Shown here: positions 1 through 64,000 of the stretch, one piece after another
Layout of the letters: every line of letters starts with the position of its first letter
Numbering within the stretch: position 1 is the first letter of the stretch
IMG/VR virus record: IMGVR_UViG_3300024581_003789
Span: 59,665-123,664 of that record
Length of the DNA stretch: 64,000 nt
Strand: one strand, 5' to 3'
From: a virus
Program-made: the position numbers and the translations under genes
The notes under the pieces: model-generated
Told to the model about the DNA's origin: nothing
The model's input: only the letters and a program-made list of their open reading frames with translations
Database searches by the model: none

Positions 1-1
1 T

Positions 2-187
2 GGGGCAAAATCATTTACAGACGAGAAATATGAAGGTTTAGCAGAAGAAGTTGCAAAGTTTGTTTGTTGGGATGGCCCAATAGAATATGAAGCTCCAGGT
101 TGGGAAATATGGGAGTCTATTGAAAATTCTCTATATGAAGATGCAATACGTTCTTTGCATGCTGAGCAAATTGCAGCAAAAATGTAA
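2..187 (+). CDS. 3' end of a hypothetical protein (truncated by window edge)
   Basis: Frame open from nt 2 to TAA 185-187 (GAKSFTDEKY...AEQIAAKM*). Confidence 0.6.
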   Translation, partial: GAKSFTDEKYEGLAEEVAKFVCWDGPIEYEAPGWEIWESIENSLYEDAIRSLHAEQIAAKM

Positions 188-210
188 CTGCATAAACCTT
201 GTAGTATAAT
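182..210 (+). promoter_or_regulatory. sigma70-like promoter
   Basis: ATGTAA-N17-TATAAT, followed by GGAGG RBS and ATG 233; the same xTGTAA-N17-TATAAT layout recurs at 53761. Confidence 0.55.
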
Positions 211-232
211 ATAAACAACCGCAGGAGGATAC

Positions 233-1651
233 ATGGTAGAAACAAACGATACCCTAACAAAAGAAGAATTAACTGATGAAAGATTTAAAAAGATTATGCT
301 TAAGTTTTTATTGAACGAGCCTTTCTTTTCAGATATCATGAGTCATGTTCGTCGACAGAAAACCTATGCTATTCCAACTGCTGGTGTTTCATGTGCAGGT
401 GGAGAATTTACGCTTCATTGGAATCCAGACTTTGTTGGAAAACTATCTACAAAAAAGATGTTTGGGTTGCTTAAGCATGAATGTTATCATCTCATTTACC
501 AACACGTTGCGGGTAGAAAGCAAAAGCCTCATCTCATGTGGAATATTGCAACTGACTTGGCAATCAATTCAACAATTCCGCTTGATGAATTGCCGGATGG
601 TGGGCTTATTCCAGGCCAAGCAACAGTGTTTCCTGAGGGTTACACACCAGAACCATCTCAAATCAAGATGAGTGACTTCATTAAGTCAATGCCGCTTAAT
701 AAATCATCTGAATGGTATATGGAAAAAATCATGTCCGATGAAGACATTCAAGATGCAATTCAAGAGGCAATGGGGCAAAAAGGTGGAAGTTGTCCAATGT
801 GTGCCGCCGGCGGTAGCGATGGTGATGGCGATGGAGATGGTTCTGGTGAAGGTACTGGCGGCCAAGGTTCCGGAGCTGGTGGTTCTAATAGTAAAACCAG
901 CGAAGGCGGCGAAGCTAATGGCTCTTGTGGGCATGGATTTGGTAACGGAAAACCGGGTCAAGGGTTTGATCATCACTTTGATGAAGAACTTACTGATGCT
1001 GAAAAAGCCATGGCTGATGCTAAAATCAAAGAAATTGTTAAAAAAGCTGCCAATCGAGCATCAAAAAATCGATCATGGGGTTCAGTTGGTGCCAGTATGC
1101 AAGGAGAAATCCAAGCAATGTTTTCCGATGAGGTTGACTGGCGAAATGTATTGAGATATTTCTGTGGTTCTAAGCAAAAGGCTAATCGTTCTAGAACATA
1201 CAAACGTATTAATAAGAAGTATCCTTATATCCACCCCGGTCGAAAAACAAGTTATACATCTAACATTGCTGTTTATATCGACCAGTCTGGGTCTGTTGGT
1301 GACAACGAGCTCCAGCTATTATTCAATACTCTTAATGAATTAGCAAAACGGGTCACATTTACAATTTATCACTTTGATACAGCAGTTGATGAAAATAGCG
1401 AGTTTGTTTGGAAGAAGAACAAAACTGTTCGCAAGGCATATAGGACTCGAGGTGGCGGCACGTGCTTTAATTGTGTTGAGGATCACTTTAGAAAGAACAT
1501 TGCCAAATATGATGGCTATATTATTATGACTGATGGTTACGCACCTAAACCAAAACCTTGTAAATCTAAGCGCTGCTGGGTTATTATACCAGGGTGTGAA
1601 CCACAATTCCAAATTGACAAAAAAGATACCAAAGTGGTAATGAAAGAATAA
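233..1651 (+). CDS. Putative metallopeptidase + VWA domain protein (DUF2201-like, usual MoxR partner)
   Basis: HExxH (LKHECYHL) followed by WNIATDLAIN; Gly/Ser-rich linker; C-terminal MIDAS motif IDQSGS...GGGT...MTDG. Confidence 0.8.
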   Translation: MVETNDTLTKEELTDERFKKIMLKFLLNEPFFSDIMSHVRRQKTYAIPTAGVSCAGGEFTLHWNPDFVGKLSTKKMFGLLKHECYHLIYQHVAGRKQKPHLMWNIATDLAINSTIPLDELPDGGLIPGQATVFPEGYTPEPSQIKMSDFIKSMPLNKSSEWYMEKIMSDEDIQDAIQEAMGQKGGSCPMCAAGGSDGDGDGDGSGEGTGGQGSGAGGSNSKTSEGGEANGSCGHGFGNGKPGQGFDHHFDEELTDAEKAMADAKIKEIVKKAANRASKNRSWGSVGASMQGEIQAMFSDEVDWRNVLRYFCGSKQKANRSRTYKRINKKYPYIHPGRKTSYTSNIAVYIDQSGSVGDNELQLLFNTLNELAKRVTFTIYHFDTAVDENSEFVWKKNKTVRKAYRTRGGGTCFNCVEDHFRKNIAKYDGYIIMTDGYAPKPKPCKSKRCWVIIPGCEPQFQIDKKDTKVVMKE

Positions 1652-1662
1652 AAGGACAAAAT

Positions 1663-4600
1663 ATGAAAATACTACACATAGCTGATATCCACTGGCGAGG
1701 ATTATCTCGACATCAAGAATATGTTTTAGCCTTCAAAGACCTATTTAGGCAAGCTGAAGAGTTACAGCCTGATATTATCTATGTAGGTGGTGATATTGTT
1801 CATTCTAAGACCCAAGGTATATCCCCAGAGTTAATACAAAACTTATGTTGGTGGTTTAATGGCCTAGCTAAGATAGCACCAACACACGTCATTCTCGGGA
1901 ACCATGATGGCCTTATTCTCAACAAAGACAGACAAGATGCAATAACGCCTATCATAGAAGCGCTTGACAATCCTAACATCTTCTTATATAAGCAGTCTGG
2001 TACATATGAATTTGCACCTGGGTTTGAATGGTGTGTACTCTCTTGTTTTGATGAAGAAAACTTCTTCAAAGCCAAGCCCACTAAAGACAATGTGAGTATT
2101 GCTTTGTATCATGGTGCTGTAAGAGGTAGTCTTACCGATGTCGACTGGCAGCTGGAAGGTGAATCAACACTTGACCTTTTTAAATCGTATGATTTTGCAA
2201 TGTTAGGTGATATTCATAAAAGACAATTCCTCAACAAGGAAGAAACAATTGCTTACTGCGGTTCAACAATTCAACAAAACTTTGGAGAAGATAGCGAAAA
2301 AGGCTTTCTCTTTTGGGATATTAAGTCTGCAAAAGACTTTACATGTAAATTCTACCCAGTTGAAAACAGATATCATTTTGTCACAATTGACTGGCAAGGA
2401 GATGTACAAAAAACATACAACAAATGCAAACTATATCCTAATCTTTCACGCTTCAGAATCAAAGCCGATAACTACATAAGTCAAGCTGACGCCAGAAGAC
2501 TCCAAAAAATTCTAACAAAACAAAAAGCTGCGTCTGAAGTTGTTTTCAAGGTTGAATCAAAGTTTGATTCCAATACAATTCAAACAAGGTCGGGCGATAC
2601 GATGTCAATTGACTTAAGAAGTCCTGACAAGCATAAAGAGCTTATTAGAGAATATTATAAAAGTAATAATCTTTCTAGCAACGATCTAGAAAAACTTGAT
2701 GATCTTGTCGACAGAAGTTTGTCTGAAATAGCTCAGTCGGATAGAGACTTAAGGAATGTCAGGTGGTCAATCAATAGTTTAAAATTTGATAATTGTTTTT
2801 CTTACAAGGATGGAAATTTTATTAACTTTGAAAACATGCCCGGCATTACAGGAATATTTGGTAGAAATGCTAGAGGCAAATCATCAATCATAGGAACCAT
2901 TGCTTATGCGCTATTTAATACATCTGACAGGGGTGCAATTAAAAATATTCATCTAATCAACACAAGAAAAAATTCTTGCAAAGCAGAATTAGATATATCA
3001 ATTAACAACGTTCCTTATCGAATTGTTAGAAAGACTGTCAAGAAACAAACAAAAAAGAATATTTGGGCACCAACAACCCTCAATTTTTATAGACTAGACA
3101 AGTCAGGCGATATCATTGAAGACCTAACCGAAGAACAAAGAAGAGAAACTGAGAAAATCATTCGAGGTATGATTGGTACCCCAGAAGAATTTCTTATGAC
3201 TTCTTTAGCTTCTCAGGGTGATATGAACAATTTCATTAAAGAAAAGGCATCTGCTAGAAAAGCTATTTTGGCAAACTTTTTAGATCTGACAGTTTTTGAC
3301 GGTATTAATGAGTTTGCAAAAAAAGAAGCAGCAAACCTCAAGCAGCAGGCACAAACTTTGAATAGAGGCGACTGGGACAAACATATCAATTTAAAAACAT
3401 ACTCTATTAAGGAAATTGAAGAATCTATTGAAAAAGAAGAAGATGACCTTAAGAAGTTAAAAGAAGATTATGAAATATATATCAAAGATCTTCATTCCAA
3501 CGTGCAACCTGATTATATTACCCTTTTACAAGTCGATACTGCAAACAAAAAATTGAACTCTGCCATTTCTTCTTTAAAGAGTCTAAAAGAAAAAAGAGAC
3601 AATTTGAAAGACGATATTTTTGAAACTGAACAAAAAATATCTAAAGTTGATGCATTTTTAGACAGTATCAACCCGAATGAAATTAGAGAGAAACGTGATG
3701 CCCAAAAAGAAATTGAGTCTCTTTTAAATTCTATGCAAAGTGACTTAAAATATGAAAGAAAAGAGCTTTCATTCATTGAAAAGTCTGTTGAGAAGTTAAA
3801 TGAAGTTCCGTGCGGTGATCAATTCCCTAAGTGCAAATTCATCAAAGAGTCTCATTCAAATAAAAAGAAGTTAGACAAACAGCGAGACAAGGTAACAGCT
3901 CTAAAAATTAAAGTTGATGATCTGAAAGCTGCTTTTAGAAAATTAGGGCGCAAAGATTATGGTGAAGAACTAGATAAATACAATGCTATTCTACAAAGAA
4001 AGTCTGAGTTAATAGCCTCAATATCTTCAATTAAAGTAAAAATTAAAGGTTATGAAAAAGATATTGACAATCTTGAGCCAAGCATCACAGTTTTAGAAAG
4101 AGAGTATAAAGACTTGCAAGAGCGATACGAGAGCCAAGAAGAAAATAACACACATATTTTGGCTGAAAATCGCGTAAGACAGACAAATAAGCTAATCAAA
4201 GAAGTTGATTCCAAGCGAACCAGCCTAATTACAAAATTAGCAAAAGAAAAAGCAGAAAAAAATGTCTTGGTGAAGCAAAAGAAAGAATATGAAAAAATCA
4301 GTAAGTCTTTAAGAATATATGATTTATTTACTCAGGCAACATCAAACAAAGGTATTCCTGTTCAGATTATTCATGCGATGCTACCTCAAATTAATGCAGA
4401 GATATCTAAAATCTTAAAAGGAGTTGTTGGGTTTACAGTTGAACTTGAAGCCGATCTAGATAGTAATACAATGGATATCTTTATTAACTATGGAGATAGT
4501 CGAAGAATCATCGAGCTAGGGTCAGGGATGGAAAAAATGATGGCATCATTAGCTATCCGCGTGGCTTTAATTAATGTCTCTTCGCTTCCTAAGACTAGTA

Positions 4601-4794
4601 TGTTAATGATTGATGAAGGATTTGGTGCTTTAGATGAAACAAATCTAGAAGCTTGCAGTAAACTTCTACAGTCACTCAAAAAGTGGTTTAAAAATATCGT
4701 CGTAATATCTCATATTGATGAAATCAAAGACATTGTTGATAACAATATTGATATTATGAGAAAAGGAGTTGATTCGTATGTCTTCCAGCCGTAA
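1663..4794 (+). CDS. sbcD-sbcC: Mre11/SbcD nuclease - Rad50/SbcC ATPase fusion (gp47-gp46-like)
   Basis: Phosphoesterase motifs ADIH, GGDIVH, GNHD, GDIHK; Walker A GRNARGKSS; long coiled coil; Walker B/D-loop MIDEGFGALD; H-loop VISH. Confidence 0.92.
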   Translation: MKILHIADIHWRGLSRHQEYVLAFKDLFRQAEELQPDIIYVGGDIVHSKTQGISPELIQNLCWWFNGLAKIAPTHVILGNHDGLILNKDRQDAITPIIEALDNPNIFLYKQSGTYEFAPGFEWCVLSCFDEENFFKAKPTKDNVSIALYHGAVRGSLTDVDWQLEGESTLDLFKSYDFAMLGDIHKRQFLNKEETIAYCGSTIQQNFGEDSEKGFLFWDIKSAKDFTCKFYPVENRYHFVTIDWQGDVQKTYNKCKLYPNLSRFRIKADNYISQADARRLQKILTKQKAASEVVFKVESKFDSNTIQTRSGDTMSIDLRSPDKHKELIREYYKSNNLSSNDLEKLDDLVDRSLSEIAQSDRDLRNVRWSINSLKFDNCFSYKDGNFINFENMPGITGIFGRNARGKSSIIGTIAYALFNTSDRGAIKNIHLINTRKNSCKAELDISINNVPYRIVRKTVKKQTKKNIWAPTTLNFYRLDKSGDIIEDLTEEQRRETEKIIRGMIGTPEEFLMTSLASQGDMNNFIKEKASARKAILANFLDLTVFDGINEFAKKEAANLKQQAQTLNRGDWDKHINLKTYSIKEIEESIEKEEDDLKKLKEDYEIYIKDLHSNVQPDYITLLQVDTANKKLNSAISSLKSLKEKRDNLKDDIFETEQKISKVDAFLDSINPNEIREKRDAQKEIESLLNSMQSDLKYERKELSFIEKSVEKLNEVPCGDQFPKCKFIKESHSNKKKLDKQRDKVTALKIKVDDLKAAFRKLGRKDYGEELDKYNAILQRKSELIASISSIKVKIKGYEKDIDNLEPSITVLEREYKDLQERYESQEENNTHILAENRVRQTNKLIKEVDSKRTSLITKLAKEKAEKNVLVKQKKEYEKISKSLRIYDLFTQATSNKGIPVQIIHAMLPQINAEISKILKGVVGFTVELEADLDSNTMDIFINYGDSRRIIELGSGMEKMMASLAIRVALINVSSLPKTSMLMIDEGFGALDETNLEACSKLLQSLKKWFKNIVVISHIDEIKDIVDNNIDIMRKGVDSYVFQP

Positions 4795-5038
4795 CTTAGT
4801 AGTCATTGGTAAGCAAAAAAAAGAAAATTTTTATTGTACTATTTGCGATTATCCGCTTGTAACAAAAGAAGACTTCACATCAGATACTGGGTATGATTGT
4901 TGCAACGAATGCTTTCTGCAATTTGCTCAATCAAGAAGAAAAGAATGGAAAAATGGGTGGCGACCTAATAAAAACGATATTAGAAGTTATATATCTATAA
5001 GGCGAAAGCTTTATAAAATTTCAAGCAAGGAGAAATGA
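4769..5038 (+). CDS. Small putative zinc-finger protein
   Basis: CTIC...CCNEC pattern; ends overlap or abut both neighbouring genes. Confidence 0.6.
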   Translation: MIRMSSSRNLVVIGKQKKENFYCTICDYPLVTKEDFTSDTGYDCCNECFLQFAQSRRKEWKNGWRPNKNDIRSYISIRRKLYKISSKEK

Positions 5039-5039
5039 A

Positions 5040-5498
5040 ATGGGACTAAGCTTTGAAGAAGTAAATATTTTAGGGGATTTAATCAACGACACGTTTGGTA
5101 AGGCTTCTACAACATCAGGTTATTACTCATCAGACAAAGAAGACGATGTAAATTACGGTGGTTATACAAGAGGAGGTACTGGCACGGCAACGTCAGTTGC
5201 AACAAAGGCTAGCATGCAAGGCGAAACTCTTTGTGTAACTTCTTTGTGCATTGTTAATTTAGGACCACACGGTCATCAACATCAAGTAATCAATCAAACT
5301 GAGGGCGAACTTAATCAACACATTAACTCTTTCATGTCTAATCTTAAAAAACAATTTAAAAAGAAAGAGCATGCTGGAAGAGCACTCAAGACAAAAGAAG
5401 ATAAAAATAAGCGCACAACAGACGTTCAAATGATTAATCATTATGCAGAGACGCGTCAGGCTTATATCTACCGAAGAGCGTTTTTTGAGATTGGTTAA
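5040..5498 (+). CDS. Hypothetical protein directly upstream of TerL
   Basis: AGGAG RBS; stop overlaps TerL start (TAATG). Confidence 0.7.
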   Translation: MGLSFEEVNILGDLINDTFGKASTTSGYYSSDKEDDVNYGGYTRGGTGTATSVATKASMQGETLCVTSLCIVNLGPHGHQHQVINQTEGELNQHINSFMSNLKKQFKKKEHAGRALKTKEDKNKRTTDVQMINHYAETRQAYIYRRAFFEIG

Positions 5499-7111
5499 TG
5501 GCTAGACTTACAAAAAAAGCACAAGTCGCAGAAATTATCAAGTGTGGAAAAGATCCTAACTACTTTTTTAAGAACTACGTAAAGATTCAGCATCCTGTTC
5601 GAGGTTTGATACCTTTCGAAATGTTTCCTTTTCAGGAAAACTGTGTTGATGATTTTAATGAACATAGATTCAATATTGTTCTTAAGTCAAGACAGCTAGG
5701 TCTTTCTACACTTGTAGCTGCATATTCAGTTTGGATGGCCATCTTTAAAAAAGAAAAGAACATCTTGATTATTGCGACAAAACTAAAAGTTGCACAGAAC
5801 TTTATCATCAAAGTTAAGACAATGATTAAGTCTCTACCCAAATGGCTTTTGTTGCCTGAAATTGTGTCCAATAATAAGCAAGAGATTATTTTTAGTCATG
5901 GGTCACAAATTAAAGCAATTCCAACCTCTGATGATGCTGGTCGTTCTGAAGCACTTTCTCTTTTGATTGTAGATGAGGCTGCTTTTGTTAGAAACTTTGA
6001 CACTATTTGGACAGGTATTTACCCCACAATTTCTACCGGTGGTCGAGTAATTATTTTATCTACTCCAAATGGTGTAGGTGGGCAATATCACAAGCTCTAT
6101 ACAGAAGCGGAAGCCGGCTTAAATGAATTTAATCCAATTAAAATTATGTGGGATGAACATCCAGAGCGTGGAGAGGAATGGTTTAAACAGGTCACAGCAA
6201 ACTTGTCAAAAAGGCAAATTGCACAAGAGTACCTATGTGATTTTGCCATCTCTGGAGAAACATATTTGGACACTGTTACCATCGAGTGGATGAGTAGTAT
6301 TGTTATGCCCCCTATGATGAGAGAAGGCCCAGACAACAACGTATGGATCTGGAAGCAGCCTCTTTCTGAAAACGAATACATAATATCAGCCGATGTGTCT
6401 AGAGGTGATGCTAAAGACTATTCAACATTTCATGTGATTGATGTTAACACGTCAGAGGTTGTTGCCGAGTACAAAGGTAAGATTCGGCCTGATAATTTTG
6501 CTGAATTGATCAACAAATACGGGTTAAAGTATAATAAGGCATTGGTTTGCCCAGAAAACAATAGTTACGGTTACGCAACAATTTTAAAATTGCAAGAGCT
6601 TAATTACCCTAGATTGTACTATCGCAAAAGAAAAGGAGCTTTCTTGGGTGGGTACGTTCCTCAGCAAACTCCAGACGTTGCAGGATTCAATACGAACGGC
6701 AAGACAAGAGGTACTATTTTAGCAAAACTAGAAGAAGTTTTAAGAAATAAGCAACTCATAGTATACTCTAGTAGGTTCTACGAGGAATTAAAAGTGTTTG
6801 CTGTTGGATTAGATGGGCGTGCTGCTGCTAAAAGAGGTTATAACGACGACTTGGTCATGAGTATGGCAATTGGTGCGTGGTTGTTTGATGCATCTTCAGA
6901 TTATAGCAAAAACTCTAAAGAGTTGAATGATGCAATGTTGAATGCGATGAAAAGAACAACAAACCCGTATGCAGATACTCCAGAAGCTGTTAATGCCCCA
7001 ATAAGTATGTATTCAGGCAATTCAAAAGACAATCGTTCCGGAAGAACTAATTTTTTTAATCAGAACGCAAAACAAAGACAAAATTTAAACGATAACAAAT
7101 GGTTATTATAG
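5498..7111 (+). CDS. terL: Terminase large subunit (T4 gp17-like)
   Basis: LKSRQLGLST (Walker A region), LLIVDEAAF (Walker B), ILSTPNG coupling motif, nuclease ISADVSRG and DDLVMS. Confidence 0.95.
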   Translation: MARLTKKAQVAEIIKCGKDPNYFFKNYVKIQHPVRGLIPFEMFPFQENCVDDFNEHRFNIVLKSRQLGLSTLVAAYSVWMAIFKKEKNILIIATKLKVAQNFIIKVKTMIKSLPKWLLLPEIVSNNKQEIIFSHGSQIKAIPTSDDAGRSEALSLLIVDEAAFVRNFDTIWTGIYPTISTGGRVIILSTPNGVGGQYHKLYTEAEAGLNEFNPIKIMWDEHPERGEEWFKQVTANLSKRQIAQEYLCDFAISGETYLDTVTIEWMSSIVMPPMMREGPDNNVWIWKQPLSENEYIISADVSRGDAKDYSTFHVIDVNTSEVVAEYKGKIRPDNFAELINKYGLKYNKALVCPENNSYGYATILKLQELNYPRLYYRKRKGAFLGGYVPQQTPDVAGFNTNGKTRGTILAKLEEVLRNKQLIVYSSRFYEELKVFAVGLDGRAAAKRGYNDDLVMSMAIGAWLFDASSDYSKNSKELNDAMLNAMKRTTNPYADTPEAVNAPISMYSGNSKDNRSGRTNFFNQNAKQRQNLNDNKWLL

Positions 7112-7120
7112 AGGAAACAA

Positions 7121-9073
7121 ATGGCACAAAATAATTCTAGAAATCTTTTTCAAAGACTCACTAGACTTTTTAGAAGCGGACCCGTTGTAAAAAGAAGTGT
7201 ATTGAAAAATGATGCAAGCAATAGCAATTATACGTCTTCAGCATTCGAATCATTTCGAAAAAATCAGTCTCAAGTATATAGTAATGCAATGTCTGCTTAC
7301 GGAACATACGATAGAATGGCAAGGTATTCAGACTTTTCTGAAATGGAATACACGCCAGAGATTGCTAGTGCGCTAGACATTTATTCAGAAGAAGCAGTAT
7401 CTGCAGATGAGAGTGGCAAAACACTCCATATCTATTCAGATAATTCAAAAATACAACAACTGCTTCATGAACTATTTTATGATACTCTAAATGTTGAATT
7501 TAATATGTCTTCATGGGTTAGAAATTTAGTTAAGTACGGAGACTGCTTTCTGTTTAACGACGTTCACCCTAAGCATGGTGTAATTAATGCATACCCATTA
7601 CCTATATCTGAAATTGAAAGAGAAGAAGGATTTGATCCTAACGATCCCATGGCAGTACGCTTTAGATGGGTTACGCAAGGCAATCAGGTTTTGGAAAACT
7701 GGCAAGTATCTCATATGAGACTTTTAGGTAATGATGCATTTTTACCGTACGGATCGTCTGTATTAGAACCTGCAAGAAGAATCTGGCGACAGATGATTTT
7801 ACTAGAAGACGCAATGCTAGTCCATAGAATTGTCCGTGCACCAGACAGAAGAGTCTTTTATATTGACGTGGGTAACGTTCCACCGGAAGAAGTTGGCAAC
7901 TATATGGAACAGGCTCAAACCTCACTTAAGCGTTCTTCTATTGTTGACAAACAAACAGGAAGAGTAGACCTAAGATATAATCCGCTTTCAATTGACGAAG
8001 ACTACTTTATTCCTGTTCGAGGCGGTGACAGTGGTACTAAAATTGACAATGTTGGTGGACAAACTATTGCGGGTGAAACACAGGATGTAGAATATATTCA
8101 AAAGAAACTTTTTGCTGCTCTTAAGATTCCTAAGGCTTATCTAGGTTATGATGAAGGACTAGGTGCTAAAGCAACTTTGTCTCAAGAAGACATTCGTTTT
8201 AGTAGAACAATTGCAAGAATTCAAAGAACTGTACTGTCTGAAATGAATAAAATCGCAATCGTGCACTTGTATTGCAATGGTTTTACATCAGAAGATTTGT
8301 TAGATTTTAAGCTTATGCTGTCAAATCCATCAACAATTGCTCAGCAACAAAAATTAGAACTATATAATAGTAGATTTGCAACAGCTCAATCTGCTTTGCA
8401 AACACCCGGCCTTGTTGATCGCGTTTGGGTACAAAAAAATATTCTAAGATTGACAGATGAAGAAATTAATGAAGTTAAGTCAGGTATGAAGAGTGACAAA
8501 CTAAGCGACTTAGAAATTGAAGCAACTCAGTTGACAGCGCCTGGTGGGCCTGAGTCAGAAGTCGCAGGTATGCCTCAGTTTGATGGGGGTAACGTTGAAT
8601 TAGGTGCTGGTGGAATTGACCTAGGTTCTCTTTCAGAGCAACAGTCTATAGATAACGAAGATTATCCAGTAAGAGTTCAAAAACTAATTGAGCTTAGCTT
8701 GGATGAGCTCGAAGAAGATGCGCCTAAGTCAAGGAAAGGAGAAACTAAAAAATTCAATTCAATTGGCACAAACTCTTCGATAAAGCCTAGAAGGAGAGAT
8801 GATCCTGCTGATGCTGGGATGAGTGAGCTTGACTATGAACTCAAAAAGCAGGCAAAAGGTCCAAGTGTCCCGTCAGCAAAAGACTTGTTAGAGCAAGGAG
8901 ACTTTAGCATTGAGGATTTCTTAGATGAACAAATTTCCGTCAATGCTATAATGAATGACACACTTAGATCAACACTTCAACGTTTTGACAATACTTATGG
9001 TAAACAAGTAAATAACAATATAATTATTTCTGAGAATAATTCATCAGAAGAGGGTGATAATGAAGCACAATAA
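7121..9073 (+). CDS. gp20: Portal protein (T4 gp20-like) with acidic C-terminal extension
   Basis: Follows TerL; EDAMLVHRIVRAPDRRVFYIDVGN, EDYFIPVRG and FAALKIPKAYL are typical gp20-family motifs. Confidence 0.93.
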   Translation: MAQNNSRNLFQRLTRLFRSGPVVKRSVLKNDASNSNYTSSAFESFRKNQSQVYSNAMSAYGTYDRMARYSDFSEMEYTPEIASALDIYSEEAVSADESGKTLHIYSDNSKIQQLLHELFYDTLNVEFNMSSWVRNLVKYGDCFLFNDVHPKHGVINAYPLPISEIEREEGFDPNDPMAVRFRWVTQGNQVLENWQVSHMRLLGNDAFLPYGSSVLEPARRIWRQMILLEDAMLVHRIVRAPDRRVFYIDVGNVPPEEVGNYMEQAQTSLKRSSIVDKQTGRVDLRYNPLSIDEDYFIPVRGGDSGTKIDNVGGQTIAGETQDVEYIQKKLFAALKIPKAYLGYDEGLGAKATLSQEDIRFSRTIARIQRTVLSEMNKIAIVHLYCNGFTSEDLLDFKLMLSNPSTIAQQQKLELYNSRFATAQSALQTPGLVDRVWVQKNILRLTDEEINEVKSGMKSDKLSDLEIEATQLTAPGGPESEVAGMPQFDGGNVELGAGGIDLGSLSEQQSIDNEDYPVRVQKLIELSLDELEEDAPKSRKGETKKFNSIGTNSSIKPRRRDDPADAGMSELDYELKKQAKGPSVPSAKDLLEQGDFSIEDFLDEQISVNAIMNDTLRSTLQRFDNTYGKQVNNNIIISENNSSEEGDNEAQ

Positions 9074-9893
9074 AAAAAGAAACGTAGGAATCGTCTACGA
9101 ATTACTACTCAATAATATCTCAAAAAACTTGTTAGAGGGTAACAAATCAAAAGCCAAAACTGGTACGAAGATTATTGAAAAACACTTTAAGAAGGGAAGC
9201 GAGCTATACAAGGAATTCAGATTATTTAATGCTTTATCAAAATCAACTGTTTCCCAGACTCATGTTGTTGCCTCTATTTTAAATGAAGCAAAAATTGCTA
9301 GCAAGACTTTGAATGAAAAAAAGCTAGAAAAAGAAAAGTCTGATCTCTTAAGAGACATTAACTACAAGATTAATGATCCCGGTTTTTATTACGCCAACAT
9401 TCCTGACTATAGAGACCTAGGTCTAGTACAGTTAGCACTAAATGAGTGGCGTAAAGATGAGAGAGATATCAAGCGCCTAGTTGATCTTGAGACAAAGTTA
9501 GGCGAATTGTTGCTAAGAGAGAAAAACAGCAAGATAGAAGCTGAAATTAGTGCAAATCACAGCAATAGACTAGTTTTAAAGCTGATGACAGAAAAATTCA
9601 ATAAAGCTTACGGTGGAAAACTAAACTCAGATCAAAAAACAATTATTGAAAACTATGTTTTTCATGAAAATAATCCTAAAGAACTGATCAGATTTTTTAA
9701 AACAAAAAAAGAACAGTCAGTTAAAATTTTAGAAAATTTTGAAGAAAAAACAGACAACAAACATTTGCTATCAAAATTAGATTTAGTTAGAGAAAAAATC
9801 TCAACTTTAAATGAAAATAACATCAATGACGAAAACGTAATTAAATTTTTGACTCTGACAAAAATGATTGATGAAATTAAAAAGGAGCTATAA
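9060..9893 (+). CDS. Hypothetical head-module protein
   Basis: GAGGG RBS before ATG 9060 (MKHNKKRN); lies between portal and protease. Confidence 0.75.
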   Translation: MKHNKKRNVGIVYELLLNNISKNLLEGNKSKAKTGTKIIEKHFKKGSELYKEFRLFNALSKSTVSQTHVVASILNEAKIASKTLNEKKLEKEKSDLLRDINYKINDPGFYYANIPDYRDLGLVQLALNEWRKDERDIKRLVDLETKLGELLLREKNSKIEAEISANHSNRLVLKLMTEKFNKAYGGKLNSDQKTIIENYVFHENNPKELIRFFKTKKEQSVKILENFEEKTDNKHLLSKLDLVREKISTLNENNINDENVIKFLTLTKMIDEIKKEL

Positions 9894-9895
9894 AC

Positions 9896-10501
9896 ATGTC
9901 TAGCGATCAACTTCAAGTACTAAGAGACTGGACTCCAATCCAACTTTCTAAAGAGATGATTAAAGAGTCAAGAGAACGATACGACGGAAAGATCATGCTT
10001 TCTGGTATTATTCAAAGAGCTGATACATTAAATCAAAACGGAAGAGTTTACCCAAGAGCTATTTTAGAAAGAGAAATCATGAATTATCAAAAGTTAATTC
10101 AAGAAAATAGAGCACTAGGAGAATGTGATCACCCAGATTCTTCTGTCATTGAACTTAAAAATGCATCGCATATTGTACGAGAAGCCTACATGAAGGGTAA
10201 TGATGTGTACGGCAGAATTGAGATATTAAATACACCCAGTGGTCAAATCATTCAATCTCTCATTGAAAGTGGTGTAACACTAGGTATCAGCTCTCGAGGT
10301 GTCGGATCAACCGTTTCCAAAGGCGGAAATCAATATGTGCAAGAAGACTTTCAATTAATTTGTTTTGATATGGTATCTGAGCCCAGCACTCCAGGTGCTT
10401 TTATGTTGAAAGAACACAAACTTTTAAGAAAAGATTTAGACAAATTTTTTAACCAATCAGATAAAATTGATAGAATGTTTAATGAAATCTTGAGGTGGTA
10501 A
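9896..10501 (+). CDS. gp21: Prohead core protease (T4 gp21-like)
   Basis: NQNGRVYP, LGECDHP (catalytic His), GISSRGVGS (catalytic Ser), FDMVSEPSTPGAF. Confidence 0.93.
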   Translation: MSSDQLQVLRDWTPIQLSKEMIKESRERYDGKIMLSGIIQRADTLNQNGRVYPRAILEREIMNYQKLIQENRALGECDHPDSSVIELKNASHIVREAYMKGNDVYGRIEILNTPSGQIIQSLIESGVTLGISSRGVGSTVSKGGNQYVQEDFQLICFDMVSEPSTPGAFMLKEHKLLRKDLDKFFNQSDKIDRMFNEILRW

Positions 10502-11040
10502 TGAGTAAATCAAAAAACAAACACGCATTTAAGAGTTTAGTCAAAGAATGTTTAATTGAAATATTAGCAGAAGGACTTGTTGGAAATAGTCAGGCAACTT
10601 TAAGTGAAGTAAGAGAATTTAAAGGTGCCATGTATGAGTCTGAGGAAAGACGTAATCGATTCCAAGAACAACGTTCCATTAATGCAACAACATCAACAAT
10701 GACTTCAACACCAAAGCCTAGATCAAATTCATACTTAGATAGAATTACTAGTGCAGTTGACAATGCAGGGATGAATAAAAGTAGTATTAACGAAAGCGAA
10801 TCAATCAAAAAGAAAGTTTCTAGCTTGACTGATGATCCTATTATGGCAGATATTTTTGCTGATACTGCAATGACTACTCTTAGAGAACAAAAAGAAGGTG
10901 TAGGATCAACTCCTTCAGTAGCCCGTCAAGGTGATCAAGCAGCAAAAGTCGTAGATAGCTCTCTTCCAGAAGATCTTTTTGGCGGTGCATCAGCAAAATG
11001 GGCAGACTTGGCATTTGCCGCTCCAGCTAGAAAAAGTTAG
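10501..11040 (+). CDS. Hypothetical, probable head-associated protein
   Basis: GAGGT RBS; N-terminal FKSLVKECLIEILAE helix; position in head module. Confidence 0.65.
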   Translation: MSKSKNKHAFKSLVKECLIEILAEGLVGNSQATLSEVREFKGAMYESEERRNRFQEQRSINATTSTMTSTPKPRSNSYLDRITSAVDNAGMNKSSINESESIKKKVSSLTDDPIMADIFADTAMTTLREQKEGVGSTPSVARQGDQAAKVVDSSLPEDLFGGASAKWADLAFAAPARKS

Positions 11041-11103
11041 TAAAATTTAGTTTTTGATAATATTTATCTTAGAAGACACGCAATCAAAAACAAGGAGGGT
11101 CTT

Positions 11104-11346
11104 GTGAGAAACATTAAAAAACTTACACCTGAAGTGATTAAGCAAATTATTGCTGAAGAACGAGTCAAGGTTAATAAATTTTTAGCAAAAAAGCGACTGC
11201 AAGAAAATAAAAAATTGCTAAACAAACTTAAGCTGCTTAAAAAACTTAACAATACACAGGCAAATTCTATCAATGAATCAAAAGTTATTGATTCAATGAA
11301 AACAAAGCTTATTAAAAGCATTAAAAACGATAACAAGAGAAAGTAA
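11104..11346 (+). CDS. Small basic hypothetical, probable head-associated protein
   Basis: GGAGG RBS + GTG; KLTPEVIKQIIAEE; stop overlaps next start. Confidence 0.65.
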   Translation: MRNIKKLTPEVIKQIIAEERVKVNKFLAKKRLQENKKLLNKLKLLKKLNNTQANSINESKVIDSMKTKLIKSIKNDNKRK

Positions 11347-11858
11347 TGCCTGATCAAAGACAAACAATAGTTAATACAGAAGTACCTAGCAACAAGCCTA
11401 AAGGTGCAAGAAACGATGAAAGAGTAAGGGCTGCTTTTCCTGATTCACCTATTTATACGGGTGAAATGACTGACGAAGAAAGAAAAAAGCTTTTTGAAAA
11501 ACTTGTTATGACAGGTGTAGTTCTTAACGGAATTGGAATTAGTTACTTTGATAGAGACTTCAAGGGTAACGATAAAAATCCTGTACCTAATCTTTCTGAG
11601 GTTGAAACTGGTGGTGGCGGACTTCCTGCTTCTCCCTATGTTCCAAACTTAGCGTCACCCGGACCAGGAAGTGTTAATGCTGCTGATCAACCTGAATTTG
11701 CAGGAGAATTACCAAACCCAGATCTTAATGTTGAATTTGGTTCAGGAATGGGCGGATTGGTATCACCTCATGAGACGTCTCCAAAAATTGCTAGTCAAAC
11801 AACTTTAAAGTCATACATTTCAGGCAGATCTTATCAAGGTTCAGATGGGAAAGCGTAG
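11346..11858 (+). CDS. Hypothetical Pro/Gly-rich head-module protein
   Basis: Translationally coupled ORF in the head cluster. Confidence 0.7.
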   Translation: MPDQRQTIVNTEVPSNKPKGARNDERVRAAFPDSPIYTGEMTDEERKKLFEKLVMTGVVLNGIGISYFDRDFKGNDKNPVPNLSEVETGGGGLPASPYVPNLASPGPGSVNAADQPEFAGELPNPDLNVEFGSGMGGLVSPHETSPKIASQTTLKSYISGRSYQGSDGKA

Positions 11859-12429
11859 CAATCTATACGAAATATATTTCGGCCCCGCTGATTCAAAGCT
11901 AGGACAAGGTTACGGTCAACTTAAAAACGGACCGCTAGGAAGTGAGTATTCGCTGGGTGGTTATTACGGCATATATGACGAACCAGACCCTTATGACGTT
12001 GAAGACTTGGAAGGGGAGGATGTCGATATAACATCAAAAATCGATGGTAATATTCCTTTTGTCGACATGGGGGATAAAGCAAATCGTTTAAGTAATTTTT
12101 CTGGTGGTTTAACAAATTTAGCAGAATATGGCGACCACACAAACACAGTTGTACAAGGAATCACTCCGAACTTAACTTATAGAGGTTCTAAAGGGCAAAA
12201 GTTAACCAAGACTTCTATGTCATCCTCAACGTTTCCTAAACTATATACTCGCCCTAGAGTTGATATGACAGCAACTCAATTTGGTACAAGTAGAGCTCAG
12301 CTTCCTAGGCATTACGAAGAAGACAGTAATATATGGTCGTTAGATGATATGCTTGATCAACACGAACAATCATTGCACAAACATCAAAAAAATATAAATA
12401 GAATTAAAAGTACAATTAACAACATTTAA
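11845..12429 (+). CDS. Hypothetical head-module protein
   Basis: 194-aa ORF overlapping the previous stop; precedes scaffold. Confidence 0.65.
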   Translation: MGKRSNLYEIYFGPADSKLGQGYGQLKNGPLGSEYSLGGYYGIYDEPDPYDVEDLEGEDVDITSKIDGNIPFVDMGDKANRLSNFSGGLTNLAEYGDHTNTVVQGITPNLTYRGSKGQKLTKTSMSSSTFPKLYTRPRVDMTATQFGTSRAQLPRHYEEDSNIWSLDDMLDQHEQSLHKHQKNINRIKSTINNI

Positions 12430-12493
12430 TGTACATTTTTTTTGATATTTAAAAACTGTAGTAATAATTAAATCCATACGAGGAATACAAAAA

Positions 12494-13960
12494 ATGAGTA
12501 AATTATTCGAAGAAGCAATTGCAGATGCCAAAATGCTTAAAGAAGTTGCCGAGGAAAATGCCAAAAAAGCTATCCTTGAATCAGTAACACCTCAAATTCG
12601 AGAGTTTATTGAGCAGCAATTACTTGAAGGTGATGAAACAGAAGAAGCTGACGATGCATCAGAGGAAAGTGAAGATAAAGATAAAGAAGGGTCTGAAGAA
12701 AACGAAGAAGATCTTAATGAAGAAGTTTATCTTGATGAAAGCGCCTTGGCTTCCTTGGTTAATTTAATTGGTGAGGAAAATTTAGATTCTCTAAATGAGT
12801 CTAAGTCAAAAGAGGCACTTTTTAGTGCTGTAAAAGGTGCAGTTTCTTCAATGACACACGATCAAAGAAATAAACTGCTAAATTTATCGCACAAACTTGA
12901 TGAAAGTGCTAATAATTTATCTAGCAAAAGAGGAGAAGCAATGTCTAGAAAATACTATGAAGTTGACCTTAGAGCATTAAGGGAAGCTGTTGAAGAAGAA
13001 GAAGAAAAGAACGAAACTCAAGAGTTGGAAGAGCTTTATGAAGAGTTCTCATCACTTCTTGAACAAGACGAAGACGAGGAAGGCGATGAGCTACCTCCAT
13101 TAGAAGACATGGAAATGGACATGCCAGAAGAAGAGCCTGAGGCTGCTGAAGGCGGTGAAATGCTATCTGATGACGAAGTTAGAGAAGCAATCCTTAACAT
13201 GGCAGATGAACTTGGTATTTCTTTAAATGAAGAAGAACCAGCTATGGGCGGCATGGAAGACATGGATTTAGATATGGAAATGCCTCCTATGGGTGACGAA
13301 GAAGGCGACGAAGAAGATCAAGAACAACTTGATGAAGTTTTCAACGTTGACCCTCGAGTACTTCGACAAGAAATTAATAGAATTAAGCGTTTAGTACGCG
13401 AAGGCAAAATGGATCATCACTTTGGTGGCAAAGGCGAAAGCAAAGCTGGTGTTGATGGTGCATTTGGCGGAAAAGGTAAAGGAAAGGCCGGCGTTAAAGG
13501 TGCTTTCGGTGGTGGAAGTGAAGGAAAAGATGTTTTCGTAAATCCCCCACAACTTAACAAACTTAACGAGGCAATTCGTCAACTGAGACGTCAAAATCGA
13601 GCTCAGTCAGAGAAACTGAATAAATACAGAGGAGCTGTTAATTCTCTTCGTGAACAGTTGGAAGATCTCAATTTATTTAATGCTAAGCTTTTGTATGTAA
13701 ACAAATTGTTGCAAAACAAAAGCCTTAATGAGAGTCAGAAAAAATCTGTAATCAAGGCTTTAGATGAAGCACAATCTTTACAAGAAGCAAAATCTTTGTA
13801 TTCTTCATTAACCGAAACGTTCAGACGTAGCGATGACAAAAAGACACTTTCAGAATCAAAAGTTTTAGGAAGCTCTTCACGTCCAACTACATCTGCTCAG
13901 TCAACCGCAACGTCTTCTAACAATGAGTTAAGTAGATGGCAACGTTTGGCCGGTATCTAA
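12494..13960 (+). CDS. Prohead scaffolding/core protein (gp22-like role)
   Basis: Very acidic, coiled-coil, many L-x-E sites; immediately upstream of MCP; GAGGA RBS. Confidence 0.8.
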   Translation: MSKLFEEAIADAKMLKEVAEENAKKAILESVTPQIREFIEQQLLEGDETEEADDASEESEDKDKEGSEENEEDLNEEVYLDESALASLVNLIGEENLDSLNESKSKEALFSAVKGAVSSMTHDQRNKLLNLSHKLDESANNLSSKRGEAMSRKYYEVDLRALREAVEEEEEKNETQELEELYEEFSSLLEQDEDEEGDELPPLEDMEMDMPEEEPEAAEGGEMLSDDEVREAILNMADELGISLNEEEPAMGGMEDMDLDMEMPPMGDEEGDEEDQEQLDEVFNVDPRVLRQEINRIKRLVREGKMDHHFGGKGESKAGVDGAFGGKGKGKAGVKGAFGGGSEGKDVFVNPPQLNKLNEAIRQLRRQNRAQSEKLNKYRGAVNSLREQLEDLNLFNAKLLYVNKLLQNKSLNESQKKSVIKALDEAQSLQEAKSLYSSLTETFRRSDDKKTLSESKVLGSSSRPTTSAQSTATSSNNELSRWQRLAGI

Positions 13961-14001
13961 AAAATAAATAAGACTTTTCAAATCACTTATAGGAGAAAAA
14001 A

Positions 14002-15918
14002 ATGAGTCGTACATTTAGTTTAAATCAATTAACAGAAGGTATTCGTGATCGTCATGTCGGTCAAGAAGCTTCTCGTATTCAAGAAAAATGGACCCGCACT
14101 GGACTTTTGCGTGGTCTTACTGAGCACAGCCGTGAAAACATGGCACGCTTGTTGGAAAACCAAGCTGCTCAAGTTTTGCGTGAGTCTAACAACTTAGGTG
14201 GTAATAACATCGAAGGTTTCTCTAACATCGCATTCCCAATTGTTCGTCGTGTATTCGGTGGATTGGTTGCTAACGAATTGGTTTCTATCCAACCAATGTC
14301 TTTGCCATCTGGTCTTTTGTTTTACTTAGACTACACTTACGGATCTGACGTTGGTGGTGATGCTGGCCCAGGTAGTAATGCAACTAACTTGGAAAACACT
14401 TACGGATCAACTTACGCTGCAGGTCAATCTATTTATAACAATCCAACTGGACGTGATATCCGTACTGGATCAACTGCAACTGGTGGTCAATACGATTTGG
14501 TAGGAACATCATACTCACAAATTCACGAAACATCAGTAGATCTTTCTGGTTTGGTTCTTATGTCTGGTTCTTTTGGATCTGGAGATGCTCAGTCTTTAAA
14601 AGATGGTGTTGCAATTGGTTCTGGCGTTGGTCACGAAGCTGAAGGTGCTAACGGTAAATTGCTCCAATTTGACCCACAAGTTTCTACAGCGGTAGAAAGT
14701 GGTGACAAATTTACAGCAATTATTTTTGATGCTGACAGCACTAAATTTGCTAATATGGACACAACTGCTGCTAAGGCATTTGCTTTGGTTTCTGCCAATA
14801 CTTCTCATGCAGGTTTGGATATCCCTGGTCCTACTTACCAATCAGGTGATAACGTTTACAACGTTCGTCGTTTGACTCAGTTAGGTACTTTTGCTTCAGG
14901 TAAATTTACTCCTAACCCATTCGTAACCGTTGGTACAAACTCTGGAAACAACGCTGCTTTGATGGTTTTGGTAAAAGGTGAGATCACCTCAGGTGTTGAC
15001 GGAACAGCATTGGCACTTAACTTGACCGGTTCATTTGTAAAAGATGATAGAGTTTCACAACCTGCTGATTCTGCAGAAGGAACAACTTTGGTAATTCCTT
15101 CATTCGAGTCTGACTTTGACGTAACTCCAGAGCCAGTAATTCCTGAAATCGATATCAAGATCGAATCAATCGCAGTTACTGCAACAACTCGTAAGTTGAG
15201 AGCACGTTGGTCTCCAGAATTGGCACAAGACTTGAACGCTTACCACTCAATGGACGCTGAAGTTGAATTGACTCAAATTCTTTCTGAACAAATTGCACTG
15301 GAAATCGATCGTGAAATCTTGAACGATCTTTTGGTACAAGCACAAGGTGCAAACTTCTATTGGGATCGTCGTCCTGGTCGTTTTGTTAACAAGCGTACTG
15401 GTAATGATCAAACTAACAGTGGTCAGAATACATCTCCAGTATTTACTGGTACAGTACGTGAGTGGTACGAAACTTTGGTTGAAACCATCATCGACGTTGC
15501 TAACGAAATTCACAGAAAGACACTTCGTGGTTCAGCGAACTTCATCGTTGTTTCTCCAGAAGTTGCTACTATCTTCGAATCTTCAGTATTGTACAAGCCT
15601 TCTATCAAAATTGATGGTCAAGGTCAAGCTACTATCGCTGGTATCGGCGCTGAAGCAATCGGTTCATTGTCTAATCGTTTCACAGTTTACAAAGATCCTT
15701 ACTTCCCACGTAACAAGATCTTGGTAGGTTACAAAGGTGGTTCTTACTTAGAGTCTGGATACGTCTATGCTCCATACGTTCCATTGATCGTAACTCCAAC
15801 AATCTTCGCTCCAGAAGACTTCACACCACGTAAAGGGGTAATGACCCGTTACGGTAAGAAAATGGTTCGTGCAGACTTCTACGGAACTGTTACCTGTTTA
15901 GGTATGGATGTAATCTAA
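14002..15918 (+). CDS. gp23: Major capsid protein (T4 gp23-like) with large insertion
   Basis: VSIQPMSLPSGLLFYL, RKLRARWSPELAQDL, LSEQIALEIDREI, YAPYVPL, TRYG; AGGAG RBS; strongly biased codon usage. Confidence 0.95.
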   Translation: MSRTFSLNQLTEGIRDRHVGQEASRIQEKWTRTGLLRGLTEHSRENMARLLENQAAQVLRESNNLGGNNIEGFSNIAFPIVRRVFGGLVANELVSIQPMSLPSGLLFYLDYTYGSDVGGDAGPGSNATNLENTYGSTYAAGQSIYNNPTGRDIRTGSTATGGQYDLVGTSYSQIHETSVDLSGLVLMSGSFGSGDAQSLKDGVAIGSGVGHEAEGANGKLLQFDPQVSTAVESGDKFTAIIFDADSTKFANMDTTAAKAFALVSANTSHAGLDIPGPTYQSGDNVYNVRRLTQLGTFASGKFTPNPFVTVGTNSGNNAALMVLVKGEITSGVDGTALALNLTGSFVKDDRVSQPADSAEGTTLVIPSFESDFDVTPEPVIPEIDIKIESIAVTATTRKLRARWSPELAQDLNAYHSMDAEVELTQILSEQIALEIDREILNDLLVQAQGANFYWDRRPGRFVNKRTGNDQTNSGQNTSPVFTGTVREWYETLVETIIDVANEIHRKTLRGSANFIVVSPEVATIFESSVLYKPSIKIDGQGQATIAGIGAEAIGSLSNRFTVYKDPYFPRNKILVGYKGGSYLESGYVYAPYVPLIVTPTIFAPEDFTPRKGVMTRYGKKMVRADFYGTVTCLGMDVI

Positions 15919-15942
15919 TCTAAATAGATAATATCTCTAAAG

Positions 15943-15971
15943 AGGCGTCTTCTTCGGGAGGCGCCTTTTTT
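15943..15971 (+). terminator. Rho-independent terminator after MCP with C(UUCG)G tetraloop
   Basis: AGGCGTCTTC-TTCG-GGAGGCGCCT stem-loop followed by a T run. Confidence 0.9.
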
Positions 15972-15972
15972 A

Positions 15973-16000
15973 TTTACAAATAGTTTGACTTAAGTAATAT
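15973..16000 (+). promoter_or_regulatory. Possible sigma70-like promoter
   Basis: TTTACA-N16-TAATAT upstream of ORF 16052. Confidence 0.35.
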
Positions 16001-16051
16001 TAACTGTGCATATCGCACAATTTCACACAACATACACACACAGGAGGAAAT

Positions 16052-16264
16052 ATGAGTGGAAATCCTTATACCCTTAGAGCGGGTTTATTATCACAAGCAC
16101 AAGACATTTTATTAAATCAATATCATCAAGAGTATGAAAAGCTTCGATATCTTTGTGATAGAAACTTAGTAGATGCAACAACAGTGACTTGGCCGGCGAT
16201 GCCAACTACAGAAGACATTATTGCTGAGGCTGATAAATTATACCAGTTTGTACAGACAAAGTAA
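16052..16264 (+). CDS. Small hypothetical phage protein
   Basis: Strong AGGAGG RBS; own terminator downstream. Confidence 0.75.
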   Translation: MSGNPYTLRAGLLSQAQDILLNQYHQEYEKLRYLCDRNLVDATTVTWPAMPTTEDIIAEADKLYQFVQTK

Positions 16265-16294
16265 TCTAGATATAACGACGTTTGTCAGATAATT

Positions 16295-16322
16295 AAGGTT
16301 AGAACAGGTTTCTAACCTTTTT
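16295..16322 (+). terminator. Rho-independent terminator
   Basis: AAGGTTAGAA-CAGGT-TTCTAACCTT followed by TTT. Confidence 0.7.
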
Positions 16323-16341
16323 AGTATAGTTGAGAGAGAAT

Positions 16342-19338
16342 ATGTTATTAACACGCAGATTATTTAGCAAGATTATCTTTGAGGCGATTCTTTTAGAGAT
16401 TAAAAAAGAAGATATTCTTAATGACCAGAAATATCCTTTTATAACTCTTTATTCTGCTGTAATTGATAGAATTAAAAATCAAGGAAAGTACTTAGGATTT
16501 TTAGAAAAAATGCTAGATTCTTATGTCAACAAAGAAGACGGACCGTTTAAAGCGTTTAATGTTATTGCTTACGGTGAAATTATCTTTATGATTCTTATGC
16601 ATGAAAAGTATTCAAAGTCTAAGGGGGTAATTCCAGCTGAGTATTTGGATCCTAATCGAATACCTTCTTATGAAGTCCTGACTAGTATTATTGAAGATAC
16701 AGATGCCAAACATATGTCTGCTAATAACGCATTATATACATCTCTGACAGGGATGGATAAAGAAGCAACAAAAGCAATGAAAGAAGTTGACAATGATTCT
16801 AGTGAAGACGCTGCTGAGGGTGAAAGCGCATTAAAAGATTTGAATCAACAAATGGTTGACCCGGAAGGACTAAAACCCGGATTGATTCTTCATAATATAA
16901 TTCAGGGAGAAGATGGTAAAGAGTGGGCAATTTACAGACCTTATTCAGTTGCTGGAGCTCAAGCTATTGGAGTTGGTTCGTGGTGTACTGTATACGGATC
17001 TGCCTGGAGTACATACGCTGGGCAAGGAATAACGCTATATTACATTGCAAAATGGGATCCAAATAGAGAATATCGAAGTGATTATTATTCTCAGGATGAA
17101 TGCTACAAAAACCCAGAGGTATATAATAACAACCTTTCAATAGGGTTTAGTGGCGATAGACTACAAATTCCAGGATCTGCCGGCGGAAGTTCAGTTTGGG
17201 CTAGCCAGGAAGGTGTCACCTATGAAAATCTAATTCAAAGAATGGGGTCTGGAACAGCAAATGCCGTTGTGGATTATATTAAAGCACATTTTGCTGAAGC
17301 AGGCCCTTCTATGAGTAATGATGAAAGAGGGAATGACAAAGAAGCGGCAGAGCGTATGCGTCAGGAAACAAAAGTCACCAGAGCTCAAGCAAGAAATAAA
17401 AAAGTTTTTGTTGAAAGTTTTGAAAGCATTGGTGATCCTGACAAAAGACTTCTCTTTCTTTTTGAAACATTAGTAAGCCCACACTTAGATTACCCAGTGT
17501 TAGAATATATTATTAAAAGAAACGTGCCCACAGTTCGCGATAGCCGCTTAAGAATGACAGTGATGGGCCAGAAAAATCTAATAACTCCGTCTATTATTGG
17601 TATAATTCAGAGCGATGTGCATTTAAGGTTAGGTCCTGCGCAACAAGATTTAATAAAGCTGATAAGACTACACACTCTTAATGACCCTTACTTATTACTT
17701 CCTTCTTTCCACAACGATAAAAACGACTTAGTGAAAGAAATAGTTCATAGCTGGAGACAGCGAGGAGAATTAAGCCCTAGTTTAAGTTATGCAACTTGGT
17801 ATCCTAGAGAACCGTTTGGAAGCTTACCTCCAGAAGGCCCGAGCACGTATGGTAAGTGGTTTGAAAAAGCTTCTTTTGACAGCTCGATTACTGTAGAAGA
17901 GTGGGCAAAGATCGAATCTTTAATTGATAAAAATGATTTATTGTCATTGTCATTTGGGACAACTGGACATGGAATTGTGGATGAATTTATTGGATATGTT
18001 CTTTATCACTTAGCTAATGTCTTAAAAGATCCAAATTCTCCTGCAAGATCAGGTGCACCTGTAATTTTATCAGCTTTTGAAAGCGGAAAGTATGATGACA
18101 TTATTGAAAAACACTTTGATACAATTGTTCATAGCGGTAGAAGAATTTTACAGAAAAGATTATCCGAATTCTTAAAAGCTTATATATTATTTCCAGATAA
18201 TCGCAATGAAAAGCAAAATGACTTTTTGCAAAGATATATAAATGAATTTACAAACATGTTTATGCGCGAATCATCCTCTAGTGCCTCTCACGGGACCCTG
18301 CATTATAGTAAAGGCTACATGACAAAAGGCAGGTTAGGTAAAGTAATAAGAGCAATAGAGGAAGGAAAACATAATCCGTCAGAAAAAACTAAGACTTTGA
18401 TTGATGAATGGGCAGACCTTAAGAATATGGTGACATCAGCATCTTATTCCTCGTTTATTAGTGAAATAGATTCAATTATTCCCGGATCAAAAGAAAAATT
18501 TGCTCAAATGTCTATTCGAGTAAATGATCTAGAAGACGAAATTGTTGAAAGCTTAGAAGCAGATTACATTGAATGGAATGATAACGGACCAATACCTTAC
18601 GAACGCATATCGAACGCAATATATGCTGACGATCAAGATACAAGAGATACTATTTTAATACAGGCTTTCGATGGCCTAGCTGACCACGAAGATATTAAAA
18701 AAACATGGAACACATCTCTAGAATTTGTGAATGACGATATTGTGAGAAAATTAGGTGGGGATGACGGCGTCATTAAAAAAGCAATATCAACTGTTGAGTC
18801 CGGAATTCAATTTGCACATGAAGCCTTTATGGAGCATTATAGAAATGAAGACGCTGGCTTAAGCGAATATGACATATTGATCAAATCATGTGAACCGTAT
18901 GTTGAAAAAATAAATAGAAGCCTTTATCCTTTTCATAGTAGGGTCGGGTTAAACACAGAAGTAGCGATCATAGAAGAAGAAACCCTGCTAAGAAAAGTTT
19001 GGTTTAGGGCATTTATTGGTGCATCAAATAAAGCAGAAGAAAGAGGTAATTTAGAGTGGGACATTGGCTATGGTGGAATCAAGTTTGCACTTAAGGAAAA
19101 ATTTCGATTGCTAGCTCACAGAGCAAAACAAGAAATGATAACTTACAATGGAAAAACTTACACTGTCAACGATATAGTTGAACTTGCACAAAAAACAGAA
19201 AATATTATTAATGAGGAATGTGCCAAGTCTATTAAGCTTTGCAAAAGTCGAGGATTACCGACAAATCAGGAACAATTTTTAAACGATATCGATATTGTTG
19301 CTTACTTGCAGAGTTTAAGTCAGGAATTAGGTATATAG
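16342..19338 (+). CDS. Large (~1000 aa) hypothetical, probable virion/internal head protein
   Basis: ATG 16342 after GAGAG; N-terminal LTRRLFSKIIFEAILLE; internal GSWCT motif. Confidence 0.75.
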   Translation: MLLTRRLFSKIIFEAILLEIKKEDILNDQKYPFITLYSAVIDRIKNQGKYLGFLEKMLDSYVNKEDGPFKAFNVIAYGEIIFMILMHEKYSKSKGVIPAEYLDPNRIPSYEVLTSIIEDTDAKHMSANNALYTSLTGMDKEATKAMKEVDNDSSEDAAEGESALKDLNQQMVDPEGLKPGLILHNIIQGEDGKEWAIYRPYSVAGAQAIGVGSWCTVYGSAWSTYAGQGITLYYIAKWDPNREYRSDYYSQDECYKNPEVYNNNLSIGFSGDRLQIPGSAGGSSVWASQEGVTYENLIQRMGSGTANAVVDYIKAHFAEAGPSMSNDERGNDKEAAERMRQETKVTRAQARNKKVFVESFESIGDPDKRLLFLFETLVSPHLDYPVLEYIIKRNVPTVRDSRLRMTVMGQKNLITPSIIGIIQSDVHLRLGPAQQDLIKLIRLHTLNDPYLLLPSFHNDKNDLVKEIVHSWRQRGELSPSLSYATWYPREPFGSLPPEGPSTYGKWFEKASFDSSITVEEWAKIESLIDKNDLLSLSFGTTGHGIVDEFIGYVLYHLANVLKDPNSPARSGAPVILSAFESGKYDDIIEKHFDTIVHSGRRILQKRLSEFLKAYILFPDNRNEKQNDFLQRYINEFTNMFMRESSSSASHGTLHYSKGYMTKGRLGKVIRAIEEGKHNPSEKTKTLIDEWADLKNMVTSASYSSFISEIDSIIPGSKEKFAQMSIRVNDLEDEIVESLEADYIEWNDNGPIPYERISNAIYADDQDTRDTILIQAFDGLADHEDIKKTWNTSLEFVNDDIVRKLGGDDGVIKKAISTVESGIQFAHEAFMEHYRNEDAGLSEYDILIKSCEPYVEKINRSLYPFHSRVGLNTEVAIIEEETLLRKVWFRAFIGASNKAEERGNLEWDIGYGGIKFALKEKFRLLAHRAKQEMITYNGKTYTVNDIVELAQKTENIINEECAKSIKLCKSRGLPTNQEQFLNDIDIVAYLQSLSQELGI

Positions 19339-19361
19339 ATTTATTACAAAAGGAGAAAAAT

Positions 19362-19976
19362 ATGCTGTTTTACTTATTCATTGTTTTGTTTGCAGCTGCT
19401 GCACAAACAACAATAATTGTAGAAGACCACTCCAGCTTAGAAGTGTTTGTTACTACCCCTAAGATTAACAATTATTCTAGTGAAACAGAAGGAATCCTAA
19501 GCACCAAGTCTGTATACACTTACAATAGTATTTATTGGCGCGACGGAAAAGTAATCAATGAAAGAGGCACATGGGACAGACTAGGCAAATCTTCTGTTGT
19601 AAAAGTTTATGACAAAGATACTATTACATACGCATATGATAACTGCGATTATAACCTCAGCCCGAAAAAGTGTGCAAACCAAAATAATCATTTTCTCGTA
19701 GAAACTATTATTACGATCGACACACATGAAACAGTTGTTCAAATGTTCTTATTTAATCCTGATATGACATTAGCTAGTGTGTCAACTGTTTCAGATCGAG
19801 GAAAAATAAACTATATCAAACAGCAAGAAACAAGAATTGCAATGACGCAAGGTCGAATTGATGTTCGAGTTATGCCTGAACAAAAACCTTTAAAGTGGGT
19901 AATACCTGCTCACTTGCTTGAAGTTTATGTTCGACAAGCAACGCAAGGTTTATGGCTAGGTGTAAAGATACAGTAG
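19362..19976 (+). CDS. Exported protein with signal peptide
   Basis: AGGAG RBS before ATG 19362; MLFYLFIVLFAAAAQ hydrophobic leader with AxA-like site. Confidence 0.7.
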   Translation: MLFYLFIVLFAAAAQTTIIVEDHSSLEVFVTTPKINNYSSETEGILSTKSVYTYNSIYWRDGKVINERGTWDRLGKSSVVKVYDKDTITYAYDNCDYNLSPKKCANQNNHFLVETIITIDTHETVVQMFLFNPDMTLASVSTVSDRGKINYIKQQETRIAMTQGRIDVRVMPEQKPLKWVIPAHLLEVYVRQATQGLWLGVKIQ

Positions 19977-19977
19977 A

Positions 19978-20319
19978 TTAGCTAATATATCTTCGCCACG
20001 AATGACGCTTTCTGTTTTCTAGGTAATTTAGATCATATTGATTATCGTAAGCTTCTCGCTCAAAAGGAATGTTGAAATAAGCATCATTATTTGACATTCC
20101 TTTAACTTTACCCTTCAACCAATACAAACCATAGAGTATATAAAAAGGAATAACCCAGAGTTCACGCTGTTGCTCTATATGTATACATTCGTGTCGAATT
20201 GTGGTTTCACTCATTTCTCCTCTAGATATGATAAAAGGAAAAAGAGTAATTGCATTAATGTTAATAAAAATAGAGAGATACTTTGGAATCTTGCTATTCT
20301 GTATAATTTTTGTTTTCAT
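19978..20319 (-). CDS. Small HExxH zinc-metallopeptidase-like protein
   Basis: IRHECIHIEQ...PFEREAY (HExxH plus downstream Glu); AAGGT RBS; the only convincing minus-strand gene. Confidence 0.7.
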   Translation of the reverse strand: MKTKIIQNSKIPKYLSIFININAITLFPFIISRGEMSETTIRHECIHIEQQRELWVIPFYILYGLYWLKGKVKGMSNNDAYFNIPFEREAYDNQYDLNYLENRKRHSWRRYIS

Positions 20320-20391
20320 TGTTTAACACCTTTGGAAAGTTTAATATATATATAATAATTATAAACAATTACGATATTTGAGGAGATAAAT

Positions 20392-20748
20392 ATGGCAACA
20401 AAATCAAAATCTAGCGGTGCATCTAAATCAACCAAGTCAAAAGCTTCTAAATCTAGTGCTTCTTCATCTAGTGCGGGTAGCGAAGTTAAAGAACTTAGTG
20501 AAAAATTAGCACTTTTTGAAAAGAAGCTTGAATCAATGGAAAAAGCAATGGCAGCTGTTGAAGCTGAATTGGCTAAAAAAGACATGTCTTTGTTGGAGAA
20601 GATCTCTGAAGGCGTTGAAAATGTCAAAGGCGAAATGGAAAAAATGAAGAGTGAAAAAAGTTCTGACTCTGGAAGCTCTGCAGACACTGAATTACGTCAA
20701 AAAATTGCTAAGTTTCATCCAAAACTAGCACGTGCATTGCGTCTATAA
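20392..20748 (+). CDS. Hypothetical coiled-coil protein with Ser/Lys-rich N-terminus
   Basis: GAGGAG RBS; heptad-like middle region. Confidence 0.75.
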   Translation: MATKSKSSGASKSTKSKASKSSASSSSAGSEVKELSEKLALFEKKLESMEKAMAAVEAELAKKDMSLLEKISEGVENVKGEMEKMKSEKSSDSGSSADTELRQKIAKFHPKLARALRL

Positions 20749-20768
20749 TTTTATAGCGCTTTGTATTA

Positions 20769-20963
20769 ATGTCAGAAAACCGCAAGAACAAAAAGCTAGT
20801 AAGAATAAATTTTATTTACATAGCTATTGTCTTTGCGGTTTTTTTAATGTATTTTGATATATATAGAATAGAGGCAAAGAAATTTGTCAAAAAAACTTGC
20901 AAAATTACTCGCAAGTTGATTAAAGATATTAAAAGGAAGTTTAAAAATGAGCAGCAATATTAA
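20769..20963 (+). CDS. Possible small single-TM membrane protein
   Basis: One hydrophobic stretch with a basic tail; weak RBS. Confidence 0.3.
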   Translation: MSENRKNKKLVRINFIYIAIVFAVFLMYFDIYRIEAKKFVKKTCKITRKLIKDIKRKFKNEQQY

Positions 20964-21297
20964 TCGATCTAAAATTAGAAAAATGATCTTAAAAGAATTT
21001 AAAATGATGGGAATGGCAAACATGGGCACAGTTGGCACAGCCCCAATGGGAGTTTCTTCTCATTCTTTCGATGGCGGAATGCATGACATGATGGGTAGCG
21101 AAGTTCCAGGCATGGATGTTGAATTTGACATGGGAGACGATATGCACACTATGCAAACCCATGATCACTCACAAGGTGGCGTATCTAAAGAAGATTGTTG
21201 TGCAGCAGTTATGTCATTGATTGAATGTTGTGCATGTCCAGATACAAAAAGTGCTTTGATGCAATGTTGTCAAGATATTTTGGCAGGAAGAATCTAA
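20947..21297 (+). CDS. Met/His/Cys-rich small protein, putative metal binding
   Basis: Met-rich middle, HTMQTHDH, and DCC..ECCAC..QCC C-terminus. Confidence 0.7.
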   Translation: MSSNINRSKIRKMILKEFKMMGMANMGTVGTAPMGVSSHSFDGGMHDMMGSEVPGMDVEFDMGDDMHTMQTHDHSQGGVSKEDCCAAVMSLIECCACPDTKSALMQCCQDILAGRI

Positions 21298-21362
21298 AAC
21301 GTTTTCAAGTATTTGTTGAGTTTTTAGCCTACTTATTAATATAACAAGCATGAGGTAAGAGC

Positions 21363-22514
21363 GTGGCAAATTTTGCAAATACAACTAATCCAACACCATT
21401 TCAAATCTATGACAATGATCCTGAATTCATAGTAGATGCTGATAATATCGTCACCTTTGTTAAAAGAAAGCTAGGTGACGATATTCTTTCTGTAGAGTTG
21501 ACCAAAAAGCAAATTTGGGGTAACTTTGAAGAAGCAACATTAGAATATAGTTCCATTTTAAATCAATATCAAGCAAAGTCTCAATTAGTCAGTTACTTAG
21601 GGTATGCAACAGGAAGCATGACGGGTGGCGAAGAAAAATTTGTTAGAGAAAATCTTGAATTCTTGGGAAGATTTGCTGAACCATACGCAATGGAAGCTGG
21701 AATTGGAGGATCGTATAATTCCATATCCGGATCGATAGCATTAGAAATTGGTCGTCAAGACTATAATATATACGAAGAGTTAGTCGATAGCAATGGTGAT
21801 CCTATATTTGATGAAACAAAAGGGAAGCTTAAGATCGATGAAGTTTTTCACTATAATCCTCAAGCTGCTTATCGATTTTTTGATACAACTTCTGCAATTA
21901 ACTACCTAAATAATGAGTTTAGTTTTGAGTCTTTTACACCTGAGACTGTTTTTTATATCCTTCCCGTCTACGAAGACCTTCTGAGAGGTGGGCAGTTAGA
22001 CCTTTCAAACAGAGTAAGAAGATCAAACTTTTCATACAAGATCACCGGAACTAACTTTAGAATCTACCCTATCCCTACAAAAGAACAGAATCTTGTTTTA
22101 CGTGTTAGGCAATATCCGGATCCTTTGTCGCCATCATATCAAGACGATACTATTCATGGTGTCTCCAATATGAGTAATTTGCCCTTTGGAAATGTTAAGT
22201 ATGAAAGAATTAACAGTATAGGTCGCCAGTGGATCAGAAGCTACACTCTAGCTATTTCAATGGAACAATTAGGTTATATTAGGGGTAAGTTTGGAAGTAT
22301 TCCTGTTCCTAATTCTGACGTTACCCTGAACCACTCTGAATTATTATCTAACGGGCGATCAGACAAAGACAGCCTTAAAGAAAAACTCAGAGAAATGCTA
22401 GACTCAATGACTTATGACAAGTTGATGGAAATACAATCAACTAGAGCAGAGCAAATTCAAAAACAACTTAAGTTTGTACCAATTCCTAACGGGAAAGCAA
22501 TTATAATAGGATAA
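21363..22514 (+). CDS. Neck/head-tail adaptor protein (gp13-like)
   Basis: GAGG RBS + GTG; VKRKLG..L.VEL N-terminus and IRGKFGSIP..VTLN C-terminus; first gene of neck block. Confidence 0.7.
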   Translation: MANFANTTNPTPFQIYDNDPEFIVDADNIVTFVKRKLGDDILSVELTKKQIWGNFEEATLEYSSILNQYQAKSQLVSYLGYATGSMTGGEEKFVRENLEFLGRFAEPYAMEAGIGGSYNSISGSIALEIGRQDYNIYEELVDSNGDPIFDETKGKLKIDEVFHYNPQAAYRFFDTTSAINYLNNEFSFESFTPETVFYILPVYEDLLRGGQLDLSNRVRRSNFSYKITGTNFRIYPIPTKEQNLVLRVRQYPDPLSPSYQDDTIHGVSNMSNLPFGNVKYERINSIGRQWIRSYTLAISMEQLGYIRGKFGSIPVPNSDVTLNHSELLSNGRSDKDSLKEKLREMLDSMTYDKLMEIQSTRAEQIQKQLKFVPIPNGKAIIIG

Positions 22515-22518
22515 TATC

Positions 22519-23187
22519 ATGCCAAGACTTTTTATATCAAAGAGAGAAATAGACTTTATGAATGACATTGCAAAAGAAGTCATTAAGGACGTCATAGGAC
22601 AAAAAATATATCTCTTTCAAATATCTGAAATTAAATCAAAAGTTCACGATATTTACGAAGAAAGTCAAGATAAAGTCTTTGAAACGCCTATTGAATTAGA
22701 CTGTCTGGTCAAATACAACGAACAATCAATCAAAACTGATCGATTCGGGTCTGAAGAATATTATACGATTGAGGCATATATTCAATCACGAGATTTGCTT
22801 GATAAGGGTATTGAGATATTAGAAGGGGACTTCTTTTCTTATGGTTCTACTTTTTTTGAAATTATTAAAGCACCGATATCACAAACAATCATGGGACAAA
22901 TTGAGCACAAACGTTATGTAACTATTACGGGACGTCAGGCAAGAAAAGATCAATTCTTGACAAAAATATTTGGACCAACAAGCGAAGAATATACCGACAG
23001 TGACGCCATACAAGATACTTTTGTTCAACAACGAGGCTTTGAAGAAAACCAGTTGGGGCCGACTGCAGATGTTAGAGACTTGCAAAAGAAAGGAGTGCTT
23101 GATGCTCCTATCACCGGACCAAAAGAAGTATCGCCTAAAGGAGAGACAGATAAATCTAGATCTTCATTTTATGATGACGAAGAGTAA
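22519..23187 (+). CDS. Neck/head closure protein (gp14-like)
   Basis: Position; LEGDFFSYG..FFEI beta-barrel-like motif. Confidence 0.6.
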   Translation: MPRLFISKREIDFMNDIAKEVIKDVIGQKIYLFQISEIKSKVHDIYEESQDKVFETPIELDCLVKYNEQSIKTDRFGSEEYYTIEAYIQSRDLLDKGIEILEGDFFSYGSTFFEIIKAPISQTIMGQIEHKRYVTITGRQARKDQFLTKIFGPTSEEYTDSDAIQDTFVQQRGFEENQLGPTADVRDLQKKGVLDAPITGPKEVSPKGETDKSRSSFYDDEE

Positions 23188-23190
23188 AAT

Positions 23191-24393
23191 ATGACAAATA
23201 AAAATCCACCAGTTAAAAGAGTAGAAGTAAAAAAGTTTCACGGCGAAAACATTCCTGAAGGTTTTGAATTTCCAAGCATTGGAATTGAAGATATTGACCG
23301 GTCTGTTTTTAATCTCTTTGACGAGGATTTAAAAATAGTAACGACTAGCAAAGGCGTTTCAAGAGAAGTTCCTGTTATATTCGCAACGGGAGAACGATTT
23401 GCACTCACTAGAAGAAAAAAGCCAATTAGAGACAACAATAATACTAATATACTTCCGCTAATATCTATTGTTAGAGAGAATATCGATATTAGTCCTGGGC
23501 AAAGCGGCAAAGGAACAGCTATTTCTTTTAGAGCACAACCCGGTTATTATGTCAAAAAAAGACTTCATGAAAAAGACCGAGCATATCAAAATCTTGTCAA
23601 CAAGCCCGGGCTACTTAATCAGGAAAATGTATCCTCTCCTAATAATTTTATTGATAGTGTGGGTCAGGTGGGAATAAAAGAAGGAACTGTGGGTTCTAGA
23701 AGACAAAAAAGCAGCATAAAGTTTTCTTCAGGCGCATCAATTCAATTAAATAACGATATTAATGCAAACATCTATGAAATGATTCAAGTTCCTTACCCGT
23801 ATTTTGTTACAATGACCTATAATATTACTTTTTGGTGTCAGTACATGAAACAAGGCAATGAAATGATTGAGTATCTTTTAAATAGAATTGACGTTCCGGG
23901 TGGAGAGTTTGCAATCAAAACTAAAGAAGGGTACGAACTAGTTGCTTTTATTGGTGACAATATTACATTTAACAATAATTTTGACTCAATGACAGACGAT
24001 GAAAGACTGATTAAGTATAGTTTTGTGTTGACTGTTCCTGGCTATATAATCAATCCTAAAGCACCGGGTATTCCTGTTCAAACAAGAAGTTTTATATCAG
24101 CGCCTCAAATTGATTTTAGTTATTTTGACACTTCTAGAAATGTAAAAGTTGATTATCAGCCTGAAACAAAAAAAGAAAATATTGAAAAACATGTTCTCTC
24201 AGATATTACAAGTGAAAAAGAATTGGAGTATCAACGTGGAGAAACGAGTGAAGTTATTGAAGAATATGTTGAGAATCCTTTTAACAACTCTGGAAAAAAA
24301 GAATTTTTAAAGATTAAAAACTCAAACTCTAGATCGGGAGAATCGACTATTTCAACCAAGACAATTAAAGAAATAGATCGCCAGTTTGAATAA
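23191..24393 (+). CDS. Tail terminator/sheath stabilizer (gp15-like)
   Basis: VPVIFATGERF, LPLISIVR, VTMTYNITFW; immediately before the sheaths. Confidence 0.6.
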   Translation: MTNKNPPVKRVEVKKFHGENIPEGFEFPSIGIEDIDRSVFNLFDEDLKIVTTSKGVSREVPVIFATGERFALTRRKKPIRDNNNTNILPLISIVRENIDISPGQSGKGTAISFRAQPGYYVKKRLHEKDRAYQNLVNKPGLLNQENVSSPNNFIDSVGQVGIKEGTVGSRRQKSSIKFSSGASIQLNNDINANIYEMIQVPYPYFVTMTYNITFWCQYMKQGNEMIEYLLNRIDVPGGEFAIKTKEGYELVAFIGDNITFNNNFDSMTDDERLIKYSFVLTVPGYIINPKAPGIPVQTRSFISAPQIDFSYFDTSRNVKVDYQPETKKENIEKHVLSDITSEKELEYQRGETSEVIEEYVENPFNNSGKKEFLKIKNSNSRSGESTISTKTIKEIDRQFE

Positions 24394-24452
24394 TTTAAAA
24401 GAAATTTAAAGTATGTAGTGATACTTATATAACGTGAAATTAGGAGAAATTA

Positions 24453-27400
24453 ATGACTGAACAAACGTTTAGATCTCCGGGTTTTTTTGAACGTGAAGTT
24501 GACTTAACTCAGAGAGCCGTAGAAATAGAAGGCATTCCAGCTGGAATCATTGGAACTGCAAAACAAGGTCCGGCATTTGTTCCTGTCACTCTTGGATCAA
24601 TGGTTGATTTTGAGAGAAAGTTTGGATCGCTAGATAGAAATATGTTTGGTCCTTACGCTGTTAAGGAATGGTTAAAAAATAGAACTGCTGTAACATTTAT
24701 TAGAGTCTTGGGTGCAGGTGCCGCAAATACTTCTGGTGATGTTCTTGAAACTGCGACTTATGGAACTGTAAAAAATGCAGGTTTTGTTGTTAAAGGCAAG
24801 AACGGAGAAGACGGAAGATTAGAAGGTGCAGTACAGTTTCTTGTTGCCGCACACGAAGTAAGCGCAGACGAAGCCATTGGCTACCCTATGTTTTCAAACA
24901 ATGATTCATTCGATACAGCAACAACAACAAGATTAGTTAGAGCAATGATCTTGACAGCACAAGGTGCACGTATTGAGGTTATGGATCACGACGAGAGTTA
25001 TACAACTACTACGTCAGATGATTTGGCTAGTGTTTCAGAAACAGAAAAACTGTTTAAGTTGGTTATCTCTAGTTCAGATGGTTCTTCTTTTGGAAACAGT
25101 GATTCAAAACCGGGTTTGAGAATTTATACAGGCTCCTTAAATCCTGAGAGCGAGCATTACATCGGAAAGTTTTTAAATAGAGATCCTCATATGTTTGGAG
25201 AAGCCAAGCATTTGCTTTATGCTGATTTTCCAATTGAAGATGCTATAGCAACTGTTAAGTATGATGCAGCTGCAGGAACAGTTGGTGTAACTTCTGGTTC
25301 TGACGGAACTAGTTCTGCAGGAGACTCAGGCTTGTCTTTCAAAGATCTTTTTGGACGATTTGATACAAGATATACAACTGCAAAAACAACATCATTTATC
25401 TCTCAGCCTTTCGGAGAAAAAGAATACGATTTGTTTCACTTTGAATCACTTGACGACGGTGAGGCAGGTAATCAAAGAGTAAAAGTATCTATATCTAACT
25501 TAAGAAAGTCGACTAATCCTAAGTCTAGCTTTGGAACATTTACTGTTTTGGTGAGAGACTATAACGATACTGATACAGACTTGAAAGTTTTAGAGCAGTT
25601 TGGAAATTGTACATTAGATCCAAACGACGAAAACTATGTTGCTAATAAAATTGGAGACATGAAGTTATATTTCAACTTTAATGCATCTACAGAATCTGAA
25701 AGAAGAATCAACGTTGAGGGCAAAAGACCAAATAGATCACAATTTGTAAGAATTGTCATGAATAGAAATGTTGAAGATGGATTAATTCCTCAAGAGACCT
25801 TGCCGTTTGGCTTTAGAGGGTTACCTGTTCTTAAGACAAATGATAACTTAAGAGATGACGACGGTATTCTTGATGGTGGATCTTTGAATCAAAGAATCAC
25901 AATGATTAATGGTTCAGCTGCAATTGCAGGAGAGCACCTTTCCGGGTCTATTGTTCCTCCAGTTCCTTTTAGATTTAAAGCTACAAGAGGATCTGTATAT
26001 AACGACGCATCTCCTAGCTTCACAGGTCAACCTGGAGGCTTAGAATTGGCTGATTCTAGATTTTTCTGGGGTGTTAAGTTAGAAACAATTCCAGACACAA
26101 AAACATTTAGTGATGCAATTTTTAATTCAAATGCTTCTTCAAACAAAAACGAATTACTGAAAAGCTATAGTAAATTGCTCGGAATTCAAAAGCTTGATGC
26201 GTTAACATCAGGTTATGATGCTGATAATTTTTCAAACAATAAGTTTACGTTAGCAAGAGTTGCTTTGAATGGCAATATTGATACCACAACTTCAATTGAA
26301 GACGAGATCAGCAATGTTGTTACGGGATCAGCTAGCACTCATATGCGTGATGCAGCTTACATAAGAAATGGTTCGTTAGAAACTAAAAACTATACAATTG
26401 CAGACTCTTCATTGAAAAGACCTACATTCGCTACTTTGGCGGCAGCAAGAAATGCTAAATACTTCAATAAATTTACTGACTATGCTAAATTTACCAACAT
26501 TATGTTTGGCGGATTTGACGGATTAAATATTCTGAGTAAAGACAGTCATTTGATGAATGATAAAGCGTCTTCAGTTGAAGGATTGGCTGGTGGATCTGCT
26601 GAAGGTTATGCAAACTTACATGAAGACTCATCACCTGGAATCGGAAAAGAAAACAATATTATTAGTTCTTATAGAGCAGCAGCCTCTGTCATGACTGATC
26701 CTTTTGCTTCCCGCGTTAATGTCTTGGTAGTTCCTGGCATCAAAGATCCCTTTATTACAGATCACGTTTCAGAACTCACAAGAGATTATAGCAAGGCAAT
26801 CTATTTGATGGATATTCCTTCTTACAGTGGCGGATCTAGCAGCGAAAGACTTTTCGATGACAGCTCAGACGTTCCCGATGTCCAAGAAACTATTGATCAG
26901 TTTGAGTCACGAGCAGTTGATAACAATTATGTTGCAACTTATTTCCCAGATGTTGTCTGCAAAGATGAAGAACAAAACATTAATGTTCCTTTGCCTTCTT
27001 CGATTGCAGCACTTAAAGCGCTAGGATATAATGACTCAATTGCTTACCCGTGGTTTGCTCCTGCTGGTTTTAATAGAGGCGCACTAAATAACGTTGTCAA
27101 TACTGAAGTTAGACTAAATGCTGAAGATAGAAACATTTTGTATGAGTCACGAATCAATCCAATTGCTAGTTTCCCAAATGGTGGGTTTGTAATATTTGGA
27201 CAAAAAACGCTACAACAAGACAAATCTTCTTTGGACAGAGTTAATGTACGAAGAATGTTACTTGAGGTTAAGAGAATTATATCAGAAATTGCTAATGGTT
27301 TGATTTTTGAGCAAAATACTCCTCAAACTAGATCTAGATTTGTTGCTGAGGCAACTCCTGCACTTGCAACAATTCAAGCTCAGCAAGGTATTGATCAGTT

Positions 27401-27548
27401 TAGAATTATCATGGATTCAACAAATAATAGCGAAGAAGATGTACAAACAAATAGATTGAATGGTAGAATTGTTCTTGTTCCAACTAGAGCTATTGAATTT
27501 ATCGCAGTCGACTTTATAATTACAAATTCTGGCGTTAGCTTTGAATAA
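24453..27548 (+). CDS. gp18: Contractile tail sheath protein 1 (gp18-like, expanded)
   Basis: SPGFFEREVDL N-terminus; WFAPAGFNRG, INPI, GQKTL, DRVNVRR and PTRAIEFI..DF C-terminal sheath motifs. Confidence 0.92.
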   Translation: MTEQTFRSPGFFEREVDLTQRAVEIEGIPAGIIGTAKQGPAFVPVTLGSMVDFERKFGSLDRNMFGPYAVKEWLKNRTAVTFIRVLGAGAANTSGDVLETATYGTVKNAGFVVKGKNGEDGRLEGAVQFLVAAHEVSADEAIGYPMFSNNDSFDTATTTRLVRAMILTAQGARIEVMDHDESYTTTTSDDLASVSETEKLFKLVISSSDGSSFGNSDSKPGLRIYTGSLNPESEHYIGKFLNRDPHMFGEAKHLLYADFPIEDAIATVKYDAAAGTVGVTSGSDGTSSAGDSGLSFKDLFGRFDTRYTTAKTTSFISQPFGEKEYDLFHFESLDDGEAGNQRVKVSISNLRKSTNPKSSFGTFTVLVRDYNDTDTDLKVLEQFGNCTLDPNDENYVANKIGDMKLYFNFNASTESERRINVEGKRPNRSQFVRIVMNRNVEDGLIPQETLPFGFRGLPVLKTNDNLRDDDGILDGGSLNQRITMINGSAAIAGEHLSGSIVPPVPFRFKATRGSVYNDASPSFTGQPGGLELADSRFFWGVKLETIPDTKTFSDAIFNSNASSNKNELLKSYSKLLGIQKLDALTSGYDADNFSNNKFTLARVALNGNIDTTTSIEDEISNVVTGSASTHMRDAAYIRNGSLETKNYTIADSSLKRPTFATLAAARNAKYFNKFTDYAKFTNIMFGGFDGLNILSKDSHLMNDKASSVEGLAGGSAEGYANLHEDSSPGIGKENNIISSYRAAASVMTDPFASRVNVLVVPGIKDPFITDHVSELTRDYSKAIYLMDIPSYSGGSSSERLFDDSSDVPDVQETIDQFESRAVDNNYVATYFPDVVCKDEEQNINVPLPSSIAALKALGYNDSIAYPWFAPAGFNRGALNNVVNTEVRLNAEDRNILYESRINPIASFPNGGFVIFGQKTLQQDKSSLDRVNVRRMLLEVKRIISEIANGLIFEQNTPQTRSRFVAEATPALATIQAQQGIDQFRIIMDSTNNSEEDVQTNRLNGRIVLVPTRAIEFIAVDFIITNSGVSFE

Positions 27549-27566
27549 AAATACGGAGAATAACTT

Positions 27567-30521
27567 ATGGGTGAATTAACTTTTAAATCTGCTGGTGTTA
27601 AAACTAGAGAAATCGATCTATCGCAACCTAGTAGAAGTGGCCCAATTGGGGTGCCTGCAGGTATTATTGGTACTTCACAAAAAGGTCCTGCTTATGTACC
27701 ATTAACTTTTTCAAACTACAAAGATTTTAAAACAACTTTTGGTGCTTCTAACGGTGAAAGATTTGGGCCAATGGCAGTCAACCAGTGGCTGGCAAACGCG
27801 CAAGCTGTTACCTTTATCAGAGTATTAGGTGCGGGTAACGGTGAACAAAGAAACATTTCTGGAAAAGTTACCAATGCAGGTTTTACAGTAGGTGAACAAA
27901 CTATTCAAAGTGACGGTGAGTTAGGAAATAATCCTTATGCCGTTAGTTCTGATTCAACTAAGGGAAGAACTTACTTCTTAGGCTGCTTTATGTCAGAGTC
28001 GAATGGCTCAACTTCGTTTACAGATGCTGGAATTCAAACTGGCGAAACTGCGACGGCAATCTTAAGAGGCGTCATATTAGCACCTAGTGGTGTCATCTTA
28101 CACTTAAGCGGTAATTCAGCTGCCTCTAACGAAGCTCCTTCAAAGTCAGACGGTGCCTTAAAGAATCCAAAAGGAGATATAACAGGATCTTTGAATTTGG
28201 CAAGTCAGGAATTTGTAATGTTAATGAACGGTTACAGCAATTCTGACTCATCAAAGAAAACAGCAATTACAGCTTCTTTTGATATGACATCTCCAAATTA
28301 TTTTGCAAATATCTTTAACAAGGATCCTTTAAAAATTGAAGAAGAAGGTCACTTGCTTTATGGTCACTATGATATTTACCCAGATATTGCTGCTGTTACA
28401 GGATCTGGTGTCGTTATTCCTGGCCAATATTCAGCTGGAACTACAGACAAAGAAGATATCGCAATGTTATTGCCTTCTAGCCTAGATCGAAACGTAGGAT
28501 CATCAGACGTTCCTAACTACGAAGACTTTGAGGATAGATTTACACATGCTAAGACGCCTTACGTAATATCACAAGCATTCGGCGCAGTCAATAAAGACTT
28601 GTTTAGAATTCATTTGCTGTCTGACGGTGAAACAGGAAGCGATAAATTAAAATTCTCAATTGAAAACATTAGAAAATCATCTTCTACTGTTGACAAATAC
28701 GGAACATTTGATTTGGTTGTTAGAAAGCTAGAAGATACTGATACTGAGCCTTTAGTTCTTGAATCTTTTAGAGGACTTTCACTTGATCCTTCTTCAGACA
28801 GATATATCGGAAGAGTAATTGGTGATCAGCACATTTATTATAATTTTGATGCAAATCTAGCTAGTCAGAAGATTGTTGTTAGAGGAAGCTATCCGGTCAA
28901 TTCTAGATTTATTAGAGTAGAATTGCATTCTGATGTTGAGAGCGGCAATATTGATGCTGAAGCGCTTCCGTTTGGTTATAGAGGATATGGTCACACTGTA
29001 ACGAGAGGATCAATTTTGGCAGCAGCTAGCGATGCTGGTTATTATAGCGACACCTCAGCTGTTCAAGGAATTGTTGAGCCTCCAGTTCCTTATAGAGAGA
29101 ACATTTCTATCGGATCAGGAATTCAAAAAAGAGTTGATAATAGACTTTACTGGGGACTTCAATCAACAAGAAAAACAAGTGCTAGTGAACCTAATTTGCA
29201 GAGTTTGTATGATGCGTCTTTAGATACCTTTACAAAGCATTTTCCGTCACATAGAACAGATGTATTAAACTTCTTTGTTGAAAACAATCCTGGGACACCA
29301 GATGTCAACGGATCAGTATTGGATTGTGATCTATTTAATAACAATAAATTTTCTTTAGAAAACGTATTGGTATATACAGGTTCAGATGGCCTGGCAGATC
29401 AAGAGAAGTGGGCAGATGCATCTTATGTAAGAAATGGTGTTATCATACCAGACGATGCTGAAAAGACTCGTAGATTTAAACCTGATGATCTTAAAAAGAC
29501 AAGCAATATTAAGTTTGCTAAGTTTACTTTTATGGCACAAGGGGGTTTCAACGGCAACAACATCTTTAATGAAGAAAAATACAAGATGGAAAACCCTGCT
29601 GTTGAAAGAGAAATGTTAGAAGATTCCGGTGTCAAAAGCAACACAATCGCTTCATTTAGAAAAGCTGTTGATGTTATGTCTTCAAAGACAGACGTTGATG
29701 TGCAATTGCTCGCAACACCTGGAATCAGACACCCATCAGTTACAGACTATGCAATTCAAAAAATTGAAAATCGATTTGATGCAATGTACATAATGGATAT
29801 TGAAGAAAAAGATGAATACTCTAATTCTATTACTTCTTCTACACAAAAGCCTCATGTTGCTAATACAGTTTTAAACTTTACTAACAGAGGATTAGATACG
29901 TCTTTTGCAGCAGCATACTTCCCAGATGTAGTTATTACAGATCCCGACACTAAAACTTTGGTTCAAGTTCCTCCATCAGTTGCAGTATTGGGTGCTTACT
30001 CACTAAATGACAGTGTTGCACACCCTTGGTATGCTCCTGCTGGTTTCACAAGAGGTGCGTTAAGTACAGTTGAAATGGCATCTGTGAGATTAAACAGAAC
30101 TAATTTAGATGATCTCTATGAGGCAGATATCAATCCTATTGCTCAGTTTCCTGGGTCAGGTATTACAATCTGGGGTCAGAAAACACTATTGGCTGCTAAC
30201 TCTGCATTAGATAGAATCAACGTAAGACGTTTGCTGATTGATGTTAGAAGAAAAGTAAAAGCAGTTGCTAATACATTGTTATTCGAACCTAACAGAGAAG
30301 AAACTTTAGAAAGATTTTCTGCGCTAGTTAATCCGATTTTGCAAAGAGTTCAAGAGCAAAGCGGGGTAGAAAGATACAAGGCAGTTATTGACACATCAAC
30401 AACAACGCAAGCTGATGTTGAAAATAATACAATTCGTGGTAAAATTTACCTACAGCCTACACGTTCAGTTGAGTTTATTGCTTTGGACTTCGTTGTTACA
30501 AATGCAGGTTCAAATATTTAG
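27567..30521 (+). CDS. gp18: Contractile tail sheath protein 2 (gp18-like, expanded)
   Basis: SAGVKTREIDL; WYAPAGFTRG, WGQKTL, DRINVRR, PTRSVEFIALDF. Confidence 0.92.
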   Translation: MGELTFKSAGVKTREIDLSQPSRSGPIGVPAGIIGTSQKGPAYVPLTFSNYKDFKTTFGASNGERFGPMAVNQWLANAQAVTFIRVLGAGNGEQRNISGKVTNAGFTVGEQTIQSDGELGNNPYAVSSDSTKGRTYFLGCFMSESNGSTSFTDAGIQTGETATAILRGVILAPSGVILHLSGNSAASNEAPSKSDGALKNPKGDITGSLNLASQEFVMLMNGYSNSDSSKKTAITASFDMTSPNYFANIFNKDPLKIEEEGHLLYGHYDIYPDIAAVTGSGVVIPGQYSAGTTDKEDIAMLLPSSLDRNVGSSDVPNYEDFEDRFTHAKTPYVISQAFGAVNKDLFRIHLLSDGETGSDKLKFSIENIRKSSSTVDKYGTFDLVVRKLEDTDTEPLVLESFRGLSLDPSSDRYIGRVIGDQHIYYNFDANLASQKIVVRGSYPVNSRFIRVELHSDVESGNIDAEALPFGYRGYGHTVTRGSILAAASDAGYYSDTSAVQGIVEPPVPYRENISIGSGIQKRVDNRLYWGLQSTRKTSASEPNLQSLYDASLDTFTKHFPSHRTDVLNFFVENNPGTPDVNGSVLDCDLFNNNKFSLENVLVYTGSDGLADQEKWADASYVRNGVIIPDDAEKTRRFKPDDLKKTSNIKFAKFTFMAQGGFNGNNIFNEEKYKMENPAVEREMLEDSGVKSNTIASFRKAVDVMSSKTDVDVQLLATPGIRHPSVTDYAIQKIENRFDAMYIMDIEEKDEYSNSITSSTQKPHVANTVLNFTNRGLDTSFAAAYFPDVVITDPDTKTLVQVPPSVAVLGAYSLNDSVAHPWYAPAGFTRGALSTVEMASVRLNRTNLDDLYEADINPIAQFPGSGITIWGQKTLLAANSALDRINVRRLLIDVRRKVKAVANTLLFEPNREETLERFSALVNPILQRVQEQSGVERYKAVIDTSTTTQADVENNTIRGKIYLQPTRSVEFIALDFVVTNAGSNI

Positions 30522-30557
30522 TTGCTAGATATATAAGATTATAAAGGAGATATAAAC

Positions 30558-31049
30558 ATGGCAGAAACCTTATCAGTTACAGATATGCTACCAAATAAGT
30601 TTGAACCTAAAAGAGGATATCGATGGGTTCTTGCGATTGAAGGTATTGACTCTTTCTTGGTGCAGTCTACAAAACGTCCAGACGCAACGATCGGAGCGAC
30701 AGAAATTAAATACATCAATAGTTATCGAATGATATCTAATGGTAAAGTTAAGTGGAGTAGCATTTCAGTTGATCTTCACGATCCTATTGCACCTTCTGGC
30801 GCACAACAAGTAATGGAATGGATTAGAACTCATTACGAATCTGTTTCAGGCCGCGCAGGATATGCAGATTTCTATAAGCGTGATTTACAATTAAAAATGT
30901 TAGATCCGATCGGAACAGTCGTTGAATTGTGGGATATCAAAGGCGCAATTATTACTAATGCAACATTTGGAGCTCTTTCTTACACCAGTGACGATATTAT
31001 GAAAATTAGCTTAACTCTTGAAGTTGATAACTGTGTATTACAGTTCTAA
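30558..31049 (+). CDS. gp19: Tail tube protein (gp19-like)
   Basis: 163 aa after the sheaths; FEPKR..RW, YKRD..LKMLDPIG.VVE.W.IKGA motifs; AGGAG RBS. Confidence 0.88.
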   Translation: MAETLSVTDMLPNKFEPKRGYRWVLAIEGIDSFLVQSTKRPDATIGATEIKYINSYRMISNGKVKWSSISVDLHDPIAPSGAQQVMEWIRTHYESVSGRAGYADFYKRDLQLKMLDPIGTVVELWDIKGAIITNATFGALSYTSDDIMKISLTLEVDNCVLQF

Positions 31050-31065
31050 TTAAACAAAATAGTTG

Positions 31066-31094
31066 TTAACATTAAAGAAAAGCTCCGGTATAAT
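31066..31094 (+). promoter_or_regulatory. Near-consensus sigma70 promoter with -10 box in a hairpin loop
   Basis: TTAACA(31066)-N17-TATAAT(31089); flanking inverted repeat AAAGCTCCGG...CTGGAGCTTT. Confidence 0.65.
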
Positions 31095-31128
31095 TGCTGG
31101 AGCTTTAACTTTATACGCTGGAGGTAAT

Positions 31129-31920
31129 GTGCATAACGAAAAAGACACTTTAAAGAATGATTTTGGTTGGGATATTCCTTACGAAACTGTTCCTTTACCT
31201 TCCCAAGGTGTTTTATACGACCCAGATCTGACGCTTTTCAATAGAGAAACTCTTCAGATTAAGGCAATGACAGCAAAGGAAGAAGATATTTTAACTAGCA
31301 ATGCTTTTATTAAAAGTGGAACTGTTATTGAAAACTTGATTTCTTCATGTCTAGTTGACAAATCTTTTGATGTTAATGATTTAATTACCGGTGATAGAAA
31401 TGCGCTACTAGTCTCAATTCGAATTACTGGATACGGTAGTGATTATAAGATGAATCATACATGTGGGCATTGTGAGTCTAAGAATGAGGTGGTGGCTCAA
31501 CTATCTGAGTTATCTATTAAAAGACTCTCAACACAACCTGTATCACCTGGGCAAAATTTATTTGAATACAAGCTTCCAGTTACAGGAAAAGTTGTTCATT
31601 ACAAGCTTACAACTGGAAAAGATGAAAAAGAAGAAGAGTTGATCAAAAAGAGAAAACAAAATTTAGGATTGCAACCTGACGGTCAAGTTACATCTTTTCT
31701 AGAAAGATCAATTGTGTCAATTGACGGTATTACAGATCGCAACAAAATTACGCATTTTATTAGAAATATGCCTGCATTAGATTCAAGAAAGCTTAGGCTG
31801 CATATTAAAGAAAATGAACCGGGTATCGATATGTCTTGGAGTTATCATTGTTCTAGTTGTACTGGAAAAAATGATTTGACCCTTCCAATGACCACCGAGT
31901 TTTTTTGGCCCAGTACATAA
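31129..31920 (+). CDS. Tail/baseplate assembly chaperone (gp26-like; lambda gpG position)
   Basis: GGAGG + GTG 31129; LPSQG, MTAKEEDIL, CxxC pairs (CGHC, CSSC); ends EFFWPST; between tube and tape measure. Confidence 0.7.
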   Translation: MHNEKDTLKNDFGWDIPYETVPLPSQGVLYDPDLTLFNRETLQIKAMTAKEEDILTSNAFIKSGTVIENLISSCLVDKSFDVNDLITGDRNALLVSIRITGYGSDYKMNHTCGHCESKNEVVAQLSELSIKRLSTQPVSPGQNLFEYKLPVTGKVVHYKLTTGKDEKEEELIKKRKQNLGLQPDGQVTSFLERSIVSIDGITDRNKITHFIRNMPALDSRKLRLHIKENEPGIDMSWSYHCSSCTGKNDLTLPMTTEFFWPST

Positions 31921-32167
31921 CTGGCGCGAAAATATTCTAGAAGAGTTTTTTCTGCTCCAGATGCACCTCAACATGTCTTTTTCAGAGGTGAAGAAACTAC
32001 CAATAAGATATCGACATTGGTACTTAGACAGGTTAGCGAAGCATTTTAATGATAAAAAAGAAATGATGGAGAGCGTTAAATCTAACAACTCTGCTAGAGA
32101 ATCAAATAGCGACGTCATGAATAAGTTTGCTCAGTTTGAAAACCAAGTAAATAGTAAATTTTCTTGA
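31892..32167 (+). CDS. Second chaperone segment (gp51/gpT-like), probably reached by frameshift
   Basis: +1 frame open from 31892 to 32167; first ATG (31961) lacks a good RBS; sequence WRENILEEFFLLQMHLNMSFSEVKKLPIRYRHWY. Confidence 0.6.
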   Translation, partial: PPSFFGPVHNWRENILEEFFLLQMHLNMSFSEVKKLPIRYRHWYLDRLAKHFNDKKEMMESVKSNNSARESNSDVMNKFAQFENQVNSKFS

Positions 32168-32211
32168 TGTATAATTAGTTTTATATTAAGAATTATTAAA
32201 AGGTAAGTTTT

Positions 32212-34080
32212 ATGACTCAAGCAGAATTAGAAGCCGCAATTTCCGCAGGTGTAAAAGCAGGTCTCGCAGGTATTAACACTAGCACAATAAATGATACAAA
32301 AATAACGCCACCGGACAACGATGACGTCGATCGTTCTAGAACTACAAATAAGAGTATAACTAAAAAAGAAACAGATAGTATTATAGCTGATTTTATAGGG
32401 TCAGAAGGTCACTTAGGAGAGTTATCTGAAACATCAATAATTGCACTAGAAGGTATCGTCAAAGGTTTAGACCATAACAAATCTAAGATCAAAGAGATCA
32501 CCGAAGAACAATTAAAATATTTTTTTAATGCTAGAAAAGAATTAGGAAATATTTCTTACGACATGGAAACGGGTGAAGCCAAAATGTTTGGAAACACTAA
32601 ACACTATGTTGAGCAATATGAAGCAATTTTAAAAGATGCGTCAGATGCACTAAGAGATGACAGTTTAAATTTTGCTGAGGGCTATGGTGAAACGCTAGAT
32701 CCTCTATACAACTTTTTTGAGAATGCAACTGAAGCTGCCAATAGGTACGGAAAGATCATGGAGGAGGCCGGTTCTGATACACCTAGAATCGTTCAAGAGA
32801 TCGAAGAAGCTGAAGCTAAACGACTTACATTCTTCTCCAAGACTTTAAATATTGTTGAATCTGATGTCGCAGCTTTCTTAAAGAGACAATATGCATATAC
32901 AGGTGAAGCTTCAGATGAAATTATAGGAAAAATCGGTACTACGTCTAAAGCCTTGGCAGAAGCAACAGGAATATCAGCACACCAAGTTAAAGAAGGTATT
33001 ATTGCAGTGATGAAAGACGTTGATAAGTTTGGAAATATTGGCGTTGACGCTGCTGGTAGAATTTCTGCAGCATTAGGGCAATTAGGTGTAGACTTTCAAA
33101 GTTTTCAAAGCTTAACAGACAAATTCATGAATTTTGATAGCGCTGCTAGTAAAATGGGCGAATTATCTGCGCTTTTTGGCATACAAATGGATGCCATGGA
33201 AATGACTTACTTGGCAAACGAAGATCAAGAAGAGTTTCTTTATAAAATGAGAGAAGAAATTCTTGACGCTGGGATTGATGTTGAAAATCTCTCAAATACA
33301 CGTGCCCGGGCACTTGCTTCTCAATTAAATATGTCTGTGACAGAAATGAAAACGTTTCTTAGGGAGGGAGAGCTAGCTGTTGATCAGGTTGGTTTAGAAG
33401 AAGCAACTTCCGCAGCTGAAGAAATGGACGCTTTAACTGTTGCTGGAAGAGACTTTGGTGATGAGTTTGCAAGAGCGAATCAGTCTGTATTAGAGTCTTT
33501 GCAAGAAAAGTTGATTCCTGGTGTCGTTGAAGCTAGAAACGAATTGTATGGTACAGCTACTGAGGCTGAAAGAACAGCCACAGCATTTCAAAAAATAAAA
33601 TTGCCAGACGATCTTAATAGAGTTAGAAAAGAAGTACAAGGTTACAAGATAGACGTACAAGAAATGTTTACAGGCGGTGCAGAAGAAGCTGTCGAAATTG
33701 TCAATTCAGGATTAGCTGCCCTTTCTAGCGGAATAGCTAGTACATTTGATGCAATCAGAGACGAAACTGAGGCATTTGTTGATGAAATGTACGGAACTAG
33801 TTCAAATAACCCTGTTGTTGTACAACATCAAAGCAATATTGCTGACATACAAGATGCAGTTGAAGAAAATCAAATTCGAGAGCTGGAAAATAAACAAGAC
33901 GTAAAAGCTCTTCTCGCTGAGCTTTCCGATCAAAAAGCAGTAATAGATTCTTTGATGCAAAAACTGGAAAACGAAGAACCTATTGTCTTTAATGTTGCGC
34001 TAGATGGAGAAACAATTGCCTCAAAGACAATGTCAGTTCTACTTAAAAACGGTCAAGCTGTCGATATACAAACACTCTAG
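32212..34080 (+). CDS. Tape-measure-like protein
   Basis: Ala/Glu-rich helical 622 aa in the canonical position after tube and chaperones. Confidence 0.65.
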   Translation: MTQAELEAAISAGVKAGLAGINTSTINDTKITPPDNDDVDRSRTTNKSITKKETDSIIADFIGSEGHLGELSETSIIALEGIVKGLDHNKSKIKEITEEQLKYFFNARKELGNISYDMETGEAKMFGNTKHYVEQYEAILKDASDALRDDSLNFAEGYGETLDPLYNFFENATEAANRYGKIMEEAGSDTPRIVQEIEEAEAKRLTFFSKTLNIVESDVAAFLKRQYAYTGEASDEIIGKIGTTSKALAEATGISAHQVKEGIIAVMKDVDKFGNIGVDAAGRISAALGQLGVDFQSFQSLTDKFMNFDSAASKMGELSALFGIQMDAMEMTYLANEDQEEFLYKMREEILDAGIDVENLSNTRARALASQLNMSVTEMKTFLREGELAVDQVGLEEATSAAEEMDALTVAGRDFGDEFARANQSVLESLQEKLIPGVVEARNELYGTATEAERTATAFQKIKLPDDLNRVRKEVQGYKIDVQEMFTGGAEEAVEIVNSGLAALSSGIASTFDAIRDETEAFVDEMYGTSSNNPVVVQHQSNIADIQDAVEENQIRELENKQDVKALLAELSDQKAVIDSLMQKLENEEPIVFNVALDGETIASKTMSVLLKNGQAVDIQTL

Positions 34081-34089
34081 AGAATAAAA

Positions 34090-34299
34090 ATGATAGAAGA
34101 AATTAAAAAAGAAATTTATGAATACCTTGACACACAAGATTTGTCAGAAGATGAACTTAAAATTATAGATAGTTATGTATTGGAAATCATCAACTACTTT
34201 AAACCTATCGTCGACTTGTCAGATGAACTAAAAGATGTAGAAAAAACAAAAGAATTAGCTTCACTTATTCTTAAAGACATGGGAGCAGAAATTGGCTAG
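34090..34299 (+). CDS. Small acidic hypothetical protein
   Basis: Fills the gap between tail genes; overlaps next start. Confidence 0.6.
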   Translation: MIEEIKKEIYEYLDTQDLSEDELKIIDSYVLEIINYFKPIVDLSDELKDVEKTKELASLILKDMGAEIG

Positions 34300-37200
34300 A
34301 GAAACGCTTAAAGACTTTTTAAATAAAAAAGGTTCTAAAGACACAATGTTGTCTTATACAAGAAAGTCAGGTCCGGACGGACTAGGAAAAGACCCGGGAA
34401 CTGGAGAAGAGCTTTTAGATTTAGAAAATGACATTAGAGGGTTGTTGGGAGATTATGTTCGGTACATAATGGAAGAACATAATTCTGAGTTTATTCCTAA
34501 ACCTGGAAATGAAAAAGCTTCTAGTTCAAACAGGGGAGATGACTTAACTATTGCTGATGATCAAGGTTTTGAGAAAGTTTTTGTTGAGCAAGGAACAGAA
34601 CTTAAAAGTAAGCTTAACGAGTATAGCAACAGTGGGAAATTTGATGATCTGAGCACTTTAATAGACAAGGTGGGTAAAAACTTTAGTAATAGTGAAAAGT
34701 TAAAAGAGATTAAAGGACGTCCTTCCGGTAAATATGGCGAGACACTGTCAAACCCGACAGGTGAAGATAACGATATCATCAAGGCTACTCAAAAATCTTT
34801 TTTAAAAAATAACAGATTTGCAAATGTAGGTAACGATAAAAATAGTGCTTATGTTGAAAGAGGAACGTCAGGAAAAGATTTTGAGAAAATTAAAGAAGGT
34901 AATCAAGGTAGTTTTACATCTCAGAATAGATTTGGAACATTTGTAAAAAGCGCTCCTAAAGTAAATCTAGACAGTTTAAAAAGTCTAGGCGCTTCTCTCC
35001 TTCTTAAGTCTTCTGGTTTTTCAAAAGAAACTGGACCTAATGAATCGATGACTGTTGACGATTTTGTTGCAAATATTGACTCTATTACGTCTAAAAACAT
35101 AGATGAAAACTCAGGATTTGATAAAATTGATTTTTTAAATGTCAGATCTAAATATGCTAGCGGTTTTCCAACAGATCAACTAGGTAATTCTACTCGTAAC
35201 GGAAGAGGAGATATCATTTCCGACGATCCTAATGCAGAATCTTCTAAGACTTACGGATCAACATACAATACAGAGTTTACTTTTTCAAAATCAAAAAAGC
35301 TGCATAGGATTCAAGCTGCGATAGCAATGATAGCTGTCAAAAATGTCGGCAAGACTTTTTATGATAATGTGATTAACACACTTAGTACATCAGATGCCGC
35401 AGACTTAAAAAAGAGTGGTGAAGAATTCATAAGAGAAAATCCAGAAGGTGACTATGGACCTTATCTTTTAGGAAAGTCAAAAAATCTGCAATCTAAAAGA
35501 CTTTCTAATAACGTTTTAAACAGTCTTTTGACAAATACGAATTACAAATATGGTGATGCTGTCAATAGAGGAATAGAAGTTGTATTTGGCGTAAGTAGCG
35601 CAGACTCGAAAATGGATGCAAACAAAGTTGCGAATTCAAAAAATATTTCATCAGCTCCTGGTTTTTGGATTGCTGTTGCAAGATCGATTCTTAAATCAGT
35701 TAGCGATGCTAGAAGAGGGCTGGAAAATAGATCACCTGAAAGCATAACTTCAAATGATTTATTTTCTGTGTATAAAGAAATAGTAGAGTCTAATAAATTT
35801 ATTAAATTTTTCAATGTTATGGCAATTATAGGTGATGTTAGTTTAGCTTCGTTTCCTGTGAATAAAGATGAATATTCTGGGCGTGCAAGAGATGTAGACT
35901 TAATGCCTGACAGCAATTCAATCCCAGGTAAAAGTAGAAAAAGAAACGGCAGGTACAAGACAGAATTGTCTTGGAATCAAGACGCTCCGACGTCAATGTA
36001 TTTACTCCCGGCAAATATAATAAGAGCAGCAAGCCTACTTAATAACGCAGTAAGCGGAGAGAATCCCGTTAAGGGTATGTTCGGGTCTAAACTGGTAGAA
36101 AACACATATACCGGTCTAGATGTTGATGGTGATTATAATAGAATCCCTGGCGAGGTTGTCAAAGCTGTTGAGGATTCTCTGGAGGCAGAATATGTGCCTT
36201 TTTATTTTCAAGACTTGCGAACAAACGAAATAATATCTTTTAATGCATTTTTACATCAATTGACTGATACAATTAGTCCAAATTACACGGGCGTTCAGTC
36301 TTACGGAAGAATGGATGCAGTTCAAGTATATCAAGGCACTACAAGATCTCTGCAGGTAGGCTTTACAATCTATGCAACCAATAGAGAAGATTTTGATAGT
36401 ATGTGGTACAAAATCAATAAATTCGTGACCTTGTTATACCCTCAATGGACAGCTGGAACCATGGTTTCAAACGGAGGAGACTCTAAATTTTATCAACCGT
36501 TCAGTCAGGTTGTGGGTGCTTCTCCAATTGTTAGGATGCGGATTGGTGATATTATTAAGTCGAATTATTCAAAATTTGGATTGGCAAGGCTTTTTGGAAT
36601 AGGTGATATTAATGTCAATGCTCGCCCAAAAGAAGGGAGCAGACCTGCTCTTTCAACACTGACTGGGGGTAATGCCAAATTAGGATATGATTTTTTTACT
36701 GAGATTGTTCTAAAGGCTTGGTTGGTAAGCTTTGGGAGTCCGCAATCAACAGCCAATTTTGGTTTTAGTCTTTTAGGCGAACCACCCGGTGTATACGCAA
36801 AAATAGGAATTAACTCTTTAAAAAAAGCAGGAATGGCAGCTATATCAGATCACTTATCCCACAATATATTTGCAAACCCTTGGGCTGTAAATGACTTAAT
36901 TAATGCATTAAAAGATCCAAATACAGACCCAAGCAATCCAAAACTAGGGTATTCTGACAAAGGATCAGCAAATCCAACACTAGTTTATCTAAAACCAAAC
37001 TTCAACAAAGGATATTTTTCTTTAGCAGGAAAAAAATATTTGGTTGACAGAAAGATAAAAGTGAGAATTTTAGAAAAAAATACTTTATCAAACTTAGGAT
37101 CAGGGCTAAGTGGTGATACTATTTGTTATAAAGTTGTCTGTGTTGATCCAACTGCACCGGCTGGTCTTTTTGAGTCTATGGAAGAATTAGTAGTGAGACA

Positions 37201-37759
37201 TGAAGATATTTACCCAGATCCTGAGTTATTTTTTAGAGCATCTGCAGCCGGTCTAAGTTTGGCGATATCTGACCCAACAATGAGCGCGGCAGATCTTATA
37301 GAAGCTAGATCTAATTTAACAAATAAGGCAATTTCTATGGGCGTGCCTGGAGAAGTCATATCAGACCTAGCTAGATCATTTTTAGAAAGAGAAGAATCAT
37401 TTTTCATGAGACCCGAGGTCAACCCATACGTAAGAGCATTTGAGTCTACAAAGGGTAGAGGACTAGCAGGTGTTATAAAAAGTGTAAACTTTGATTGGTT
37501 ATCAGACTTCCCATGGGAAACAGACTTTAATTCTCGCGCACCGGTGGGCGTAAAAATTACTTTTGGGTTTGATGTTATTCATGATCTTCCGCCAGGAATG
37601 GATCATACAGGTTATAATAAATCGCCGCTTTATAATGTTGGTGGGGTAATGAGAAATATCAGTGGTGACCCATATTATGATGGTGGAAAGAGAGCTGAAT
37701 TCAACTTTAATAAAAAAGGCAGCGAAACAGCAAGAACAAAAAACGGCAAAAATAAATAG
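34292..37759 (+). CDS. Large baseplate/tube-initiator-like protein
   Basis: C-terminal half has tube-initiator-like motifs (PFYFQDLR, YGRMDAVQVY, LYPQW, GVIKSVNFDW); position. Confidence 0.6.
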   Translation: MARETLKDFLNKKGSKDTMLSYTRKSGPDGLGKDPGTGEELLDLENDIRGLLGDYVRYIMEEHNSEFIPKPGNEKASSSNRGDDLTIADDQGFEKVFVEQGTELKSKLNEYSNSGKFDDLSTLIDKVGKNFSNSEKLKEIKGRPSGKYGETLSNPTGEDNDIIKATQKSFLKNNRFANVGNDKNSAYVERGTSGKDFEKIKEGNQGSFTSQNRFGTFVKSAPKVNLDSLKSLGASLLLKSSGFSKETGPNESMTVDDFVANIDSITSKNIDENSGFDKIDFLNVRSKYASGFPTDQLGNSTRNGRGDIISDDPNAESSKTYGSTYNTEFTFSKSKKLHRIQAAIAMIAVKNVGKTFYDNVINTLSTSDAADLKKSGEEFIRENPEGDYGPYLLGKSKNLQSKRLSNNVLNSLLTNTNYKYGDAVNRGIEVVFGVSSADSKMDANKVANSKNISSAPGFWIAVARSILKSVSDARRGLENRSPESITSNDLFSVYKEIVESNKFIKFFNVMAIIGDVSLASFPVNKDEYSGRARDVDLMPDSNSIPGKSRKRNGRYKTELSWNQDAPTSMYLLPANIIRAASLLNNAVSGENPVKGMFGSKLVENTYTGLDVDGDYNRIPGEVVKAVEDSLEAEYVPFYFQDLRTNEIISFNAFLHQLTDTISPNYTGVQSYGRMDAVQVYQGTTRSLQVGFTIYATNREDFDSMWYKINKFVTLLYPQWTAGTMVSNGGDSKFYQPFSQVVGASPIVRMRIGDIIKSNYSKFGLARLFGIGDINVNARPKEGSRPALSTLTGGNAKLGYDFFTEIVLKAWLVSFGSPQSTANFGFSLLGEPPGVYAKIGINSLKKAGMAAISDHLSHNIFANPWAVNDLINALKDPNTDPSNPKLGYSDKGSANPTLVYLKPNFNKGYFSLAGKKYLVDRKIKVRILEKNTLSNLGSGLSGDTICYKVVCVDPTAPAGLFESMEELVVRHEDIYPDPELFFRASAAGLSLAISDPTMSAADLIEARSNLTNKAISMGVPGEVISDLARSFLEREESFFMRPEVNPYVRAFESTKGRGLAGVIKSVNFDWLSDFPWETDFNSRAPVGVKITFGFDVIHDLPPGMDHTGYNKSPLYNVGGVMRNISGDPYYDGGKRAEFNFNKKGSETARTKNGKNK

Positions 37760-37767
37760 GGTGATTT

Positions 37768-38073
37768 ATGAGTTTAAATAGATATACGTTTTCTCCTCAA
37801 GGTAAAGATATCATGGGAAAGAAATACAAAGGAAGATCAAACGCGAACTATAAAATATTTAATGCAGTCGAGTCTGGTGCTATAGGCTGTAACGTTCATG
37901 TTTTAGAAGAAGGCGAAAGACTAGATTATTTAGCTGGAATAAATTACGGAGACTCAAGTTTGTGGTGGGTTATTGCCGCAGCAAGTGGAATAGGTTATGG
38001 TTTGCAGGTCCCTCCAGGAACAATACTAAGGATACCTATTAGTTTGACAGACGTGTTTGGAGTTATGGTTTGA
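37768..38073 (+). CDS. Baseplate wedge LysM-like protein (gp53/gpX-like)
   Basis: GERLDYLAG..YGDSSLWWVIAAAS..PPGTILRIP. Confidence 0.8.
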   Translation: MSLNRYTFSPQGKDIMGKKYKGRSNANYKIFNAVESGAIGCNVHVLEEGERLDYLAGINYGDSSLWWVIAAASGIGYGLQVPPGTILRIPISLTDVFGVMV

Positions 38074-41000
38074 AAGGAAAATACGATAAAATAACAAACT
38101 ACAATCTGAGCTATGAAAATCTTTTAGAGGCCATAACAGAATTTGATGGTTATGTGATGGGTGTTTCTCACAACGACATTCTTAACTTAACCCAAACAAG
38201 ATTTGACAACATTGTTGGCGGTTCGGAAGGATTAGATGCACTCTTTAAAAACTCACTCGGCGAGACATACGAAGACGAAGGCTTAAGAGTGTTTTTACAG
38301 CATATCTACTCTAGAATACTTGATAGAACAACTGGTGCATATCAATTTTCAGACATGTTTAGTGGTAATAATTTTGACAAAGTTTTTAGATTTTTGTCTG
38401 ATTATCACAACTTAGAAAGTTTAGCAGTTAGTGAATATACCGGTGCTGGAGAGGGATTAGGGAAGTACATGCATTTAATTTTACCTACATCGCATCAAAC
38501 TTATTTTCCAGTTGAGAAAACAAGTGTTTTTACTCCATGTTACTCTTTTTCTCCTGACACTAGAATGAACAAAGTAATTCGTTTTTTTGAAAATAGCAAC
38601 GAATTAAAAATGACTACTGTGACAAACGCTGAAGGTGATATTAAATTTGATCCAAATACCGGGGAACCTCAAATGCGTGTTGACGTTTACAACAATTCTT
38701 TTGACAAACCTGGCAGTGTTGAGATTAACAAGGATTTACTTGGTGACAGATTTAAGAGGCCTAATTTGTCAGCAGTTGTTATGAGACACCCCAAAGCAAC
38801 AATCGCCGGGAGAAACAAGTCACACCTTCCTATCTTTTTTAATGCAATTACTCCTGTTGAAATGTCTAGGTGCACGCCATATATTAAAATAGAAGTTATT
38901 AGTCAAGATTTTAAAACAGACTCAGAAAAAATAAGCAACTTAAATCAAGTTGGCTACATGAGATTTACAAAAAGTGAATCAGGTGATTATGAATTAGATG
39001 ACCTAGGCGGATTTTCAAGTACTAAGCCGGTACTTTCTGACTCTTCAAAAGAATCAGAAATCAAAAACAAAACCACAACAAGATATTCTTTTATGGATAT
39101 TTTTAATAGCCCACAAACTATGTCTAATGCAGACATTAACAAAATGGGTGGGAAATCTGTTCTAGGCTCTTCTTTTAATAGAGATCCAGTCTTAGAACCG
39201 GTCTCTCCCATGTTGTCGCTCCAATCTTTGAAAGTTGATATTACCGGTGCAGGGTTTGGTTTGCTGGCTTCAAAAAAAGCAGGACTAAGTTTGACCCTTC
39301 ATGATCGATCAAGAATGAGAGACATTGCTCCGCTAATATCGAGTACACAATTCTCTACAACAAAAATAATTATTGAATATGGGTGGAACCACCCGGATGG
39401 AGGGGTTAACTCTGAAAATGTGATTGGAAAGTATTTGAATTCACTCAAAGAGCGATCAATATATCAGGTCATTGGATCAAATTATAGTTTTGGAGACGGA
39501 AACACAGTAAAGATTGACGTTGATCTTGCAGCTTATGGATTTAGACAGAATGAAAAGATACACTGTGGTTCAGGCCCAGAAGTACCTTTAAACATGGTGG
39601 AAGAAAAAATTAAAAAAGTTACAAGTGATATTATTAAAGGAGAAGGTATAGAGGACGCACCTGAAGTTAGGCAAGAAATAAAGTTAAACTCTAGAAACGC
39701 GAGATCAATAAATGCATCAATCTCTTGGAGTGCTTATGATCAATTATCCCCTTTTTTGAGAGAAGGAGGTGATCAAAAAAAACTAACTGATATTATTAAG
39801 ACTATTTTGATTCCGGAGACACTTTTGCATGACAACTACATCGACGAAACACTAAAAGAAGAAATCTCTTCACCAGAAAAAGAAATCCAAGATCAGATAT
39901 CTAGAATGCTAGGCAAGCTAGCAGATATTAAAAAAACTAAACCATCGACAAAAGAAGATAAAGAAGAAAATAGACTTAGCGCTGATCCTTATTTATGGTC
40001 AACAACAACAGGTGCTTTAGATGGTAATTTCTTCAATGGGAGAGATGGAGAATCAGTCTCGTTAGGAAAGGTAATATCTCACTTTATAGGGCATGCAATT
40101 GCAAGTTCTTGCCTGTATGATGAAGTACAATTATTTTTCTACCCATTAAACCACCAAGCAGCAAGTGGAAGAGCACACACAACAGCTAGTCTGCCTATCC
40201 CTATTAAAAAACTAGAATCTGCTATTGATGAAAAACTTAATAAAAACAGCATGATATCAGTCAATTCTTTCTTTAAGCTATTAGAAAAGATAGTAAGAGA
40301 TAGAAATATACCTGCTTACGGTCTGTCCGAGGTTTTTGAAGATTTAAATAAAATTACCAGTTTAGACAATGATGAAGCTCTTGATACAATGAAATCCTTA
40401 TATGAAACAGGAGAATTACAATTAGATATTTCAGAAGCTTTTGCATTTGAGACAATAAAAAGCAAAGGTTCTTATGACGATATTTTTGACGCAGAACAAG
40501 AAAAACTTGTCAAGTCTAATAATGAAAAGCTCAATTCTCTTAATAAGGAAAAATCAAGCCTACAAAAAAAATCAAATACGCTTAAGTCAGATATTGAATC
40601 TAAAAGAAAACAACTTAAAGAACTACCTGAAGGTGATGCATCATTTGCACAAAAAACACAAGACCTCAATGATTCCATCAAGGAAAAAGAAGCAGAAATA
40701 GCAAGCTTAGAAAAAGATATTTTAGAAAAGCAAAAGTCAATTGACTCTATCAATAAAGATAATGACGCCAATTTGTTTAATAAGAAGACTTTTGATGGTC
40801 TTAAAAAGAAAGTTACAACAAAAATTAGAGAAAAGACAAGAAAAGAATTAGCTGAAAAATGTAAATCAATTTACATGAATGATGGTTTAAGTAGTCAATA
40901 TCCGGCTGAGGCTAAGTTTGTAAGACCTAATCTTTCCATGGATTTTGAAGTACTTGAAGCAATTGATGTGAGTAATAGTGAGCTAGAAAAGTTTAACTTT

Positions 41001-41663
41001 TTTGAAAAATTTAAAGAGTCCAAAAAATCAACAAACGGTCATAAAGACGATAAAACAATTTTAAGAATTCACATATACGATGAAGAGTCAATTCTGGATC
41101 CAGCTTCGTATGCAATGCATCAAACTCTTTTAGCAGGAGCTGAAAATAAAGTTATTAATGGCAAAGATTATAGAAAAGTAATTGAGGAAAAGCTTGGATC
41201 TGGCGGCTTAAACTTTAATGACGTTAAACAGGTAATGAAAGCAGCTTATCCAACAATTATATACGGAAGTAACGGATCTACGGTTAAAAACATATCAGTT
41301 AGTGCAAATACTAGTGGAGAATTAAGCCAAGTTTTAATGAACGATAGTTACGGCCAGATTAGAGACGGTGTTATCAAAGGAAAGAATTATGAGAACGACT
41401 ATGAAAGCATAACATTACTGCCTAACACTGTTTCTCTATCTATGTTAGGTCAACCTATGATAGGACGAGGCAATAATATCTTTATCGACTTTGGTACAAA
41501 TACTAGCTTAGACAATATCTACACTGTTAAGTCTGTTAGTCATAGTTTAAGCAAGGGAGACTTTAGCACAACTGTTCAATTAGTGCCTTCAAATATGGGT
41601 GCTATTTCTAGCTTTAAAGAGCGAATGAGAAATACATTAGATGTATTAGAAGAAAAAAGCTAA
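38070..41663 (+). CDS. Large baseplate hub protein (gp27/gpD-like) with coiled-coil insertion
   Basis: C-terminal MLGQP.IG.G..IFIDF....YTVKSVSHSL...FSTTVQL; follows the LysM-like gene. Confidence 0.6.
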   Translation: MKGKYDKITNYNLSYENLLEAITEFDGYVMGVSHNDILNLTQTRFDNIVGGSEGLDALFKNSLGETYEDEGLRVFLQHIYSRILDRTTGAYQFSDMFSGNNFDKVFRFLSDYHNLESLAVSEYTGAGEGLGKYMHLILPTSHQTYFPVEKTSVFTPCYSFSPDTRMNKVIRFFENSNELKMTTVTNAEGDIKFDPNTGEPQMRVDVYNNSFDKPGSVEINKDLLGDRFKRPNLSAVVMRHPKATIAGRNKSHLPIFFNAITPVEMSRCTPYIKIEVISQDFKTDSEKISNLNQVGYMRFTKSESGDYELDDLGGFSSTKPVLSDSSKESEIKNKTTTRYSFMDIFNSPQTMSNADINKMGGKSVLGSSFNRDPVLEPVSPMLSLQSLKVDITGAGFGLLASKKAGLSLTLHDRSRMRDIAPLISSTQFSTTKIIIEYGWNHPDGGVNSENVIGKYLNSLKERSIYQVIGSNYSFGDGNTVKIDVDLAAYGFRQNEKIHCGSGPEVPLNMVEEKIKKVTSDIIKGEGIEDAPEVRQEIKLNSRNARSINASISWSAYDQLSPFLREGGDQKKLTDIIKTILIPETLLHDNYIDETLKEEISSPEKEIQDQISRMLGKLADIKKTKPSTKEDKEENRLSADPYLWSTTTGALDGNFFNGRDGESVSLGKVISHFIGHAIASSCLYDEVQLFFYPLNHQAASGRAHTTASLPIPIKKLESAIDEKLNKNSMISVNSFFKLLEKIVRDRNIPAYGLSEVFEDLNKITSLDNDEALDTMKSLYETGELQLDISEAFAFETIKSKGSYDDIFDAEQEKLVKSNNEKLNSLNKEKSSLQKKSNTLKSDIESKRKQLKELPEGDASFAQKTQDLNDSIKEKEAEIASLEKDILEKQKSIDSINKDNDANLFNKKTFDGLKKKVTTKIREKTRKELAEKCKSIYMNDGLSSQYPAEAKFVRPNLSMDFEVLEAIDVSNSELEKFNFFEKFKESKKSTNGHKDDKTILRIHIYDEESILDPASYAMHQTLLAGAENKVINGKDYRKVIEEKLGSGGLNFNDVKQVMKAAYPTIIYGSNGSTVKNISVSANTSGELSQVLMNDSYGQIRDGVIKGKNYENDYESITLLPNTVSLSMLGQPMIGRGNNIFIDFGTNTSLDNIYTVKSVSHSLSKGDFSTTVQLVPSNMGAISSFKERMRNTLDVLEEKS

Positions 41664-41673
41664 AATAATATTT

Positions 41674-41703
41674 TTGTAAATTTAAATTTGCTAGCTATAT
41701 TAT
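41674..41703 (+). promoter_or_regulatory. Possible sigma70-like promoter
   Basis: TTGTAA with TATATT/TATTAT 16-18 nt downstream, just before ORF 41710. Confidence 0.4.
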
Positions 41704-41709
41704 TAATTT

Positions 41710-42777
41710 ATGTATAGCATTAGAAAAAATATCATTAAGAACATTATCATTGATAGAGACTATTTAATATTTGATAATAACATATCAATTAACTTAAATA
41801 GCTCAGGAATAGATATTAGTTTAACTACATTATCAAAGATCAAAAATCTATCAAATCTTAAAGGTATTGATACAGTTTCAGAATTCTATTCTGAATTTTT
41901 TAAATCTTTGAATTTAAAATCTAGCTCTAGTAAATTGTCTAAAATTATTGGCCCCAATAAATCAAAAGAGTATTTAGAATATCTAAAGAAAGAGATTGAG
42001 GACTATTCTAGCATCATCAATTCTTATCACTTAGACATATTTCCTATTAGAAAAAAATGCTATGAAAACTTAGCTGATTTATACTTTGAAAATGAATTAG
42101 TTGAAAAACCTATTTATGAACATTCAGGTGTGACCGGAAGAACTAGTATTAAAAAAGGTTTTAATTTTTTAACTCTTAAAAAAGATAAAAGAAAACATCT
42201 TTCTTTAAAAGAAGAAGGCTATACTTTGTTAGAAGTTGACTTTAAGTCATGCGAGCCTTTCTTTTATTTAAACTCTCAAGGCTTTAAAGTAGAAGGAGAC
42301 GATGTTTATTTATGGCTTTGTAACAAATACAATATTGATGTAAAAGAAAGAAGTGCTGTTAAAAGAGGAATTCTGTCAATGATATACGGTGCTAATGAAA
42401 ATACAATATCTAGACTGATGAATATCAAAGAAAAGAAAATTAAAGAAATTAAAGAAGACCTAGGACTTTTCGATTTACAAAAAAGACTTCAAAAAGAATT
42501 TGATGAAAATGGATTTTTTCTAAACTACTATGGCCGGCCAATCACAAGTGACAACAATTTAATCAATTACTGGATTCAGTCTTCAACAGTTGATTTTTGT
42601 TCCTTAGCATTTAAAGAGTACTCAGAAAAAATAAATGTCAAGCCTGCCTATTTTGTTCATGATAGTATGACTTTTAGAATAGAAAAAGAAAGAATAGAGA
42701 ATATAAAGTCAAATACACACATATCAGAAAGTTTCTCAAATATAAGCATTCCTGTAGAATATTCATCTATTGTCTAA
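41710..42777 (+). CDS. Short family A DNA polymerase (polymerase domain only)
   Basis: VTGRTS, motif A EVDFKSCE, motif B RSAVKRGILSMIYG, NYWIQS, motif C FVHDS; no exonuclease domain. Confidence 0.8.
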   Translation: MYSIRKNIIKNIIIDRDYLIFDNNISINLNSSGIDISLTTLSKIKNLSNLKGIDTVSEFYSEFFKSLNLKSSSSKLSKIIGPNKSKEYLEYLKKEIEDYSSIINSYHLDIFPIRKKCYENLADLYFENELVEKPIYEHSGVTGRTSIKKGFNFLTLKKDKRKHLSLKEEGYTLLEVDFKSCEPFFYLNSQGFKVEGDDVYLWLCNKYNIDVKERSAVKRGILSMIYGANENTISRLMNIKEKKIKEIKEDLGLFDLQKRLQKEFDENGFFLNYYGRPITSDNNLINYWIQSSTVDFCSLAFKEYSEKINVKPAYFVHDSMTFRIEKERIENIKSNTHISESFSNISIPVEYSSIV

Positions 42778-42810
42778 TAATTAATTCTATGATAGAAAAG
42801 GAATCATAGA

Positions 42811-44082
42811 ATGAAAAATATTAAAGAATTTGGAATGGGTGCTTTTAGGCCTGAACTTACTCCTAACGGAAAACATAAAGGTGTTGTAGCAATGATGTCA
42901 CCAACAGCTGATGCTGATAGTTTGTTTTCCAGAAATCAAGAAATGATTAAAGCAGCAGTTAGTGAGCTGGACTTAATAGAAGATGAGCTTGAAGAAAAAG
43001 AAAGCCTGAATGAATCTGTCGTTTTTGAGATGATTCAAAGATTAATCATAGATGTCATTATGGCATCTTCAGACTTATTATCAATTCAGTCTCTTGGTGG
43101 TTGGTTACTAGGTCCCAGATTTGTAACTAATATGGCACAACTCCATTACAATAACGTAAAAGCTAGTGATTTTTTAGCAAAACAGCATCATAGCAATAAA
43201 GAGTTAGACAAGATTAGAGAAATAAGAGCTGCTCTTGGGCGTGACATTGTTGACTTGTTCACAGCAATATTGTCCGCATTTCCACTGTGGGGCCTTGATG
43301 GTCTTTTTGATATTGTTCTAACACAACTTTCTAATCCTACTTCTAAGTTTATTGCAACAGGTTTTTTTAAAGCTTTAGACAAGATCGAAAATAAAACCAT
43401 TAAGACTGTATTGTACATCGGGTCAATTCCTTTGGGTGGGCCAATCGTAATACAGTCGCTAAAGTATATTCAGGAGATTGATGAGTTGTTATCAGGACTA
43501 CCCTCTAACGAATTTCATAGAGGCGGAAGAACCCCTACACCTGTTAAGAAAAAACCTAGAAGACCTTTAAAACCTGCGACTTTTAATGATGAAGTAGAAC
43601 CTATAGAAGATGAAGAAGTTATAATGTTTGACAGGCCAAACTTAAACTTTGAAGATGATGAAACTGAAGAAATAAGCATTGAAGACGAAGAGTTTGAAGA
43701 ATTAGATGATGATGAAACTGTTTTAATGAACAGACCTAGAAAACCCAGGAAAGGAAAGGTTGTTTGGCCAACAAATGAAAATTCAATCTTAAGATGTAGA
43801 ACATACAATCAAAGAAAAAGAAAATTTAATCTTATCGAAACCTTAGAACGTGTTGAAGAATTTACAGATTATTCAGGAAAATTTGCAATGCAATTAGACA
43901 AAATGAATAAAGCAACTAAAGAGAGAGAAATGTCTATAGACGAATTTTCTGGAGTTGCTGCACTGGGTGGTGGTCCAGCAACACCTTTAGGGACAGACGC
44001 AACAGGAAAACCCGTATCTAAGTCAAAAAGAAGAAAGCAAGACAAATTTAATAGAAAAAAATCATTTCCGTATAAAAAATAA
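42811..44082 (+). CDS. Hypothetical, probable late/virion protein
   Basis: ATAATTA upstream; helical hydrophobic core, acidic and basic tracts; core paralogous to ORF 45062. Confidence 0.7.
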   Translation: MKNIKEFGMGAFRPELTPNGKHKGVVAMMSPTADADSLFSRNQEMIKAAVSELDLIEDELEEKESLNESVVFEMIQRLIIDVIMASSDLLSIQSLGGWLLGPRFVTNMAQLHYNNVKASDFLAKQHHSNKELDKIREIRAALGRDIVDLFTAILSAFPLWGLDGLFDIVLTQLSNPTSKFIATGFFKALDKIENKTIKTVLYIGSIPLGGPIVIQSLKYIQEIDELLSGLPSNEFHRGGRTPTPVKKKPRRPLKPATFNDEVEPIEDEEVIMFDRPNLNFEDDETEEISIEDEEFEELDDDETVLMNRPRKPRKGKVVWPTNENSILRCRTYNQRKRKFNLIETLERVEEFTDYSGKFAMQLDKMNKATKEREMSIDEFSGVAALGGGPATPLGTDATGKPVSKSKRRKQDKFNRKKSFPYKK

Positions 44083-44123
44083 TAATAAATCTTCAATTAG
44101 CTGTTTATAATAGTATAGTTCAA

Positions 44124-44160
44124 TTAAACATTGAGATTTGGACATTACAAGTTAAACATT
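44124..44160 (+). repeat. 14-nt-periodic ACATT repeats in the SSB leader
   Basis: ACATT at 44128, 44142, 44156; TTAAACATT exact at 44124 and 44152. Confidence 0.7.
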
Positions 44161-44173
44161 AATGGAGGAAATA

Positions 44174-44959
44174 ATGGCACTTGATTTTGATGCAATTAAA
44201 CGTAAATTAGATAAACTTAGCGGTAACAACACCAGCAGAAACGTAATGTGGAAACCAGAAGAAGGGCAAGAATATAAAGTTCGACTTCTTTCATTTCCAG
44301 ATAACGACGGACAACCTTTTAAAGAGTTGCAATTCTACTACAATATCCCTGGTCAACGAGGATTATTAGCACCAAGCCAGTTTGGTAAGCGTGACCCAAT
44401 TCAAGAGTTGATTAATAAACTTCGAGACGAAGGTACAAAAGAAAGCTATGAAATGGCAAAGAAATTGTATCCAAAAATGCGAGTTTATGCTCCAGTCTTG
44501 GTTCGAGGTGAAGAAGGTGAAGGAGTTCGTATTTGGTCCTTTGGGAAACTAGTATATCAATCACTTTTGTCACTAATGATGGACGAAGACTATGGCGACA
44601 TTACAGATCTTAAAACAGGTACTGATCTTAAGATCAAATGCACTAAGTCTCCAGGACAACAATGGGCAAAAACTGAAGTATTACCGGTGCGTAAAGCTTC
44701 TCCTTTGTCCGGAGACGCTAGTCAAACCAAAGAATGGGTAAGCAGCATTCCTGATATTAACGATATTTTTAGACTTAAGTCTTACGATGAATTAAGTAAC
44801 ATTGTTAATAACTGGCTTAACGGTGAAGAAGAAGCTGAAAGCACAGGATCTGAATGGACCAGTAGCAATGAAACTTCTACTGATACAGACTCCGATGGAG
44901 ATGACTCAGGAAAAAGCTACTCAAGCTTAGATGATGCCTTTTCCGATTTGATGAGTTAA
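44174..44959 (+). CDS. gp32: Single-stranded DNA-binding protein (gp32-like)
   Basis: GGAGG RBS + ATG 44174; WKP..VRLL, CPI-position RDPI, YGDITDL..GTDLKI; acidic C-terminal tail ending DDAFSDLMS. Confidence 0.82.
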   Translation: MALDFDAIKRKLDKLSGNNTSRNVMWKPEEGQEYKVRLLSFPDNDGQPFKELQFYYNIPGQRGLLAPSQFGKRDPIQELINKLRDEGTKESYEMAKKLYPKMRVYAPVLVRGEEGEGVRIWSFGKLVYQSLLSLMMDEDYGDITDLKTGTDLKIKCTKSPGQQWAKTEVLPVRKASPLSGDASQTKEWVSSIPDINDIFRLKSYDELSNIVNNWLNGEEEAESTGSEWTSSNETSTDTDSDGDDSGKSYSSLDDAFSDLMS

Positions 44960-44990
44960 GTTATTTAAATTATCTTAATAACATTATTTC

Positions 44991-45020
44991 AAAACCTGAT
45001 CGCTAGATCAGGTTTTTTCT
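44991..45020 (+). terminator. Rho-independent terminator after SSB
   Basis: AAAACCTGATC-GCTA-GATCAGGTTTT followed by a T-rich tail. Confidence 0.85.
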
Positions 45021-45061
45021 TTTTAGGGCGTATATATATAAAAGTATTTGGAGGACGTCCC

Positions 45062-46642
45062 ATGAAAGACATTTTAGGTAGCAGAGTAAGAACTTCAAGA
45101 GGATATTCACTGCAAGAAACAGTTGGCAGACTTGAAGATAAAGAATCACAATTAAAAGAAGTAATTGCAAAATTAGAAGAACTCACTAATCAGAGAGATA
45201 ATTTGCAAGAAGGCTCGTTTTGGGGTGACCAAGTTTATAAGTTAGTCACCAAGGCTATTACTTTAGCTGCATCTATTTTCATTGATGACTTTTCTGGAGA
45301 AATAGGTGGTATTGCTTTATTGGTTCCTGCTTTGGCAAAAAATGCTTACGAACTCAATAACACAAATTCAAAGTTAAGACCCTTGTTAGATAAAGGAACA
45401 AACACAAAAGAAGAAGCAGAAAAGATCGCAGAGTATGTAGCTGATATTAAAGGTGATATATCTGATCTGATGTCAGCAATTGCAATTGCTATTCCTGGAC
45501 TTCCCGGTGTAGATGATTCTGTAGGGATTGCTTTATCTTTATTTGAAGATCAGGCAGTATCAGCCTTGAAATTACTTGTAGATACAATCAAATCCTATCA
45601 GAATCAAGACGGTCCTGTTGGATTTATCGCAAAAGTTTTAAGCTATGCAGGCTACTTCGTTGGCGGTAATATTGTTATGGAATCTTTAGAACTGTTAGAA
45701 GCGGCTATTCCAGTTCTTGAAGGTAATGGAATTATGACTATTGAGAACGTGCCTAGTGACGATGGTCCGTTAGAATCAATGCAAGACGGTGATCCAAAGC
45801 ATTGGGAAGAAGGAGAAATAATTGACATAACACCTCAAGAATACGAAGGTCTTCAAGATGATGACAGTGCACAACTTTTTAATAGACTTCCTATGTCAGA
45901 GAATGCATTTTTAAAAGAATCAATATCATCAGAGCATTTAAAAATTTTAGAAGAAATGAAAGTTGTACACGAAGGGTTAATAACAGATCTAATTGACTCA
46001 ATTCAATCAATTGTTGAAATATTGCCTACAGAATTACTTATGCAAGCAGACTTACCACTGGCTGCTGGAGAGTATGTTGGGGGTTCTATTGCACAATTTG
46101 CAGGTGGTAACTTAATTTCAAAATTAGGTAAATTATTCGCTTCTACACGATCATCAGATGCTTCATCTATTAATCGTGCCCTCTCTGAATTAGCACCAAT
46201 TCTTATTGCTTTACCTACCTTAGGTGCTATACCCGTTGTTGCGCCTGTGATTAAGATTATGTTAGACTCTTTAGAGTGTATTGGCAATTTAGGAACTATT
46301 TTGGATGATAGCGATTCCAGTTCATTTAATAGTTCTTATGAAGTCAGTGTTACAAGTATGGCAAAAGAATTACTAGGCGACGCAATCCCAACTGCTGTAG
46401 ACGTTGCTGATAGAACCGGTTTTATCGACGGTTTGATGGGTCTTGGAAGATTAGTAAAAAATCTCTTTGAGCTGAATAGTGGCATAGATAAAGGTGAAAA
46501 ATTAATTGAAGAATACAATCAGCTTAATTTCCAAGATGACACTGACATGATGCAACTTGATGATATTTCAGATATCCCAGCGCCTCCCTTGACTGAGTCT
46601 TTTGACTTAAAAAGATGGCAAAAACTTTCAGGTCTTATTTGA
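45062..46642 (+). CDS. Hypothetical, probable internal head protein
   Basis: GGAGG RBS; two hydrophobic helical repeats; C-terminal LTES..RWQKLSGLI resembles the scaffold C-terminus. Confidence 0.72.
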   Translation: MKDILGSRVRTSRGYSLQETVGRLEDKESQLKEVIAKLEELTNQRDNLQEGSFWGDQVYKLVTKAITLAASIFIDDFSGEIGGIALLVPALAKNAYELNNTNSKLRPLLDKGTNTKEEAEKIAEYVADIKGDISDLMSAIAIAIPGLPGVDDSVGIALSLFEDQAVSALKLLVDTIKSYQNQDGPVGFIAKVLSYAGYFVGGNIVMESLELLEAAIPVLEGNGIMTIENVPSDDGPLESMQDGDPKHWEEGEIIDITPQEYEGLQDDDSAQLFNRLPMSENAFLKESISSEHLKILEEMKVVHEGLITDLIDSIQSIVEILPTELLMQADLPLAAGEYVGGSIAQFAGGNLISKLGKLFASTRSSDASSINRALSELAPILIALPTLGAIPVVAPVIKIMLDSLECIGNLGTILDDSDSSSFNSSYEVSVTSMAKELLGDAIPTAVDVADRTGFIDGLMGLGRLVKNLFELNSGIDKGEKLIEEYNQLNFQDDTDMMQLDDISDIPAPPLTESFDLKRWQKLSGLI

Positions 46643-46668
46643 AAATTTAACTCTTCTCATTATATAAT
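46639..46668 (+). promoter_or_regulatory. sigma70-like promoter for the replication operon
   Basis: TTGAAA-N18-TATAAT, then AGGAG RBS before recA. Confidence 0.5.
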
Positions 46669-46692
46669 TCCTATATAAACTAGGAGTGAATA

Positions 46693-47859
46693 ATGGGAAA
46701 AAATGATGATTTTACCTCGCAACTGATTAAGTCTTTAAACAAAGATTATAAAACAAAAGTTGCCTACAACCTTGCTGAGGACGAAAGTCCTACACAAGTT
46801 AAGCGATGGATTAGTACAGGTTCTAAGCTGTTAGACTACATTTGTGCAAATCAAGAAAATGGAGGCTTTCCTGAAGGGCGAATTGTTGAAATGTTCGGAC
46901 CCCCTTCAATTGGAAAGTCTCATATTGCGACTCAGATTGCAAGAAGCACCCAGCAGATGGGTGGTATTGTTGTCTACATTGATACAGAAAATGCAACAAG
47001 CATTGAGAATTTAGGAAATCTAGGCGTGGACGTGTCACAAAGATTTGTTTATGTCGATACACACTGTACAGAGGAAGTACTTGATTTGGCAGAAAAAACA
47101 ATTCTAAAAGCAAGAGCACTTGATAAAGATGTCCCAGTAACTATTATTTGGGATTCAGTTGCAGCTTCTTCTCCAAAAGCTGAGCTATTAGGTGACTACG
47201 ACAAAGAAAGTATCGGTCTTCAAGCTCGAGCAATTTCTAAAGGAATGCGAAAGATCACAGGTGTTATTGGTCAAACTAATAGTTTGCTTGTTTGCTTAAA
47301 TCAGATTCGAACAAAAGTTGGCGTAATGTATGGTGATCCAGACACCACGCCTGGCGGAAAAGCAATTCCATTTCATAGCTCGATTCGAATCAAATTAGGT
47401 GCAGGTCAACAAATCAAAGAGGGCGATGACGTAATTGGGATTCACGTTTGGGCAAAAACTGTAAAAAATAAAGTTGCACCTCCTTTTAGAAAGGTAGATT
47501 TTCAAATTCATTTTGGAAAAGGAATTGTTGAGCATGAAGAAACTTTTGATCTTTTAAGAAAACATGGGTTGGTAACAGTAGACGGTCGATCATATCTGAT
47601 CTCAGGAAACGGTGGTTGGAAGACTATTGAGGTTTTAGACGAAACAGGGTCACTAGTAGACTCAAAGAAGTTTAGAAAAACAGAGTTTAAAGAAATTCAA
47701 GAAGACGAGTACTGGGGACCAATTGTAGACATTGTTTTAAAAGATGCAATGATCAAAAAAATGGGAACTAGCGAAGGCGTAGATATCGATCCTGAGTCCT
47801 ATGAAGAAGTAAAGGAAGTAGGAAATCTACTCTTAGACTTTGATGAGAGTGACTTATAA
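46693..47859 (+). CDS. uvsX: RecA/UvsX recombinase
   Basis: GRIVEMFGPPSIGKS Walker A, YIDTE, WDSVA, LNQIR, PGGKAIPF. Confidence 0.95.
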   Translation: MGKNDDFTSQLIKSLNKDYKTKVAYNLAEDESPTQVKRWISTGSKLLDYICANQENGGFPEGRIVEMFGPPSIGKSHIATQIARSTQQMGGIVVYIDTENATSIENLGNLGVDVSQRFVYVDTHCTEEVLDLAEKTILKARALDKDVPVTIIWDSVAASSPKAELLGDYDKESIGLQARAISKGMRKITGVIGQTNSLLVCLNQIRTKVGVMYGDPDTTPGGKAIPFHSSIRIKLGAGQQIKEGDDVIGIHVWAKTVKNKVAPPFRKVDFQIHFGKGIVEHEETFDLLRKHGLVTVDGRSYLISGNGGWKTIEVLDETGSLVDSKKFRKTEFKEIQEDEYWGPIVDIVLKDAMIKKMGTSEGVDIDPESYEEVKEVGNLLLDFDESDL

Positions 47860-48836
47860 TGGTAAAAGATAGAGTCTTGATATTCGATGCGCTTAATGTT
47901 TTTATGAGGCATTATATAGCGCATCCTGCCATGTCTGACAACGGAGAGCAAATAGGCGGGATTGTAGGATTTTACTACAATCTCGTCAATTTAATAGAAA
48001 AGTGTAAACCTGAAGGTGTTATAGTTGTTTGGGAAGGTGGCGGAAGCAAAAGAAAAAGAGATCTATATCCTGACTATAAAAAAGGAAGCAGACCTTCAAA
48101 GATGAATCGCTACTATGATAAAGAAGATATTCCTGACACATTAGAAAATAGAAATTTTCAAATTAGAAACTTAGTAGGGATATTAAGCAATCTCCCAGTT
48201 TGTCAAGTCTATATTGAAGATGCTGAAGCTGATGATGCGATCGGATATCTTTCTAAATACAAGTTAAAAGATAAAAACAAAGTTATTGTCACTGGTGATC
48301 ATGATTTTTATCAGCTCGTTGACGAAAATTGCATTCTGTATTCTCCAAACTCAAAGTCATTTATTAATACGGATAAAGTCTTAGAAAAGTATGGTGTTCA
48401 TCCTCATAACTTCTGCCTAGCTAAATCAATAGTAGGTGATAAGTCTGACAATATTCCTGGAGTACCAGGAGCAGGATATAAAACACTAGTCAAGGAATAC
48501 GGATCTCTTTTTAAAAAAGAAGACTTTGATTCGAATGCATTCCAGTTATTCGTAGAAAACGATACAAATCATCAAAACAATCCTAAAAAGAAGATATATA
48601 AATCCATCAAGGAAAATGAAAAGTTGATTGAGCGGAATATTAAGTTAGTTAGGCTAGACGTAGACAACTTAGTACACATGCAAACCAAAAAACTTGATGA
48701 AAGTATTGAAAATTTCAAACCTACATGGAATAATATGAATGCAATAAAATACCTGAAAGAGAACAACATTAAAAATATAGACATTCTCCAGCACGGGTAT
48801 CTTTTTAGAAACCTCAAACAAGGAAAAATTTTATAA
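47859..48836 (+). CDS. rnh: 5'-3' exonuclease / flap endonuclease (T4 RNase H-like)
   Basis: FDALNVF, EADDAI, GDHDFYQL, GDKSDNIPGVPGAG. Confidence 0.9.
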   Translation: MVKDRVLIFDALNVFMRHYIAHPAMSDNGEQIGGIVGFYYNLVNLIEKCKPEGVIVVWEGGGSKRKRDLYPDYKKGSRPSKMNRYYDKEDIPDTLENRNFQIRNLVGILSNLPVCQVYIEDAEADDAIGYLSKYKLKDKNKVIVTGDHDFYQLVDENCILYSPNSKSFINTDKVLEKYGVHPHNFCLAKSIVGDKSDNIPGVPGAGYKTLVKEYGSLFKKEDFDSNAFQLFVENDTNHQNNPKKKIYKSIKENEKLIERNIKLVRLDVDNLVHMQTKKLDESIENFKPTWNNMNAIKYLKENNIKNIDILQHGYLFRNLKQGKIL

Positions 48837-50218
48837 TGAACGCACCAGCAAATATTAACTACTTTTCAAAATACGGAAAAGATTTTCAAGAAAAGATCTT
48901 CCAAGCACTATTAGATGATCATTCTTGGGCTTCGCAAATGATGGAGGTAATGAAATATGATTACTTTGAACTTAAATATCTTCAGTTTCTTTGCGATAGA
49001 TTTTTCAGCTTTCATGAAAAATATAGAAACTTCCCCACACTCCCACTATTAGTTTCTATCATCAAGGATGATTTATCTGCTGGAGATGACGTAATTCTTC
49101 GTGAGCAAGTAATTGAATATCTTTCTCGAATGAAAGCAAATCCTAATCTGACAGATCTTAAGTATGTTAAAGATAAGTCATTAGACTTTTGCAAAAAGCA
49201 AGCTCTCCAGCAGGCGTTGGAAGACAGTGTAAAGGCAATTAAATCAGAGAATTACGAGTCTGTTTTAAGTATTATGAAAGACGCTGTCTTTAAAGGCAGT
49301 TCTTCTACGACCGGTCATGATTTTTTTGAAGATCATGAAGCACGTTTTCAACTTATTGATCGAGCAACATGCCCAACAGGTATTAGTCACTTAGACAAAA
49401 AAGATGTCTTAAACGGTGGATTAGGAAGAGGTGAAATTGGCGTTGTCGTGGCAAATACTGGAGTTGGTAAATCTCACTATCTGGTTGCTATGGGCGCTGA
49501 GGCATTACGCCGAGGAAAAAATGTAGTTCATTACACTTTTGAATTAACTGAAACTGCAGTTGGTATAAGATACGACAGTAATTTGTGTAGCATACCATCT
49601 TCAAATGTTATTCAAAATAAAGAAAATATACTCAAAACTTATTCAGAAAGTGACTTTGGTAGATTGATAATTAAGCAATATCCAACAGGCGCGGCAAGCA
49701 TCGTAACTATTAGAAATCACCTAGAAAAACTAGCAATGAAAGATTTCAAACCGAGTTTGCTCGTGATCGATTATGCGGATATTATGCGTTCTACACGAAC
49801 TTACGATTCACTTAGACACGAACTTAAATTAGTATACGAAGAACTTAGGAATTTGGCAATGGAAATGAACATACCTATCTGGACAGCATCACAGGCAAAC
49901 AGAGACTCTGCTAAAGCTGATGTTGTAGGTTTGGAAAATATGTCTGAAGCTTATGGTAAAGCCATGGTTGCAGATGTTGTTGTTTCACTTTCTCGCAAAC
50001 CTATGGAAAAATCTACAGGAGCCGGTCGACTCTTTGTGGCAAAAAATCGTGCAGGACGCGATGGTTTAATGTTTCCAATCCGTATTGATACATCAATGTC
50101 AAAAATTGAAGTATTAGAAGATGTTGGAGAAATGTCAATCGCAGATGCAGTTGAAGCTCATAACGTTGGAACAAAAAATATGCTAAAATCAAAATGGAAA
50201 GAAATTACAGGAAAATAA
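48836..50218 (+). CDS. gp41: Replicative DnaB-like helicase (gp41-like)
   Basis: ANTGVGKS Walker A, TFELT, LVIDYAD, TASQANR, KNRAG. Confidence 0.92.
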   Translation: MNAPANINYFSKYGKDFQEKIFQALLDDHSWASQMMEVMKYDYFELKYLQFLCDRFFSFHEKYRNFPTLPLLVSIIKDDLSAGDDVILREQVIEYLSRMKANPNLTDLKYVKDKSLDFCKKQALQQALEDSVKAIKSENYESVLSIMKDAVFKGSSSTTGHDFFEDHEARFQLIDRATCPTGISHLDKKDVLNGGLGRGEIGVVVANTGVGKSHYLVAMGAEALRRGKNVVHYTFELTETAVGIRYDSNLCSIPSSNVIQNKENILKTYSESDFGRLIIKQYPTGAASIVTIRNHLEKLAMKDFKPSLLVIDYADIMRSTRTYDSLRHELKLVYEELRNLAMEMNIPIWTASQANRDSAKADVVGLENMSEAYGKAMVADVVVSLSRKPMEKSTGAGRLFVAKNRAGRDGLMFPIRIDTSMSKIEVLEDVGEMSIADAVEAHNVGTKNMLKSKWKEITGK

Positions 50219-50231
50219 TCAGGGAGAATTA

Positions 50232-52730
50232 ATGTACGATTATCAAAAGGTTTATGAATCATCGCTCGAATATTTTGGAGGAGATGAATTAGCAGCTTCG
50301 GTCTTTGCAGGAAAATACGCATTGCAAGACGAAGAAGGAAATTATCTGGAGCTTACGCCAGATGATATGCACAAACGACTAGCAAAAGAATTTGCTCGCA
50401 TCGAAAAAAAATACGACAACCCAATGTCTGAAACAGAGATCTATAGTTTGTTTCAAGGTTTTCGTTTTATAGTTCCGCAAGGATCTCCTATGAGTGGGAT
50501 TGGAAATAATTCAAAAATTCAATCAATCTCTAACTGCTTTGTGATTGAGGCACCGGAGGACAGTTATGGTGGTATTTTAAGAGCAGATCAAGAGCAAGTT
50601 CAAATCATGAAGCGTCGTGGTGGTGTAGGGTTTGATGTTTCTACTATTCGCCCTAAAGGAATGTTTACGTCTAATGCAGCAAAAACTACTGACGGGATTG
50701 AGGTCTTTCTAGAAAGATTTTCTAATTCTTGCCGTGAAGTTGCACAAGGCGGTAGACGTGGTGCGCTAATGCTATCAATTTCTGTCCATCATCCTCAAGT
50801 TATGGACTTTATTAAAATCAAAAGAGACTTGACTAAAGTTACAGGTGCTAACATCTCTGTACGAGTAACCGATGAGTTTATGAATGCTGTAAAGCACGGA
50901 GATAGCTATCAACTACGATGGCCCGTACAAAGCATTACTGAGGGCGGCGGTGTTCCAGAAATAGAAGAATACGTCGACGCAAAAGAAGTTTGGAGCGAGT
51001 TGATCGAAGGTGCTCATGCATCGGCAGAGCCGGGTGTTCTTTTCTGGGATACTGCTACACGTATGACTCCGTCTGATGCATATTCAGATGTAGGCTTCGG
51101 TTCTGTTTCTACCAATCCGTGTGGTGAAATTATCCTTTCTCCGTACGATTCATGTCGACTTATGCTGATGAACCTTACGTCTTTCGTAGACAACGCATGG
51201 ACAGATGAAGCAAGTTTTGATTGGGGTAAGTTCAGAAACTACTCTCGTAAAGCACAACGTTTAATGGACGACATGATCGATCTAGAAATTGAGCAAATCG
51301 ATAAAATTCTTGCAAAAATTGATAGTGACCCTGAAGGAGATGCAACAAAATTACCAGAAAAACAGCTCTGGCTTAAGATTAAAGAGGTCGCGCAAAACGG
51401 TCGAAGAACTGGACTAGGAGTTACAGGTTTAGGTGATACTATTGCCATGTTAGGCCAAAGATACGGAGATAACGATTCAATCGAGACTGTGGAAGAAATC
51501 TACAAATGGTTATCTCTTGCTTCTTACGAGGAGTCTATCCAGCTTGCGAAAGAACGTGGGGCATTCCCAATCTTCGATGCATCCAAAGAAGAAGGCCACG
51601 AGTTTCTCGACAGAGTACTCAGTTCCCTAACAGAAGAAGTACAAGCTGACTATAGACAACATGGGAGACGAAACATTGCGAACACAACGACTGCACCTGC
51701 TGGTTCAGTTTCTTGTCTTACCCAAACTACGTCAGGTATCGAACCTGCCTTCATGTTATACTACAAGCGACGCAAGAAAGTACAAAACGGTGAGAAGGTA
51801 ATGTTCGTAGATGATCTTGGTGACGAATGGACAGAGTTTAACGTGTATCATCATGCTTTCAAACAATGGTTAGATAGTGACCATGGAACAACCGCCTCAG
51901 TCGATGACTTGGATCACGCAGTCGCTTTTAGCCCATATCACGGTGCTACCGCCAATGAAATTGATTGGCGTGCCAAAGTGAAGCTCCAATCAGTTGCGCA
52001 AAAGTGGATCTGTCATGCTATCTCGAACACTACGAATCTTCCAGCTGACATTGATGTAGAAACAGTAAAAGACATCTATATGCTTGGTTGGGAACTTGGC
52101 TGCAAGGGTGTAACCGTATATCGAGATGGAAGTCGTTCTGGTGTATTGGTTTCAACTGATGATAAAAAAGAACCGGAAAATACTATTACAGAAAGAGACG
52201 CACCAAAAAGACCTGAAGAATTGGAGTGTGACATCTATCACACATCAATTAAAGGGCAGAAGTGGGTCGTTTTAGTAGGACTTCTTAATGGTAAACCATA
52301 CGAGGTTATAGGTGGCGAGGCTGATCAAATAGAGATCCCTACTAAGTACAGACATGGTAAGCTTCAAAAAAGAGTATTTAAGACAAAGAATAGCAAATAT
52401 GATCTAACAGTGGGTACAGGTGACGACACCCTTCATGTAAGAGATGTAGTTTCAGTCTTTGACAACCCAAATCATGCAGGTTATACACGGGTTATTTCCA
52501 CTTCTTTACGTCATGGTGTACCTGTTCAATACTTAGTTGAGCAAATGCAAAAAGACAAAGAAATGGACATGTTTAGCTTTTCGAAAGTTATTTCCCGTTG
52601 TCTTAAAAACTACATTGTTGACGGTACAGAAGTTGCCAAGACATGCCCAGAATGCGGTGCTGAAGGTAGCTTAGTTTATCAGGAGGGCTGCGTAACATGC
52701 AAAAGCTGTGGAAGTGGAAAATGTGGCTAA
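50232..52730 (+). CDS. nrdJ: Class II (adenosylcobalamin-dependent) ribonucleotide reductase
   Basis: SNCF, TNPCGEI, GLGVTGL, TAPAG, GCKGVTVYRDGSR; no ATP cone; C-terminal Cys cluster CPEC...CVTCKSC..KC. Confidence 0.9.
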   Translation: MYDYQKVYESSLEYFGGDELAASVFAGKYALQDEEGNYLELTPDDMHKRLAKEFARIEKKYDNPMSETEIYSLFQGFRFIVPQGSPMSGIGNNSKIQSISNCFVIEAPEDSYGGILRADQEQVQIMKRRGGVGFDVSTIRPKGMFTSNAAKTTDGIEVFLERFSNSCREVAQGGRRGALMLSISVHHPQVMDFIKIKRDLTKVTGANISVRVTDEFMNAVKHGDSYQLRWPVQSITEGGGVPEIEEYVDAKEVWSELIEGAHASAEPGVLFWDTATRMTPSDAYSDVGFGSVSTNPCGEIILSPYDSCRLMLMNLTSFVDNAWTDEASFDWGKFRNYSRKAQRLMDDMIDLEIEQIDKILAKIDSDPEGDATKLPEKQLWLKIKEVAQNGRRTGLGVTGLGDTIAMLGQRYGDNDSIETVEEIYKWLSLASYEESIQLAKERGAFPIFDASKEEGHEFLDRVLSSLTEEVQADYRQHGRRNIANTTTAPAGSVSCLTQTTSGIEPAFMLYYKRRKKVQNGEKVMFVDDLGDEWTEFNVYHHAFKQWLDSDHGTTASVDDLDHAVAFSPYHGATANEIDWRAKVKLQSVAQKWICHAISNTTNLPADIDVETVKDIYMLGWELGCKGVTVYRDGSRSGVLVSTDDKKEPENTITERDAPKRPEELECDIYHTSIKGQKWVVLVGLLNGKPYEVIGGEADQIEIPTKYRHGKLQKRVFKTKNSKYDLTVGTGDDTLHVRDVVSVFDNPNHAGYTRVISTSLRHGVPVQYLVEQMQKDKEMDMFSFSKVISRCLKNYIVDGTEVAKTCPECGAEGSLVYQEGCVTCKSCGSGKCG

Positions 52731-52774
52731 ATACATGCCCTTGCTGCGGATGTGATCCTTGTGATTGCCACTAG
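52721..52774 (+). CDS. Candidate 17-aa Cys-rich micropeptide MWLNTCPCCGCDPCDCH
   Basis: ATG overlaps the nrdJ end; GC-rich relative to other intergenic DNA; stop lies just before the terminator. Confidence 0.55.
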   Translation: MWLNTCPCCGCDPCDCH

Positions 52775-52788
52775 CTCAATATTATATT

Positions 52789-52815
52789 AAAAGAGAGTGA
52801 AAACTCTCTTTTTTT
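52789..52815 (+). terminator. Rho-independent terminator (GAAA tetraloop) closing the replication operon
   Basis: AAAAGAGAGT-GAAA-ACTCTCTTTT followed by Ts. Confidence 0.85.
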
Positions 52816-52857
52816 GTTATAGTTAGCTATGTAATAAAATTACCTACGAGGAAGATT

Positions 52858-53724
52858 ATGAAGATTAAAAAGAGAGATTTACTAGCTCTTGTAGAATCCT
52901 ATTTAAAAGAGCAAGCATTAGATTTTAAACTATCAACCAGCGATAAAAGACCGTCATCAGAATCTGAAATAAAAACTGCTATAAATGATTTGGCTTATTT
53001 TTATGACAGAGCAAAAGAATTAAAAGAGCTTCTAAGTAATCAAATTTCAAGCTTAGAATCAAAATTTGGTGATATACAATCAATGACATTAGAAAATGTT
53101 ATGCCAATTAAATCTATTCTTTCTAGTCTCCCGGGTACAGAATCAATGATATCTAAGATAGATGCAGCATTAGATTTTATGAAAAAAATAGACACTGCCA
53201 TTTCAGATCTAGAAGATTTATTCGCCTCACCCATTGATTCTAAAAAATGGGCAGAGGAAACTGTGAAAAAATACATGGTTGACCCATCGAAATTTACAAA
53301 TCAGCCAGCGGCATCTAAAGCACTAAACTCAGCTCGTGCTTTAGGAGAATTGCTTGGATTGGTTGTTGATTCTTTCAAGGGAATGATAAAAATTTTCGAC
53401 ATGTCAAAAATACACAATCCAAATACAGACACAGAAGAATTTAATGCTTTAAAGTTTTTATTTAATGTATTGATTTTGTTTCCTAAGGCGATATTTGATG
53501 TTGACATGCAAAGTCAATTTTTAGATGAAAATATTAGTTTTCTAAAAGAGACATTTCCAAACGCAAGAAATATTCAGACTTTAGTTCAATTTATGGAAAA
53601 ATTATTAGAAGCAAACCAATCGTTGGAATCACTGGGTAATTCTTTAACCAGTATTAGTTTAACAAGCGCTAGAGATGCTAAAACGCAAGAAAGATTTAAC
53701 GACGACTACGAAGCCGGATTCTAA
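52858..53724 (+). CDS. Hypothetical helical protein, probable internal head protein
   Basis: GAGGA RBS; ATAGTTA upstream; MKIKKRDLLALVESYLKE N-terminus. Confidence 0.72.
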   Translation: MKIKKRDLLALVESYLKEQALDFKLSTSDKRPSSESEIKTAINDLAYFYDRAKELKELLSNQISSLESKFGDIQSMTLENVMPIKSILSSLPGTESMISKIDAALDFMKKIDTAISDLEDLFASPIDSKKWAEETVKKYMVDPSKFTNQPAASKALNSARALGELLGLVVDSFKGMIKIFDMSKIHNPNTDTEEFNALKFLFNVLILFPKAIFDVDMQSQFLDENISFLKETFPNARNIQTLVQFMEKLLEANQSLESLGNSLTSISLTSARDAKTQERFNDDYEAGF

Positions 53725-53753
53725 AAAATAAACTTATTGTTAGACTAAAACTT

Positions 53754-53781
53754 AAGAGAGGTGTAATAACCTCTCTTTTTT
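53754..53781 (+). terminator. Rho-independent terminator overlapping the clpP promoter
   Basis: AAGAGAGGT-GTAATA-ACCTCTCTT followed by TTTT. Confidence 0.8.
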
Positions 53782-53789
53782 GTTATAAT
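53761..53789 (+). promoter_or_regulatory. sigma70-like extended -10 promoter
   Basis: GTGTAA-N17-TATAAT with TGn immediately upstream of the -10. Confidence 0.6.
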
Positions 53790-53823
53790 AACATTATAAA
53801 AAATGATAAGCAAAGGAGAAATT

Positions 53824-54426
53824 ATGCTTTGGAAATACAATACATCACCACTAGTTAAAGAATACGAACTTCACATGCAGCCAGTTATCGTTACTGTTAA
53901 CAAATTTGACGAAGATAGTGCAAAAGAATTTAGAACTAAAATGGCCATGGCACATAATACAGGACAAAAAGTTATTCCAATCGTAATTGATAGCTATGGA
54001 GGTCAAGTATACTCTTTGATGTCTATGATTTCTACAATTAAGAGTTCTGAGCTTCCAATCGCGACAATTATCCAAGGAAAAGCAATGAGCTGCGGTGCAA
54101 TTTTATTTTCTTTTGGTGACGAAGGTCGACGCTTTATGGATCCAAATGCAACATTAATGATTCATGACGTGAGTTCAGGCCAACTAGGTAAAGTTGAAGA
54201 AGTAAAAGCATCAGCAAAAGAATCTGATCGATTAAATCAAATTATCTACAAGATGATGGCTCAAAATTGTGGAAAAGCTGATGATTATTTCTTAAAATTG
54301 GTTGATAAGAAAAAGCATGCTGACTGGTTTTTGGATGCCGAAGAAGCAAAAAAACATGGCTTAGCAAATCATCTTCGCGTACCAAAAATTAGCGTTAATT
54401 TGGATGTTAGTATTGACCTAGAATAG
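53824..54426 (+). CDS. clpP: ClpP-family protease
   Basis: AGGAG RBS + ATG 53824; IDSYGG, AMSCGA (Ser), MIHD (His), DWFLDAEEA (Asp). Confidence 0.88.
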   Translation: MLWKYNTSPLVKEYELHMQPVIVTVNKFDEDSAKEFRTKMAMAHNTGQKVIPIVIDSYGGQVYSLMSMISTIKSSELPIATIIQGKAMSCGAILFSFGDEGRRFMDPNATLMIHDVSSGQLGKVEEVKASAKESDRLNQIIYKMMAQNCGKADDYFLKLVDKKKHADWFLDAEEAKKHGLANHLRVPKISVNLDVSIDLE

Positions 54427-54451
54427 TTAAGTATTATTCAGGAGATATCTT

Positions 54452-54919
54452 ATGCAAGATGAAATAGCCATATATATTGGTTGTACAAAAGCTTTATTAT
54501 CATGGTTTCATGCAGCTCACCACGTCACAAAAGGCGCAGGATTTGCAGGAGACCATGTCAATCTTTACGGTGAAATCTACAACGGAATAAACGAAGACTT
54601 TGATGCATTGATAGAAAAGTTTATTGTTATTTGCGACTCTGAAAGAATCGCATGTCCGCTTGAAGCAACACTAGAGTCTGTTCCTTTTTTAATGCAATTT
54701 GAATCACCGGTTAATATGCCTGCAGATGCTATTGCAGCTGAAGCTTTAAATTTTATGAAGCACCATATTCAGCATTTGACCAGACTTTACGGAGTTCTTG
54801 AAAGAAACAGAGCACTAACTCTAGGCACAGATGATTATTTGGCTGCTGCAGCAAATCAATACGAAGAATATTTGTATTTGCTGGGTCAAAGAGTCAAGAG
54901 AGGCAACGTAGGATTATGA
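54452..54919 (+). CDS. Dps/ferritin-like protein
   Basis: WFHAAHHVTKG..F..DH..LY.EIY......FDALIEK matches Dps ferroxidase spacing (H, H, D, E). Confidence 0.7.
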   Translation: MQDEIAIYIGCTKALLSWFHAAHHVTKGAGFAGDHVNLYGEIYNGINEDFDALIEKFIVICDSERIACPLEATLESVPFLMQFESPVNMPADAIAAEALNFMKHHIQHLTRLYGVLERNRALTLGTDDYLAAAANQYEEYLYLLGQRVKRGNVGL

Positions 54920-55389
54920 AAAATATACAACTTTCAAAAAATCTGTGGTTAAGCGAGACAATTAAATCAAAAACGGCAATGCGAAGAGGAATAAGCAATT
55001 ATCCTACTGATGATCACCTAGATAATTTAAAGTATATTGCTAAAAACTTATTTCAGCCTATTAGAGATGCAGCTGGCGCGCCCATACATGTTTCTTCTGG
55101 CTATAGAAGTAAAGAACTTAATAAAGCCATTGGAGGATCAAAAACATCTCATCATATGTTAGGGTTGGCACTAGATATTGATAATGATTATAGAGAAAAT
55201 ACGTGGACAAACTCACAAATATTTCACTTTATCAAGGACAACTTATCATTCACCCAATTAATATGGGAGTTTGGAGATGATGACAATCCCGGTTGGGTTC
55301 ATGTTTCTTTGGTTCCTGGGAAAGAAAATAAAAAGCAAGTCCTAAAAGCTTATAAAGAAAACGGAAAAACTAAATACAAAAAGTTTTAG
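54916..55389 (+). CDS. Peptidase M15A zinc peptidoglycan peptidase (candidate endolysin)
   Basis: SSGYRS..N..IGGS..S.H..G.A.D and WVHVS. Confidence 0.85.
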   Translation: MKNIQLSKNLWLSETIKSKTAMRRGISNYPTDDHLDNLKYIAKNLFQPIRDAAGAPIHVSSGYRSKELNKAIGGSKTSHHMLGLALDIDNDYRENTWTNSQIFHFIKDNLSFTQLIWEFGDDDNPGWVHVSLVPGKENKKQVLKAYKENGKTKYKKF

Positions 55390-55414
55390 TTTAAAACAAA
55401 ATTGGAAAATACTT

Positions 55415-55452
55415 ATAGTGTATTAAAGGTTTACTTTGATGCACTATTTTTT
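55415..55452 (+). terminator. Long terminator-like hairpin
   Basis: ATAGTGTATTAAAG-GTTTA-CTTTGATGCACTAT (two G-U pairs) followed by TTTTT. Confidence 0.6.
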
Positions 55453-55509
55453 ATTATATAGTGCGGCGAATAAGCCAGTTAAGTTTTAGTTAAGTTTGAG
55501 TATAGATAA

Positions 55510-58500
55510 ATGACAGCTTTAAGAGTTAACGAGTCATCGGGTTCGATAGGCTCTCTACAAATTGCTGATGGACATGGCGGCTTTTTATCCGGAAGTATAT
55601 CAGTCACTTCCGGAATGACAATTCAAGACGACGGAATAGGAAACTTTACGTTAGGGATTGATCCTAACACATCAACAGTCATTGGAGAAGCTGAAGACGG
55701 TACGTACACTGACGGTCTATTTACAGACTTTAACCCGCAAACTCCGGTTGGTGTTGCAGTTGATAGATTTAATGAGATTCTTGCCTTGTTAGCGCCGGCA
55801 CCTGCACCAAATGTGCAGGAAATACAAACTGATACAACACAAGGTGACAATGTTTATTTGTCTTTTGGACAAAGCAACAATATAGAAATTTCTGATTCTT
55901 ATTTTAATGTGCTAGGATTCACAGATTACGGAACAAAAGACGTAAATGATTTGTTTGAAGCCGACACTTCTCAATCAGATATAAGAATGGGAAGTTATGG
56001 GTCAAAACCTACGATTACAGGAATTGTAAATGACAGTGTTCTTGCAGATGGTACAAACTATCCTAATGACGCATTTGGAAATGCTGACAATGGTACACTA
56101 AAGCTAATTGTAAACAATGCTACTGTGCACACTGTTGATCTTTCTTCTTTTGCTTCGGGTGACAGTTTGGACCCGCAAACAAACTCAGGATTTACAAATA
56201 TTCTGATTGCTACTTCTGGCCAACTATCTAACGGAACATCTTTTCCAAACTTTAAACACAGAACTGCTGAGTATATTATTACTCCTAGCACACAAAGACA
56301 AGGTTGGAATTGGGCAAAAGTCGTTCATGAAGTGGGTTCTGTTTCTTATGAGACGAACTATATTGAATGGATCAACGATGAAGACAGCAGCCTTCTTAAT
56401 GCAAACAATCAAGGTATGCTTTTCTCAGGAAACGGATCAGTTTATCTTTCTGGTATTAACTACTTTACAGGTGGTAGTACACAATATCGTGTTAAAATTG
56501 ACAACCTATACCAGAAAGTTTATGATAAAAATGATATATCGTTCACAGCTACAACATCAGGATTAAATCAAAATTCTAGTATATCTTTTTCACCAGTTCA
56601 AAAACCAACAATAGATACACAAGCAGGTGAAGATCATACAAAGTCACTTCATTTGACAGCTTCTAGTAATGTCAATACAGACTATATATTAGGCGGTACA
56701 ATTACAGCCGGCGTAAATGCGACGCATCCTTTTAAAAGTAGTCTAATCAATGCAGGAACAGCAACTGCTCCTGAAGTACTATTATATAATCTTACAAACA
56801 CATCTACTAACTACGTAGAAACCTTTCTAAAAGAAAATTTAAGATATCAAAGCGGAAGTTACGATACACAAGCTGTAGTACAAAACAGCCACTGGGATTC
56901 TACGCGGCACATTACTGGATCAAACTTAGGACATTCAGACGGCTTGCAATATTTTGCTACTCGTTTACACAGCCCACTAAATACACTTAACGGTGGTGAC
57001 TTTAGTGGTTTCTTTAACGGGCCGCAAAACAATCCTGACTACTCTGGCGAAACAGGATTGAGAACTTTCTATAGAGCTTTTCTAAATAATGAAAATCAAG
57101 ATGTGTACAATCTCAAACTAACAATTAATGGAACGGCAACAACTATTGTGCCTCGTGGAGACAGCCTAGATTCCGGAAAAATAAGAGTATTTTTTAAAAT
57201 TCCTGAAAAGACCGGGTGGATGGATATTGCACAAAACTTTTCATATCAGAGCACGAACGATGATGATGGTTGTCAAGCTTTAACTTTAGACAGTTCAATC
57301 AACACACAGTCTGTAAATTATTTAACTTTTGGAACAGTAAGCTTATCTCAAAATGAATACATAATTATGAAGATTGAAGCTGATATATCTTGGGTGGGCG
57401 ACATTAATCAAATTCAGGTTGTTCTTCCAGGAGGAACTGGTCAAGTAGACCCAGTTGTTGATTTGACAAATATTGATAGTGACAACACTGGTGTTACAGG
57501 AAAATTAAGTTTTGGATCTTCTAAGTCGATAACTGGGTATACAAATGTAGGTTCAACTGCTGGATATGTATCAAAAGATTTAAATGATTCGTATGATGCA
57601 CCTTCATCAAATACTGATTATCGACGCGGGATATTTGATGCAACTCAAGATATGACAGGAAGACTAAACGAAATAGTCACATCAGTAAACCCAGATTACC
57701 CAAATGATGCTTTCTTTAGAGGAAATGAAGGACAACTTATATTAGAATTAAATGGGACAGAAATTCATTCTGTGGATTTAGATACGTTTGGATCGGGAGC
57801 AACAGGTTCAGGAACATATTTCAATCTTAGTAGTTGGGCTCCTGCAAAATTTGACAATAATGTACCTGATTATTTAAATGTCTATAGAACAGGAACATAC
57901 GCAATTTCAAGTACACAGCAAGAAATTACCAATGGTTGGAACTATGCCAGAGTTATCCATAGGGTTGATGGTATCGATACAACAACAAATTATGTTGAAT
58001 GGGTAAATGATTCAGCAGGCCAAAACGATGATATTACATCAACTGTGGAAAGCATTGGTGAGTTTTCTGATTCCAATTTATTTTATTTAAGCGGCGTAAA
58101 ATACTTTACTAGCCCGACTGGAATCATTAAGGCAAAAATAGACAATTTATATACAAACGTCTATTCTGGTGACAGTAACGCCGTGTCAGTAACTGCAGTT
58201 CAAAATTGTTCATGCACACAAATAGAAATGCAAGGGTCAGGTTTGACATCACCAAAAACTTCATCTGGCGCAACTGCTACTTTGCAATCTCTAAATACAA
58301 CACTTCTTTCAGAAAATACGTCTCTAAACGTAACCGGCTCTTTAACTTTTACACAAAGTACATCAATTAGCGGAAGCTTCGAAGCTAACCCTAAAACAGT
58401 TAGCGCTTATATGTCCTTTAGACATCCACTTAAAAATAATTTAACAGCCACAACGCTTGAAAGTTCTCCTCTCTTAGTATTTAATCCAAGCGAAACGTCA

Positions 58501-59163
58501 AACGAAAATTTATCTGAAACCTTCACCGGTGAGACTTATCGATTGGTTGCTGGAAATTACAATAATCAAAGCGATGTTTTGTTAGGTGCATGGAATTCCC
58601 AAATTTCGATTAACGATGGTAACAATTCAGACTATTTAGATGGTCTAATGGTTCACGGTAACAAAGTAATATCTCCTTTAGCAGGAGGAAATGCTGGAGA
58701 CTTTAGAAACACTAACGACGGAGGAGTTTTTGAAGGTCCTGATAATAATGTTAATTACTCTTCGTTGACGCAAAATGAAAGAATTTACTTAAGATCGTTT
58801 AAAAACTTGACCACAAATGACGTAGCTAGCATAACAATCAGTCTTTCAGGTGAAGCAACATTAGTAAGTAAAAATACGACTTTGACAGACGACAAAATAC
58901 ATGTTGAGATAAAAACACCTGGAAAAACTGGTTGGATGGATTTAGGTTTACCAACAGATGGGTCATCTGCAGACGGATCTGGGTGTTATGTTGGTAATTT
59001 AACAAGTAGCATAACAACGTCTGGTGTATCTAATGTTTGTTCCTTTGGCGTCACAACTGTTAATGGAAGCAATAGCGGATCAGAATACTTTGTTATAAAA
59101 ATATCTGCTGATAAGTCATGGGATGGCTATATAGAGAATATAACTGTAAGTTGGAGCAGCTAA
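55510..59163 (+). CDS. Large virion structural protein (tail fibre/baseplate appendage) with internal duplication
   Basis: Ser/Thr/Gly/Asn-rich, beta-type composition; two ~550-aa homologous halves. Confidence 0.75.
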   Translation: MTALRVNESSGSIGSLQIADGHGGFLSGSISVTSGMTIQDDGIGNFTLGIDPNTSTVIGEAEDGTYTDGLFTDFNPQTPVGVAVDRFNEILALLAPAPAPNVQEIQTDTTQGDNVYLSFGQSNNIEISDSYFNVLGFTDYGTKDVNDLFEADTSQSDIRMGSYGSKPTITGIVNDSVLADGTNYPNDAFGNADNGTLKLIVNNATVHTVDLSSFASGDSLDPQTNSGFTNILIATSGQLSNGTSFPNFKHRTAEYIITPSTQRQGWNWAKVVHEVGSVSYETNYIEWINDEDSSLLNANNQGMLFSGNGSVYLSGINYFTGGSTQYRVKIDNLYQKVYDKNDISFTATTSGLNQNSSISFSPVQKPTIDTQAGEDHTKSLHLTASSNVNTDYILGGTITAGVNATHPFKSSLINAGTATAPEVLLYNLTNTSTNYVETFLKENLRYQSGSYDTQAVVQNSHWDSTRHITGSNLGHSDGLQYFATRLHSPLNTLNGGDFSGFFNGPQNNPDYSGETGLRTFYRAFLNNENQDVYNLKLTINGTATTIVPRGDSLDSGKIRVFFKIPEKTGWMDIAQNFSYQSTNDDDGCQALTLDSSINTQSVNYLTFGTVSLSQNEYIIMKIEADISWVGDINQIQVVLPGGTGQVDPVVDLTNIDSDNTGVTGKLSFGSSKSITGYTNVGSTAGYVSKDLNDSYDAPSSNTDYRRGIFDATQDMTGRLNEIVTSVNPDYPNDAFFRGNEGQLILELNGTEIHSVDLDTFGSGATGSGTYFNLSSWAPAKFDNNVPDYLNVYRTGTYAISSTQQEITNGWNYARVIHRVDGIDTTTNYVEWVNDSAGQNDDITSTVESIGEFSDSNLFYLSGVKYFTSPTGIIKAKIDNLYTNVYSGDSNAVSVTAVQNCSCTQIEMQGSGLTSPKTSSGATATLQSLNTTLLSENTSLNVTGSLTFTQSTSISGSFEANPKTVSAYMSFRHPLKNNLTATTLESSPLLVFNPSETSNENLSETFTGETYRLVAGNYNNQSDVLLGAWNSQISINDGNNSDYLDGLMVHGNKVISPLAGGNAGDFRNTNDGGVFEGPDNNVNYSSLTQNERIYLRSFKNLTTNDVASITISLSGEATLVSKNTTLTDDKIHVEIKTPGKTGWMDLGLPTDGSSADGSGCYVGNLTSSITTSGVSNVCSFGVTTVNGSNSGSEYFVIKISADKSWDGYIENITVSWSS

Positions 59164-62100
59164 ATGGCGGGAAAAACAAATATAACAGCTACGTATTTTG
59201 CTCAGAAAAAACTTTTAGGCAAAGCAAACACTTCGATATTGAAAAAAGATTATGAAGAATCAATATCGACAAACATACAAACCAATGCTAGTATTATTTT
59301 TGGCGAGACTGTCACAGACAATCCAACACAAACACTTTATTGGAACGATAGTATTGTTGAGTATGTTGAATTTGAATTAGATGCAGTTGCCGGTACCGCC
59401 TATCAGGCAACTCCTGATACGGGAGGGGAAGGAACTCAAGATTCTGGTACACACGCCTATAGGCTTAAGTTTCCTACAGGTTATGCAGCAGCGACATCTT
59501 CCGGGAAGAGTTTCCAAGATGGTGAGTATATCCACGAATATTTAGGTAGAGCACAGTTAGTACCTACATTTTATTCTGAACTCGTCCCCAACCCCTACAA
59601 TATCAAACTGTATGATGGGAATGGTGTACAAATACCTTTAGCAGATGAAGTTGACTGGAGTATCGATTACTACAATGGCATACTTTTCTTACAGGACTAC
59701 GATGCTAATAAGATTCCAGCGACTGCTCGAGCATTTATTTATATTGGCGACTATTTAGATGACGTTCTTTCATCTGCAGCGTCTTCTGGAGATCTAAACT
59801 ACGTTCAAAGTACTGCATCAGGTTATTTAAGCGCAACCGGATCAATGTCTTTTTCAGGAGGCGAAGGTTACAATTTCAATACTAGCGATGTAGGTAGTGA
59901 TACATTCTTCTTCGTAAGCGGATCTTTAGATGGACAAAATAAGTCCGTTTTCGGGGGTGATGTTGTCGTAAGTGGTAGTTTTTCACTATCTAGTAATAGT
60001 TTAGGGACTAACGATCAAGAAATAAGACACCAATTTATCGATCAGGAATATTCTGGAAGTTATATTACCTCTATAGACGGACAATTACTAAACAAGTCTC
60101 TTAAATCCCCTGTTTATGCAAAGTCAAGTGATATCAACTCAGATCTTTTTAATGTTGTAAGAATGAGTTTGTTTACAAAAGAACAAGCGTCTTTTGAATC
60201 TCTTCTTCAAAATACAAACGTTTTTAAAATAGAGTCATATGTTGAAGGGCCTCCAGATTCTAGCGGTAACCCAACTTTTACAAAGGAGCTCGGATATTTT
60301 AACTTTTCATTTGATAAAGATATCGGCTACTTAAAGCTAGTTACAGACCCGAATACTGGTGAAGATTATTATGAAAACGACAATGTCGACAATCAAAATG
60401 ATGCAGAGTATTTTTTTGATACGCAAAACGAAGAAGATGTGTCAACTTTCCAGAGAGTTCGAACAGACAATGGCAACATAGAATCAAAGTATATTTCTTC
60501 TCTAGCAGCAGATGTTAAGTCAAACTTTAATCACGGTTTTAAATACATAATTCAAGAATATGATGTTAATGATAAAATAGCAAATGACTATATGTCTGTG
60601 ACGTCAACTACAGGAATCTCTCTTGACATAACATACACGCCAAATTCCGATTCTGGCGTTGAAGAAATAACCGGTCTTAAGCTGATCGACAGCAATTCTG
60701 CGACTATTGGAAATTATGATTTCTCTTCCGACGTTAATATCCAAAACGAACCGTTAGATATTACGAAAAAAGTATTAAATGACATCAATGATAGATCATC
60801 TGTTGATAGCTACAGGAGTAGCATTGTAAGTAGTGGAGTGTCTGTCCCGGGTACAGGAAAGATAATAAATAGATATCCGATACTTTTTTCTAGATACCTA
60901 AACGAAGGAACACCTGAGTATATTAAGATAGGAACAAAAGTTTCTGTTAATAGATGGGAATCTTTAAAGTCTAAATATTCAACTTTTGATATAGATAGTT
61001 CACTTATTAATGGTGTTTTTAAACCAACAAGTGCATCAAATTTTGCCCCGCTGATTAATGCAACAACAGCTTTTGGCTGCTTAAAAACTTTTATATACGC
61101 CTTCAATTATGCGGTAACTAAATCTTCAGCAACCACAAAGCCTGCTGCAATTAACTCAACAAACTATCCAGCACTTAACTGGACTCTGTATAATGATATC
61201 AATAATACGAATTCAAATTCAGGAATATATGAATTAAGGCTTTTATTTCTTCCTTTTATTAAAAAATTTACTGATGACTTATATGATATATGCAATACTG
61301 CCTTAAGTGATCCTAACTATAGCGCTTTCTTTGGTTATACAGAAACAGTAAAGAATTTTTCGAACAATACACTAAGCTCAACAGCTTCCGTGTCAATTGA
61401 AGAAGTTATAACAAACAAATTTTTGGCGGAGATTGGTTACAATCTCAATAAAAAAGTCAACGGCGACAGAGGTGTTTATACCTTAGCAAAAGAGTATGAT
61501 GAGTATTTGTATTACACGTCTTTGCATTTTAATAGCGTAGGAGATCGATCTGAAAGAGATTTTGTACAAGCTACAAATAGAGGTCAATATGCATCAGGCG
61601 CAACCACAACACTAGCAGATTACGAAAATTCATCTCTTAACGTAGAATCTTTGTTGAAAAATAGATACACATTGATGACTGCGTTCAAGCCGGCCTTGAT
61701 TGCTAATGGTACTAGCTTGTTTTTAGGACCGGTCTCAATATCAAAACTCTATGGGCAGTCACCAATACAAGTCAACACAGAATTTGTTTTTGGTAACGAG
61801 CAGCCTGTCTTAGATGATTTTGGGAACGTTTTAACTGGAAGTGATGGAAACATTCTTACCTCAGCATCACACCAATTAGTAGTTGGTAGTAAAGGATTTG
61901 AAGGTGATTTGCAAGTAACAGGATCCGTTGATATTACGGGTTTTGGCCGAGGCGACGGAATGAGAATAAACATGGGAAGTCTAGTCATGACTTCAGATCT
62001 AGATGGATCAAACATGCCTCAATTCCAAATGATCAATTCAAATGCCAATGAATACGAAAGACCCCAGATTCTTTTATCTAATAATCTTTCTTCTTTTGTC

Positions 62101-63978
62101 AGCGGTTCAAAAAGTTATCAAATGGGAGAAATAGCTTTTGCTGGACCTAGAGATGACTCTCCAGAAGATGATAGAGAAAATATTGTTGTAAGAGCTCAGA
62201 TCAATGAGCTTGTTAGTTCTTCTTCAGTCAATTACCTCTCTTTTGACTTTTACGTAAATGAAGCTAGAAATCCATTTAAAAATGCCGACGGGACAATACC
62301 TGTTTTAAATCAAAGAACAGCTGTTTTAGCATTGGGTCAGTTTAGTGACGGACAAGCTGATAATGAAAACGGTGTATCTACAGGTATGGGTGTAAGAGGT
62401 AATGTAGTCCCATTAGGCGTTGCTGACTTTTCTGACATTGGCGGGAGAAGTATTCCACCTGATGCAAACACATTGGGGACAGAAAGATTTAGATGGGGCG
62501 CGCTTCATTTAAGTCAAGATGCTCCTTTAACTTTTGGGAACACACTAGGAACCAAAGCAAAGCTAGAATACGACAGTAGTTATGCAATGCCAGTCTTTTC
62601 AGGAAGTGCAGGATTCTTGCATGGTTTAAGTGGATCTTTGACGACTCTTCTAGATGGAACTAGCTACCTTAGGGGTATTGATGGCGTCACAGTCTCTACG
62701 GGATCATCTGGTGAGGTTTACGTAGGGCTAGAAGGCTATACAACAGGCAGTCAACTAGTTACTACAGATTATCATTCTGAGACTGGCTTGTCTGGAAGTC
62801 AAGTTTCCTTCAATCAGGATCTTTTTGAGCTAGCAAATTACAATGATAATAATATTAAATTTTATCTTAACGGTCAACTTCTATCTTCTGGTAGCGTTGA
62901 AGAAGTTGTTGTAAGCGGGTCTAGAGACTACCACCTAGATCCTGACACGGGAACAATATCGTTTGCATCTCCGGTGCAACCATCAGATATTCTCGCATCA
63001 GTCTATCATAACGACACGTCAGATGAACGCGGACAATATCGCTATGATAGAATATTAAGTATTGATCAAGCAGCAGGTACAAACGTTTGGTTTAATTTTG
63101 ACTTTAGACTTATTGATTACAGCTATGATAAATTTGAAGTTTTTGTTAATGGTCAACAACTAACAAGAATCGAGGGTTTGAGTCCATCTGAAACTCAACC
63201 TTATGAAATTACTGCAGTTAACAGAATTGCATTTGATCATGATCTATATGCGTCTGACGTCATTACTCTTCTTTTTAAAATACCTAACCCGTTTGCTTCT
63301 TCTGGTGGCGGTGAAGAAGAAGGTGAAGAGATCAACTTCAAGATCAAAGAAACAAGAAATGTTACTCAAGACTATAACCCTCTAGATCCTGTGTCAATAA
63401 CTGACCTTCCCTTTGCATTAGATGTTTATAGTAACGATGTGTTAACTGTCTATTTGAATGGTCAACTTCTATATCCGGGAAATTTATTTAGAACACAAAC
63501 CGGAAGGTCAGATTATTACATCCAAAACGACACAACAATACTATTCGCTGATGTGCTAAAGACAGGGGATGTTATCACTTTTGATCTACTTGTCCCAGGA
63601 TCAGCAAATGCATTTGATGACACCGTCTTCATTACTCAGAACAGATCTCTACTTAGCAATACGCTGCAACTATCTGGGTCTAACGGAATCGAACTCGAGA
63701 CAACTCAAGAAAACATTATCATAAAAAATAATAAAGAGCTTGTCTTTAATGAAATTCTGGGTGGAAATGCAGACGGTATCAACAGAATTTTTTATTTAAA
63801 TCATGAACCGTTCGCGTCTAGCGAGATAAGTATATTCGTTGACGGGCAACTCAAAGTTCCGTCCGGTTCAACAACTTCGTTTGATTATCAGGTGACTGGT
63901 GATCAAATAACTTTCAATTCCCAATCGACTCCAAGTAGTGGAAGCTTGGTAATGTCAATTTATAACAAGGTGATATAA
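59164..63978 (+). CDS. Very large mosaic virion protein with four C-terminal repeat domains
   Basis: 1604 aa; SGS-rich segments; four (Y/F)(L/V)(N/D)GQ repeats; starts directly after the previous stop. Confidence 0.75.
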   Translation: MAGKTNITATYFAQKKLLGKANTSILKKDYEESISTNIQTNASIIFGETVTDNPTQTLYWNDSIVEYVEFELDAVAGTAYQATPDTGGEGTQDSGTHAYRLKFPTGYAAATSSGKSFQDGEYIHEYLGRAQLVPTFYSELVPNPYNIKLYDGNGVQIPLADEVDWSIDYYNGILFLQDYDANKIPATARAFIYIGDYLDDVLSSAASSGDLNYVQSTASGYLSATGSMSFSGGEGYNFNTSDVGSDTFFFVSGSLDGQNKSVFGGDVVVSGSFSLSSNSLGTNDQEIRHQFIDQEYSGSYITSIDGQLLNKSLKSPVYAKSSDINSDLFNVVRMSLFTKEQASFESLLQNTNVFKIESYVEGPPDSSGNPTFTKELGYFNFSFDKDIGYLKLVTDPNTGEDYYENDNVDNQNDAEYFFDTQNEEDVSTFQRVRTDNGNIESKYISSLAADVKSNFNHGFKYIIQEYDVNDKIANDYMSVTSTTGISLDITYTPNSDSGVEEITGLKLIDSNSATIGNYDFSSDVNIQNEPLDITKKVLNDINDRSSVDSYRSSIVSSGVSVPGTGKIINRYPILFSRYLNEGTPEYIKIGTKVSVNRWESLKSKYSTFDIDSSLINGVFKPTSASNFAPLINATTAFGCLKTFIYAFNYAVTKSSATTKPAAINSTNYPALNWTLYNDINNTNSNSGIYELRLLFLPFIKKFTDDLYDICNTALSDPNYSAFFGYTETVKNFSNNTLSSTASVSIEEVITNKFLAEIGYNLNKKVNGDRGVYTLAKEYDEYLYYTSLHFNSVGDRSERDFVQATNRGQYASGATTTLADYENSSLNVESLLKNRYTLMTAFKPALIANGTSLFLGPVSISKLYGQSPIQVNTEFVFGNEQPVLDDFGNVLTGSDGNILTSASHQLVVGSKGFEGDLQVTGSVDITGFGRGDGMRINMGSLVMTSDLDGSNMPQFQMINSNANEYERPQILLSNNLSSFVSGSKSYQMGEIAFAGPRDDSPEDDRENIVVRAQINELVSSSSVNYLSFDFYVNEARNPFKNADGTIPVLNQRTAVLALGQFSDGQADNENGVSTGMGVRGNVVPLGVADFSDIGGRSIPPDANTLGTERFRWGALHLSQDAPLTFGNTLGTKAKLEYDSSYAMPVFSGSAGFLHGLSGSLTTLLDGTSYLRGIDGVTVSTGSSGEVYVGLEGYTTGSQLVTTDYHSETGLSGSQVSFNQDLFELANYNDNNIKFYLNGQLLSSGSVEEVVVSGSRDYHLDPDTGTISFASPVQPSDILASVYHNDTSDERGQYRYDRILSIDQAAGTNVWFNFDFRLIDYSYDKFEVFVNGQQLTRIEGLSPSETQPYEITAVNRIAFDHDLYASDVITLLFKIPNPFASSGGGEEEGEEINFKIKETRNVTQDYNPLDPVSITDLPFALDVYSNDVLTVYLNGQLLYPGNLFRTQTGRSDYYIQNDTTILFADVLKTGDVITFDLLVPGSANAFDDTVFITQNRSLLSNTLQLSGSNGIELETTQENIIIKNNKELVFNEILGGNADGINRIFYLNHEPFASSEISIFVDGQLKVPSGSTTSFDYQVTGDQITFNSQSTPSSGSLVMSIYNKVI

Positions 63979-63979
63979 A

Positions 63980-64000
63980 ATGTATAATACTTCTGATATA
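63980..64000 (+). CDS. Start of next gene (truncated)
   Basis: ATG 63980 one base after the stop, open to the window end. Confidence 0.4.

Follow-up and report, generated by a model that had tools for sequence, protein, structure and literature searches.

Thiolate metal clusters are the expected chemistry of small cysteine-rich peptides of the metallothionein type, among which the bacterial SmtA-type proteins are about 50 aa long. Rubredoxin-type zinc knuckles and zinc ribbons are built on C-P-x-C-G, and Cu(I) clusters are found in the C-x-C-x4-C-x-C tail of CopY and in the repeats of Mac1 and Ace1.

Another cysteine array is the six-Cys CRD at the C-terminus of CRD-type NrdJ, the class II (B12-dependent) ribonucleotide reductase (RNR); in the scheme proposed by Loderer et al. 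2017 (PMC5704485), zinc is held by four of its cysteines and the remaining two act as an electron shuttle. Thioredoxins and glutaredoxin failed with this type of NrdJ in vitro, and its native electron donor is not established (PMC5704485). Here we describe a Cys-rich micro-ORF directly behind a phage nrdJ gene, in a window of 64,000 bp that corresponds to positions 59,665 to 123,664 of IMG/VR record IMGVR_UViG_3300024581_003789. Coordinates are those of the window, and loci in other contigs are given L numbers.

The nrdJ gene and its cysteine tail

The nrdJ gene is the last of a replication operon that encodes gp32-like, RecA/UvsX-like, 5'-3' exonuclease, DnaB-like helicase and NrdJ proteins. 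Its product matches Pfam Ribonuc_red_lgC (6.6e-91) together with the N-terminal domain and, weakly, TSCPD. The tblastn matches of NrdJ are phage vitamin B12-dependent RNRs, the best deposited NrdJ being less than 48% identical, and at the DNA level the region matches none of 50,697 GenBank phage records; the relatives compared below were therefore drawn from IMG/VR. The features of the region are as follows.

50232..52730, + strand: nrdJ, class II (B12-dependent) ribonucleotide reductase, 832 aa (ORF, Pfam and tblastn)
52644..52727, + strand: six-Cys C-terminal tail of NrdJ, C-x2-C-x11-C-x2-C-x2-C-x4-C (translation)
52681..52687, + strand: AGGAGGG within nrdJ (Q-E-G codons), possible Shine-Dalgarno sequence for the 25-codon form, 9 nt upstream of ATG 52697
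52697..52774, + strand: longest ATG-started form, 25 codons, lengthened at its N-terminal end by 8 codons that overlap nrdJ
52721..52774, + strand: 17-codon micro-gene, MWLNTCPCCGCDPCDCH and stop, in the -1 frame of nrdJ, its start overlapping the last nrdJ codons
52736..52771, + strand: conserved core, CPCCGCDPCDCH, with five family-invariant Cys, one extra Cys and one His
52789..52819, + strand: intrinsic terminator hairpin and T-run, 10-pair stem (hairpin 52789-52812) with T tail (MFE fold)

NrdJ ends in ...CKSCGSGKCG and stop, so that its six-Cys tail is whole without the micropeptide, and this tail fits the CRD of Loderer et al. 2017 (PMC5704485). It is kept to the final residue in 80 of 80 relatives, all of which end in ...KCG or ...KCS.

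A micro-ORF at the nrdJ stop codon

The ATG at 52721-52723 is made up of the last A of an AAA (Lys) codon and the TG of a TGT (Cys) codon of nrdJ, 7 nt upstream of the first base of the nrdJ stop codon, and the frame closes with TAG at 52772-52774. A GGAAG at 52710-52714 lies 6 nt upstream of this ATG, although as a Shine-Dalgarno-like sequence it is weak. We infer that the AGGAGGG at 52681-52687 may serve as a ribosome-binding site; the YQEGC codons that contain it are kept in all relatives. The G+C content is 50% in 52731-52774 and 56% in the 12-codon core, whereas it is 36% over the window as a whole and between 20 and 30% in seven further intergenic spacers. The terminator hairpin begins 14 nt from the micro-ORF stop and closes the nrdJ-micropeptide transcription unit; relatives have a terminator at the equivalent place, but of different sequence. 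All of the sequence elements described in the earlier note are present, namely the overlapping ATG 52721, the 17-codon Cys-rich frame, the spacing of GGAAG, the GC-rich stretch and the terminator at 52789.

Six of the 17 residues (∼35%) are cysteine. This density is not by itself beyond chance, because nine other places in the 134-kb record, translated in six frames, have at least 5 Cys in 12 stop-free residues. The micro-ORF rises above chance because it is conserved in relatives under purifying selection.

Comparison with described cysteine-rich systems

Like the metallothioneins, the micropeptide is tiny and consists largely of C-x-C, C-C and C-x-x-C arrays, although SmtA-type proteins are much longer than its 17 aa. 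It differs from them in an invariant Asp-Pro and a further invariant Asp, and in that its core is also found as a terminal tag on DNA-binding proteins (see below). It shows no similarity to a Pfam or NCBIfam family at E up to 1, and it cannot be assigned to a metallothionein family.

The micropeptide also recalls zinc knuckles, with C-P-C-C-G as the first and C-D-P-C as the second, and its C-x-C and C-x2-C clusters at the ends of small DNA-binding proteins recall metal-sensing repressors. However, the two knuckles are one residue apart with no beta-hairpin between them, which makes impossible a classical ribbon, with its two C-x-x-C knuckles on separate beta-hairpins. Homology to rubredoxins, zinc ribbons or Cu(I) sensors is not detectable. 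The CRD of NrdJ is likewise a six-Cys array tied to NrdJ, and whereas the tail of NrdJ itself has the CRD pattern, the micropeptide does not: it is a separate ORF in another frame, its cysteines are much more tightly spaced, and it is dispensable in relatives.

Conservation in relatives

A motif search behind the nrdJ genes of related phages, suggested in the earlier note, found the Cys motif in eleven distinct relatives with NrdJ proteins 70-88% identical to that of the window. All carry CPCCxCD[P/S]CDC[H/D] at the equivalent place and in the same frame, which supports the proposal of an unannotated Cys-rich coding micropeptide. The synonymous bias that such a gene should show is also seen: across the 11 loci the pN/pS of the core is 0.075 in the peptide frame versus 2.7 and 1.3 in the other two, each value being a sum over pairs of related, and hence not independent, sequences. 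Every one of the 12 core codons varies at its third position, and synonymous sites are saturated.

In 11 of 11 peptide-bearing relatives a start codon, ATG or GTG, is found close to the nrdJ stop, between -9 and +6 nt relative to it. The -1 frame upstream of the peptide is open for at least 17 codons in nine of the 11 loci and closed in L018 and L043, so that the start at ATG 52697 is not universal; despite -1-frame stops directly upstream, L018 and L043 keep a GTG or ATG start of their own at the nrdJ stop. We rejected an RNA element as the cause of conservation, since RNAalifold gives a consensus of only -2.7 kcal/mol with negligible covariation across the loci, and an Rfam scan of the region gave no match. 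Folded singly, the sequence forms an MFE hairpin that covers the start codon but is not conserved in relatives. A homologous-protein search with the 40-aa stop-to-stop translation yielded no candidate.

On this comparative evidence we conclude that 52721-52774 is a real, selected protein-coding gene for a six-Cys peptide. ORFs of this size are skipped by gene finders, and the comparison shows the 17-codon gene here to be under strong selection at the protein level.

A portable cysteine mini-domain

The core shared by the family is C-x2-C-x-C-D-P-C-D-C, with H, G or D as the usual next residue. A codon scan for C-D-P-C-D-C-H identified about 110 IMG/VR loci, and in 51 aligned sequences the two upstream cysteines, which are outside the search pattern, are conserved at 100% and >90%. 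In the family alignment the D-P and the second D vary no more than the cysteines. The window peptide, C-P-C-C-G-C-D-P-C-D-C-H, has this core, and the alignment columns concerned are invariant or >90% conserved. Many members have G or D in place of the His, and the set of metal ligands is for this reason uncertain.

A profile search of 1.84 billion cluster representatives returned 41 protein clusters, all of 29-162 aa and none of NrdJ length. The carriers are small proteins (<∼165 aa) on viral contigs, with the motif at one end of the chain or alone. It is found at the extreme N-terminus of small DNA-binding proteins of the RHH_1, AbrB-like and HTH kinds, at the C-terminus of Smr-like proteins, beside membrane helices, and in stand-alone forms of 19-31 aa; the HTH and Smr fusions are in-frame. 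Besides nrdJ, stand-alone copies are found behind small-terminase-like genes and overlapping a ClpS-like gene at its 3' end. For motif ORFs that run over an HTH gene with long off-frame tails, synonymous-codon shuffling gives ∼1-2% stop-free frames per sequence, and the observed frames carry 1-2 stops near the end (a result for six of nine related sequences).

The exact form of the motif with H was not found in 185,579 prokaryote species genomes, and the core without H occurs there in 27 places, mostly in other poly-Cys contexts. Some of these are micro-ORFs of 20-35 aa in prokaryotic MAGs (L193, L205, L210 and L209), which share the H-less core, C-D-P-C repeats and tiny size, but have longer C-x-P-C or C-x-C repeats around the core and no common conserved flanks. 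They have no Pfam or NCBIfam annotation and may be convergent low-complexity sequences.

Scans of ∼40 motif proteins against Pfam, PHROGs and NCBIfam recognized the fused domains only (RHH_1 and, weakly, Smr), the matches to phrog_21897 and phrog_27696 being weak and non-significant. The motif profile matched nothing among PDB sequences at E up to 10, and the string 'CDPCDC' had no match in the searchable literature. Judged from these searches, the motif is a portable unit of a previously undescribed family, a 12-residue Cys module on more than 100 viral contigs, mainly in uncultured, mostly marine-type phages. If the module binds metal it would be among the smallest natural metal-binding domains, used both alone and as a tag on small regulators.

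A variable slot behind nrdJ

Mapped on the NrdJ tree, the carriers of the peptide are 11 of the 17 rows of a single clade, together with L043. It is absent in ∼59 of 71 distinct relatives that have the same CRD, and the nearest relative, L001 (88% identity, on a 236-kb contig), is without it yet has the same six-Cys NrdJ tail. In relatives the slot behind nrdJ is empty or holds IscU, ferredoxin, glutamine synthetase or a gene of ∼290 aa. The ferredoxin, in L037, is of the single-cluster type (Fer4_13, 4.7e-15), and IscU is found in L064, L074 and L076, with or without Nfu and IscA. Genes downstream of the slot differ among relatives, and in the window they are head-module genes and not genes of sulfur metabolism. 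The best reading is that the slot between nrdJ and the head-protease module is a hot spot for gene insertion, and that the peptide has been gained or lost repeatedly, as an accessory and not an obligatory partner of the reductase.

A second Cys micro-gene behind nrdJ is found in L192, where 13 codons, MCGCGCGCKCGCK, follow a remote class II RNR of the monomeric type. Like the window micro-gene it is a Cys-rich micro-ORF directly behind nrdJ and ahead of a terminator. It differs in that its Cys-Gly repeats are unrelated, it has a strong Shine-Dalgarno sequence of its own, and it does not overlap the RNR gene, whose product matches the window NrdJ only locally, around the active site. A positional link to nrdJ has thus been seen twice independently, which argues against pure coincidence of position.

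Proposed expression and role of the micropeptide

We favor, with some reservation, the explanation that the micro-gene is real and coupled to nrdJ, that it is an accessory gene in a variable slot, and that it encodes probably a metal-binding module and no obligatory partner of NrdJ. Ribosomes would reach it by the stop-start overlap. Because the start lies 7 nt ahead of the nrdJ stop, either ribosomes that terminate on nrdJ would reinitiate, or the Shine-Dalgarno-like purine runs in the last nrdJ codons would drive initiation. With the start overlapping the nrdJ stop, co-translation is the natural reading, and this coupling would mean that the peptide is made when NrdJ is made, transcription ending afterwards at the hairpin at 52789.

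The product would be a free-standing copy of the C-x2-C-x-C-D-P-C-D-C module. Its five invariant thiols, with the extra Cys and the His, may fold the 12-residue core around one or more soft metal ions, Zn2+ or Cu+ and less likely a small Fe-S cluster, as a miniature metal-binding knuckle or a metallothionein-like peptide. Chemically, the most plausible role for such a peptide is with metals or in redox reactions, and it probably binds metal. AlphaFold2 on a 30-column alignment of the motif gave a pLDDT of 64 and a pTM of 0.21, a model too poor for fold comparison. We note that the fusions to DNA-binding domains are more in keeping with a sensor or interaction module than with a metal buffer, so that a buffer role for the stand-alone form is tentative. 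Were the peptide only a small metal buffer, it would be a modest addition to the annotation of small phage proteins.

Several other explanations can be set against this one. The earlier note had offered a frameshifted extension of NrdJ as an alternative, in which a -1 slip on A-AAA (GGA AAA) near the end of nrdJ would fuse the Cys core to the reductase. Nine of the 11 loci with the peptide, but few of those without it, do have an A_AAR tetranucleotide at the Lys codon, and in these nine the -1 frame is open upstream, although common descent confounds this enrichment. The nrdJ end lacks an X_XXY_YYZ heptamer and a conserved stimulatory structure downstream, the peptide is still under selection in L018 and L043, where -1-frame stops stand right ahead of its start, and the constant end of NrdJ and the lack of any motif protein of NrdJ length among the 1.84 billion representatives also make such an extension very unlikely. 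The short distance from a Cys-codon-rich ORF to an intrinsic terminator could likewise suggest a cysteine-sensing leader peptide, with stalling on the six Cys codons controlling read-through at 52789. This is hardly credible, given that Asp, Pro and His are kept as strictly as Cys, that no terminator/antiterminator pairing over the leader is conserved, that the terminators and downstream genes vary with no amino-acid operon among the latter, and that larger proteins on other contigs carry the motif as a domain. A chance open frame, which the very short length and the nine other Cys-dense places might favor, is effectively refuted by the synonymous-biased substitutions and by the recurrence of the motif on other viral contigs with cysteines conserved beyond the search pattern. 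A RiPP precursor was also considered and rejected, as the neighbors are replication and head genes with no adjacent modifying enzyme (radical SAM, cyclodehydratase, LanM or similar), and DNA-binding proteins of other contigs begin with the motif.

Two further proposals accept the peptide and differ as to what it does. It could be a metal-stabilized interaction or sensor module and not a metal store, one that would imitate the N-terminal module of the small DNA-binding regulators of the phage, compete with it, or attach to a target in the host, with a regulatory or host-takeover role. The position of the motif on three kinds of DNA-binding proteins and on Smr-like proteins is typical of a sensing or oligomerization tag, and the invariance of D-P and D points the same way, but the 134-kb part of the genome (the record being 46% complete) revealed no regulator with the motif, and we regard this role as unlikely. 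We think a dedicated NrdJ helper equally improbable, one that loads or holds the zinc of the CRD, or relays electrons to the terminal Cys pair by a thiol or metal-cluster route. This is close to the earlier note's suggestion of a peptide serving the B12-dependent RNR, and it is not supported: the motif is common on phage proteins unrelated to RNR (RHH, AbrB-like, HTH and Smr) and behind ClpS-like and terminase genes, the closest and most other relatives do without the peptide despite the same NrdJ tail, the slot also admits glutamine synthetase and other unrelated genes, and a 17-aa peptide has no evident route to catalytic re-reduction. Nevertheless, the stop-start overlap is kept across 11 diverged loci and the CRD-type enzyme is without an established donor. 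We keep the helper in play because ferredoxin and IscU share the coupled slot and a different, sequence-unrelated 13-aa Cys peptide stands behind the remote nrdJ on L192.

It is a still less probable extension of this that the micropeptide, ferredoxin, IscU and the unrelated poly-Cys peptide are all redox or metal partners supplied by phages for the Cys-rich tail of class II RNRs. As Cys or Fe-S genes recurring behind phage nrdJ, these four are candidates for what reduces CRD-type class II RNRs or supplies them with zinc, and if this extension is true it would be a lead to the physiological donor of electrons or zinc. A survey of five partial genomes for thioredoxins and glutaredoxins found one thioredoxin only.

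Micro-gene and operon setting

The window derives from an IMG/VR-type virus record of 134 kb that is an estimated 46% complete, with a G+C content of 35.5%. Relatives reach 202–236 kb at 70–77% completeness, and the phage genome is therefore roughly 300 kb. The replication operon has the order gp32-like, RecA/UvsX-like, 5'-3' exonuclease, DnaB-like helicase and NrdJ, the last being a class II (B12-dependent) ribonucleotide reductase (RNR). Past the terminator are a 288-aa gene, a ClpP-like protease and an M15 peptidase; none of the neighbouring genes encodes a peptide-modifying enzyme.

Features around the nrdJ stop
50232-52730, plus strand: nrdJ, 832 aa, C-terminus ...CKSCGSGKCG
52681-52687, plus strand: AGGAGGG, 9 nt before ATG 52697, made up of conserved Q-E-G codons
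52710-52714, plus strand: GGAAG preceding ATG 52721
52721-52774, plus strand: micro-ORF MWLNTCPCCGCDPCDCH, from ATG 52721 to TAG 52772-52774, in the -1 frame relative to nrdJ
52789-52812, plus strand: terminator hairpin with T-run

The earlier note described a Cys-rich micropeptide whose ATG overlaps nrdJ, with a GGAAG, high G+C and a terminator, and the sequence agrees exactly on each point. The ATG combines the last base of the terminal Lys codon with the first two of the Cys codon, and the peptide region is 50–56% G+C versus 20–30% in seven other spacers. A possible alternative start is ATG 52697, from which this frame reads open as well. Taken alone, the Cys density is unremarkable: in the six-frame translation of the 134-kb record, nine further 12-residue stretches without a stop contain five Cys or more. 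The NrdJ tail (C-x2-C-x11-C-x2-C-x2-C-x4-C) is the six-Cys zinc/redox domain (CRD) that Loderer et al. (2017; PMC5704485) described, and is complete without any extension.

Coding evidence and expression

No close relatives were found among deposited phages, and comparison used 80 IMG/VR loci (71 distinct) whose NrdJ proteins are 63–88% identical. Besides the window, 11 distinct loci have the peptide at the nrdJ stop, with its frame relative to nrdJ unchanged; ten read CPCC[G/E/D/N]CD[P/S]CDCH or CSCFECDPCDCH, and locus L043 reads CPVCKCDPCDCD. Codons switch synonymously (Cys TGT/TGC, Pro CCG/CCA/CCT, Asp GAT/GAC, His CAT/CAC), with 12 of 12 third positions variable versus only eight first or second positions. 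The peptide frame, where pS approaches saturation, has a pN/pS of 0.075; for the two remaining frames the ratio is 2.7 and 1.3. Retention of frame and Cys pattern behind nrdJ and a synonymous bias, both suggested as checks in the earlier note, are thus borne out across the 11 loci. This comparative pattern, the strongest result of the analysis, points to purifying selection on the peptide sequence itself, which implies translation, and it is very probable that the peptide is the product of a real gene. The linker that joins the nrdJ stop to the first Cys is constant in neither length nor sequence. An RNA element was considered and rejected, the consensus fold being only -2.7 kcal/mol with covariation almost nil; Rfam has no match for the region.

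In nearly all 71 distinct relatives the codons for the terminal Lys-Cys of NrdJ (AAR TGY) by themselves supply a -1-frame ATG or GTG, and in all peptide-bearing loci the start codon lies -9 to +6 nt from the nrdJ stop. A start codon so close to the stop of the preceding gene is typical of termination-reinitiation coupling, by which the peptide would be translated. A frameshifted NrdJ extension, the alternative in the earlier note, could in principle arise in 9 of the 11 loci by a -1 slip on A_AAA that fuses the Cys core to NrdJ, but loci L018 and L043 have -1-frame stops immediately 5' of their own GTG or ATG and nonetheless keep the peptide. Such a slip is also unlikely given that a canonical heptamer and stimulatory structure are absent, that the last NrdJ residue is at an identical position in all relatives, and that none of 1.84 billion cluster representatives is an NrdJ-length protein with the motif. 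The micro-gene, which we prefer to read as reinitiated, is under selection and physically coupled to nrdJ, and a terminator lies after it.

A portable Cys module

A degenerate scan of IMG/VR for C-D-P-C-D-C-H codons recovered 110 loci. Two further Cys upstream are conserved in 100% and >90% of 51 aligned sequences, giving the core C-x2-C-x-C-D-P-C-D-C-H, usually followed by G. A profile from this alignment (E up to 1e-3) matched 41 of the 1.84 billion cluster representatives, all 29–162 aa; since G or D replaces His in some, it is the five Cys, Asp-Pro and the second Asp that are truly invariant. By its sequence, the micro-gene product belongs to this modular Cys5 family.

The motif is a portable module. 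It is found at the extreme N-terminus of ~65-aa ribbon-helix-helix proteins (Pfam RHH_1 above cut-off) and of ~85-aa proteins whose pattern looks AbrB-like, with no Pfam match; at the C-terminus of small proteins that end in ...CDPCDCHWGNY, some of them Smr-like; adjoining single membrane helices; and as free-standing ORFs of 19–31 aa. One stand-alone copy overlaps a ClpS-like gene at its 3' end (L099), and others follow small-terminase-like genes (L127, L143). At L111:6945-7268 (minus strand) a motif ORF begins shortly 5' of a conserved Cro/C1-like HTH gene beside the large terminase and stays open for ~85 further codons across it in a +1-shifted frame, as also in L084, L097, L121, L133, L165, L169, L185 and L187. 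Overprinting, a programmed shift and chance are all conceivable explanations; in one database protein (P0005) the motif shares its frame with a similar HTH.

None of 185,579 prokaryote species genomes has the exact His-containing motif; the His-less core occurs 27 times in them, mostly within other poly-Cys repeats (C-D-P-C units), in tiny unannotated MAG ORFs or Ktedonobacteria DUF1326 proteins. These occurrences may be convergent; one marine MAG has a phage-type ...CDPCDCGWGNY copy. The DUF1326 proteins (L195:6118-6675, L198:1026-1568; also L200, L201) contain the core within an N-terminal GARGCSxCTCDPCDCNPCxCGD. Unannotated 20–35-aa poly-Cys ORFs with C-D-P-C repeats, such as MSKCDNLNCQCDPCECDPCDC, are present in Chloroflexota, Dehalococcoidia and Bathyarchaeia MAGs and marine Bacteroidetes single-cell genomes (L193:2332-2394, L205:3549-3611, L210:7120-7179, L209:3522-3623, L219:890-994). 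Neither Pfam nor NCBIfam has a family for them, and they may represent mini-metallothioneins of cellular organisms.

Composition, together with analogy to knuckles (C-P-x-C-G, C-x-x-C), metallothioneins and Cu(I)-sensing Cys tails, makes it somewhat probable that the peptide binds metal, in which case its thiols would wrap the 12-residue core around one or more soft metal ions; an AlphaFold2 model without metal reached a pLDDT of only 64 and so gives no structural support for a metal-folded core. A tiny Cys-rich, probably metal-binding peptide translationally coupled to the preceding gene is of a known kind. The sequence family and its modular use by phages have no description in Pfam, PHROGs, NCBIfam, PDB sequences or the literature searched.

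Relationship to NrdJ

In the NrdJ tree, one clade (SH-aLRT 94) has the peptide in 11 of its 17 rows, and L043 is the single occurrence beyond that clade; scoring was by regular expression, and L009 and L010 are marked 'no' though they carry a CSCFE variant. In the nearest relative, L001 (88% identity), the nrdJ stop leads straight to the terminator, and no copy is present elsewhere across its 236-kb contig. Because L001 lacks the peptide and all relatives share the same six-Cys tail, the peptide is dispensable for the NrdJ enzyme, and the sequence comparisons mark the micro-gene as accessory. Just past the nrdJ stop in L025 and L026, the -1 frame reads ...VWVVCWFCDYDLGN, possibly what is left of a degraded Cys peptide.

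The nrdJ/ClpP-like junction is a variable slot, empty in most loci and elsewhere occupied by the peptide or a ~290-aa gene; in L048 it holds a glutamine synthetase. The ferredoxin (L037) and IscU genes (L064, L074, L076) listed next also lie in this slot.

Cys or Fe-S genes behind phage RNR genes
L037:5489-5758: single-cluster ferredoxin, 90 aa, overlapping the nrdJ stop (Fer4_13, 4.7e-15)
L064:5475-5897: IscU directly after nrdJ (NifU_N, E about 1e-52)
L074:5506-6471 and L076:5503-6473: the same, with downstream genes
L192:489-527, minus strand: 13-codon ORF MCGCGCGCKCGCK, preceded by its own AAGGAGGG site, between a monomeric-type class II RNR gene, which it follows directly, and a terminator

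The ferredoxin is a candidate electron donor for CRD-type NrdJ. In L074 and L076 IscU is followed by NifU-C-type (Nfu) and IscA/HesB-type genes, so that a compact cassette for Fe-S assembly is coupled to nrdJ in these phages. L192 is a 194-kb viral contig whose RNR-barrel gene ends ...CYGASCEVT; this RNR is only remotely similar to the window NrdJ, and the 13-aa peptide is unrelated in sequence to that of the window.

The recurrence of such genes behind phage nrdJ (the peptide, its L192 counterpart, ferredoxin, IscU) keeps a functional link to NrdJ alive; the native reductant of CRD-type NrdJ is not known (PMC5704485). However, the slot also accepts unrelated genes and the motif is widely used in other contexts, and it is rather improbable that the peptide works specifically with NrdJ.

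The 288-aa gene of the window (52858-53724; MKIKKRDLL...), between the terminator and the ClpP-like gene, has only weak, coiled-coil-like Pfam matches; missing in most relatives, it has homologous-looking counterparts at the same site in L017, L022 and L043.
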